The notes under the pieces: model-generated
What the model was told of the DNA's origin: nothing
The model's database searches: none
What the model saw: only the letters and a program-made list of their open reading frames with translations
Part shown: positions 1-64,000 of the stretch, in pieces
Position numbering within the stretch: the first letter of the stretch is position 1
Layout: the number at the start of each line of letters is the position of its first letter
Assembly: GCA_951406725.2 (NCBI GenBank)
Contig: OX597814.1
Span: forward strand, 145,514,001-145,578,000
Source of the DNA: Octopus vulgaris
Lineage: Eukaryota
Reading direction: 5' to 3'
Length of the DNA: 64,000 bases
Translations under genes and position numbers: made by a program

Positions 1-318
1 TTCTTTTCTGCGCTATTTACGAACGATATTGTACCTGAAGTTGATGATATAACAATGTCTATTATATTTCTGTCACGTAGTTCGATTTTTAACATTCGTC
101 TATTTCATACGGCGTACCATTTTCTAATTTTTTAATATCTATTTTTGTTTGTTGTATCAGTTTTATACGCATTAAGTACCTTAATGCTATAATTTTATGA
201 TTTCGGCAAGTAAATCTGTTTCCTTCGATATGAATGCGTTTGTGTATGTAAGCATGTATGTATATACACAAAGCGGTATACATTTAATTAATATTATGTA
301 TATTGCCGTTGCGTTTGT

Positions 319-332
319 TGCTGTTGTTGTTG

Positions 333-408
<76 letters not shown>

Positions 409-410
409 CA
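319..410. repeat. (GTT)n-(ATT)n microsatellite
   Basis: Perfect trinucleotide runs; source of the poly-I ORFs. Confidence 0.95.
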
Positions 411-1560
411 TTTGCAAATGTATTTACTTTTATTTCTTAACTTTTTAGAGTACTTTTAATTTTATTGTATGCATTCACAGCGCAGTTGTGTGCGCCTTGG
501 GCACGAGAGCAACATTTTGTTTTGGTTTTGTGCGTTCTATTGTATTGAAATACATGCAGGAAATAAGTCACCGGAAATGGCGCTACCTTCCCGATCGCAC
601 ATCCAAATAATACATGTTCATATATATTTTTTTTTTAATACAAAAAAATGTACTTTTGTCATTATCTTTGTATTTAATGCATCTGCAGGCATTCACATGG
701 TAGTCTTTGTAGGATTTAATTTACATTTCAGTAATGTGTTCTTTTTTTTTAAAGTTATTTGTTAGAATAAACAGATTTGGAATTGGAAGAAATCTATACA
801 ATAGAAATTGGAAGAAGTCTATACAATAAGTAAGCAGTACTTGCTAGTACTATTTTCTGTATGTTGTGCAAATTTATTAGTCCTGGTGTTTTTCTTATGT
901 ATTTGCCTGCATGTTTTGTTATCATGCCATGGTACTTCTAAACTTTTTCCATTTCTGATTATGTTTACTTCAAAATTTTAGAATTTAACTACACCATTCT
1001 TCTTGAGAGATATGTACACTATAAATGTTTTGAGGTAATGCTTCGAATAAGGCATCCTTTCTTGTTCTTGAAAGTAATAGCCGACCAATTAGACAGGATT
1101 TCTCTCAGAATTTTGAATTGTATATCACATAGTATATTATAAAATTTTATAGCATGTTTTCTGGTGCATGTAAATACTATCACATTTCGGTTGGACATTC
1201 GTAATATTAGCGTAACTTCCAGGGCATAAAATCTGAAATCTGTCATGCATGTAGATATCTTTTAATTTGCTACAACTGGATAACTAGAAATATTGTAGTG
1301 AATTGTTTCTTTCAAGTCCTCACGCATTATTCGGTTGCTTAATATATTCTGCCTCAATACATGCTTTTACCGTGGTTTCTGGTTGATTTTATGCCACAAT
1401 TAAGAGTCATTCACTTTCAGATTCGACTCCTGTGCTTGTTTACCCAGAGTTGCGATTTCTCTTTGTCTGTTTACATTCCTTTTCCTTGTATCAAATACTG
1501 AATAATTTCTATGTAAGGCACTTACCTTGACACCACTTTAACATAGCATTCTCTTGTCCC
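411..1560 (-). mobile_element. Degenerate R4/Dong-like LINE, 3' part (zinc knuckle, REL endonuclease, 3' UTR)
   Basis: Minus strand ~830-930 reads GMITKHAGKYIRKTPGLINLHNIQKIVLASTAY, matching the copy at 3101-3325. ORF 1019-1246 ILCDIQFKILREILSNWSAITFKNKKGCLI is a decayed ILWD..RPDI..CLLID. The 3' UTR motif gcgcagttgtgtgcgccttggg (~480) matches ~3047. Confidence 0.75.
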
Positions 1561-2049
1561 ATTTTAAAGTTAAATTTTATATCTTTTTCGTTATTGCGAT
1601 GGTTGGTTATCCTATCTTTTCTCGTCTACGGGCTTGTCCATACATCTGTAGATTTCTCCGCAGACCTGCGCAAAACCTTTTCAATAATATTGGCACTTGC
1701 CAATTCATGCAAGTTTTCCCTCTACAGTGTAGAGTCTAAAAAATATCGATACATAACCGAAGGAAGGACTTTGATCGAGAGAACTTAGCATCAGTGTCAT
1801 CCCACACATTGATGACAAAATGCAAAAAGTCAGAGAAAATACTTCAAGTCATATATCGAAGCCCTCGAAATAGTTCTGTCGATCTACCATTTTGGATTGA
1901 TAACATCTTTATCGAACACAAAGAAACAATAGGCAAAGTTGACTTCGGCAGGAAGTAGAAAAAAAAAATCTCGCGATGTACTCCTACTACAAAGATTTAA
2001 CGACTCAGCTAAATTCCCGTTTTCCTCAACTCAGACTCACTTTCATCTT

Positions 2050-2400
2050 TATTATCTTCCATCCTTGAAGACAGAAAAAAGTGGGTATTTTTTTCGTGTT
2101 TTCTTAGTTTTTTCTTATTCTTTAGTAGATATTCTTCTAGCGCTACAAAAATATCTGTTGGAATCTTTTGCAAAATACTCTGTGAATATTTTATAGTATT
2201 CATCTAAATGACCTACCTCTGTGTTCGGGGAATAAACAGTCGTTTCCATGTCAATATTTGAATGTTGTTGTCTAAATGTAATCCTTATTTTCTGTACTCA
2301 AGTGTCTAGTTTTGCTAGTTCTCTTTCCGTCCAACTGTGACTATAACTTATTGATGAAACACTTTGGAAAGAATTGATGTATTTTCCTAATTCATCAATC
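2050..2400 (-). mobile_element. Degenerate R4/Dong-like LINE fragment (post-RT region)
   Basis: Minus strand reads WTERELAKLDT*VQKI...HSNIDME/RLFIPEHRGR, a decayed WT..EL..LDRKTRK...HP.SD..RLY....GGRG. Confidence 0.65.
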
Positions 2401-2448
2401 TAATATCTCTCTAATATTCCTATATAACGGTTTCTTTCGTTTATGCGT

Positions 2449-2469
2449 ATAATAATAATAATAATGATG

Positions 2470-2514
<45 letters not shown>
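2449..2514. repeat. (TAA)n microsatellite
   Basis: Direct reading. Confidence 0.95.
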
Positions 2515-2518
<4 letters not shown>

Positions 2519-2526
2519 TTATTAAT

Positions 2527-2725
2527 CATGCTTGCTGGCAGAATCGTTACCACGCCGGACATAATGGTTAGAGACATTGCTTCAGGCTCTTTATGATTTG
2601 AGTTCAAATTCCGCTGAGGTCGACTGTACTCTTTACCCTTACTCCATCAATAAAACATGCACCACTTGAGCACTGATTTGAATATAATCGACGAATACCA
2701 CTCACAAATTTCATGCTTTGTACCT
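2527..2725 (+). mobile_element. tRNA-derived SINE family A, diverged copy
   Basis: ctggcagaatcgtt (A-box-like), gagttcaaattcc (B-box), gaggtcgact central domain. Confidence 0.75.
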
Positions 2726-2741
2726 GTTGTTGTTATCATTA

Positions 2742-2949
2742 CTGAGCTGCTAAAATCGGTATAGTGTCGGACCAAATGCTTCGCGGAATTTCGTCCGTCT
2801 TTACCTTCTGATTACAAATTCGGCCGAAGTCATCTTTGCGTTTCGTCATTTCGGATTCGATGAAATAAGTATCGGTCGACCAGAGGAGGGGGGGATATTA
2901 TTGATTATACTCCATAAAAGTTTCAGGCTTTGTGATTTTAGTAGAAAGG

Positions 2950-3003
<54 letters not shown>
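2742..3003 (+). mobile_element. SINE family A with tail A ending agtagaaagg(ATT)n
   Basis: Homologous to other family A copies; ends in an (ATT)n tail at 2950-3003. Confidence 0.75.
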
Positions 3004-3006
<3 letters not shown>

Positions 3007-3378
3007 TAGTATATTTTTTATATCGTGCTTTCACTTCACTACCGAGTGCAGTTCTGTGTGCCTTGGGTATGTGCTGTGATTTGTTGTGATGCTCTGATGG
3101 TTATTGTATGGAAAGTGTTCTGCGTAGGATGTGTGCAGTGCCTAGTAGTGCAATTTTCTGTATGTTATATGTGTTTGTAAGTCCTGGTGTTTTTGTTATG
3201 CATTTGTCTGAACATTTTTTTATCATGCCTAATGCACCTATTATGATAGGAATTGTTTCTGTTTTTAGATTCCACATTCTGGTTACCTCTACTTCCAGGT
3301 CTTTGTATTTTGAAAGTTTCTCCATTTCTTATAGAGACGCGTTGTCATCCGCTGGTATTGATACATCAATTAGAAAAC

Positions 3379-3380
<2 letters not shown>
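3004..3380 (-). mobile_element. 5'-truncated R4/Dong-like LINE 3' end, (ATT)n on both sides
   Basis: LIDVSIPADD...EKLSKYKDLEVEVTRMWNLKTETIPIIIGALG...IQKIALLGTAHILRR is a REL endonuclease C-terminus; microsatellites at 2950-3003 and 3381-3438. Confidence 0.9.
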
Positions 3381-3438
<58 letters not shown>

Positions 3439-4220
3439 GAATTATGAAAGACTCTCGGATAGTTCTTAATTACCGGTTATTCTTTACCTGAAAGCAAGCA
3501 ATAACAAATCACCAAAGGTTTCAAGTAGTGGCTTCTCATGTAACTCAAAGAGACAATACTCACCTTAGAATGCGAGCTGTACCCAATAATGCTGTCTTCT
3601 GGATCCCCTTGAGCATGACAGCAGTTCTAATATTCATAATATGTTTTTCAAAGCCCTTGACAACTGCTCTTAATGCTCCAATTATCACCAATATCATCAT
3701 TACTTTCCTCATGCCCCATAACTTTCCTATCTCGTTCCGCGGTGGCTGGTATTTCTCAATCTCTTCTATTTTCTTACATTTAACCCTCGAATCACCTGGT
3801 ATTGCAACATCTATTATCTTTACTTCTTTTTCGTCTTTATAGATGAGCACGATATCTGGTCGTCTCACCTCTATGACTTGGTTGACCTGCATGTTAAAAT
3901 CCCAGAGAATTTTGTAATGTTCGTTTTCAATTACTTGCTCTGGCTTGTGTTCATACCATTGTTCGGCTCTCTCGAGGTTCGCTTTATCGCCAGTGGACAT
4001 ATTTGGCCACATTCTCGTGTCTTCATTTGTATTTCGTTCATCTGTCTCGCAATTCTCCTGTGCAGAGCTGTCAAGTTTTTAAGCCCAAAACCCTGAACTC
4101 CTGCACGTATCTCTAATCATCTCCTCGGTTATTTTCTAATTCTCCTGCTGATACTCGACAGTCTCCTCTTTGAGTGTCTTTAACCACTCTGCTTCAGTTT
4201 CGTGTTGTTTCTCCTGAGAC
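3439..4220 (-). mobile_element. R4/Dong-like LINE 3' fragment, second family
   Basis: ORF 3560-4012: WYEHKPEQVIENEHYKILWDF...RRPDIVLI...IIDVAIPGDSRV...KIEEIEKY...IQKTALLGTARILR (PD-(D/E)xK REL motifs). Confidence 0.9.
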
Positions 4221-4224
4221 CAAT

Positions 4225-4252
4225 TTTTGGCCTTATGCCATTAGTAGAAAGG

Positions 4253-4318
<66 letters not shown>
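4225..4318 (+). repeat. SINE A tail remnant plus (ATT)n
   Basis: ggccttatgccattagtagaaagg followed by (ATT)n. Confidence 0.7.
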
Positions 4319-4320
<2 letters not shown>

Positions 4321-4679
4321 GGATATTTTGGCAGTGTTATCATAATTAGTTACTCTTCATTGTGGTGTAACCTCTTTTACTGGCTGCAGTTTGTGTCAAC
4401 TGCCGAGAATCTTCATATCAATCCTGTCATTCACTTTTGCAAGTTGTTATCCAAAAGCCTTACCTTTTCTGTCCAATCACCATAATACTAAAACTCTTGT
4501 TCTTAACAACCTTGGTTATCTCTATCGCAAAAAGGTATCTATTTCTTACAAAACTACTACCACTAAGAACAATATATGCAACTACAAACCAGTGACAGTG
4601 CTTCTATGTGGTCGAGGGATCTAACAGAAGTAGCATGACCTTCCTCAAATTATCCAATTTCGCTAGAAATTGCAACCTC

Positions 4680-5371
4680 GGACCTTTGTGTTTATCGTCA
4701 CTGTCGACAATTTTGTTCCATTTGTTTTCAAGTTTCACATATAGATTAAGCTTTGTATACTAATTATGAAAAAGAAATTCATTTTATCTATAAATTCATA
4801 ATTAATTCGAGTTAATTAGTCATTAAAATTTGCAAAATTTGGGTATTTTAACCAATTAGTAACGCGTATTTTACACATCACCGTGAAGTTCTGTATGTAT
4901 ATTAAGCAAAGAAACACCACGTGCTCCATAGCTCATTACGAAGAATTCTGTTTCCATAGTTACCAAAGATGCTGCGTATGCGCACAAGTAGTGTAACCGC
5001 CACGTATCCTATAATTGTCTGTAGTCATAACAGTAGGAACTCGATAGTGTATTGCAAAGTTTCGTTCTCTATTTTTTTTAAAACTAATACATGTCTTTTA
5101 AGCAATGTTTTGACTGTTATTTCTAGCAACTCCTGTTGGTTTGCTCGTAGTTTTCAAATATTTAATTTGCTCGCGAATGTGTTAATGTTCTCTGATAGTT
5201 TGAGAATTCTGAAAAATTATCAAACTTTGAACACCTGTAACATTTTCGCAATTCTTTTTCTGGAATAAATGAATTACAAATCCGAACTTAGCGTCAAAAA
5301 TTACATCTATATGATACATTAAATATTTTTTTAAAGATTTCGACATGTGGTAATGATAAACGCAAAGATCC
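4680..5371. mobile_element. MITE with ~30-bp imperfect TIRs and degenerate 8-bp TSD (Merlin-like)
   Basis: Left ggacctttgtgtttatcgtcac..tgtcga; right reverse complement ggatctttgcgtttatcattaccacatgtcga; flanks gcaacctc / gcatccac (6/8). Confidence 0.7.
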
Positions 5372-5564
5372 GCATCCACTTCACCCTCAGATCTTTTTTT
5401 ATAAAACTGGATAATATTGTTCTGCTTACACAGTCTTTGTAAAAAAGAAACCGTCATGATGGGCATGCCACGAATACCTTTACTCATGGGTATGTTTGAC
5501 CGAGAGCTGATACAGTGCTAAACTGCTAACAAAATAACAAGAACAAGAACATGAACAGCAATAC

Positions 5565-5565
5565 C

Positions 5566-5597
<32 letters not shown>

Positions 5598-5612
5598 CAC
5601 GACCACGACCAC
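5565..5612. repeat. (GAC)n/(GACCAC)n microsatellite
   Basis: Direct reading. Confidence 0.9.
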
Positions 5613-6100
5613 CAACAACAACGATTACGTGTCCAAGAAGTATTAAACATATCACTATCTACAGCAAAATCCACCAACAGCACAGTCAACAAAGGTAACA
5701 TCATCATTCAGTGATGCACTGGTCCGTCCATCCGTCCCTCCCTCCATACTAACATTATTACCACACGAAAAAGAATTGTACCAACACTGACTTAAAACTT
5801 CACTGCATGTGTAGTACATAACATCTTTTTATTCAGTTCAAACGATCGCTACAAGGTCAAAATTATCACCAAGCTGTTTATTTTGTCAATTTTACTTTCT
5901 TTTGTTGAGACATTTACACAAACATTCATTTATAGGAAAAGTAATAATTAGTCAAATTTCCATATAGAGCACACACACGCATACACACATACTCTTTTTA
6001 TCTCCCTCTGTCTCTCTCTGTCTCTCTCTCTCTCTCTCTCAAAAACCGGCGTATATATATATGTATATGTGTGTGTATTATATATATATACACATATATA

Positions 6101-6358
6101 GCTTTTACTTGTTTCAGTCATTTGACTTTGGCCATGCTAGAGCACCGCCTTTAGTCGAGAAAATCGACTCCAGAACTTATTCTTTGTAAGCCTAGTATTT
6201 ATTCTATCGGCCTCCTTTTCCGAACCGCTAAATTACGGGGACGTAAACACACCAGCATCGGTTGCCAAGCGATGTTGGGGGGACAAACACAGACACACAA
6301 ACATACACACACACACACATATATATACATATATTCGACGGTCTTCTTTCAGTTTCCG
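6101..6358 (-). mobile_element. SINE family C (CORE-like), 3' half with internal TG/TA microsatellite
   Basis: Minus strand ggaaactgaaagaagaccgtcg...tgactgaaacaagtaaaag overlaps the end of the head copy at 35434 and the tail piece at ~45465. Confidence 0.75.
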
Positions 6359-6398
6359 CATCTCTCTCTCTCTCTCTCTTTCTATATATATATATATG

Positions 6399-6429
<31 letters not shown>

Positions 6430-6747
6430 ATCAAGATATGTATGTACGTATGTATGTATGTATGTATCTATATACCTATGCATGTATGTATGTGTGTATG
6501 TATGTATGTATCTGTGTATGTACATGTATATGTGTGTGTGTATAATACATATATATTATATTGTAAATAAATGTGTACACTCATATGTAAGTACATGAGT
6601 GGACATACAAACGGACAAGGGGCACGAGCGCACTCTATGCACAAATAGACAAATATACAGAAATACAGACACTCGTATTAATCTTTGTTAGCTTATCACT
6701 CAAACTGGGGAGCGTGACGAGAAATCCATCATTATTACGTTGTGAGT

Positions 6748-6825
6748 ACTGTTCCCACCTCACATCCAATTTCATGGTCTGCCACACTTTTTTGTTACCT
6801 AAAACAGATTCGTCATCAGAGCAGT
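6748..6825 (-). ncRNA. Degenerate hammerhead ribozyme-like motif (probable Penelope-like LTR remnant)
   Basis: actgct-CTGATGA-long stem II (tctgtt/ggcaga)-GAAA...aacagt; flanks resemble those of the 36038 motif; no clear cleavage triplet. Confidence 0.4.
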
Positions 6826-7640
6826 CCATTCTGTACATAATAGGTGAATACATACATATATACACACGTACAAAATACATACACAGATATATATGTGCGT
6901 GTGTGTGTCTGTGTGTGTGTATTAGTAATGATCTTTCTGTCATAATTAACTGGCAATGTTGAAAACCTCTGAGCAATAATTTGTTTTCACACTTTCGTAA
7001 ATAAGTGCTTGTTGTTAATTTTCCGATCTCCAGTCGTCGTTGTCTCTGTAACAGTTCATGTTATCCTTATTAAAGAATTAATAACTGAATTTATAGATAC
7101 AAATGATCAGGGCAAATCTTTTCCCAGGTCAGTAACTTTTACTAGTGTTCTAAGGGTTTTGCTCATGACCTTTCTAGCCCACTTCCACCATAAGACTGGT
7201 GAGACCGATACAGTTGATGTTTTACGAATTTATTGTTAGCATGGCTCATTGTTTTCATCTGTGGATAATCCATCCATGCTCACTATCAGCAAACAAATAT
7301 ACAATAATAAATCAGTGTGTGACCATCAATTGCTATTTGTTTGTGCCACTGAATTGCTGCATATAAAAGCAAGTGAGGAAATAAAACGACTTGAACAATA
7401 ACCAATGACTGAGATTTGGTGCATGTGCGTGACTAGCATATCAGAAATCCTTTCTTTCACTGAACACACTTGGTATCCTTGAAGTGACCCAAGTTAAGTT
7501 GACAAGTATATCTTTCATTATAGAGTAGAGTATTTGTTGAAAAACGCTCAGCCATTACATTAAAAAAAAAAAATGAAACTGAAATTTTGGAGAAAATATA
7601 GAAAAAAATCATAATTCATGTAATTGAAATAAAAGGTATT

Positions 7641-7979
7641 GGATCTTTTCCCTATTTTCAAATACACTCGTTTATTCATACAAACGTAACTGAGATGAAA
7701 TATGTGATGAATAAAAGTGACAAACGAAATATACACCGCCGATAGTTGTTGACAAACAAAGGCAATAATTTTATTCACCTGAATACATGTCATTGATTGG
7801 TTGAAATTACCGAAATACGACAACTCTAACACGAAATAACTTTGAAACTAGAAACTTTTCTCAACAATACCAAGAGTAAAAGATGTTTTATATGACACAT
7901 TCTACCAGTGTCCGAAGTTTGAAAGTGTTTAGTTACAAAAAATTAATTTCTCGATCTGCCGTTCATAGGGAAAAGATCC
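7641..7979. mobile_element. 339-bp MITE with perfect 15-bp TIRs and 8-bp TSD (Merlin-like)
   Basis: ggatcttttccctat (7641-7655) / atagggaaaagatcc (7965-7979); flanks aaggtatt / caggtatt (7/8). Confidence 0.85.
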
Positions 7980-8040
7980 CAGGTATTTGTTGATCCATAG
8001 AACTACAAAAAATTGCAAACAGGGGAGAATCGATGAAATA

Positions 8041-8182
8041 TCATTTCTACTATAGGCACAAGGTATCTATTTCATCGACCCCGAAAGGATGAAAAGTAAA
8101 ATCGATTGCGGTGGAATTTGAATTCAGTTCGTAAAGAAGGACGAAAGGCAGCTAAGCATTTCGTCCGGCGTACTAACGATTC
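8041..8182 (-). mobile_element. SINE family A
   Basis: Reverse complement of family A: catcgaccccgaaaggatgaaa...ggaatttgaattcag...ctaagcatttcgtccggcg. Confidence 0.8.
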
Positions 8183-8654
8183 TTATATTATTCACTCTTA
8201 TAGAAATTAAGTTTTATTTGCACGCTTACTCGCAACATATGTTACGAGAATATTATATTCAGTACATAGTGCACATGCAGGATTACATTTAATAAGGAGT
8301 TGAATGCTTGTATATAACTGCAAGGTATGAGAAGATTTTTCTAATTGAGTTTTAGTATAGTACGACAGGGCAGATAACGTCTATTCTTCACATATTATTA
8401 CCGTTCAATTATGACGTTACGGAGATTCTAATTATGTAAGAAATACCATATTCCTAAGTCCTTATTTTGGAAACTTAAGTGGTTATATTCATTTATCTAT
8501 GATATGCATATACATACACACCCACACACATACATGCAAAAGGCTGTATAGATATATGTATGTATAACTGTATGCATGTATCTCTGTCTGTCTCTGGGTA
8601 GGCAAAGTGTGTGCGTGTGTGTGTGTATATTGTGTGCATGTGTGTGTATATTGT

Positions 8655-8701
<47 letters not shown>

Positions 8702-8989
8702 TGTGTGTGTGTGTCTCAGTAAGGTTGCCGATTAGCAGAGTCGGTAAGGAGATGGATAGAATGCGTTACAAGCTTCCTACGTATTCCGCACTCTCCTTCC
8801 CACACCTTTTGCAAGCTGATTCAGATATTACTCCGGTTAACTTTCCACCCTTCTGGCGACGATAAATAAATTAAATCTTGTCACATAGAGGATGCTCCGC
8901 ATGTGTCGGCCGCGTATCTGCTGAAAATTATTTGAACCTCTCAAATATTTAGCGACAACTAATATATGTATAAGTTATGCGGGAAGAAA

Positions 8990-9157
8990 TACTGAGCACC
9001 ATTTCGTCCGTCCTTACGTTCTGAGTTCAAATTCTGCCGAGGTCGACTTTGCCTGTCATCATTTCGGGGTCGAGGAAATAGGTACCAGTTATACACTGAG
9101 GTTGAGGTAATCAACTTAGTTCCTTCCCCGAAATTACCCTGTGCAAAATTTGAAGTT
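8990..9157 (+). mobile_element. SINE family A, 5'-truncated
   Basis: cgttctgagttcaaattctgccgaggtcgactttgcc...ggggtcga...gtaccagtt. Confidence 0.85.
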
Positions 9158-9270
9158 ATTTTATACAACGATGAATGAAACGTATGCTTCAATGATGAAT
9201 GAAGCATAGAAATTTCAAGGATTCCCTTAAATACTGAAAATCCCATATAATTATATGTAAGTACATATGC

Positions 9271-9618
9271 ATGACACTCCATCGGTTACGACGACGAGGG
9301 TTCCAGTTTATCCGATCAACAGAACAGTCTGCTCGTGAGATTAACGTGCAAGTGGCTGAGCAATCTACAGACACGTGTACCCTTAACATATTTCTCGGGG
9401 AGATTCAGAGTGATACAGAGTGGCCCTTTGAAATACAGGTACAACGGAAACAGAGTGAGAGAAGGTTGTGGTGAAAGAGTACAGCAGGGTTCACCACCAC
9501 CCGCTGCAGTGGAGCTTTAGGTGTTTTCGCTCAATAAGCACTCGTAACGCCCGGTCTGGGAATCGGAACCGCGATCCTACGACCGCGGGTCCGCTGCCCT
9601 ACCCAACTGGGTCATTGC
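9271..9618 (-). mobile_element. tRNA-derived SINE family B
   Basis: Minus-strand head gcaatgacccagttgggtagggcagcgg...ggttccgattcccagaccgggcg with A and B boxes; homologous to 24660-24950. Confidence 0.8.
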
Positions 9619-9629
9619 AATTCTATATA

Positions 9630-9689
<60 letters not shown>

Positions 9690-9774
9690 CCATTCAATTT
9701 GTATACATATATATATATGCATACATACATATACATATATTTCTTTTATTTCTTTTGTATATTTGAACTCAAAG

Positions 9775-10385
9775 TCTGTGGCCATGGGTGAGCACGGTCA
9801 ATGCAATTATCTTTTCTTTGGCCACTTTTCTCGGATTTGCTTTTGGTGAAACAGGAAGTTTATTGAGTTTATTGCCGTGCTATAGGTTTATCAGAGACCT
9901 TTGACAACAGGAGATCAAGTTGTTTTTTGAAAACAGCTACTCGTATTCCACGAATAGGCCTCAGATATTTAGGCAAAGTATTAAATAACTGTGAGCCCTT
10001 GAATCCCAAGCTATTGCAGTGTATGTTCCTCACTCAAGACGGAACAGCCGGGATTTTGGAGCAGTACAATGACGTCCAGTTCGAGTATTACTATTGCTCT
10101 TGATGCCAAAGTCTGGTGCTAACCCCTCCAGGATCCTACGTACGTTCACCACTGCACACCTCTCCCGTCTTCGCTTTAGGGAGTAGAGTCGGAGCTCTTT
10201 TAGTAGTTAAGCTGTTTCATCAATGCAATCTTCCAAATGTACCACAGCTAAACTACCTGAAGTTCCACTATTAATCTAACACTGTCGGTTGAGCAGAGTT
10301 GATAGCAGTAGTCGAGACAGCTCAGTACAAATGTCTTCCATAGAATCAGCGTAGTTTGCTGGTTCTTGGAAGTTTATTGGAATCC
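9775..10385 (-). mobile_element. CR1-group LINE, decayed 3' end of ORF2
   Basis: Minus strand LKELRLYSLKRRRERCAVVNVRRILEGLAPDFGI...CNSLGFKGSQLFNTLPKYLR...FKKQLDLLLSKV, typical CR1-group C-terminus. Confidence 0.8.
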
Positions 10386-10414
10386 ATCCGGCCATTTACT
10401 TGCACATTGCCATA

Positions 10415-10469
<55 letters not shown>

Positions 10470-11011
10470 ATTATATTGCGTGAAGACGTGTACATAAATA
10501 CCTATACATATATACATATGCACACTTAAATAAATACACACACACATACACACGTCATTGAAGATATTTTCCCTCGGACGAAAATCCACCAAATCACGCC
10601 TCACAGCAGTGTATATGGATTAGGTATGATACATAGATAACTATACATAGGTACTCATGTACACCGTATTTTTATTGTGCCCGTCTAAATGTATCTGATG
10701 CACTCGCGGGCCACTGAGCAGGCAGCTTTTGTCTCACTCTAATATATATTGTCTTTTTAATACAGTATGTCTTTGAAGAGTTTTCGTTTCACACGAAAAT
10801 CCCCCTCATCATGTTTCCAAATAACGTACATAGGTTTAGTATGATCCATAAACTGTTAGTTTAAACTGTTATTTCATTTGCATACATCTACATACAGAAA
10901 TGCACAGATACACGCAAACAAACACCACACATGTATAATTGTGGATATGTATATGTAATTATATAAATAATAGATATGTTTATTCATTTATACATACATA
11001 TACAAGTATAG

Positions 11012-11052
<41 letters not shown>

Positions 11053-11976
11053 TGTATGTGTATATATTTTGTAAAAATACAAGAAACAACGAATGTCAAT
11101 CCGCCTCCATTTATGTATAGCGCCGCCCCGCCTAGTTGAATTAGGAAGGCGTTGCCTGCGGGACTCCCTATTTATATCCTCAGAAAAAAAAATTAGGTTC
11201 AGTAGACCTTGTATAAAAATAACATACCAAGCCAACACATAAACGCCCCACCCACACACACATACACATACATGCACACATGCGCGCACGCATTACTAAT
11301 ATGTATGCGTACTGTATATATGTGTCAGTGGTGGGGACCAATTTTATTCATACCTACCTCATTAATAAGCTGATATAAAAAAAACCCAGTAAATATATAA
11401 TTCTACGTATCAACAATAAACATAAATAAATATGACAAATTACCAATTGATATTTCAATGATGTAGACATATCTGTTATAATTGGAAATTAGTGATAACA
11501 AATTGCAAAATAAAACCAATATGATAGTGTGAAGGGTGAAATCGAAAGTGACAGATGATAGCCAACATATTGTTTTAAATTGGAGTGACTTAGACGTACA
11601 CCATTCTAGGGTCGACGTAATATAGCTCGATGAATTACTGGAATCAATATAAGTTCTTAGATAAATTGGCCATGTGTTTAGGCGGAATAAATAATTGTAA
11701 ATACATCAGGGACTTGAACTTTCGTCGACACAACTGAATATTTAGTATGTAATAACCAGCTTGATGTCTACAATGTCCCTTTGCTCCTTTTCCCTGCAGA
11801 GTCGCAAGAAATTATCATTTTTATTTGTTAATTCTTGTAGGAATGACAGGTTCGAGAATAAGCTGCATTAGATGATTTAATGAAATTATATGACTGCTTT
11901 TTTCATTCCGATTTCGAATCTCACGGTGGTTGACTTTGAGATTTGTTTCCCCGAGAAGACAATTATCGTACTTGAA

Positions 11977-12360
11977 AAGGTGGCGAGCTGGCAGACTCGT
12001 TAGCACGAAGGACGAAATGCTTTGTGGTATTTCGTCTGCAGCTACGCTCTGAGTTCAAATTCCGCCGAGGTCGACTTTGCTTTTCATCCTTTCGGGGTCG
12101 ATTAAATAAGCACCAGTTACGACTTAATCTGTTTGTCTGTCCTTGTTTGTCCTCTCTGTGTTTAGCTCCTTGTGGGTAGTAAAGAAATAGGCATTTTGTC
12201 TGTCTTTATTTCTGAGTTCAAATTCCGCCAAGGTCGACTTTGTCTTTCATCCTTCCGGGGCCGATAAATTAAGTACCAGTTGCGTACTGGAGTCGATCTA
12301 ATTGACTGGCCCCATCCCCCAAAATTTCGGGCCTTGTACTTACAGTAGAGAAGAATTATA
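11977..12360 (+). mobile_element. Composite SINE A: tail-B unit followed by a headless tail-A unit
   Basis: Head, body, tail B (ccttgtttgtcctctctgtgtttagctccttgtgggtagtaaagaaata), then the sequence restarts at ggcattttgtctgtcttta and ends in tail A. Confidence 0.9.
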
Positions 12361-13166
12361 GTATTTGATAGCATATAAGACACACTTTATTTAGAAAAAA
12401 AAATGTCTCAAGAAATCACCACGAACCCAACATCGAAGGTGGGTGTATATTACATGCTTAAATGCACCAAAAACATTTTGCTGAATCAGCACGGCTAAAA
12501 TTGGGTTGCAATTATTATGTAGTTTGCTTCTTTTATGCCATCAAATTTGATAGTTCCACATTACTGCACTCGAGTACGGAATAAATTCCACACAAACTCA
12601 GCAAAATAGTTGTTACTTCTCAGCCTGCTCCGATGAAAATACTTCTTTATATCACTCATCGAAAACTAATAGATCAGATTCGATCTAGCCTTGAAATCAC
12701 TTCAGTTACACTAGTAATTGTCTTGAAATTGGTTAAAAGCACCCCAAATTTCTGTTTAAAATACTTCGATCAAATGACGGAGACATTGATGCACGGAAAT
12801 AACTCCTTCAGTTTGAGGCATATTTCTACCTGGCGAGTACGTTTGAATGGAAATCGACTTTGCATTTTATCGCTTCGAGATCGATAAAATAAATACCAGT
12901 AATATACACGCTAACAAAGGAGCTTCTAGGTAATCCTTTGATTTGCAGTTAAATATCCCTCGAAGATTAACATCTTTTATCTCTATCTTTTCACTTGTTT
13001 TATTCAGTGAAGAATTTTAGTTGAAAAATTTGAACCCGGTACTTGTTTTTAAGTCTCATATTCATCTATCGATCTGTTTTGCAGAACCACTAAGTTATGG
13101 ATACACAAAAAAAATAACACTGGTTGTAACGTGATATAATGAAAGAGCATAGGCACAAAGATACAC

Positions 13167-13308
<142 letters not shown>

Positions 13309-13319
13309 ATTGATAGATA

Positions 13320-13485
13320 TGACGAGCTTCCATAATGTTTCTGTCTATTAACTGAACTCATAAATCATTGGCTGGCCCAGGGCTACAATAGAAGATACTT
13401 GGCCAATTTGTCACGCATTGAGACTAAACCTGTAACCATGCGGTTGCAAAGCAAGCTTCTTAACCACACATTCATGTCCGTGCCC
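13320..13485 (-). mobile_element. SINE family C, tRNA head plus CORE-like region
   Basis: Minus strand ggacatgaatgtgtggttaagaagcttgctttgcaaccgcatggttacaggtttagtctc...ttggccaagtatcttctattgtagccc. Confidence 0.7.
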
Positions 13486-13899
13486 GTTCATCGTAAAAAT
13501 AGTGGATATGTTACATAATATAGTCCTACATACTCTTCAAAAACGGAATGGTCGCGGTTGAAATACCTTTCCTGATAGATCTGTTTGATTGAGGTCGATA
13601 TGAGTCTAAACACTAAAAACACCCAACAATATGAATGATCAATACAATCGACTGTTCCCATTCACTCTCAAATATCGTTCCTGTCCCTAATCATAAGAAA
13701 TCAATAATTAAATGCAATATAATTATTTGATGCTAGGTGCTGTAAATTATAATTAACCTCCTGGTACTTAATTACGATTGCACGTAAAATGGAATTGACT
13801 TTCGTAAGGTCACTTTTGAACGGTATAACCCTCATATCTAATTTTCCGTTAGTAAAAATTTGGTATTTTGTCTGAAACCGTGTTATATTAGTGTGCAAT

Positions 13900-14110
13900 T
13901 ATTGGCATAATCGTTTGATTGTTGGACAATATACTTAGCGGTATTTGTTTCTGGTTCTATACGTTTTCCATTTCAAATTACACCGTGGCCCACCTTCGCC
14001 TTTCATTCCACCAAGGTCGATGCAGTAAAGTACCAATTAAATACTGGGGTCAATAGTATTGAGTATACTCTCCTCTTAAAATTGCTCGCCTTTTTCCTGT
14101 CTAATTTAGA
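13900..14110 (+). mobile_element. SINE family A, old copy
   Basis: tggcataatcgtt...cttagcggtatt...gcctttcattccaccaaggtcgatgcagtaaagtacca...ctggggtcaat. Confidence 0.65.
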
Positions 14111-16102
14111 AGAAATTATGTTCGTTTGTCTGACAGTTTTAGTACAATAGACTAGAATTTATTTACAATTTATGTAATTTGAATCAATTGAAAGGCAAAT
14201 ATCTACGAGAATAAGTCGTAAATCTTTTAGAGGCACTAGCTGAGCTTTGGAACAGAACCAAACAAATCACAGTCAGTGTTGTCACAGTGTACTACAACAG
14301 CTTATATAAGCATTGATTTATGGTTTAATCAGAGAAGGAAAGACAGCACCCATTACATGTTTTTGTAGAACCTCAAAAATATGAGGGAGATGAACGGTAG
14401 AAATAGCGTCTAACGTGTGGCTATGTTATGAAGAAATATAAAGTCATATCAGACAGAGGACAAACTAGACGACAGGTTAGATTTAAAACTTTAAAATAAT
14501 ATACTACAGTAGATTTTTCAGTTTCTATTCAGAGAGTTTTTATTCCCTCGGCTTGGGTGATCTGAAATCATGTTAGGCTATAGATCGACAAGTAAGATCG
14601 AGTTAGGATCTATGTGGGTAAAAATATTTGGGATATTGTTAACGTTATGTTACGTTATGTTATGTTCAATAATGTAAATCATTGAACCGTATCTCCGTTA
14701 ATTTTTTAATCAATAAATATACTTGTTTACACAAAAATTTCGCTCTTTGTTCACACAATAAAAGTGCGTACTACAACAGCCCCTGTAGTGATTAAAAGAC
14801 TTTATGCAAAGCGAACAATTTATATCTTCATAAAAATCATCGTCAATATCAGAAGAGGAATAATTTTAGCCTACATTAATAACCATTGTACGATTACCGT
14901 CGGGAAGGCATGGAAATAATCCCTTTCTGTATAACACAGAGTAGAAATTGTACCTGATGTCTCCCTTTGCAACAAACTTTTTCCGCCACTGCACAGTCCA
15001 GGAGGAATCTGTAGGATATTTCTGCTGGAACCAACGACAGACCCTTCCTAGTTTGTTATCAATAGAACAAATTCCTACAATCATTTTAACGGTAACAACT
15101 ACTTTCATACTCTGCGGGCTTTTAACTTCAAATATTGTCATGCCGTGTTTTACTCAAAACTAAATTTTTCGAACTTTCTTTGTCAATAGGTATGTCTTCT
15201 GACTTTTGCAAACTCTTAACAGAATGTTTCATATTTGAATATTAACTGGTTGGCCTTAATAACTACTGTCCCAATTCTATATCTTCCAGCATTATAAAAA
15301 AATGATGAAGAAAATCATAAAACAACCACTCTCTTTTGTCTCATTCATCTTTTCTGTCTCCAATTTACTAATCGCCATTATTCAAAACCGGAGACACCGG
15401 TATCAAATTGCAGACTTTTAAGACTATATAATACAGAATATATCCATAAAATGCCACACGTCTTCTAGGCATTATTTCATTCACCACCCATCCACGAACT
15501 ACGTTATCCCATTAGAAAAAGACATTCGTCCTATCAAGAATAAGGTGCTAACCTTAACCTAAACAAACTTAATGAACTTCCTTCAACACTACTGCATATT
15601 TCTGACAATAATAAATTTATCAAAAATTATTCAATGCAGTCTTCAGGGATCTATTGTCATGAACAATGAAAAGTGTCCCTATGCTAGAAATGGCAGGAAA
15701 ATCATGTTAAAGAAAGTAAAGACGCCTGGAATAATATTGTCAAAGAAATCTGTTCGAAAAAATAAATAATTAAAGATTGTAGGAGAGCAAATTTACAAAC
15801 GTTGAGATGCAGAAGTTAAATCTGAACATCGGCCTTACTATTCTTATATTATTCTCTGCAAGAGCTACAAAGAATGTCGACTCTTTCTTTGTAGGACAAC
15901 GTTTCGATCCATTCACTCATGTATACATGTATAGATAAATATGCGCATGTAAGCATATGCATAAGTGGATACTTGTATTAAGTATCTACTTATATGTCAA
16001 TTCATTTGCACATATTTTCTATTTCCTTTTGCGCAGATCTCAAATGCATGTATCTGTGCTTGCACACACATAAACACATATTCATATATGTATATTTATA
16101 TA

Positions 16103-16145
<43 letters not shown>

Positions 16146-17064
16146 TTACATACACACTTAAACAATAATTTAATTTTCCATAAAATTCCGCATTTTCTCT
16201 TTTCTATCAGTTGCTTAAAATTGAATATTTATATACATTTGTCTTCCCCGCTTTCCTGAAAGTGTTTTCTGTAAACGCTACATTAATGTAAGGCGTTTAT
16301 TTTTATAGACAAGTGACAAAAAAAAAAACAAAAACGAAAAAAGCGCATACACATACATACGTATACACAGACTACCTACATATTCTCGCATGCTCTTAAT
16401 ACATACACTCATAGCTCATCTACATAACATACAACACAAAATGTTGGAAATTTAATAAATGTTCTAAAGAAATCTAGTTATTGCACCCTTCATCTAAATT
16501 GTTTGCCTGATTTTTCTGTTGAATTTTATCTATCAAGATTCGCTTCTATCTTTATAATTTCTCTTTGCCATTTATTGATTATATGTTTCACTGGTAATCA
16601 CTACTTGATGGGAATGATGCAGCCCGGAGGATGCTGAAGGAAAGTGCATATTTTTATATGTAGTTGTTCCAAATTGATTGATATTTTATATTATTATTAC
16701 ATATTGCTTGTTGAAAATGCTTTCTTTCCATTAAGAGAACAATAAATTGAAGCCATTGTTATTGTTGATAATTTTCTCATGTTTTCATGCTATTATAGCC
16801 GTATGGTTTTTCTTTGAAAACATTGTTATTACTATTAATATTATGTTTTGTTTTACTGCCCTTTTTTTTCTTCTGTGGTTCATCACGATGGGAAAAAATA
16901 TTGTCATTACTGCTGTCGATAGTGATGTTCTTCTTTATGTTGCTCTAGGAATGTTTTGTTTATTTCACTTGTTCATGTTCTTATAGCTGTGTTAGACTTA
17001 TGTTCTTTCCATCTCGCGTTTATTTGAAAATCGTTTCATTTAATTTTCATCGACACTCATTAAT

Positions 17065-17065
<1 letters not shown>

Positions 17066-17138
<73 letters not shown>

Positions 17139-17145
17139 TTACTAC
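17066..17145. repeat. (ACT)n microsatellite
   Basis: Direct reading. Confidence 0.95.
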
Positions 17146-19979
17146 TGATAATAATAATGATAGTATTAATAATAATAGCAATTGTAAAACTAGTAAGTTA
17201 TTGTTATTATTACTAGCATTACTATTATATCGACATTATCTTTAATACAAATAATATTACTAATGGCTCCTAAATGTGGACATAAAGGTACAAATTCGGT
17301 GACTGAGAAAGATCAATTAAATCGATACCAATATTTTAATGACAATTTTTATCGGCTAGGGAAGACCGAAAATTAAAATAAAGGCATGGCAAAGTACTGT
17401 AAACTATTTTACTCAGCAGTCCATTTGTTCTTATCTTCAGCACTTCGTAAAAAACATAGATTGTAAGAAATGTTGCCGATCCGTTCTGTACGTGATAATC
17501 AATATTTAGGGATGATTTTAAAACTCAAAATCCATCAACAAAGATGATGGTGGAGATTTTCGTCATACAGACTGCATTTCGGAACAATACGTCTCATAGC
17601 ACTGCTGCTCTTGTAGAACTTACGCGTAGACAGTAATGTACTCCAAAACACGGCTAAAGCGGGGATAAGTTGGAATTTATCCACAGTATCCGACTTGGTA
17701 ATCCTCCGAGAATGTCTGTTCAGCACGAGTTAATACATTGAGTATTTCCATGTCGTATGTCCTCACCAAGGCATAAAATATTTCTATGTTTATATTTTTT
17801 TCTCATCAACGTTTAGGGTACTTCATGTTTTATGTCTCCCACCAATTATAGATAAAATATACAAGGCGACTTTTCAGGAGTTCAGTTGATGGTTATGAAC
17901 TATTGACATTACACGAGGGGCCAGGATGTCAAACTGTGTCACATCTTGGATCAAGTTAAACAGATGAGCTGTGGGAATGCGTATCCAACCAAACTTGTTC
18001 AGCATCTATGGATTTCTATAGATATCATGTTGTAAGAGATGACAGGGCATTGAATCGATGGAACGAGCATTACAAACCTTGTAATATAATCAAATATAGC
18101 TGGAACAGGCAACTAATGCAGTTATTACCCGTCAATGTAACGAATATAAATATTATTTATCATTGAAAGGAATGTAAGTATGCCCTATCTTTTTTTCCGT
18201 CCATTTATGGGAACATAGCTTCCTTTCAGTTCATTACCGAGTGACATTGGCCAATCTGGTTGTCATCTCTTATTTTATCCGCCTTTAATCAGGTCTTAGC
18301 TCTAGTAACAAATGTTTGACACAGTCATACTTTTGCAAATTCCTAGATATAAATCCACGAAATGCTCCTGCTAAATCTGTGCTCTCATTATCACCTCATA
18401 TTCTGAAAACGAGACACAGATCAGCTTGATTTTGGAGATGTCAGATGCCATGTTAATGACGCTGTCAATGGGTTCAATTACCACCCTTCCTTTTTCCAGT
18501 TCCAGTACGATGTCCCGCTGCACATTCAAATTTCATAGTGAGGTCTCAAGAGCAAAAGCAATCATCCACAAGAGTGGTTTAGCGTGAGGCTCGTAATGCC
18601 AAGCATTCTTTTCATGCGACTGACACTGAATACTGAGTATGCACCGATCAAGCTTTTGAATCCATTAAAAATGAGTGTGCTCAACGTTCAAACAAATCTA
18701 TTTTACACACATCTCTGTCAGAAGTGCAAAAGAAGAGCTGGGTGTTATGTATTTATCTTCCTGAAATAGTACAAGTTTATGCGCCTGAAAGACACTCAAA
18801 AGGACACACGCAAACGTCTTAGCTAGTAGCGTCGTGGAAATCCTATGGTCTGCATTTAAAGACCCAAAATTATACATTATATCCTTATAATCGACGTCTC
18901 CTTCCTTCTCAGATGCAAATTCTGTCTGTTTTTGGCTGTTGCCAGGAATGCTATATATGAACCAAGACAGGGGCGATAAAATTTGGCATATTCAGATATA
19001 GTTCGTAATCAGAACACCTTCATATCCGGATATCACCCACTCCAGCAATCGCCCAGCTCATCTTGAATGTCAACTACTTTTATTGCGTTTCGAAACTATT
19101 TATAATATTTCTGCTGAGAATTATCGTGAATTATATCTTTCCACCTTTTCAATTTCATTATTTCCGCCAAAACACTTTAGTAATGTCCTGCTATAACTTC
19201 CATTACAATGCTTTAAAGTCTGAATGATGTCTGTACTTCTATGCTGCACCTCTGTTACCCACCCGCCCTGATCAAATGTACTGTAGTATTTTAAAATACC
19301 TGACATGCTACGAACAACGTTAACTTCATGTTTAACATCAGCACTTTTAGACATGATGTAACTTTTAGAAGCGTCTTCAAATCTCTCTCTCATGTTAGTC
19401 AAGCTAGCATTTTATGGCACTTATACTTTCTGAAACCGAACACTATACTGTATATTTCAACTCTAAGTTTAATTAATTTGTAATGATGTCTTCATTAATT
19501 AGGTCACTATTCAGTGTACAACCGGCTTTATCTGTCAGAAAACAGTTATTATTGCTCATATCTCCACTTCAATACTAACTAGGGTAACATACGGGTAATT
19601 AAATTGTTAAATGTATGTTTAAATCCCTGTAAATACGAACAAACCACATTTATATTCGTTTCAATCAACAGAAATCGGTTCAATAACAACCAGACAGTTG
19701 GACTAACTAATCAAGTAGCGAATTGATATCTAGTGAATACAGCTACTAATATTTACTAACACCACACACACCAACTGTTTATTAAGACTAATAAATAGTG
19801 CATTCCAAGGAATAAAGAAAATATATAAAAATCACCAATTAAGGAACAAAGAAAAAAAGGATATGCAACAAAATAGGAGCAGACTAAAGAAGAACAACAT
19901 GGTAGGACACATGTAACTGAAATTAAAGAATCACTGAGAGTAGAGATACTTGCTAGATCCGAAAGAATTCGTTGTTATA

Positions 19980-20247
19980 TCTCTCTATATAAAGCTGAAG
20001 CTGTCTGTGTATGGCAGGTTTGGTATCCTTCAACTAACACTATCTCGTCCGAGAGCCTCGATGCAATGAAAATCATTATTTCTTAGAATTTTTTGACTGC
20101 TGTGTCGCCATTTTTCGGTGTATTTCAACCAGAAAAATGTTCGCTTAAAGGGTATAACAAGCTATATAATGCAACATTTTTATTTTTCAAAAATTACGAT
20201 TCTAAAGGGTCGAAACAAACCCGCGCAACGCCAGGCGATACTGCTAG
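19980..20247 (+). mobile_element. Non-autonomous Helitron (268 bp)
   Basis: Starts TCTCTCTATATAAAG after an A; ends with GC-rich imperfect hairpin cccgcgcaacgccaggcg and CTAG before a T; no TSD. Confidence 0.8.
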
Positions 20248-20299
20248 TAAAGAATAGAATGAAACAGCAAAAGCGCGAAAATTATCTCATGCAACTATA

Positions 20300-21500
20300 T
20301 ATGAACAACAAGAAGGATGTTCCAAATTTCACAATACTTTCTTGGAATGCTTAACAGATACTGAAAGATGAAATAACGAATATTTCACCTAAGAAAAGAA
20401 AAGTAATTATTTAATCCCAAAGCAAAGAAAAAGCAAAACGCCATATTGCAGAGCAATAACCTTCTCTGTGTGCAGAAGTCAACGTATGATAGGAAAAAAG
20501 CCTCTTAGAAAGGATACCGCAAATAATCAAGGCCTTAACTAATGAACAAAAGAAATAAAGTGTTTCAACATTCCTTGGATTTAATATCATTTATTACCGT
20601 AAGCTTCATAACGATGTTCATAATCCGTAGATCGTAAAAACACTATCTATGAATAATGTAGAAATACCAAACATATAACAAATAAACGTTCGACAAAAGA
20701 AGTAGATTGGGGGTATTATATAAACGAATTCAATCTTATTAGAAGAGAAATATTCTAAAGAGACTCGAGACTTGATCATTCTGTTACTTTTTGTTGGGCG
20801 TTATCTCATTGAAATTGCATGTTATATCAAATTCGACTCGGGTAATAATTCTATAGGAGGACAATGAACTGGATTTTGTACATAGTTGTACTCACATTGT
20901 AAGATGTTGATGAAAACTGAAAGCACTATTACATATGGTACACAGATTTGGTGGATAAATTGGCTTAAAATACCTGTTACGAAAAAATGCACTATTGGAA
21001 AGAGGGAATTTAATAAAGTCAGAATAATAACAGAATTTTAATAATATTTTAAAGAACTATGACTTAAATGGTTTTTATACATTTTCATGAACCAATAAAA
21101 ATTTTGGGAATTCAGATCAATGTATTCTTATCATGTGACACTAAATGAATTTTCGATTCTGAATATATAAAATGAAATTTCAAAATATGAAAACTGCAGT
21201 TTATTAAGACGTAAACTTTTTTTGCACTGCATCAGAGGGAAAGCTTTTCTGGAAACAAACCAGTACAGACAAAATAATATGCTCCCCATATACTATCTTC
21301 TTTTGTTCTAAAGGGATTAAATACAGCATAGAACATTCTATGATCTATACTTTGATAAATATATTTTGCAGATATAATATCTAAACCAAAGCAAATATTT
21401 TAAAAATTAAAGAAGCAACAAAATCCCATGAATGATCGAAGTCCTTGAAAGAAGATATATTAAGGATATGTGAAAAGAAGCAAATCAATTAAATTTATCA
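20300..21500 (+). mobile_element. Very degenerate R4/Dong-like RT region
   Basis: attagaagagaaatattctaaagagactcg...ctgttactttttgttgggcgtta resembles IRRGIFQGDS..PLLFC.AL; decayed WIDY.KA and FG..KC-like segments lie in the expected order. Confidence 0.5.
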
Positions 21501-21736
21501 TAGATATCACAGATAATTCAGTATATGCCCTGCAGTCAGAACTAATCAAATGGGTAATGTATCGATTTAACAACCAACTCACGAGTTACACACAAGAATG
21601 CACCCTTAAATTGCCGTTTCAAATCGCAAATACAAGTACATTTAACCACGAAGTTAAATCATCGAAAAAGAAGAAAAAAGAAGGGGTAGGACAGCAACAG
21701 TAGCGGCGCATGGTGTACAACTTGTAGGAGACGTAG

Positions 21737-21787
<51 letters not shown>

Positions 21788-21788
21788 A

Positions 21789-21844
<56 letters not shown>

Positions 21845-21856
21845 CACCACCATCAT

Positions 21857-21897
<41 letters not shown>

Positions 21898-21914
21898 TCA
21901 CCACCACCACCACC

Positions 21915-21961
<47 letters not shown>

Positions 21962-21967
21962 CACCAT

Positions 21968-22003
<36 letters not shown>

Positions 22004-22035
22004 CATCATCACCACCACCACCACCACTACTACTA

Positions 22036-22108
<73 letters not shown>

Positions 22109-22183
22109 GAACATTGTCACCCAAACCCCAAAACCACCACCACAACTGTTACCAACACTGCCCTCCCACCGTCCAAAAAATTC

Positions 22184-22219
<36 letters not shown>

Positions 22220-22520
22220 CACTACCACCACAACCATTGCGAACACTGCCACCCAACGCCCAAAACTACCACCATCACCACCACCACAACTATTAACAAC
22301 ACTGCTACCCTCCCCCAAACTACCACACTACTGCTACCACCGCCACCACCACCACCACCACCACCGCAACCGTTACGAACACTGCCACCCAACGGACAAA
22401 ACTACCACCACCACCACTACCACCACCACAACTGTTACCAACACTACCATTCCACCGTCGAAAACACTACTACTACTACTACTACTACTGTTGCTGCTGC
22501 CGCTGCTACTGCTGCTGCAG
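21737..22520. repeat. Compound (ACT)n/(ACC)n microsatellite with embedded minisatellite units
   Basis: Trinucleotide runs interleaved with six ~30-bp aacactgcc-containing units at 22107-22470. Confidence 0.9.
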
Positions 22521-23119
22521 AAGTGGATGATGATGCTATTCGTAAAAGAAACAAGACTAACAAAATAAATCTACTTTCTAAAAGGAAATATATAGGAAAT
22601 CAATTTGTCACTTTTAATCAGTTTGTAGCATTATTTCCAGAAAGTTCACATTCACACAAGTTGCGCAATGGACGCCTTCTAGTTAAGAAAATATGTGAAT
22701 AGAGGCATAAATACTATTGTTTTCCAATTATGTTTTCCAGGCAAAGCAAGGAAAAAAGCCTAGTATATTTGATTTTAAAAAAGCTACAATATGATAAAAT
22801 CATAAAAAAAGCATTTGAAAGCAAGCAATATATATTTATATACACACGTACATATATATATACATACACACACACATATATATATATATAGAGCAAGATA
22901 CATACATATGCATATATATATACACACGAGTCCTTGCCTTATAGTTCATATACATACCTATATATATACACACATATATGTTTGTATATAAGTATCTCTC
23001 TTGCTCTGTATAGATATATACACAGGTACATACATATAGATATGTATCCATATACATGTATATACATACATATTGCATATAAGCTCTTACACTTTAGTTA
23101 TACATTCACACATATTTAC

Positions 23120-23164
<45 letters not shown>

Positions 23165-23262
23165 CATACATACATACATATATATGTATATATATATATA
23201 TGTATATATATATATGTATGTATATATATATGTATGTATATATATATATATATATATGTATG

Positions 23263-23293
<31 letters not shown>

Positions 23294-23308
23294 ATATATA
23301 TATGTGTG

Positions 23309-23360
<52 letters not shown>
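23120..23360. repeat. (TA)n/(TATG)n microsatellite block
   Basis: Direct reading. Confidence 0.95.
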
Positions 23361-23362
<2 letters not shown>

Positions 23363-23405
23363 TATAGACATGTATATATAGTAACAAATAAGTATTAGCC
23401 TTATT

Positions 23406-23450
23406 CAATTACTGACGAGTAATCCGATTCCCCGAAACACTTGACAACAT
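23406..23450 (+). ncRNA. Degenerate minimal hammerhead-like core
   Basis: CTGACGA (23412-23418), gtaatccgattcccc, GAAA (23434-23437), cacttgac; stems imperfect. Confidence 0.3.
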
Positions 23451-23828
23451 TCCCCACCATTTTCTACATTTAGTATGATATATCGGCTGGAATTTTACAG
23501 ATTTTAGTTTAAAATAACTGGATTATTCTTATCAAATTTGGTAAATTAGAAACAGTGAATTATACTGATCTGATAAATGTAAGGGATAATAAAGAATACT
23601 AAAGCAATGAAACAAAAGAAAATGTAATAATACATTAACAAAATAATTTATTTTTTGTTTTTGTACAGTTTAAACAGATTTAACGAATGAAATTTCGGCA
23701 TTAAACAACACAAAAAGAAGAGAAAAAATTACAAACAGAGAGGAAGAGAGATAACGAAAGAGAGAAGAAGAGAGAGAGTGTTAGAAAGAAGAAAAGAGAG
23801 GAATGATGAGAGAGGTAGAGAAAGAATT

Positions 23829-23864
<36 letters not shown>

Positions 23865-24404
23865 TAAAAACGAAGAAAAAGATCAGACGCAATAACCGAA
23901 CAATAACTAAATATCAACGAAGCGGTTTTATTTAATTGTCTCTCTCTCTCTTTATACACTTGTAGTGATTATCATTAATTTAATTTAATTTAAGTGTAAG
24001 ATCTCTTTTTAACCTACTCACAACGACTCTTGTTAAATGAGTGGTTCTTTATTTACATTATTCATTGGAGTTCGATAATGAACATTATAAATAAAGACCA
24101 ACTTTACACAATTTTTTTAGTAAATAATTATTTGAATTATTGACTAATTCTTTATAATTTTTTTGTTTGTTTGTTCGTTCCTACGAGCATCATTCTCTTT
24201 CTTTCTATATATCGTTCTCTAAAACCTATTTCTATCATCTCCGCATTAAGCACACACGACTCTTTTAAATTTATTGGTTTTTTTTCATGTATCAGTCATT
24301 AAATCAGGTGGAACGATCTTTGGTTTCTTAGTGCAATCACAGATTAATTTCGTTACGGCTTTTGCCTCCATCTTAAAAAACAACAATAAACACACACATT
24401 CTCA

Positions 24405-24517
24405 TACATACATACACACATACATGCATACATACATACATACATACATATATACATACATACATACATACATACATACATACATACATACATACATACA
24501 TACATACATACATACAT
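24405..24517. repeat. (TACA)n microsatellite
   Basis: Direct reading. Confidence 0.95.
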
Positions 24518-24659
24518 TCGTACGAACTCACGTGAGAAACACTTCATAAGCATCCTACCTCCCAAATTTCATTCAAATTATGACAGTGTATCGACTTTAC
24601 ATGAAGTAATGTACTCCAAGATACACTTTGAATAAGAGATAGTAATGGCTGACCTGGAG

Positions 24660-24950
24660 TTTGTTTGTTCCTTCTCGAGCCATGCATGGCTCATAAGGGC
24701 CGGTTTACCGGTTTCCTTGGCGTATAGGTTCCCCACGTGCACGGGACGCCGGTCCATCGCAGGTGAGCTGTAAGATGCAGGAGGAAAGAGTGAGAGAAAG
24801 TTATGGAGAAAGAGTCAGCAGAAGTTCGCCATTACCTTCTGCTGGAGCCGCGTGGAGCTTAGGTGTTTCGGTCATAAACACACACATCGCCCGGTCTGAG
24901 ATTCCAATCCACGATCCCTCGACCGAGTGTCCGTTGCTCCATTGATCTGG
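24660..24950 (-). mobile_element. SINE family B variant
   Basis: Shares gagtgagagaa..gtggagcttaggtgtttcg..cgcccggtctg with 9450-9618; different 3' part. Confidence 0.75.
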
Positions 24951-25961
24951 AGTTAGATAGCAACATCAACAGAATAGGGACGGATGAACTCTTGCAAAGA
25001 AAAACAAAATAGGAACGAGTGTGGGAGAAAAAGTGAACGAGAGAAAGAGAAGGAAGAGAAGAGAGACGCAGAAAGGAAAAGAGAGAGAAAAGAAAAAAGG
25101 AAAAAGCATAAAATAAAAGCTAATTTGTTCCTTGTTTGGTTGGAATATTCCAATGGTGTTACAACTCGTTAAATTAAGATAAGAAATTTATCAAGTAGAG
25201 TGCTTGCATGTGCTGCCCGAGTTGCGAGAGATCACAGCTAAAGCTCACTCTTTCGTAAGAGCAAGATGTATGGTACAAATTGTAGTTCTACATAGTCCCA
25301 AAAGAGACAGGATGGTCAAGGCTGGAATGTTTTTGATCATAAGTCTACTTGATCAGTGTTGAACTAAGATTAAACAATACAAGAAATCCACTAGCTGTCT
25401 GATGTTCTAAACAACTTTTATGTTCCAATGTAAGGTTCCTGGACGAAGTTACGAGTTTGAACTAAGGCGACACTGAATTGGTTGTAAGCCAAATAAGCGG
25501 TAACGAATTTCTTGGAAGGTTTACTCTTTCATAGATATTTCGTCAGAACAGCAAAATGGACGGCAGTTAATCAAAACTTTTAGCATTCTAAAAGTTTAGA
25601 ATTGAATAGATTCGATCGGTTCTCTTGAATAAAAATGCTGGCCCGCCTATCAATTATTGACCTTTGGCAAACTAACAAGCAGCAAAATGATCATCCCACT
25701 TACTGCAACATTACTTGCCACTACTATAAACACAAAGACTATCAAGAAAACAAAGCCACTACCATCAACTACACCAAATAAAATACTTTACAATGTACGA
25801 CTATTTACAGCAACACTAATAATATTTCAATACTACAATAAAACCACTATCGACCATAAAAGTGTTTTCTTTTAATCAGATACAAATGCGCTATATTTTA
25901 ATTTACTATGGGAACTGAGGATTCTTTGACATTCATGCCGTTCTCAAGGGCAATAATTATA

Positions 25962-26058
25962 TCAATTGTCGGAGGCCTGGGAACAGTGAGTAAAAATCTT
26001 GAGAAGTACATAGAACAAATAGGGGCTGCAATAAGGGTGGAGCACTTGCAGAAAACAG
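25962..26058 (+). mobile_element. ~100-bp R4/Dong-like REL C-terminal fragment
   Basis: IVGGLGTVSKNLEKYIEQIGAAIRVEHLQKT; inverted homolog of 26838-26927. Confidence 0.8.
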
Positions 26059-26668
26059 TAGAGTGCTTGCCCGAGTTGCGAGAGATCACAGCTAAAGCTC
26101 ACTCTTTCATTAGAGCAAGATACATGGCGTAAATTGTAGTTCTCCATAGTCCCAAAAGACTGCAAACAACAAATGAAAATGTGCCGCTTGAAAGAAGCAT
26201 TTATTTTGCTTTAGGTCTAATCGGTACATTATTAGCCAAAATATTAGTCTAAAGAATTGACCCTAGTATATACCTGGTACAGAAATGAACAATACGGAAA
26301 CGATAAGCTGTATAGATAATTAGATGTGTTTCGGCCTGTATTGGCCCAGGCCGTGTCTAACTTAAAAATATTTAATGATGCTTCATATTACAATCATTCT
26401 TTCGGCACCGCGGCTCATTCGAATAAAGGGTTATTGTTTGCAGAGATATATCCAGGTGTAGGTGGTTTTTCTGGAATTTATTGGCGATATTCATTCAGAA
26501 TACTTTCGAATGTTAGGGAAATCTTTTCTTTTCTTACGTTTGTTAGCATGATATTAAAGAGAGCACGTGGTGTTGGATGAATAAAGTTTGAGTTTCTCAA
26601 GATGATCCCAAAATATAGGCCAGTCTTGTCGGTTATTTTCCTTATTATTAGTATCATCATCATCATCA

Positions 26669-26712
<44 letters not shown>

Positions 26713-27917
26713 GCCTTTGCACAGCTTTTAACGCTGGAGGTGTACTACGGTTTCAGCTGTTCGCTAATAGTGAACTAAGGTAACACCTCTTAATTTACGG
26801 GCACCTTTACGGAGTATTCGAACGGTTCCAAGCAGAGCTGTTTTTTACAAGTACTCCACCCTTATTGCAGCTCTTATTTGTTCTTATCAAGATTTTTGCT
26901 CACTGTTCCCAGGGCTCCGACAATTATTGGTACTACCACCATATTTTTCATCGACCACAACTGCTTTTCCTGTCATATCCTGTCATATCTATCGACTTTT
27001 TTATCTTTCTTATCGCATACTTTGTTGCCAGCTGGGCATACTATGTTTATCGGCCGACATAGATTGCTTTCTTTCTCAATTAAGACTACGTCTGGCTTAC
27101 TATTCTTTATTTCATGTTAGCACTGAATCAAAATCCCACAAGAACTTTGCTTTATCATTTTCGATGATGCTTTCGGGTGTATGGTCGTACCAATCTTTAT
27201 GCTCTGTCAAGTCCTTACATGTTGCAAATATCCAATGGACAATCTTTGCTATATTGTCGTGGTATCTCTTATATTACTTCTGGGCTTGTGGCGTACATTG
27301 GCTAGTAATTTGCCATATGGTTTCACCGTTTTGTCCACAGATTCTGCACTTATTACATTCTGATGTGCTATCTATTCTGTAGATTGTTCTTAGTGCTTGC
27401 TCTTGGGCAGCACAGGTTAGAGCCTTCGTTTTCGGTTTTAGATCACTTTTTGTCATCCACAGCCATCTTTTTTCTCTGTCTGTCTTATCTTCAATATCCA
27501 TGTAGTCCCTTCTTGCGTAATACTTCTTTATGTCCTTTTTGTGTTTCTTAGTTTGTTTTCCCTTTCTTCTCTACTCTCAATACTCCCTTGTTCCTAACTA
27601 TCACTAGCAATGTTTCCTTACTTTGGGCTAGGTGTCTCATTAAGCTCTCGGGTTCGATACGTCGGCAGTCTTCCACATTTAACAACCCTCTTCCTCCATT
27701 TGCTCTCTTCATGTATGGGCGATCAGTGTCTGCACGTGAATGACGGGCTCCATGCATCGCTAGGAGTTTTCCTGACTTCCTGTCCATCTCTTTTAGGTCC
27801 TTCCCTGTCCACTTCAGGATTCCAGTGCTATGCCGAACTACTGTCTGCGCGGGCGAAATTGTTTCTGGCATTCAGCTTTGAAGCCAATATTTTTTCTCAC
27901 TAGCCTCACGCATTCAC
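26713..27917 (-). mobile_element. 5'-truncated R4/Dong-like LINE, (ATT)n on both sides
   Basis: KWTGKDLKEMDRK...ADTDRPYMKRANGGRGL; WLWMTKSDLKP..AAQEQALRT; CRICGQNGETIWQITSQC zinc knuckle; KTALLGTVRILR; tracts at 26653-26712 and 27918-28097. Confidence 0.92.
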
Positions 27918-28000
<83 letters not shown>

Positions 28001-28034
28001 CATTATCATTATCATTATCATCATTATCATTATC

Positions 28035-28097
<63 letters not shown>
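27918..28097. repeat. (ATT)n/(ATCATT)n microsatellite
   Basis: Direct reading. Confidence 0.95.
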
Positions 28098-28099
28098 TT

Positions 28100-31050
28100 C
28101 ATCACTTATGTCGATTGTGGAGAAACTACTAACTGTAGTAATTTAGATTTTTCTTTCTTCTAAGAGTTCTTGATATTAGTTCGTAGTAAACGTATTTCTT
28201 TGCCCCAAGTTTCGTAAATATCTCCTTCCAAGTTTAGATACCGCAGAATATTAATATTATCCTTTTCCTCTTTACATAATCTTTTATCCCCAGTTGACAT
28301 TACAGCAATTATCAAACAAATTCCTTTGTCTTTTTCGGCAATAACAACATCAGGGATTCTCTTACGTCACAAGATTGGATGATAAACTTCTGAAGTAGCT
28401 CCCCTACAATAATGGCGCACGCTAGCGATCATATCCTTTCTGTATTTTGCTGATGTTTCTTGCACATCTAACAGTATAAAAACCCTGGAAGTGTTTAGCA
28501 TGATTCTTTGTGTTCCTTTTCAGTTAGTGTACTTCACTCAAAATGCGACTGATTGTTTCTTCCTACAGTCCATCTAGGCAATATCCTGATGACTACGTGT
28601 TTATTGAAATTATATTTCATATAATTAGTTAATAAGGATTACCGTTGCGTTGTACATATTATAGGCTTCATTCTTGACCTGGAGGTATGATCTTCGCATC
28701 ATTCGATTGATGCTTGCTTATCTATTCTACTTTCTAACTCTCTCATAAATTGGCCATACATCAATTTATCCACCCTTTTTCCTTTAGCTTATCATTCTTT
28801 ATTCATAATCATTCCTTCAATTCGACTTTCACACCTTATTCAACTTTCATAGCTTTGATCTAACAATCTTCTCAACGTAGCCATCAATTTTTTTTTTCAT
28901 TTTTTAATACAGTTTTGCAGCAGCTCAAGAAACACCATCCACCTTTGGTTTTGGGAAGAAAATTTTATCCATATCACTTTTTGGATTGCTGTTCGTGTTT
29001 TTGCACACATTTACCTGAGATTTTCTTTGCTTGTGTCAGCTAATTTATAGCTAAATCTTGTTTTTTTTAAGCCTTTCAGTTTGCTTTTAAAAAACAACTT
29101 CAACTCTCTAAAGTATTCTTTTACAGATGCCCTGATTTCAATATGCCCAAATGTTTGTATCCACTGCTCACTTAGTCTTTTATTACCTGTTCATTTTGTA
29201 ACAAAATTCCATCTGATGACAACATACTTTTTGATCATGAAATCCAACCCCATAGCTTTGTTCAATATAGGAATAGTGTGAAGTAATAAAACTTATTGAT
29301 TTTACTCTTTTCATTGAGTTTACGATCTGAACAGCAGATTACTTCTTTTGGATATACTTCTTAAATTATGCCCAATATTAGTTTTTCGTAAAATAGGAGT
29401 TATAGGTATGCGCAAGTATAAGGAACAGTAGTGGTGATGAAGAATATTCTTGGCATCAACGCCACCAATTTATCCGGTGATGTAAATTCAAACTCCCAGT
29501 TTTTAATGTCACACTGAAAGAAGATACTGGCACCATCTGCACTTTAAATAACCTCATGACTTTTATTATCCATGTGTTGGTATCCAAATCAGATACGCTT
29601 GTGTAACCTATCCATGACACTACCAAGCTTGTATATCTTCACTTCACGGCATCACGGTATCAATCAGAGAATCAAATGTTGTTGTACACCGCTGGTCACA
29701 ATGCGTTTAGCAGTGTCTTAGCTTTCGAATGAAGTCATCCCGCTGGCTAGGCGGTCAGGTTGTATCATCGCTTACAAGCTAAAAATATCATAGTCTACTA
29801 GATACTAATCTGTAACTGTTTCCCCTTTTCCAACAACAGATGAGGTAATAAAGATAAGAAATAAGTAATATTATCTACAATATTTCCAGTCAAACGCTTC
29901 CGCATCGAGGAAAAGCATATTACGGCAACTATTGCCGGCAGTATGTTACTTTAAAAGGTCCGTTAACACCAGAGTAGTTTTACCCTCTGTCATCCATGAG
30001 ACCAGCTTTCTCTCACTAGAGATTATTTGAATCAGTTCACAAATATTCTTTTATATATTGATTTGAATTCCATGAATCTTTAGCTTAGAGTGCCATCAGA
30101 GCTCGGGTCTTTCCAATAAGAAATTTACGTAATTGCCACTCCTTATTTATCATCATTATAGAATATACATTTTCCTATTTAGTGATTTTATTTTTATTGT
30201 CTATCTCTGTCATTCATCATTCAGCTTCAAAATTATGGATTTCTTCACTAAATTTCTTTCTAAAGCTAATTAATTTTTTCTTCTGCGTATTTGATAGTCC
30301 CTGTTCTTGACTTTCATTTCTAGTCAACTTATTGTGTCCCGATTTCTGATCCACACTGTATTTACTATTTCAGTATTTTCATTGATCTTTCCTTTTTGGC
30401 CGAAACCCTCTATTTCAACTTCTTTAATACAATAGTTATAACTTTCAATTTTATCTTCTGCTTCTTTTCCAAATCAGCATTCCCTTCGGATTCAGTTAAC
30501 CTTTTCCTCTGTTTCCAATAAATTTACATCAGAGCTCTATATTTTTATAAACCCCTATATTATCCTTTATAAGCATTGTCTTAGCGTTCCTTCCTGCCTA
30601 AGGTGTATTTCAATCCTAATTTAATGGTCACATATGTATTAGCTGCTTTTGCCAAATTATTAATTTCAGCTATATTTCTAGTAGCTATAAGATGGGTAAT
30701 TCCATTTACTATTTTGCTATATCTTCTAGTTTGGCTATATCACCTATTTTATACGCTTTTCTGCAACCAAAGTCTTTCTTTGCTATAATTTGAACAATTT
30801 CCCTATACATTTCTCCTTCACCTAATCCTTTACAATCATTACACAATGTGTTTCCTCCTTCTTGCACCTCTATAACAGATTCAACCAGTTCATTTCCTTG
30901 AAAATTATCTACATGCCATTCCATTCAGCTGGACCTTATATATCATCTAAGTACACTTGTGAAATTTTCTGCTTAATTGCTTCAAGTTCCAATTCAGTAA
31001 ACCTCCCATTTTCCTTATTGCCCTGCTCTGGTCACAAATTCTTTGCTAGC
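28100..31050 (-). mobile_element. Old, long, interrupted R4/Dong-like LINE (N-terminal domain to REL)
   Basis: QRICDQSRAIRK..FTELELEAIKQ (~31040); PKSDMDKIFFPK (~28980); DKLMYGQFMRE (~28770); RIPDVVIAEKDKGICLII (~28360). About 29400-30100 looks like inserted or unrelated DNA. Confidence 0.7.
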
Positions 31051-31427
31051 TAATATCGAACAAATCCCCATCTTATTGTTATGAGTAGAATCGATGGAGT
31101 GTTGGCAAAAAGCCTTGTGATATTTGTTCAGGTACTTAACATTCTAGTTCGAAACCCGCTATGGTGAACATCACCTTTACTATCTCCAGGCCCAATAACA
31201 CCAAGATCGATTACATCGACTAACCTTTCTCCTAAAACGATTCTGGCCTAAATTTAAATAAATCAAACTGTCCTCATCCCAATAACCCATCATAATTATC
31301 GCATCATCTTCATCACCCTCGTCGTCGTCGCCATCATAATCAGAATAGCTGTCAAGAGTTGTGGTCAATTTTACAAACTAGACCCATTCCGTTAAAAATT
31401 GCTGTCCTCTTATAACAAAATTGAAAC

Positions 31428-31465
31428 TATTATCATCATCATCATCATCATCATCATCATCGTCA

Positions 31466-31526
<61 letters not shown>

Positions 31527-31584
31527 CATCATCATCTTAATCATCATCATTATCATTATCATCATCATCATCATTATTATTATT
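31428..31584. repeat. (ATC)n/(ATT)n microsatellite
   Basis: Direct reading. Confidence 0.95.
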
Positions 31585-31767
31585 AAGGCAGCCTGCTGGC
31601 AGAATGATTGGAACACTGGGAAAAATGCTTAGCGGCATTCCGTCTGTCTTTACGTTCTGTGTTCAAATTCCACCGAGGTCAACTTTGCATTTCATCCTCT
31701 TGGAGTCGATAAATTAAGTGCTAGTAAAACGCCGGGGTCGATGTAATCGAATACTCCACATTCCCAA
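31585..31767 (+). mobile_element. SINE family A head and body, joined to a Tx1-like LINE
   Basis: aaggcagcctgctggcagaatg...gttcaaattccaccgaggtcaac...ggggtcgatgtaatcga. Confidence 0.85.
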
Positions 31768-33537
31768 CTAGAGTGAGTATTCTGTAGAGCTGCAGATAAG
31801 GATAGCATAGGCTCTCCACAGTTCGTGATTTGTACTGTCGACTAAGATACGTTTCATAGACAGGGACCCTGTTACTGGAAGCTGAATATGTCGTTCCCGG
31901 CGAGTAAAAATTTCAGAGACCGGATTAGTGAACTAGATAAGACGGCATTAATGGGGGCAATAATTAACAATAAATGGCGGAACGCCTTAAAAAGGGCGAT
32001 TAGAATAGAATGGATAAGGTTTAGCAAATGACTAGCAGTAGAAAGGAAGAGAGTAGAGGCAGAATTAGTCAAGAAATTAGACGAGGCTTTTAGAAAAGGC
32101 ATCGCGACCGATGTGCTCGCAGCAAGATTGATACTCGGCCAGTTCTTTAACGCGGAACACGAAAGTTGCGTAGTCAGAGCTAAGGTACGAGCACTTAGAC
32201 ATGACGAGACAAAGCCATCCAATGGGCCCGAATGGTAGAGGAACGGCGTGACAGTAAATACACGGTCCGATCCTTGCTGGACGACGACGGGCAAATGATA
32301 ATTGATCCGAGACAGATGTGTGTAACCTTTGAGCGGTGCTTCGCTCAACTGTTTGGGAGCAGCCGTAGGATGGATTTTGCGCCCTACCTCGACGGGCGGC
32401 CGCGGCTCTCAGTGATAGAGGTGAAGCGCTGCGAAAGGCCAACAAAAGGTTTTGAAATATGGGAAGCAATGTCACAAGGGGTAAATCACCTCATTTGGAT
32501 GGTCTGCCCTACGAGCTTTACGCTTCCGTGCCAGACTTGTTCGGCGACCACTTAGCATAAGTCAACTGCAACTGGCTATAAAATGGAAGAATTCCCCAGT
32601 TTTGTGAACCGAGGAGCAGTGGTGTTTCTGAGAAAAGACCCGAAAAAGGGGGATTATATTGACAACTTTAGGCCCATAACTCTGCTGATTGTAGAATTCA
32701 AAATTTTGGCCAAGGTGTTGACTACGAGTTTGGCGCTTGTCGTCAGGAATCTGGTAGGGGAAGCACAGACACGTGCCATCCCGAAAAGAATCATCTACGA
32801 CAACCTCCACCTCTGGAGCCTTGATCAATTTAGATCAATTTGGATCAGTCGACCACCTATATTGAAATGCTGGTCCTCAAGAAAGCTGGTTTCGGGCCTG
32901 TATTCAGCGGCTGGATCACTGGAATGCACAGCGAGATCTGTTCAGTGGTCAGAGTGAACGGTCACTTCTCGGAGCCGTTCAACATCATGCGTTCAGTCCG
33001 GCAAGTTTACCTCTCTCGTCTATCTTGTATATACTGACTGTCAATCCACTACTACACAAACTAGAGACGTTGAGAGGCATACCGCGTGACCTAAGATGTA
33101 GGAGATACGTGTCAGCTTATGCGAACAACGCGCCACCCAAGTGGGGCAGGATAAGAAACACATAGAAATTATCGGCACCGCTCTCCGGGACTACAAGGCG
33201 GTTTCAGGAGCGACTATTAACCAGGAAAAACCACTGAGCTTGCGACTCAGCACCTGGAGAAGTAAGTCCATGCCATCCAACTGTGTCGTTGGGCGCTGGG
33301 CGGACGGGTTTAATTGCTTCGGGTCTGGATCAGTTCAGACCTCCAAATGGATAAAACCTGGGACGAGGTAACGAGCAGGGTGACTGCTCTCACCCAGAAA
33401 TGGGCCAGGAGAAAGCTATCCATGAAAAGTCGGGCAGAGGTGGCTAACGTGTATATCGCGTCCGTCATCTACTATCGCATGAGCGTCATGCTTTGTCATG
33501 GCCACCATCTGATAACGCAGGAGCATATACTCTTCTG
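31768..33537 (+). mobile_element. Tx1/L1-clade LINE ORF2 pseudogene (end of endonuclease through RT)
   Basis: GPCYWKLNMS; LDGLPYELY; LRKDPKKGDYIDNFRPITLLIVEFKILAKVL; KKAGFGPVFSGWI; KWARRKLSMKSRAEVANVYIASVIYY; many stops and frameshifts. Confidence 0.9.
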
Positions 33538-34410
33538 TTGTTGGTTTCACAGTGGAACTGACCATGTAATTCCATGCGGATTAGGGTTTCTTCACTTCCG
33601 TTGGCTATTCTTGAATGGAATTCATGGGCACTCTCAAGTCCATGTTTGTTAAATCCCTCTGCATTAGCAGCATACTGTAGTAGGTCTTGTTTGCTGTTTA
33701 CCAAATATTCTGTTTCTTCTTTCACCGTTGATGCACTCCCGTACGCTAATCAGCCCATGTCCAACTTAATCCCTCTTTATGTAGAACCTGTGTACATTCG
33801 CCTTAGAGTGGAGGGTCCCATACATTGTCGTTGTCTTTCGGGTAGTGCGGTCAAGTTGGTTAATCTCCGCTTGTGTCCATTTCAGGATAGGTGCACTATA
33901 GCGGACTACAGCAACCGCGCATATGTTGATGGTGGCAGTCACAAGTTTCCTTGAGTTAAGTTTTGATTTCAAGAGAAGTTTAAGGCCTTTGAAATATGCA
34001 GCGATGAGTTTGTCTTTCATTTATTTATGCAAGATATTGTCCAGCTCCAGGATCCCAAGGTACTTGTATCCATAGTCATCCGGGTCTTCCATTCTCTCTC
34101 CGTTTGGCATTTCTATGCTCCAACGATTTACTCTTGTCCCCCGCTACTAAGAACTGCACACTTCGAGGTACCAAATTCCATCCCTATGTTCTTGCTGCAT
34201 ATTCGCAAAGTCTCAACCAGCCTCTCCATTTCAGGCTCTATTTTTGCGAACAGTTTTAAATCATCCATCAATGAACAGAAGGTGGTTGAGATGAAGTCCA
34301 TTCTTTCTCAGTTCATAGGGTGCGTTGAACTACAGAACTACAGAAAGTAGGATCAAGAATATAAAAAATAACAGAGGTGAAAAAGAGTCTCCTTGGGAGA
34401 TACTTCTTTT
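33538..34410 (-). mobile_element. R4/Dong-like LINE RT fragment
   Basis: ISQGDSFSPLLF; LNHLLFIDDLKLFAK; GYKYLGIL; LLKSKLNSRKL..VVRYSAPILKWTQAEINQLDRTTRK; ELHGQF. Confidence 0.9.
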
Positions 34411-34459
34411 GACTGTTACCTCGCTGATGTTACAGTGCTGATGTTACAGGAAAGACGTA

Positions 34460-34635
<176 letters not shown>

Positions 34636-34870
34636 TATGTTTGATTTTTGCTTTGTATTTGTACAAGTTGACTCCAAGTCTCAGCCAGAAACCTCAAGAG
34701 ACAAGTTAAAAGTTCAAGTCGGTATTTTATCTAGAGTGTAATATATTTGGTTTTGCACATGTCCCAAGCAATGTTGATTTTTGTAGGTGCTGGTAGTTGC
34801 ATAGTGATACTTCCAACTGCACCAATTAATATTGGTATTAAGGATACTTTCTTTAGTGACCACAGCCTTC
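34636..34870 (-). mobile_element. Short R4/Dong-like 3' end between ATT tracts
   Basis: RLWSLKKVSLIPILIGAVGSIT...LQKSTLLGTC. Confidence 0.75.
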
Positions 34871-34896
34871 AGTTACTATCATCCTCAACATCATCA

Positions 34897-34943
<47 letters not shown>

Positions 34944-35433
34944 AGTAGTAGTAGTATCTTTATTATTATTATTTGGTTTAGCATTTTTTCTTTTTGATAT
35001 TAAGTATTAAGACTGAACAAAAGGCTTTTGATGTAAGGTACCTTTCTAAGAATATGAGCAATTCTAAGAATGAAATAGGTTTGAAGCATTTGCATGTCAT
35101 TTTGATGTCCAAGGATTCCATGTCGCGTGACAGATTTTCGGTTTTGTTTTTATATATAACAGAATGTACCATTGATAATTGACACAGCTTTTACTTTTAC
35201 TGTTAAATGCACAATGAAGTCGATGGACTTGCTAAAACCCAAATTTTCTTCAAAACACGCACATCTCTGAATTGAAATAGCACGTAATGTACAATGAATG
35301 CTTAACGTTTAAGAAAATTAGAAACTAATTAGATTTCACTTTTCTCGACTGCAGGGTGACAAAGCCAGCGGTGTAAACACTGTATTTACGATTCAAAGCT
35401 AAATTTGAACGTTCACGAAATCAACAACATGAA

Positions 35434-35600
35434 TGAGCACAGGCATTGCTGTGTGGTTAGGAAACTCGCTTGGTAACAACGTGGTTTCCGATTCTGTGTC
35501 CTTGCGCGACACATTGGGGAAGAAACTTTTATTATAGCTGCGGATCGACCAATGCTTTGTGGGTGAATATATCAGACGGAACTGTGCAGAAGCCCGACCG
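35434..35600 (+). mobile_element. SINE family C, 5' half
   Basis: gcacaggcattgctgtgtggttaggaaactcgc...gaccaatgctttgtgggtgaat...agacggaactgtgcagaagcccg. Confidence 0.7.
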
Positions 35601-35631
35601 CACTCGAATAACTGAATCAAATAAAACAATA

Positions 35632-35675
<44 letters not shown>

Positions 35676-35683
35676 TATATATA

Positions 35684-35724
<41 letters not shown>

Positions 35725-35914
35725 TAATTAGGGTTCAGCAACGATTTGCCTCACCACATGCTGAAGTTTAGAAATAGCAGTCAAAATCTTGGCTATTCTT
35801 TCTACTTTAAAGGGAGATCCCAGAGAAACCAAAACACTCAAAAGCAAACCATGCAGGTAGAAGGGAAATTACTGATTACTTCGTAAGTAACTAATTTCAC
35901 CCTTTGTTATTATG

Positions 35915-35985
<71 letters not shown>

Positions 35986-36037
35986 ATAAACAAACGAGAC
36001 AAGCAACAAAAAGAACAATCCCGTTATTAGTTGTCCC

Positions 36038-36095
36038 CTGTTTTATCCACTCCGCATTTCGAACGTTAGGACAAGATGCGTCTTCGTCAAAACAG
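36038..36095 (-). ncRNA. Degenerate type I hammerhead ribozyme (probable Penelope-like LTR remnant)
   Basis: ctgttt-(C missing)TGACGA-agacg..cgttc-GAAA-tgcggagtgg-ATA-aaacag; stem I 6 bp perfect, stems II and III one mismatch each. Confidence 0.55.
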
Positions 36096-36529
36096 TCGTT
36101 CTCGCAAAGCAAATTAAATAAAATTTGGGATTTGCGGAGGGTTAAATTGGTAACAAAAACAGGGCAGTTAAAACAAACGGAAAGGGCCGTTGAGCTATAA
36201 GGAGGTGAAGTGGTTAACGCTGGAGAAACAAGATTTGACATGCAAAATTGTGTGTTGCCTCTTGTAGCATAAGGAGGAGAAAGAAAGATAGCCGCTTGTC
36301 ACGTGTGAGCAATGAGAGAGTGAAGGAGGAAGAGTGAGGAAGTGTGAGAAAGAGGGAGTTAGAAGTAGAGAAAGGGTGGGAGAGAAAAAGGAAGAAGAAG
36401 AGAGGGAGAATAGAGATAGTGATAAGTTGTAATAGAAGTGTCGCATCGGAATTATTAAGATATATATACATATACATTTACATATACATATACATGACGG
36501 GTTTTTTTTGTTTATAATATAGTATAATA

Positions 36530-36705
36530 AAGCTATGAGCTGGCAGAATATTTAGGGTTCCGAGTAAATGCTTAGCGGCATCGGGTCCTCCTTTACGTTC
36601 AAAGTTAAAATTATGTCGACTTAGTCTTCCATCTTTTCGGAGTGGATAAAGTAAATACCAGTTGAACACTGTGGTCGATGTAATCGACTTACCCCTCCTC
36701 TAAAG
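36530..36705 (+). mobile_element. SINE family A
   Basis: tgagctggcagaatatttag...aaatgcttagcggcat...ccagttgaacactgtggtcgatgtaatcgactt. Confidence 0.8.
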
Positions 36706-36724
36706 TTGTGCATATATAGCATAA

Positions 36725-36864
36725 CATAAATTTCTCTCTACCAACTCCATTCACATAGATTTGGTCATTTCGGGGCTAAGAAACCTGCCCAAACTGCCAC
36801 GCAATGAAACTAACACGGAATCCTTTGCTTGAGAAACGCACTTCTCATCTCACAGTAACGCCCG

Positions 36865-36865
<1 letters not shown>
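36725..36865 (-). mobile_element. SINE family C head, degenerate
   Basis: Minus strand gcgttactgtgagatgagaagtgc...cattgcgtggcagtttgggcagg. Confidence 0.55.
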
Positions 36866-36933
<68 letters not shown>

Positions 36934-37567
36934 CTATCTGTCTGTCTATCTATCTATTTGTCCTTCTATCTGTCAATCTATATACTGGGCCATCTAATTT
37001 TGGTCACAGCAGGAGTTAGAAAATATGATATAGTGATATGGTGATGCCTGTTGCATCCACTGATGACCTACATTAATGATTCACTTTTTGAATGTGCTTC
37101 TGATGGATCAGGGTTGACTTGGGAATTAACAACAAGAGCAACTACATCCATAATATCCGTTAATGCCGATAATAATCCAATTACCAATTAATGTCACGTT
37201 TCCTTATCAACAACCCCATCACACAAAGCCTAGCCATTCTCACCATTGCTAACTAATATTTTTTCCACTTATTCCAAAACACAGCCCGAGCAGCAACATC
37301 AGCGCATGCAGCAGGAAGAGCAACAACGCTTGTACAGACTTGCTATAGCATCATCATCATCATCAGAAAAAGCAGCAGTAGCAGCAGCAGCAGCAGCAAA
37401 ATAAGGAGTCGGGAATAAAATAATATCAAATGTAATAGAAATAATGCTTACTGCTTCTACTGCAAATAATAAAATAATAATATCGTAATTCCTTCTCTTG
37501 TTACTTCTGATTGAAGTCATGCGGAAAGCTCACAGTCCTGGCATACTACTAGGGAAACAACAGCACA

Positions 37568-37601
37568 AACCACCACCACCACCACCACCACCACCACCAC
37601 C

Positions 37602-37670
<69 letters not shown>
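37568..37670. repeat. (CCA)n(CTA)n microsatellite
   Basis: Direct reading. Confidence 0.95.
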
Positions 37671-37672
<2 letters not shown>

Positions 37673-38612
37673 ATGAATGAAACTGTGTCTCTGTTGACAG
37701 GTGTTATTAAACCACCCGGTCTGCTATCTGGTGGTTTACAGAAATAACCCAGTGTTAAACGTGGTGAGGTCACAGCATTCGTATGGTGCAATATGTCGTT
37801 GCCCCTTCTGTTCAGTTTGTGGCTAGTATTTCAGGGCCCAGTATGCGGTTCTTGCTTTCAAACCGAGTTATTTGCATGCGTCTTTATGAAGCTTTTCAGA
37901 AGCCTATTTGTGACATAAGCCAACATAAAATGCCGAAAGCATGGAATAAAAACAAAATCCATTGCGTGAAAAATCTATTATTTCTACTCCACAACTCGCA
38001 CATCTGAATTTCAGAAACAACGTCTTTCCATTAAATCTTTTTTTCCTTATTTCCATTAAGTCCATCTGCAGCCTCTAATGTTTCCCAACTCACTCAATCA
38101 TCAGAAGGCTTTTTGAATACTATACTTATTGCGTTGATCCACCTTATGCCTTTCTCTCTTAGTGATATTTTTTTTTTTTTTTTTTTTTTTTAATTTTCTC
38201 CTAACGGACAGCAACACATTGCCCGTCCTTGTTTATCTTCAACTCTAGTTGAAAATTCATCACCCTCTGTCGGCGATATGTTTTGTTACGTGTGAGTTCC
38301 CAAGATGACTGAAATTAGTTGACTCAGGACTTCAATAATGGCAGCATATAGGGAACTAACGTCATCTTCTCCATATAAATTAAGCTAAATCTCTTTTTCT
38401 TGTTTACTCCGTAAGAACGGTCCTGTTTTCGGATATGTTGAAATTTCTACATTGTAACATTCCTCTCTCTCTCACGCTCTCCTCCTATAGTGATCTGTTG
38501 TTTTCTCTCTCTCTCTACCTCAGTTATATTCTCGTTGTTGGTTTTTTACCCCTCCTAACACACAGTAACACACTTACCCATTCAGGAGGGCTTCAATGTA
38601 TATATATAACAC

Positions 38613-39354
38613 GTAAGGTTGTGAGCTGGCAGAAACGTTAGCACACCGGGCGAAATGCGTACCCGTATTTCGTCTGCCGTTACGTCCTGAGTTCAAATTC
38701 CGCTGAGGACGACTTTGCCTTTCATCCGTTCGGGGTCGATTAAATAAGTATCAGTTACGCACTGGAGTCGATGTAATCGACTTAATCCGTTTGTCTGTCC
38801 TTGTTTGTCCCCTCTGTGTTTAGCCCCTTGTGGGTAGTAAAGAAATAGTTATTTTGTCTGTCGCTACGTTCTGAAAGAAATAGATATTTCGTCTGCCGTT
38901 ACGTTCTGAGTTCAAATTCCGCTGAGGACGACTTTGCCTTTCATCCGTTCGGAGTCGATTAAATAAGTATCAGTTACGCACTGGAGTCGATGTAATCGAC
39001 TTAATCCGTTTGTCTGTCCTTGTTTGTCCCCTCTGTGTTTAGCCCCTTGTGGGTAGTAAAGAAATAGTTATTTTGTCTGTCGCTACGTTCTGAAAGAAAT
39101 AGGTATTTCGTCTGCCGTTACGTTCTGAGTGCAAATTCCGCCAAGGTCGACTTTGCCTTTCATCCTTTCGGGGTCGATAAACTAAGTACCAGTTACGCAC
39201 TGGGGTCGGTATAATCCTTGTTTGTCCTCTCTGTTTGTAGCCCCTTGTGGGTAGTAAAGAAATAGGTAGTTCGTCTGCCGTTACGTTCTGAGTCCAAATA
39301 CCGCTGAGGTCGACTTTGCTTTTCATCCTTTCGGGGTCGATAAATTAAGTACCA
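38613..39354 (+). mobile_element. Tandem array of SINE A tail-B units: one head, four bodies
   Basis: B-box starts at 38691, 38910, 39129 and 39292 (periods 219, 219, 163 bp). Confidence 0.95.
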
Positions 39355-41129
39355 TTTTATTTACATTCCCCCACACACCAAATACTGGTATTACATAGAT
39401 CAAAAGTTTTGCTACTCTCACTTAGCTATGCTTGTTAGTATACTCTTCGCCCTGTATCCTTACACACATGCATAATACTCTTAGTCCCTTCCAAAGATAT
39501 AAATCCAATTTGTAACGAGTCTCTGCACACAGAATATCCCGATTCAGCGATCTCCTTTTATAAAAATGCTAGCTCACTTAATCTCTGATACTTCAGCTAA
39601 TTGGATAGAACATCACTCTTCTATTCTGACTATACCTGACAGAAAACGAGCTTTACATAGTCTGAGTAAGCTAAAAATTTCATGAAGAATTTATTTCTAA
39701 GCATAATTCTTGAGATATAATCAAAGTTCATAACTGTAAACCACCAACTAATTTACCTACATCTGAACTACAACAGGCTATGAACTCTGGGTTATCTAGG
39801 GGCTAGTGAAAATCCTTTACAGTATATTTCTATTTATTTACTAGCCAAAAAACTTATAAGATTAATAATATGTGGCTATGATAGGATGATATGGTGCACC
39901 GCACATTCACTAAACTGTGCTGCTATTTTAAAATTGCAATAGATCTATCATATTCCTTATTAGGTTTTCTAACAATTTTATGGAACACTCTGGAATACGA
40001 CAGTAAGAAGTTAGGCTAGGAGTCAGCATCGCCGCACATGAACTGATGCAGTACTATTTTAGTTCAACTGTAACAGATTTAATAACTAAGAATATGCAAT
40101 AATTCAAAAGGTAGTCGGTGATATATTAGTGTATATGAATGAAAGAAACGGAAAAATCGAACTCAACTATTCCCTATAATAAAAAAGAAAGCATTGGTAT
40201 GTTCCCTACAAGTTGCCCATCCACTTAAACAGCCACACAGGATATGGAAAGCAATATAGATAAGACAGATTTATACATATGTGTACATGTATATTAGAAG
40301 GCAAATGAACATGGAATGCAAACTTTTGAAAGAAAACATGAGAAGAAATCCTTCAGAGAAAAGGAGAAAGAGAGAGAGAGAGAATGAGAGAGTTGGAGGT
40401 ATACAGGAAGATAGTGACTGAAAAGGAGATAGTATTATAGGTCGATAGGGAGAAAGAAAAGGAGGAAGCACGTAAGTGCGATAGTGATAGTGAGCAGAGA
40501 GAGAGAGCGAGAAAAGGAGAGAGAAAAAAGAAAGAGAGAAAGAAAAAGATAGAGAGAAAGAGAGAGAGGGAGCGAAAAGGAAAGTTATAGAATAGGGAAA
40601 CAGAGGTGAATAATCAATATGCAGAACATGTAGAATCCTTACTGATCAATTTTCCTGTTGGTAAGAGATGAAAACCAATAAAGCCTGAAGGAACCCAACC
40701 GTTCAAATTTAGATGATTTTAATGAGATTACTGAAAGCGGAAACTTTATATCTTGCTCCTTTGCTAAACCATGTGATATCAAATAACACCCGAAAGCTGC
40801 AACAGAGTTTGTTTGGAGGTAGCGTTATAGATATTACATGCTATACACTTGATGGATGATACGTATCCAGATCACAATCCCCACTTATTGTACACTATTA
40901 GGCATCATGTTAAAACTTTGTGGCTGGACATGAACATACTAATATCAACTGTGCAACTGTTTGCTCTGTTTCGCTTTAGTTTTCAAAGTCGTCCCATCTC
41001 ACAACAACACGATCTAAAACGTACGTTCAATGAGGTCATTAAACGCTTAACATGTAAGGAGTCCAGCTGTGATGTTTGGGATACAGGAAGTCTCTTTCCG
41101 ACTCAGTTCACACATTCTTAGGCATCAGT

Positions 41130-41282
41130 ATAATGATGATGATGAGAAGGAGGATGACGATGATAATGATGTTGATGATGATAATAATGATGATGATGAT
41201 GAGGTTGATGATGACGACGACGATGTTGATGATGATGATGATGATGACGACGACGACGACAATGACGATGATAATGATGATA
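41130..41282. repeat. (GAT)n/(GAC)n imperfect microsatellite
   Basis: Direct reading; source of the poly-D ORF. Confidence 0.9.
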
Positions 41283-41284
41283 TT

Positions 41285-41405
41285 TTCTATTGTAGGCACA
41301 TGACCCGAAATTGTAGAAGAGAGGAAAATAGTCGATTACATCTACCTCACTTGTTTATCCCCGAAAGGGTGAAATGCAAAATTCGATCACGACGGAATTT
41401 GAACT
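41285..41405 (-). mobile_element. SINE family A, partial
   Basis: ttctattgtaggcacatga...gtcgattacatc...cccgaaagggtgaaatgcaaa...ggaatttgaactca. Confidence 0.7.
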
Positions 41406-41973
41406 CATATGATATGAATTTTGCTTTTGGTGAAGTGATTTAATTTTCACGGGAATTGGATGCCGCCTCTCATTTCTTTTAGCTTTTTTTTTTATTTTAT
41501 TCTTTTAGGAATTTTTGACAAAGTGTGATATTTTGGCCTAAGCATCTGATTCTCATCATTGTTAGTGAATGGGATGAAGATGTGAGCGACGGTTCGTGGT
41601 CGATTTGCGTCAGTTGCTGTTATTACTTTGCTGGTTGTTACTGGGAACCGACTTTTGTATCTCAAGGTTTGCTCTTGATAATGGAGGCAGGGCAGTTTCC
41701 TTTGCCAGCTGAAGAGTTGTGATTAACGTTGCCAAATGACTAACAACCCACTTCGTTTCTTGTTGCATTTGTTTGTTCTGTTGACCAACCGCTACAGGAC
41801 AGTTCTGTTATAATCTTTAGATTTTGCATGGTCATGAAGACTTGTATGACGATGGCGATCTCACCCGATCACATACTGTTTAATGTTACACTTGCGCTTA
41901 ATTCTTAACTATATCTTCCCGCGAAGGTGATGACTAATTGACACCAACGGCACTTCTGATAGTGATGTTTGTA

Positions 41974-43196
41974 TTAGGTTGTTGCGCATGAAATATCGCA
42001 TTTTAAATTACTTGTTATTTCAGTAATTTAAAAACTCAATTATGTACACCTTGCATTTATTCTTGACTCTTTTTCTTAACCAACAATATTGGTATACAAA
42101 ATTCGTATCCACAAACCATATGAAAATGAAAACAACCAAACTATTTTGAGAGATTTTCTCGTATGAGTACAAACTGGGCCACGCTGCTTCAGAAGCTCTT
42201 CGGAATATCAAGCGGGCCTTTGGTAATTTTTTTGTTGACAACAGAACTGTTCAGAGATGGTTACAAAGCTCTCGTCCTGGTGATGATAACCTTCAAGATA
42301 AAGCAAGGGATAGGCCAAAATCATTTATTCGGCATGATGGATTAAATGCTTTGGTTGAACAAAATCCGAGAATACAGGTTCGAAACTCCAAACATCTCGC
42401 ACAACTGTTTTTGGATACCTGTAAAAAGTCGGAAAGCAAGAAAACGGATAGATTTGTTCCATATCAACTGAACGAGATTAAAAAAAAGGAATAAAACACG
42501 CCTCGAAGTGTGCTCCTTATTGCTTTCTCGACTGGAAAAAGACCATGTTTGCATCAACTCATTACTTAATTAGAAATGGATACACTTTCACAACAGCAGA
42601 ACAGTACAGTGATTAGATGCAGGAAGTTCACATAAACACTACTCATTTCACTCTAAAATGTTAGTGGTCACTCTATGGTGGTCCGCGAAGGGAATTATTC
42701 ATTATTCATTTTTGCAACAAGGAAAAATGGTATCAGCAAATTGTAACAGGAAATTGATTGTATGCCTGAGAATTTGAAAAAGAAGCAACCCAGACTAGTG
42801 AATAAAGATGGCCCAATTTTCTCCACGACAATTCACGTCCTCACACTCCTCAAGCTACGGTTCAAACGTTGTAAAGCCTGATTTATGAGATTTTGCAACA
42901 TCCACCCTATTCCCCTCATATCTCTCCTACTAATCATCATTTATTTACGCATTTTGAGCTTTTCATAAGCAATGAAATATTCTTCAGTAGAGAAGAGATA
43001 ATTGAAGCATTCGGACAGTTTATTAAAGCAAAACATGAAGTTTTGTTAAAAATAGAATATATGACATACAGAAACGTTGGGTAAATGTCATAAATGAACA
43101 TGGATCATACTTTGATTAAATAAATTAGTTCTCTAACACTTATGAAACATTTTATTGTTACCTATCAAATACGACATTTCAAGTAAAATAACCTAA
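41974..43196 (+). mobile_element. Full-length defective mariner transposon (1223 bp)
   Basis: TA flanks; 30-bp TIRs match 23/30 (ttaggttgttgcgcatgaaatatcgcattt vs ttaggttattttacttgaaatgtcgtattt); YEYKLGHAASEALRNIKRAFG..RTVQRW, FVPYQL (WVPHEL), LHDNSRPH, HPPYSPHISPTNHHLF (YSPDL). Confidence 0.93.
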
Positions 43197-43821
43197 TATA
43201 TATATATATTTCCAAATAATGTGGAATTAGCTTATGAACAGGTGTCTCTTATACTATTTAGACTGGAATTTTTTACTGTTCTCGGTTTTAAAAACTCCAC
43301 ATGCGATGTCACATGCCGTTCCTTCTAATATGAGCACAGTGCCATATCTATTTCGGGTTTCGGTGGGTCTTGTTTCCCTTTCAGAGGCCTCTGTAATTAC
43401 TTGTGGATGATAGGTTCTAGTTTAGAGTACAAAATATATCCAAGCATTTCTTCTCACAAGAAAATGTTCCATATGGACAATTTTAAAGAGTTGACAAAAC
43501 CTTAACGGAAATTTATTTTTCGTTGTTCGTATTTACTCACAAAACCATACATGTGTGCATGCTTGGTATCGTTGATGCTGTTTCGACAGGATTTTAGTCT
43601 TTTGAGTTAAAAGTCAGTGTATACTCTCTCTCGCTTCATGCATTAACATCTGCGTTTTGCTTGTTCCTTCTTTGTCGTGAATTGTATAATCTGTGTATTT
43701 ATTTGGAGTGTGAGGCGTGTGACATAAATTGTTCATTGCCATTATATTTTTCTGATGAAGACGGACGAAATAACGCTAAGTATTTTGCCTAGCGTGATAA
43801 AGATTCTGCCAGCTTTAACAG

Positions 43822-43879
43822 AAACAACAACAACAATAGACACAAAAACAGCAACAGCAGCAACAGCAGCAACAACGAC

Positions 43880-43926
<47 letters not shown>

Positions 43927-43936
43927 CAACAACAAC

Positions 43937-44000
<64 letters not shown>

Positions 44001-44005
44001 TTAAT
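43822..44005. repeat. (CAA)/(CAG)/(TAA)n compound microsatellite
   Basis: Direct reading. Confidence 0.95.
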
Positions 44006-44036
44006 AATCGATATCCTATCTATCTATCTATCTATC

Positions 44037-44247
44037 TTTTTTTTTCTTTTATTCTTTTTATTTTTTATTCTATTTTTTTATTTTTTAATTTTTTTTTTAT
44101 TATTTTTTTTTTTGTTCTTTCCTTCCCTTTTACGATCCCTCTTGATCGAAAACCTACGCCACCCCCTTTTTTTCATCCCCCAAAAGAAAAGCTCTACCTT
44201 GTAACTTGTCCCATCTGTGTGCAGCCCTGTGTGGCCAATAAAGAAAC

Positions 44248-44248
<1 letters not shown>
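44037..44248 (+). mobile_element. Retroelement 3' UTR-like fragment inside (TATC)n
   Basis: T-rich stretch ending ccttgtaacttgtcccatctgtgtgcagccctgtgtggccAATAAAgaaac; (TATC)n at 44016-44036 and 44249-44358. Confidence 0.6.
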
Positions 44249-44340
<92 letters not shown>

Positions 44341-45388
44341 AATCTATCTATCTATCTATTTCTGCATGTACATATGTCTGTATGTATATATATGTGTGTG
44401 TGTTTACAAAAATGCAAATATGTAAGGGAAAATACATAGTTGAGCAAGTTTATTTCCCAAACGTCTAGGATTCACTCTAGAGTTCCTCAGATTTTCCAAC
44501 GTGCACCTCATATCAAAGTTATAACAGCAATAACGATCAATCGATTTTATACAAATGCATGTTTGTAGATCGCTTATTGTTTGCCAAATACATTTAACCG
44601 GACGATGAACAATCAGGCTATGGAAAGCGCAGCTATCTTCATTTGTATATCGACATTAGTATCATACTTTTGAACACAAACTTAATGCAATATCATTAAT
44701 TAGATTGATTTATTATTCGACTGTTCTTTAGCCATAAGCCTCTCTTGAATGAATAAGACGTACAATTAAACAACATTCCAAAATTGACCAACACACGTGA
44801 TTTTAGTAAGACCTTATCTCAGTTCACATTCTGAAATGTGTCCTTCATTTTCAAGCTTCTTTGAGAAGGTGCTTTAAAGAGATTAGACTACTTTCTCCAG
44901 TAATCAATCAACGGCGAGGAGGCTTCATCTATTACTAGACACTCTTACAATATTTAAATACTGCAAGAATATCATGATTTCAAAGAAACGTACCGTTGTA
45001 TTTTGAAAATATATGTTTGTTTGGGAGAAATAAAATTTTAATCTATTCGGATTGTTCCGTTATAGAATTTTTGAAAAAATATCGTTAATATCAAATGAAA
45101 AAATAAAACAAAATTTGTAATAGATTAATGTGATACCTGAACGCAATTATGTAGAGGTACATATTGTATCAGTTTAGTTCCTAACCGTATATTTTATCGG
45201 ATTCACGATTAAGGATTATGGATTGAAACTTAGAAACTCGGACTTCTTACTGTGAGTTTCTTAATATTCTTTAGTGGCCTGGCCATATCACTTTGAACTA
45301 GTTAACGTCAAGAGTTATATATTTATCATACATATATGCGAACATATATACATACAAACACACACTCTCAGGCATACCCATATGTGTG

Positions 45389-45445
<57 letters not shown>

Positions 45446-47226
45446 AGAGAAATAGATTGATGAAATGGCACACAACCTTGGCCGTAGTCCAATGACTGAA
45501 ACCAGTAACAAAATAAACAAGTAACCATGAAAACTATTATATCTATAAGTGCAATGAATCTGGAAAGTGTGAAGATGGAGTAGAAAAAAGTGGTTTTAAC
45601 AGAGAATTAATTAATACAAATTAGTGTCTAGAATCTAAGGTGGTGAGAATTTGTCCTTAATTGGTATGTTGAGAGAAAGAACGAAGATTGCGTTGTTTGT
45701 TTATATTTGTTTTTCTTGCTCACACAGGTCGAGGCCAGGAACGTTATATTTTTGTCTTCTTTCAGTAATTAAAATGCTCAACCGTTGAACAATTGTCATA
45801 TCTATATTTTGAGTTCTAATGATTTTAATCAATTAACAAAAGTGTATTTCATTCAATTTTAAGTGGTCAATATGTATATTTTCTTCTTTACCATCCTAGT
45901 TACTTGCTGCACCCAAATATCTAAATGTATGTAGCTTCTATTATTATAATACTGAGGTCAGTAGACGTCACACTCGCGGTAATGAAGTGGGAAATTGATT
46001 AAATATTAAAATATGTCTAGCATTACTTCTCTCTCATCCCTGACGATCACACAAGTAATTTTGATACAAAATATATTATTAATTGATTGCTATCGACTAA
46101 ACTGCATTATTGTCCATTATTCTGCTGTATGGTAATCGCACGGAACCTAATGGGAAATGTTCTACACATATCTTGATCAACAAATACAATTATTAATTTT
46201 ATCAGCGGGAAAAACAGATTTCCCCAGTGAAAACCTCAACTTCAAATTTCAATTGTAAATCAAGATTAGCCCTAGAGAAATATAGAAATAATAAATATAG
46301 TTGATTTAATCGAAAAGATAACTTTCAGAATGTTTGAAGTTTGTAAAGAACAATCTGCTAAAAAATTAACTACGGGAAATTTGCATTATAAGAGACATAG
46401 TGTTGCTGGTAAAACAGGAATTACACAAAGCTAAAAATGTAGGATATTGACTATGCAATATGAAACTGACGAAACCAAACGACCAACACATCTTAAAGGT
46501 GTTTCCTCTCTTTACCAGAACACTACTCGGCCAAATTGCTTATTTAACAATTTCGCTGTAACCTGGAAGGTAGCAAGAAGATAAGTAACCAAGATAAGAG
46601 GCTTGGAGAATTCTGAGGGAAAATAGAAGTAGGTGTCATAATTCATGAAATTAATCCTGCAAACCCGAGACATGCACTGAAAACTTGCAAAATGTATCTA
46701 ATTGCAAGATGGTAAAATTTGGAGCTGGATTATGTCTAGCTCGAAAGAACCTGTACAATGTAATCGATGAGATCCTACATAAAATCTTTCCATACAAAGC
46801 TTTGATCAATCTGCATCTAAGGTGTAACTGAATTCTCCAGATCGAACCCCGATCTTTATGCTTGCAAACTGAATTCCTTAAGCACTTAAATATGTTTTTT
46901 GCTAATGTATCCGCATTATATTTTGTTTCTCTTTTATATTAGAAGTGTTCCCCCGATGTCGGGTAATACTATTTTTTAATGGAAATGTCATAATGTTTTA
47001 TATGTCTGTTGTATTTATTTTCAACAACATTCGAAAGTTACTTACTATTATGGCCATTAATCCTGCATCCGATGACAACAATCTAGTCATCTGTATCTGC
47101 ATAGATTTGTGTTTTGGTTTGTATTATAATTTCAACTGTATGAGGGTTTCTTATGTCGAAGACCAGAATGCCCTAAGAATACAAAAGCATCACAGACGTA
47201 AAACAGTATGTATATTTATACACACA

Positions 47227-47322
<96 letters not shown>

Positions 47323-47589
47323 AGATGTATTCTATTGCAATTTGGGTCTTGATTAGTTAGAATGTTCTTTCCTGATGATCTTCAACAATGCTATCCAGTC
47401 TTCAGTCTGCTTTCTCTTACAGAATCAGTATGTGTCAGTGTATGAAAATGTTATCATTATTTGATACTGTGTGCTACTTGTGATTTTTTTTATTGTACCA
47501 TTACTCTTCAATGGGTTTTCAATAACGCTGGCGTAGTAGTTTTTCGCTCAATGAAATCTCCAACGATATTTGCACGGAATATATTATAT

Positions 47590-47590
47590 G

Positions 47591-47660
<70 letters not shown>
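47590..47660. repeat. (TAC)n microsatellite
   Basis: Direct reading. Confidence 0.95.
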
Positions 47661-47661
<1 letters not shown>

Positions 47662-48319
47662 TATATAATTGTTTGAAGTAAACACCAAGTCATATCATTT
47701 TCTGATGCTTTTAATATGAAAAATACGTGTTTCTAAAATTTCTACCTGCATTGTATTTGATATCATTTTATTCATACATCGAATACTACTTGAAACACAA
47801 ACATACATATCGTCATTTGCAGTAGTAGTATTAGTAGTAGTAGATCTTTTTCAATTCCTCCCTCACCAGGACCCTTAAATCCATGGCAAAATAACAATTG
47901 TAGTCAGTGAGACGATTTAGATTTTATGCTGATGCAAGGAATTTGCATATGATGTTTGAAAAGACAGAAATAAGTTTACTAAGTTTTATTTACTCTGGCG
48001 ATAAACTCCACATATTTGAATAATAACGGATACATATTTATTATTTTTTTAAAAGTAACTCTAATCCCAGAGTAAATAGCATAAGAACTACTTCACTGTT
48101 GGCAATCATTTTCAGTTAAATAGGCGCCAAGGGTAGTAATGGAGGGTATGCAAAAATCATATACACAGTCTTTGATGTTTGATAACGAAGAGAAAACGAC
48201 TTAGTAATATTGTTAGAGGTTGTTAGCAAATAATTGTAACGGATATATCTAAACAACAACGACAATAACAACAGTAACATCATCATCATTATTCGCAACA
48301 ACAAAAGCAAACAAACTGC

Positions 48320-48320
<1 letters not shown>

Positions 48321-48383
<63 letters not shown>

Positions 48384-48386
48384 GTA

Positions 48387-48448
<62 letters not shown>
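48321..48448. repeat. (TAA)n microsatellite
   Basis: Direct reading. Confidence 0.95.
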
Positions 48449-48449
<1 letters not shown>

Positions 48450-49286
48450 GAAAAATATTTGCTTGTTGCTAGGATAGTGACACTGGCGTCAGTAAGATTA
48501 CACTTTCAATCAAAATTGAAAAATAGAAGAAAACCAAGACTTATGCATCGAATGTATTTGATTCAACATTCGGGCATCTATCCATACTGAATGAAATCTG
48601 AATAAAGAAGCAAGCGGATAAACGTGATAGAGAAATTGTACAGTATTTCTATGAAGTTTTAGTGTATGACGTTTATGTTAAGATTCCATTTATGCAGAAT
48701 CGAACACAACTGAAAACCACCGATAATTGTGAACCAATTTTAACAAGCATACACACATATTCCTGTATTTGTATGTGTGTGTTACTAGGTTACGTTTGTA
48801 TATGTGTAAGGTTGTCTATGCGTTTGACTATAGCAATTGCGATGAAATGTACGGACATATTACAAATCTATCACTCGGTTCAGTTATTAATCTATATATC
48901 GATTTTTCTTGTAGCTATACCACATCAATCGATACAGCACCGCAGTCTAAATATATTGGCAATTATGTAAGCATATATTCGCATTCATACATATATTTCA
49001 ATGTGATTCCCTATATCCTATTCTACCAAAACAGATGCGCTCGCTTGCATATAACACGCACACGAATGGTCGTTAAAACCGCTCCCTGTTTCTCTCTTTC
49101 TTTCTTTCTTTCCTTCTTTCTTTCTTCCTTTCTTTCTTTCTTTCTCTCTCTCTCTCTGACTCTCTCTATATATATATATACACATATACATATACATATA
49201 TACATACATATCCACATATACATATATATTGTATGTATTTGTATATATGTCTTTATGTATATATGTATATATATATATACATATGA

Positions 49287-49326
<40 letters not shown>

Positions 49327-51731
49327 GTAGGTATGCATGTATGTATGTATATATGCCGTCAGCAAACCACATTTATTTATAAGAAAAGGTTCGTACGTAT
49401 CTAGTATCAACAATGTTGAAAAGGATTTTATCTATAGGTATTCGCTTTCAAATATCTTTCATCGGAAGTAGAATCTGAACGTTTATCTAATATCTATATT
49501 CACAGCATTGCTAAGCAATCCCTCTTTCTGATATAATCCAATCCGCTTATGTGGATCGTGATTGTTCAGTGACTGCCAATCTAAGTCTTAAAAGTACTTT
49601 AGAGGCATGTCATTTACCATTGATATTTTCTCCGAAAGCCTAAGACGAGCTAAGTAGTAAGCTGAACAGAATAATTACACATAGAATTCGTAGACATCTA
49701 TGTGGCCTAAAACATGTATATATAAGCAATGACATTTAACCTTGAAAGAACATATAAGGACTAAGTGCTCATCATGTATTTTCTTGCTCATGTCAAGTTT
49801 GGTCTCAGTTAATATAGTACTGAATCATACTATAACTTGCGTTAAAACATATTTGGTTAGCTTATGTGTATATGTCTTACTTCAAAATCTTATTTTCAAT
49901 CTCAAACAAAATCTTAACCACTCCGTTTTCAGTTTATATTTAGCAACTCCAATTATTCTTAACATATGAAAATCAGATGAAATCGAATATATTATTGGAA
50001 ATAGCTATTAATTAAAGTAATATGGAAGAGTATTTTCTGTGTTAGACTCTAATCTTCCATACTTTTGATTGCATGATATCTGCAGTTTTCAGCACAGGTC
50101 TCATAAGCGATGCTTATGTGATATTACATTAATATATTTTTAGATTTTTAGCTTAAAATGTCATCGACTATTAAAACATTTTTTGTTCGTATGTCATAAT
50201 CACTTCAGTTGTTCAGTAGTTGTTGTCAAACGATGAACAGGGCTTAATTCCTTGTCATATTTCTCTGACGAATGTTGCATATAGTTGATGCAGCGCATGT
50301 TTATATGCTATGGTGTTGGACATTTTTGCAAGGCAGTGTTAGTGAATAATTAATATGAGATGGGTTGAGATATAGTAAGAATGACGAGACAAAGTGAGGG
50401 AAGTTTATCATGCCATATGAGCACGATAGTTCATAGAAGGAGAAAATTAAATAGGTAGCGGAATCAGGATACATTATGTCAGTGGGCAAGTGATTGCAGC
50501 ACGATAGTGAATATTTACCAATATGCTGAAATTGTATACTCTAGATGCAAATCTTATACATTTGCATTTAATAGTTTCACATATCCAAGATATATGTGTC
50601 ACACTCTAATGTGTATTACGACTGTGCGTTGTTAAAAACAGGCAACAACTCTGAGGTGTGGTGCGTTCTCATTCTAAACAAAACAAGTTATTTATACGCA
50701 GCTTTAATTATATTACTTATCAACGAGTACAGTATCGTAAAAGTTGTAAATATTTTAGTGGATATCATATAAAAACACTGTAGTAAGTACCACTATAGTT
50801 GTAACTTCTAGATATACTGGTACTTCTTTATTTTGGTCATGATAAACTGGAGAGGATTGTTATGTCCATTCCGGAAGATAGCAGTAAGCTTTCTACTTTA
50901 GTTATTTCAGTATTAGTAACAATAATTTTTAGATACCATGACTTATAGCAACTCTATTTCTTTCAGCCCTCTGAAAAGTTGCAGCTATATGGATGCCTTC
51001 AATTACGATCCACAATTTAAGGAATTCCTAAAGATTTTACTTTGTAATTGCTGTTAAATACTGCTAACGTATCAGACTCATCTCTCACATTATTTTGCAT
51101 TATTTTTCTGCTTGGTTGTGTAAAGCCAATATCTTTTACAGAAAGCTCTACTTACTTTTGCTATAACGAGCTACTCCAAATTCTAGTTACTATTAATTCC
51201 TTTTGAAAGCATTATTCTCTTTAAGATTTTTCTTTTATATTAATTCTGAAATTCTCGAATTGCAAAAGCGTCTGGTTGTGTATTTATAGGATTTCGCATT
51301 CCAATCACTTTCATGGTATCTTGTATCCCTAGACAACTTCTGACTTTCTCTAAAAGCTTTGAATCTCCCATGTCAAAGAAGAATAATTTTATTAGCTCTT
51401 AACCAGATACCGAAGAGATTGATAACACGCTTTTGCTTGAAATCACAAAATGCTTAGTCGATTTCCTTTTAGAATTGTTTCATTTCAAATTCTAAGTTAC
51501 AATAACTGAATCTATTCCTCAGAATTTTTAAAGCTGCGTTCAAACCCGTATCAAATGCGTTGGAATATTTACTCCACTAAAGAAAACTCTGTAGACGCCC
51601 CAATTTTAAAAGTTGTACATCAAGCAAATTAATGTGAGCATTGTCCGAAAGTTTCTGTTTAAATTAGAGTGGATCTTCAAAACTTAGGGCAGCCTCTAAC
51701 ATTCTATATATCGTGGTATACTAAACTGTAA

Positions 51732-51969
51732 AGGCGGTGAGCTGGCAGAAACGTTAGCACGCCGGGCGAAATGCTTAGCAGTATCTCGTATGGCGCTACG
51801 TTCTGAGTTCAAATTCCACCGAGGTCGACTTTGCCTTTCATCCTTTCGCGGTCGATTAAATAAGTACCAGTTACACACTGGGGTCGATATAATCGACTTA
51901 ATCCATTTGTCTGTCCTTGTTTGTCCTCTCTGTGTTTAGCTCCTTGTGGGTAGTAAAGAAAATGAAATA
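51732..51969 (+). mobile_element. Complete monomeric SINE A tail-B copy with 13-bp TSD
   Basis: Full head to tail B; ggtatactaaact at 51715-51727 and 51970-51982. Confidence 0.93.
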
Positions 51970-52851
51970 GGTATACTAAACTATTACATATTTTAGTAAA
52001 ATATCATTTTTGAAAGAAAATATAGAAAACAATAGCTAATATAAACGTAAAGGAATAAGATTTTTATTTTATTTTAAGTCAGAAAGATCATTGAGTGTTT
52101 TAAAACAAGTTCACGATAAGTACATTCCCTCAACCAATTGTGCCACTTATGCTGATAATACCCCTGAAAGAATCATATGCACCATATAATTTTGCATCTC
52201 TCTTCTCTTCAAATAACTAGCATCTCGGTAAATTAATTTAGAAATATAAAAATATTGCTTCATCTCTGTAAACTCCAATAAATATATTATTTCATAATTT
52301 ACTGTAGACCAATATTCAGATGTGATATTTGTTGGGGAGTCACTCCGAAAATGTTTTATATCTTTGTCGCTTCTTTACGAACAGTTTCACATGATATAGA
52401 ATATTCATTGAAACATTGAGTTTTATTTAATTATGGAAGCATATATAATTAATAATTTCCACTATTAGCCAAAAACTATTCTTACAATGTAACATGTAGT
52501 CAATCAAAAATTCTTTTGATATAGTAAAACATATTTAAAAAAATTCCTTCTAAAGATAGCTTGTTAGAATATATCAACAAAAATAATTGAATTCAGTATT
52601 AAGATTACTCTAAGAGTTCAGATTTACTTCTTTGTAGCAAAGGACCAATATGCTCTCATTTCCATTCATCATACTGCAATATGCATACATATAAAAACAT
52701 ATAAAACTATTATGCATAAACATATACACATATAAAACGTCTCCCCATGCATAAATATACAAACATACAAGACATCTGTTACAAACTCCAGTAGGCTCTG
52801 TTTGAAGTATTTTCTACAACATGCATGCATAAATAATCACACATAGAAATA

Positions 52852-52889
<38 letters not shown>

Positions 52890-52944
52890 TATTTATATAT
52901 ATATATACATACATACATACATACATACAAATAATACACACACC

Positions 52945-52998
<54 letters not shown>

Positions 52999-53274
52999 GT
53001 ATGTATATATGTGCAGATTCGAAAGAGCCAATGCATGAAAGTTTATTCCTATTAACAACCATAAAATAATTCAATTTTTATCAAAACGTTAACATTAAAT
53101 TATGTTTTGAAAAATTACATAAAACAGAATTATGCACTCATATATTGCCAAAGAGTCATATAAATAAGCATTGCGATAGGGCGCAGCAGTCATATAAACA
53201 CATGCAAATATTATCAGACACACATACACCGTCGCATACATGTAGAAGAATACAACCATGCTCCCTTGTAAAGC

Positions 53275-53278
<4 letters not shown>

Positions 53279-53358
<80 letters not shown>
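53279..53358. repeat. (TA)n microsatellite
   Basis: Direct reading. Confidence 0.95.
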
Positions 53359-53361
<3 letters not shown>

Positions 53362-53459
53362 CATTAGGTTTTATACATACCGACAAACATAATTATTTGT
53401 ACACAGATACGCACAAGCATACATAGACACACATATATGTACACTGACATACACACACA

Positions 53460-53516
<57 letters not shown>

Positions 53517-54546
53517 AATCAGTTTAGGTGTCTTTGAAGTTTGAAATATTGCGGTTGTTGTGAGGGGAGAATTTTCCGCTAAAGTGGCTTCGCTGAACGA
53601 TGAAAGATAACCGAGAAAATAATAATTTTCAATGATGGGAAATTTTTATGATCAATCGAATCGAAATCAATAGAGAAATAAGTGTTATATGAAAGCAATA
53701 TACGTGCGCTGTTGCAAGCATATATGCAGCAGATTGTTGTACATTTCTCTATTACTAATGCAGTTGTCCTAACCTCCCCCTCTCATATAAACTTACCCTT
53801 TATAAATTACAATTTAGCATTTGTAGCTTTTATAAAATAGAATTCGTATTAAACAGATATGATCAATCTTTTATGAGCGACGTCCGGACAAGTATAAACA
53901 CCTATATAGATCTCATGATAGTACCTGTGTAATAAAGTTTTGCTATTACACATATGTTTTTATCTGTTCTATTAGATTTATATTTATTTCTAGTCATTCC
54001 CCTGAATCACACTATGTTTATTAGTGAGCTAATATAACAAATCATTAGATGTACATAATGTATGTAATTCAATTCTTACGTTTATATTGAGTAATTTTGA
54101 TTTCTTTTGAATCTAAGGGAAAATAATTGCCCATAAGCTATATATGCAGATATAGTGGCTAATTTGTTTTCATTTTTATATTTAGTTTAAAGCATTCTTA
54201 TATGTTTAAGATATCTTGTCATCTTCCTATATTGCACATAATTGGTTTAATAATTCACTTTTGCTTCGAATTAAATATTTACCAATTAGCCTATATTTGG
54301 GAATGTTCTCTGGTTATCATTTACTGATATGTGATTCAGTTCTGGACATAGTTTGCATTATGTTCTGTACGGATCTATTCGCTCTCGCTCTAGTCACCAT
54401 ATGCTCAAATATTCTGCGTCTTTGAACTGAATTTAATATCTGCCAGTTATTGATTAGCGTATTACTCTGTGGCTTTGAGACAGTGTGCGACAATGTGTCA
54501 TAAGGTTTCTTGAATGTGTGACGTAATTATGTACATACATACATAC

Positions 54547-54910
54547 GTTATTGGGACACTGCAATATGTAACACGCTGACTAAATACCAATCTTAAGAAT
54601 TTAGGCTTCTCAAAACCACAAAGGAGAAAGCTGATTCGAAGACTACAGATCCAAACAATCACAGGAACTGCTAACTTTCCAAAAGATTATCATTTAAGTG
54701 TATATGAGCATGTCTATACGTACAAGTATATGCATGAGAAGACATACGTATCACAAAACATACAAAGCTGCACGCTTACATACATACATACAAAAATATC
54801 CTGTTGATGTTGTTGAAATTACAGTGAACGAGCCTTGAACTGAGGTTAGAAACCGGCTCTTCCTCTATTGACAAGAAATCTTGAAATAAAAAAATAATGA
54901 CAAACATACA
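54547..54910 (+). mobile_element. REL-clade (R4/Dong-like) LINE 3' end flanked by TACA repeats
   Basis: VIGTLQYVTR*LNTNLKNLGFSKPQRRKLIRRLQIQTITGT; left flank tacatacatacatac, right end aaacataca. Confidence 0.65.
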
Positions 54911-55880
54911 TCGCAAAGGCATATTCAAAGGAGACAGCCTCTCTGTGATGTTGTTTATACTTTCTGTAAATCTCTTGTCATTTATGTTAAGGGAGTCTGA
55001 ATGATATCTCACTGATTCACAAGGAAACAGAAATACCAAAATTACCCACTGTTTCTTTGTGTATGACTTAAAACATTAGGTAAAAAATATGCATGAGATG
55101 GAAATGAGAGTTTACCTAGTTACAACATTCTCAAAGGATATAGGGTTGCAATTTGGTCACGATAAATGTTATATGGTTGTGAAAAGGGGGAAACTATAAA
55201 CCAGACTAGCAACATCTCCATCAATGATTTGATTGTTTCCCTCGTATCTGACGAGGAATGTTACAGGTATTTAGGGGTAGATGAAAATATAACTCACAAT
55301 GGCACCTGTAACACAACACGTCTCACTAAAGAATACTACAGTCGACTAAAGAAAATTTGGACCTCAGTACTCTCTGCATTCAATAAAACAGTGACCCACA
55401 ATGTGTTTGCAGTGCTAGTACTCATTCAACATTTGGGCTGCTTCACTGGACGCTTGATGAGATCCGAGCCATTGATGTGAAAACCCGAAAAATAATAACA
55501 AACACATAATTTCCACATAAACAATGGCGTAGATCACTTCTACCTAAAACGTAAACAAGGCGGCAGAAACTTAATATCGATCCAAAATGCCTTTGAATGT
55601 CGCATCATATCCCTTCCACAATATTTTTTAACCACCAAGTGTCGAAGTGTATCTCTTGACCAAGTTTGCATACATGAGGTTGACATCATCATAAGACTTG
55701 GAAGGTAGCTCCTTGAGCAACACTCTTTGTCTGATAACCTAGAATATTAAAGAGCAGTAAGAATAGCATAACACCTGCCAGGATTGAAGAGCTGAGGCAA
55801 TTATGTTGTAGGTACATATGGCAAAAAGAGGAGATATTAAAGTTTATGGACCATAAGAAGCAGTTTTTGGCAAAGAACGT
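54911..55880 (+). mobile_element. R4/Dong-like LINE RT and thumb fragment
   Basis: RKGIFKGDSLSVMLFILSVN; ITHCFFVYDLK; FSKDIGLQFGHDKC; CYRYLGVDENI; EYYSRLKKIWTS; IDVKTRK; YLKRKQGGRNL. Confidence 0.88.
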
Positions 55881-57289
55881 CATGCCATTACGTTATTGAT
55901 TTTATTTTGTTTGTGGTCTTTGAGAAATAAGTAAGTTTTTATTGTCTCAATCAGTCTAACTTCTATTGCTTTCACCTGAAGAAAGTAGCTGTGTACATGT
56001 AGTTGAGTCTACACGTCTCTTAACTTAGCATTCGGCTCTGTTCAAAGCATAAAATGTAGTTAATTTTGTTAATGTCATTAATTAAACTTTACAGAAGCAG
56101 TTTTTCACCAGGTACCTTGGATTTTTCTTGGCTTATGCTATGAAGTGCCTAGGGACATAATCTAATCTTTTAATCTCGGCAAATATGTATTACTTGTGAG
56201 TTATATTTCATAAGCAATTTCTGTAAAATATATGATTTATTGCGTTTTGAGAATACTTTAATGAAATTAAAATTAATGTTTTACTCTCAGTTCGAAGCAA
56301 ATTTCGTGCATTAGGTTATTACAATAATCTTTTCATTTCAGCAAGATGCGATTCGTTATAAATTTACAAGTGCCATCATGTAACAATATTCACAGCATGT
56401 ATGAAACATACATTTTAATGTAATTATATTTCCGTAATTAGTCTATATGATCAAGTTGTTTACGACATGTTTTAATGATTCACTTGTAGGACTGTAAACA
56501 TATTCTGATTCGGCTGTCCAACACATTAAGTAGAATTAAATATATCACAATATTAAAATGACAGATGTAGAAAGCTATTTATGAAATCAGGATATTCTCA
56601 GATGACATTCAGTCTTTCAGAGCAACGATTAGTTTATAGAACATATATACTTAATATCATGTCTCGATAATATATTGCGCAGGAACGCTAAGTAATTTGC
56701 AGATGTTGCACCACGGCAATCGAAGATCGTTAGAAACATGTATAATATTACTTATTTCGATATTATATAAAACACGTCCATGGGATTAAACATATCCATA
56801 CGTTTAATAACTCAAGAATTATTTATGTTATGAAATATTGTATCAAAATATGAAAAGAAATGTTTCATCATTGTGATGTTTTGTAAATCTCATAAACCGA
56901 ACGAAGGGATGTATTCTCATTTCTTACGCGTGAATCTCAAAGAATAACACAACTCGCTATTTAGTCGTCTGATCCAATAATGGAGTAAATTTACTGTTTT
57001 TTCTACTCCACAGATGTCTTTACACTTCAAGATGCATCAATTCCTGATTACCAATTTTATAGGAACAAATAAGTTATAAATCTCATTCTCCTGTAAGAGC
57101 AAATTAAGTTACATAGTCCAATATATCAACGTAAAAAGGAACTCCACCTCGAGACACTATTCACGAGGAGTACAATGGCAAATACTCCTCTCTTCTCCGT
57201 ATTCATCCACCTACAAGCTTTATCCGATTCTGATAAAAGAAAAATAAAACAGGATGCAAACTCTTGAAAAGCTCTCACCTTCACAGAAA

Positions 57290-58825
57290 AGCTTACGGAT
57301 GGCCAGTCCTCTCAGCGAATTTTGGACTCGCTGACCAGTGGGATATATCTATCATTTAAAAAAAATCAAAAAGCAAGCCACCAGTTCTGGTTAGCCATGA
57401 AGCGGGGCAACATACGACAACCAGGCAGTAGTAGATGATACAGAAATAGATAGATAGATAAATAGAAAGATAGATAGATAGGTTTTGCCACTTTCACCCG
57501 ACCCATCTGGAATAGCTTCTCGGTACATTTTTGGGTAATGTAAGCGAACCTGTTCGTCATCTTTTCTCAGTTCCCGTCCACATAGAGGTCTGGATCAAAT
57601 TAAACCCTGAGCAATTTAACGTATCCATTCATACTTGACATTTTCCAGGACGACTTCAGGTTATCTTTTCCTCCTGCCACCGTTTTGTATTTCCTTAGAA
57701 TAGTATCGATCGCCTTGACAATTTTGGTATCAGACACTATTACGGTGACGTCGTCCACGTTTGGAAACATGAATTTTCTGCACCCTAGATCTCGTGGTAT
57801 GCTTCTCGAAGTCTCCAACTAATGTTTCAAAGACATTACGTACAAAAGGGGAGAAGTGGGTACTGTTGATGGGCAGATTGTGTGATTACGAACTATCCAA
57901 TTGGGAACAATTTATTCTGATCGTCTATCAAAATATATCTACCAACAAGACCAGCCGTACAAAGTGCCAACCTCTTTGCCAATACCTTGGCATAAATTTT
58001 GAACTCTTCATTTAATTTACCAGTCTTACGGGCCGACAATTATCAATATCATTACCCTCGTTCAGGTCTTTTCTAAGCTGCACCACAATACCATTTTTCG
58101 CAGGACTAGGCATTCTCTCGTTCAGCTGCCAGTTGCAGTAGACGTATACATAAAGACCACCGAACGATTTGGAATATGAAGACAAAGCTTGTAGGAGAGA
58201 GCTTTAAACCCCGGCGGGTTGTCTATCGTACAAACATCCATCACTTCCATAATATAATTAACTGTTATCAGCCTTTTGCAGAACTTTGCGTCTCTATCCA
58301 AGTGCCAACGTAGGCCGCCGAGAAGAGCAGTAAAGTCCACACCCATCACCGGTTCACCGTCCCCATAAACAGTTGATCAATGAACCACTGAAAGTTCGCA
58401 CGTATCCGTTTCGAATCGAGTATCACGCGCCCCTCTCAATCCGTCAAGGTCCAAATGGGGATTTGTTTCCACATTGCACCTCTCTCACTCGGGCCCGTTG
58501 AATTCCGCATGCATGAGAGAACGTGTCACAGCTCTAACAACGCAACTATTGAAGAAATCGTCAATCTCTCCAACAGTACGTCGATCACAATACTCTTTCT
58601 AAACGCCTCTTCTATGTTACTAACTAGCTTCTACGTTAGAATTTTTTTTTCCAATTTCCTAACTAAACCTTGTCGATTCCAATCTCATATCAACTTACCG
58701 TTGTAAACAAATTTATTAAATGTAATTTAATAAAACGATTGGAGACGACAGAATGTACCTCCATCGCAAACGATAAAAATACCACAAATGATTTTTAATT
58801 TCTGCTCAAAACTATCCAAGTGCCG
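57290..58825 (-). mobile_element. Second, older Tx1/L1-clade LINE ORF2 pseudogene
   Basis: Homologous to 31768-33537 (gaggcgtttagaaagag; NVDDVTVIVSD..ILRKYKTVAG; IIYYCLVVV); interrupted by (GATA)n at ~57445-57480. Confidence 0.8.
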
Positions 58826-58993
58826 GTCGATGTAATCGACTGCAGTACTTGGCAGATGCCTTATTTTATTGACTCCATAAGTAAGAAAGTCCAAGTTGAC
58901 TTTAGGGGGATTTGAAAGTAGAAAGTAAAGAGGTAGAGGTAATGATACTAAAGCATTTCCTTGAAGCACTAAACATTCTGCCAGGTCACCTTA
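58826..58993 (-). mobile_element. SINE family A head and body, directly 5' of the Tx1-like copy
   Basis: Minus strand aaggtgacctggcagaatgtttag...ttcaaatccc...ggagtcaataaaataag...gtcgattacatcgac. Confidence 0.7.
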
Positions 58994-59099
58994 TTCATAA
59001 CAACAACGACGACTAAGACGACGATGACAACAACAGCAGCAACAACAGCAGCAGTAGAAATAACAACTACAACAGCAGTATTATATACTAAGAGTACTA

Positions 59100-59353
59100 A
59101 CACGCTAAGAGTTGCTGAAGTATAGAACAAACTGCCGGCATCAGTTGTTAGTTGTCAGAGCACTGCAACCTTTAAAACTTCCATGCTTCCTGAGATTCGC
59201 CAACACTACACCTGATTTTCTCCCCTCCATACACCCGCAAGCATGTATCTAACTCATACACTGTTCACTTTCCAAACATTTGTACATTACTGCATATTCT
59301 TTATACGCACTTTTGACAAGTTGTGGTGCACTTGAGCACTGTATACAATAATT

Positions 59354-59426
<73 letters not shown>
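59100..59426 (+). mobile_element. CR1-like LINE 3' end with (ATT)n tail
   Basis: TLRVAEV*NKLPASVVSCQSTATFKTS matches the CR1 RVV..WN.LP..VV...S...FK motif; 3' UTR then (ATT)n. Confidence 0.8.
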
Positions 59427-59428
<2 letters not shown>

Positions 59429-60275
59429 CGATAACAAAATCAAGATATTCGGCTTGAATAGAAAGTAAACGTTGGACTTAATAACTGTAACCCCAGTCAT
59501 TCTGTCTATGTATCTAAGATGCTTCTAGATTATACGAAGAGACACGCAGTGACACACACACACACACACGCACACACACACACACACTCACACACACGTG
59601 TAGACAATCAAATATATACAAATACACACAAACTTTATCTCGATTGTTCTTCAGCTCGTTTCAGCCATCTTCACGGTTTAAAACCATGCCGGTGCAAGGC
59701 TTTGAAAAATCTCCCGTTGCGAAGACTACTATTTATTCTAATACAAAGAAACAAAAAAATAATATGACCACTAAATAAATCAGCAGAGAAAGAATAAAGT
59801 ACACATAATACATCCAACTGGTAGTTCTGTTTAGCGGTTGGGTAAATTCCTAATTTCAATTAGCAAACTTTTAGTTGTATTGATGCAATATTGTGTGCAA
59901 TCATTATAGGCAAGTTGTTGATGCATCGTTTTTATTTGATGATGAAAGGCGTAGCAATCACTGTAAAACGTTCATGCACTGCAGTGATCTCCCGCAAGGT
60001 TCAAGGAATCACTTTCCACTTTCCTCTCTTCTGCATGAAGTTATGTAAATATAAAATACACAAGAGTATTCTCAATTTCGTTATCTCTTTCACTCATTCT
60101 TTCCTTTCTTTCTTTTTTTTTGTTGATTTTTTTTTCTACTTCAGTCTTTGACTGTCTCCTCTTCATTCGTGCCTAATTCAATGCGCACCACTCTTTCTCT
60201 CTGACTCTTTATTTTTTTCTCCAGCACTCTATTCTGTCTTTCACTTATTTCTCCTCCTACGACTCCTCCTCCTTT

Positions 60276-60279
<4 letters not shown>

Positions 60280-60307
<28 letters not shown>

Positions 60308-60720
60308 AATTCTTCACTTCTTTTCTTCATTGTCATCGTCTCTTCGTTTTTCTTCATCTCTTCTTCCTCATTTTTATTTATTTCTTCACTTATTGTACCT
60401 TGTCTTCCTTTCTTCTTCTTCTTCTTCTTCTTTTTCTTCTTCTTCTTTTCTTCTTCTTCTTCTTCTTCTTCTTCTTCCACTTCTTCTTCTTCTCCTCCTC
60501 CTCCTTCTTCTTCTTCCACTTCTTCTTCTCCTCGTCCTTCTTCCACTTCTTCTTCTCCTCGCCCTTCTTCTTCTTCTTCTTCTTCTTCTTCTTCTTCTTC
60601 TCCTCCTCCTCCACCTCCTCCTTCTTCTTCTTCTTCTTCTTCTTCTTCTTCTTCTTCATAAAGCCTTATCATCATCGTTGTCGTTGTCGTCGTCGCCATT
60701 GTCGCCGTTGTCGCACCCTC
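60280..60720. repeat. (CTT)n/(CCT)n polypyrimidine tract
   Basis: Direct reading; source of the poly-E/K/L/F ORFs. Confidence 0.95.
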
Positions 60721-61059
60721 TTCTTCTTTCTCTTTCATCTTCTTTCTCATTCTACGCATCTTTCATTTTCTCTGTCTCATATCTTCAGAGGTCTTTAGTA
60801 CGTTTCAGCTATCATGAAGACAGCCATGCTAGAGCAATGCCCGTATTCTATATATCCACATTCTGAATGTATAATTAATCAAAGCTCCCTCTCTCTCTTT
60901 CTCTACTTCTCTCATTTTCACTCTCTCTCCCTCTCACCTTCCCTCCATCAATCTATTTCATTCCATTCTTCAATAGAAGGCTATCTACATGTTAAGGAAC
61001 GGACCAGATTTCCTGGACATCATTATAATAGGCATGGTAGCCACCCTTATATATTGATT

Positions 61060-61430
61060 TAAATTGTGGTACAAAGCAAGCAATTTCTAGGGAAGGAGTA
61101 AGTCGATTACGTCGAACCCAGAGTTCAATTGCTAACTTTTTTATCGACTCCGAAAGGATGAAAAGCAAAGACGATCTCAACGGAGCTGGAACACAGAAAC
61201 GTAAAGGCAGACGAAATACCGCTAAGTATTTTCCCCGGCGTGCTAATGCTTCTGCCGACTCATCACCATTATATATTGTTTCACATTTTAGCACAAGTTC
61301 AGCAATTTTGGGTGAGGAATAATTCGATTATATCGACCCCAGTGTTCAAATAGTACTTATTTCATCAACACCGAAAGTATGAAAGGTAAAATCGACTTTA
61401 GCGGTAATTGAACTCAGCACGTAAAGGTGG
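61060..61430 (-). mobile_element. Two adjacent SINE A copies
   Basis: Two reverse-complement family A bodies at ~61060-61270 and ~61285-61430. Confidence 0.8.
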
Positions 61431-62044
61431 ACAAACCCCCATTATATATTATAGTAAGTTCATCTGGATTTTGCAGAGATACATTTCCTGATGATTGTGT
61501 ATGCGTGTATATGTGTGTATATCTGTGTGCGGTAGTATATCTCGGTACATTTGCTTCTGCATCTATGTATGAAAGTTTGGTCTCTTGGGGTGGTGCGAAA
61601 TTTTCTACAAAAATTTAAGTTTCTGTTTCACAGCGTAAATGTAGTTGCGGCATAACAAGGATTTGGTTAAACACCTCTAAGTGCATGAGCGCCTTCGTGT
61701 CTGCCTCACTTCAATTTTATAAATATGCATATGTATGGATGTCAGACTGGTAAATGGATCGTGGTGTACGTGTGCAATCATGCTTTCGCTTGTATGCGTG
61801 AATGTGAGTGTATGCGTGTATAAATGTTAGAATATACGCGTACACACACATACACACACAATAACGCACACACACACACATATATATATATATGTGTGTG
61901 TGCATGTGGTGTGTGTGCATATGTGTGTGTACATCATCATACATATATACAAACATATATAAATTTTGTATCGGAGAGTCCCCTGCCTATGGAGAGGAGG
62001 CTAGAGGTATGCGAGCCTGTGTGTGTATGCGTTTGTGTATATAT

Positions 62045-62086
<42 letters not shown>

Positions 62087-62689
62087 GTGTGTGTTTCTTA
62101 GCTTCCTTCTGTGCTTCACTTCACTTGTTTATGTGATTACATGACTGTTTTTATGTAATTTTCAAAACAGCATCCAAGAGCATAATCAACAGACTTAGTG
62201 AGAGTGCTGTCTGAGGAGACATGGTCGCTTAACATTGCTTTCATAACAAAAGCTATCGAAATTACGGGTAGAGAACGAATACACACAGATGCACGCGCGC
62301 GCGCGCGCACACACACACACACAGAGGTACACACATGTACACAAACACGCACATACACACATGCACAAACACACAAACACAAAAATGCTTCTCATCAATT
62401 AGTCTCAATGCTTAATGTATTCGAAAACAAAACCTGATTCCAGCAGTGACAATTATATATACATAAAGAAAGCGCGCCATAAAATGACTATGATAACAAA
62501 GATACACAGACATACACACACACAAACAAAGACGTAGAAACACACACGTATATATATATATATATCTTTGTTTTTATAAATGTATATGTATAGACATATG
62601 TGGGAAAGTTTATGTAATTCCTAGTAAATATTAGTTCTAGGCATGTAGTTGTTAGTTTTAAGCATATACACACGTACAAATAAGCATAT

Positions 62690-62693
62690 ATAT

Positions 62694-62762
<69 letters not shown>

Positions 62763-62914
62763 CATATACATATGTACACACACATGCATATATAGGTTCG
62801 TACGTACGCACACACAGACATACACACATATTTCTGTAGGTTTCCATCAGTCTATCAATCTATCAATGCATATACACACATGCATTTATATATATATATA
62901 TACATACATATATC

Positions 62915-62997
<83 letters not shown>

Positions 62998-63150
62998 GTG
63001 TGTGTTTATACATATATATATGCATATACATATACATACACTTATATAATTATTTACACACAGGTGTATATACACAAATATATACTCACATCCAAAGACA
63101 TACATACATACATACATACATACATACATACATGCATACATACACATACA
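62690..63150. repeat. CA/TA/TACA microsatellite block
   Basis: Direct reading. Confidence 0.9.
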
Positions 63151-63755
63151 TACACGTACTACTATTACACATGTATCTGCATGGATGTCATCAAGTAATT
63201 ACTATAATTTCATCAAAGCAACAAAATGAATTATAAATATTAATTTAGCGAAACAATCTCACATGTAACTCGTGATCGTTTGTTGCTGTTTTTTTGTTTT
63301 TTTTGTTTTTCATCTTCATACTACTTTCGTTAATGCACCCTTTTAAGTAATTGGATTCTTTCGATGCAAGTAACATACCGATGCCCTCTATCTCGATTTT
63401 CGTTTCTGTTTTTTTTTGTTTTTTTTTGTTTTATATGCATTCTGTTTTCTTTTGTACATCTAACATGGTGAAAAGAAACGTTAAGTGTCATCAGATATGT
63501 CACATGAAGACTGTGTTGCCAAACTATTTCAAGCGTTTCGTGATACAAATGATATTAAATATTATCAAGTTGTTGCTGCTGCTGCTGTTGCTTCGATTGT
63601 TCTCGATGATATTTCAGTATTATTAGTTGTCGTTATTGTTGTTTTACGTATTATTGTTGTTTAACCAGAGGTAGGCGATGACCGACCAAGCAGTGGATGA
63701 AAAGTGCCTCACAACTGCATGAAATGAGTATTAATTTTTCTTCTCTCTCCCCCCC

Positions 63756-63840
<85 letters not shown>

Positions 63841-63878
63841 ATCTATATTAAGATTAATTGAGACGATGTCCGGTCATC

Positions 63879-63938
63879 GAGTGACCAACGGTTTCGCATC
63901 CACAAAGACTTTAGGCTCGTGGATATCTCGTCACACTC
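63879..63938 (-). ncRNA. Type I hammerhead ribozyme fold, one core substitution (C3 to G)
   Basis: gagt-gTGACGA-gatatccacgag..tttgtggatgc-GAAA-cc gtt g-GTC-actc; stems I, II and III all pair; GUC cleavage triplet. Confidence 0.7.
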
Positions 63939-64000
63939 TAAAGCCGAAGACAAATGGAATTTTTCGTCTCTTTGAAGCTGGAATCCGCTACGGTCATTTG

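Follow-up and report, generated by a model that had tools for sequence, protein, structure and literature searches.

Stacked SINE units restarting at one internal site in Octopus vulgaris: probable repeated insertion into the SINE's own head by a Tx1-like LINE system

Introduction

The closest known counterpart of the locus presented here comes from crocodilians, in which a Tx1-type LINE (Tx1-Mar) and the SINE SINEU-3 both prefer one site inside another mobile element. According to the excerpted text of that study, the target is a Mariner DNA transposon, 90% of SINEU-3 copies are flanked by it, and tandem copies arise by sequential insertion and sandwich a visible duplication (Kojima 2015, PMC4494074). 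The octopus elements probably likewise form tandem copies by sequential insertion, but the target appears to be the SINE's own head, and the units are headless and joined seamlessly. SINEU ends in poly(A), and a LINE-like tail is missing from SINEU-1, whereas the octopus SINE carries one; in addition, target variants sort with element variants in octopus, unlike in the crocodilian system as the same excerpt presents it. Xenopus Tx1L, which lands in Tx1D, and Keno, Kibi and Koshi are likewise sequence-specific Tx1-clade LINEs landing in multicopy sequence, and the targets given for them in that text are a DNA transposon, U2 genes or microsatellites, whereas here the target is a SINE that the LINE landing in it likely also mobilises. 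The same excerpt takes more than 20% of flanks of one sequence type as the mark of target specificity and holds target choice in Tx1 elements to be set mainly by the endonuclease (PMC4494074); pairing between primer and RNA is reported, in the part of PMC3649969 drawn on here, to matter for human L1.

Arrays of similar outline are known from squamates, where SINE-derived satellites and multimers of the Dip SINE also consist of tandem partial-SINE units, the unit at one end being longer than the rest, and multimers account for about half of the Dip copies (PMC10702118, excerpt). Those arrays are put down to DNA duplication and homogenisation, or consist of full-length units, whereas units in octopus are short, heterogeneous among themselves and dispersed, and their occurrence is linked to an insertion site. 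For octopus itself, the tRNA-derived SINEs OK, OR1 and OR2 were described early (Ohshima and Okada 1994, as cited in excerpts of PMC4758252 and PMC5804259), and the present family resembles them by description only, being putatively tRNA-derived, high-copy and from octopus. The main text of a recent octopus repeat annotation, as far as the excerpt extends, makes no mention of nesting or target sites (PMC13282606). The literature covered contained no report of a SINE that inserts into its own head; this is weak evidence of absence, as most subscription papers and Repbase lay outside that coverage.

Here we analyse a SINE array within a 64,000-nucleotide window of the Octopus vulgaris genome (assembly GCA_951406725.2, contig OX597814.1, positions 145,514,001 to 145,578,000 of the forward strand), together with its family genome-wide. 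We consider it probable that the units of this array, which restart at consensus position 48, were laid down by repeated target-primed insertion, that the enzymes came from a Tx1-like LINE with the same landing position, and that a local 219-bp duplication enlarged the result.

Results

The array occupies positions 38613..39354 of the window and lies on the plus strand throughout. Positions within the SINE refer to a 231-nt majority sequence derived from 67 full copies, in which the tRNA-like head covers positions 1-47 and the unit, ending in a tail designated B, positions 48-231. A single head (38617..38663, its first six bases degraded) precedes unit 1 (38664..38847), which is complete and begins with C at 38664. 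An A-box-like motif at approximately 38627-38638 in the head and a B-box-like motif at 38689-38699 in unit 1 were recognised by eye from their resemblance to the Pol III consensus and are candidate promoter boxes. A 35-nt piece (38848..38882), composed of positions 48-73 and the last nine nucleotides of a tail and likely an internally deleted unit, is followed by unit 2 (38883..39066), which is near-identical to unit 1, and by a second 35-nt piece (39067..39101), whose 26-nt segment is identical to that of the first. Unit 3 (39102..39264) is independent of units 1 and 2 and has a 21-nt deletion (positions 161-181), and unit 4 (39265..39354), truncated at its 3' end and running from position 48 to approximately 137, is probably what is left of the original host copy. 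Consensus position 48 stands directly after all three full tails and both 9-nt stubs, in agreement with the first-pass annotation, which had described one head, four bodies and restarts at a single internal site. No target duplication was detected around the whole array (best score 3), and ARAGORN and Rfam searches gave no match.

The same annotation had proposed that units 1 and 2 arose by local duplication, and this is borne out by their shared private changes and by two 219-bp blocks in tandem (38666..39103; 38666-38884 against 38885-39103) that show three mismatches. It had also located the stubs, correctly, at 38874-38882 and 39093-39101, reading each as an extremely 5'-truncated insertion between the two copies of a 26-nt target duplication. 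Near-copies of 26 nt do flank each stub, but they differ at 4 of 26 bases, with all four changes on the left copy, and the stub junction has just two matches genome-wide, both inside this array. The stub is thus one event copied by the local duplication rather than two, its interpretation as a recurrent feature of the family was rejected on the same two matches, and the reading as an extreme truncation with a duplicated target appears weak. Since the 26-nt segments differ, an internally deleted separate unit fits better and is the more likely origin, while a 9-nt insertion with a 26-nt duplication keeps a lower but appreciable probability. One contig of run X2 (39052-39121) crosses the entire second stub at a depth of 42.6 against 53-58 in the flanks; a single stub at approximately one-fold depth in X2 is taken from this as a hint only, because contigs can drop variants. 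The lack of cover over the first stub in X4 and X6 was left out of the evidence. Both outer junctions of the array are present in contigs of runs X2, X3 and X4, a comparison that was swamped by other copies. From the 5'-to-3' age polarity of the family (see below), unit 4 is likely to have been the host; unit 3 would have come next, then the deleted unit, then unit 1 together with the head, and the 219-bp duplication last.

The SINE is a short, high-copy and dispersed element with target duplications of 10-27 nt, the 5' and 3' ends of its head pair, and its tail-B consensus contains no run of four T. The exact junction of tail and position 48 occurs 36,511 times in the 2.8-Gb genome, against none for a reversed-pattern control, and tail B as a whole approximately 129,000 times. 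By eye, approximately 51 of 100 tails listed among these restart at position 48; in an unselected sample of 340 kb, 9 of 22 do so. A second fixed junction, from the tail to head position 15, is present in 3,511 places, represented here by loci L263-L292. Older relatives, designated Y, M and O, have other tails and share the head and the front of the body with the tail-B SINE. The samples are non-random, since most loci lie near the start of contig C1 or were retrieved through junction patterns, and segmental duplicates enter some counts, one site being represented three times in the solo-duplication and neighbour-unit sets.

Where a full copy inserts at position 48 and no homologous join takes place, one expects the old head to be interrupted shortly past this position and a new head to come next. 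Heads broken 9-25 nt past position 48 by a new full head were found in 202 places, and none in the control. At the 30 such loci that were read (29 sites), the host resumes at position 48 after the tail in 23 of 29; it shows a target duplication there, often belongs to an older subfamily and carries its own private bases on both sides. The other sites comprise four solo insertions with extra 5' pieces, one non-SINE site and one continuing at position 15, and the inserted element is of the tail-B type in all 29. Tail ends with unique flanks have a duplication of 10-27 nt, beginning exactly at the tail end, in 46 of 129 cases, against 0.3% of shuffled pairs. Among 33 solo copies of the main variant, the upstream duplication begins with G (25 copies), G (23), T (24), A (25), T (19) and T (20), and hence with the position-48 motif in most of them. 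Some insertions therefore keep a 10-27 nt target duplication that begins exactly at 48, and the target consensus that the first-pass annotation expected from the sequence after the tail and the duplication lengths is seen in solo copies. Its central claim, that target-primed insertion is directed to one site within the head of the SINE itself, is supported at the level of the family, from which insertion in this array is deduced, because the junctions of the array are seamless.

Several further copies illustrate the range of arrangements. Within the window, a solo tail-B copy at 51733-51961 (+) has a 13-nt duplication beginning with the position-48 motif, and a two-unit array at 11979 to approximately 12360 (+) consists of a tail-B copy and, behind it, a Y body that starts at position 48; its outer duplication is imperfect. 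Tail-B copies lie inside opposite-strand SINE copies at loci L027 and L082, forming inverted pairs, and at locus L310 all that stands at position 48 is approximately 25 nt from the tail of a LINE, so that extreme truncation does occur.

The LINE family and the SINE have similar tails and are both found at position 48 of heads from several SINE subfamilies. LINE copies picked by ORF2 and UTR homology alone (n = 29) end exactly at position 48 in 22-23 cases; of the rest, two occupy a look-alike site, one stands at a unique site and has a duplication there, and the others have no readable tail. Genome-wide, two LINE tail patterns stand at position 48 in 51 of 51 and approximately 31 of 39 matches, a flank bias that exceeds the 20% mark of Kojima. 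The LINE encodes RVT_1 and zf-RVT domains, with a zf-CCHC zinc knuckle in ORF1; the best PDB match of its ORF2 is L1 ORF2 (E 4e-26), and its endonuclease matches a PF03372-positive relative at 47%. In protein searches its nearest named relatives are from cephalopods, with no named Tx1 reference among the matches, and the putative label Tx1-like rests on architecture and characteristic motifs. Full copies are approximately 5.3 kb long and start with a SINE head in seven of seven; two copies carry the same private head version, and in other copies the change from host to element falls at differing points, which suggests that the 5' ends were formed by homologous joining. Tail B aligns locally with LINE 3' ends over 48-85 columns, being similar and not identical, and the best alignment is given by the tail of an older LINE branch (four loci) that is not located at the SINE site. 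These alignments are consistent with a LINE that may mobilise the SINE through the similar tail. No LINE with an exact tail B was present among the 100 matches listed of 1,857, and none was seen at the second site, position 15, where all ten loci read were SINEs (189 further matches were listed).

Another Tx1-like LINE family (window 44197-44246 (+); L123-L152) has its 3' end before TATC repeats nearly always, with 3,230 pattern matches, and its truncated copies often have the repeat upstream as well. It was rejected as a partner, its tail being more distant and 0 of 30 test-pattern loci, 29 of them in SINE context, placing it at position 48; the test pattern instead exposed the family described above, which does land there. 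Fragments of a third Tx1-like ORF2, approximately 55% identical and broken up by other sequence, occupy window positions 32715-33535 (+). Three LINE copies (L342, L394 and G000:C7:48637611) stand before the same non-SINE sequence, which is target-like at 12 of 13 bases, and one of them still begins with a SINE head, which suggests that the head travels in LINE RNA. Upstream of another LINE copy, L403:1999-5204 contains two long ORFs and has the appearance of an LTR-type element.

Heads differ at the target base itself, the head of the present array carrying C at position 48. Intact heads genome-wide number 19,049 with C48 and 21,095 with G48, the latter being undercounted through CpG decay, and C48 was found in 58 of 277 sampled tail-B heads. 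SINE junctions with C48 amount to 1% (398 vs 36,511), broken-head sites to 7 with C48 against roughly 190 with G48, and a real insertion was present in one of five C48 sites read; C at this position likely shields a head from SINE re-insertion. The LINE divides along the same base: in one branch the next base is C in 49 of 51 copies and G in none, and in the other G in 37 of 39 and C in none. The C branch is the younger (pairwise identity 96% vs 94%) and sits almost only before C48, and one of its truncated copies has C upstream.

Discussion

In the explanation that we favour, the Tx1-like LINE enzymes would mobilise the SINE through the shared tail, a trans mobilisation proposed from sequence, with the endonuclease mainly setting the cut at position 48 and RNA read-through past the tail possibly helping. 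The new cDNA would then join the homologous head upstream, often replacing it, so that most insertions look seamless, and in the present array the local 219-bp duplication would have doubled units 1 and 2 and the stub. C at position 48 would protect a head from the SINE, while the younger LINE branch, found almost only before C48, may either select C48 heads, as the truncated copy with C upstream would suggest, or write the C itself, as its copies before bodies that rarely carry C would suggest. The array is, on this evidence, an ordinary member of the SINE/LINE system. As the 202 visible duplications represent less than 1% of the 36,511 junctions, the seamless majority rests on inferred homologous joining.

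It is less certain what aims the insertion. The process could be the same and yet the site be chosen mainly by RNA, a read-through trailer pairing with the nicked target and returning the element to a site of the type from which it came; we regard this as a credible but minority possibility. One tail variant accounts for 69 of 100 listed position-15 junctions (of 3,511) but for 2 of 100 listed position-48 junctions, and unique flanks of the same variant often open with the position-15 motif (approximately 27 among 100, by eye). The two LINE branches split fully on the first base, yet their endonucleases show only three fixed amino-acid differences in 248 positions, with two C copies compared. 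C-branch copies precede Y or M bodies in 3 of 22 cases, although Y and M heads have C48 in 1 of 91. Old bodies following a tail show a weak excess of the B-type base at position 63 (17 of 54 vs 13 of 85, p=0.034), and the absence of a four-T run from tail B points the same way, as does the pairing reported for human L1 (PMC3649969, excerpt). Against a main role of RNA, solo copies show no excess of RNA-type bases in the downstream copy of their duplications (3 vs 5), and the idea of RNA-templated bases there was rejected. A complementary guide word in the LINE 3' ends was likewise rejected, matches being mostly of 5-6 nt with none longer than 6 nt in most ends. In the two C copies compared, moreover, one of the three endonuclease differences falls in the loop preceding the catalytic-side D, a loop that we presume to set specificity. 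For Tx1 elements generally, target choice is attributed mainly to the endonuclease in the excerpt of PMC4494074. An endonuclease cut with a possible RNA contribution is favoured.

A broader scenario, which we offer as speculative and rather doubtful, is a three-way chase in which the LINE homed into the SINE, the SINE took up the LINE tail and became its own target, the C48 variant escaped and came to make up about half of the intact heads, and one branch of the LINE re-aimed at it, with the aim carried by RNA past the tail and not by the enzyme.

With respect to the growth of the arrays, adjacent units are nearly as divergent as random ones (0.095 vs 0.110), and 77 of 111 adjacent pairs have no shared rare change. 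The 12 of 111 pairs that are less than 3% apart indicate that duplication adds junctions. Of 85 arrays compared, the 5' unit is less diverged than the 3' unit in 56 and more diverged in 25 (p=0.001), and 193 arrays show 84 architectures, with all pairs of the 41 terminal Y units at least 7.5% apart. A composite SINE with one master was rejected on the latter two counts; the multimeric master that the first-pass annotation had entertained was not found, and the outcome it had regarded as fatal to its proposal, a single composite master together with solo copies lacking a target consensus, did not occur.

It is also conceivable, though in our estimation unlikely, that after a few founding insertions the arrays spread as whole multi-unit Pol III read-through RNAs copied from the last tail. 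In 41 arrays, divergence of the head tracks that of unit 1 (rho 0.31, p=0.047) and not that of the terminal unit (-0.11), and divergence is correlated between unit 1 and the terminal unit (rho 0.40, p=0.011). The unit has no four-T terminator, and 2 of 12 arrays that end in a partial unit carry a duplication directly at its edge, a sign of read-through RNA. In 22 of 47 mixed arrays the outer duplication overlaps with the terminal Y, M or O tail, but outer duplications are also expected from units inserting inside an older copy. The 5'-to-3' age polarity, the old hosts broken by insertions, the 84 architectures and the lack of close pairs among terminal Y units all speak against whole-array spread as the main route. 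Repeated insertion at position 48 remains the preferred reading, with contributions to array growth from duplication and some whole-array copying, to which the rarity of visible duplications, the co-varying unit ages, the near-identical neighbours and the partial-end duplications point.

That the arrays are SINE-derived satellites formed by slippage or unequal crossover, or products of rolling-circle copying of one RNA, is very improbable and excluded as a general cause: such processes, of which slippage was also raised in the first-pass annotation, account for units 1 and 2 here and for the 12 near-identical neighbours, and such satellites are known in reptiles (PMC10702118, excerpt), but the difference between most neighbours nearly reaches that between random units, subfamilies are mixed within arrays, the LINE and the target sites of solo copies share the fixed start, and no ribozyme was matched in Rfam. 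A satellite with homogenised units was rejected on the neighbour comparisons given above. Retrozymes are tandem retroelements that bear a self-cleaving ribozyme and have identical tandem units; a ribozyme, retrozyme or circular-RNA origin was rejected, with no Rfam match at E up to 5 and heterogeneous units. Short satellites do occur at G000:C6:27514186-27514662, G000:C22:20052830-20053642 and G000:C1:14455982-14456497; they repeat either head fragments, with periods of 72 and 84 bp, or full SINEs, with a period of 235 bp, and are likely products of local amplification.

Repeated insertion at position 48 would explain why a large share of a very abundant octopus SINE stands in headless stacks. 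The family also offers tens of thousands of natural insertion events in which the endonuclease may be weighed against RNA-primer pairing in the target choice of non-LTR elements, and the split between C and G at one base provides a ready natural contrast for that question.
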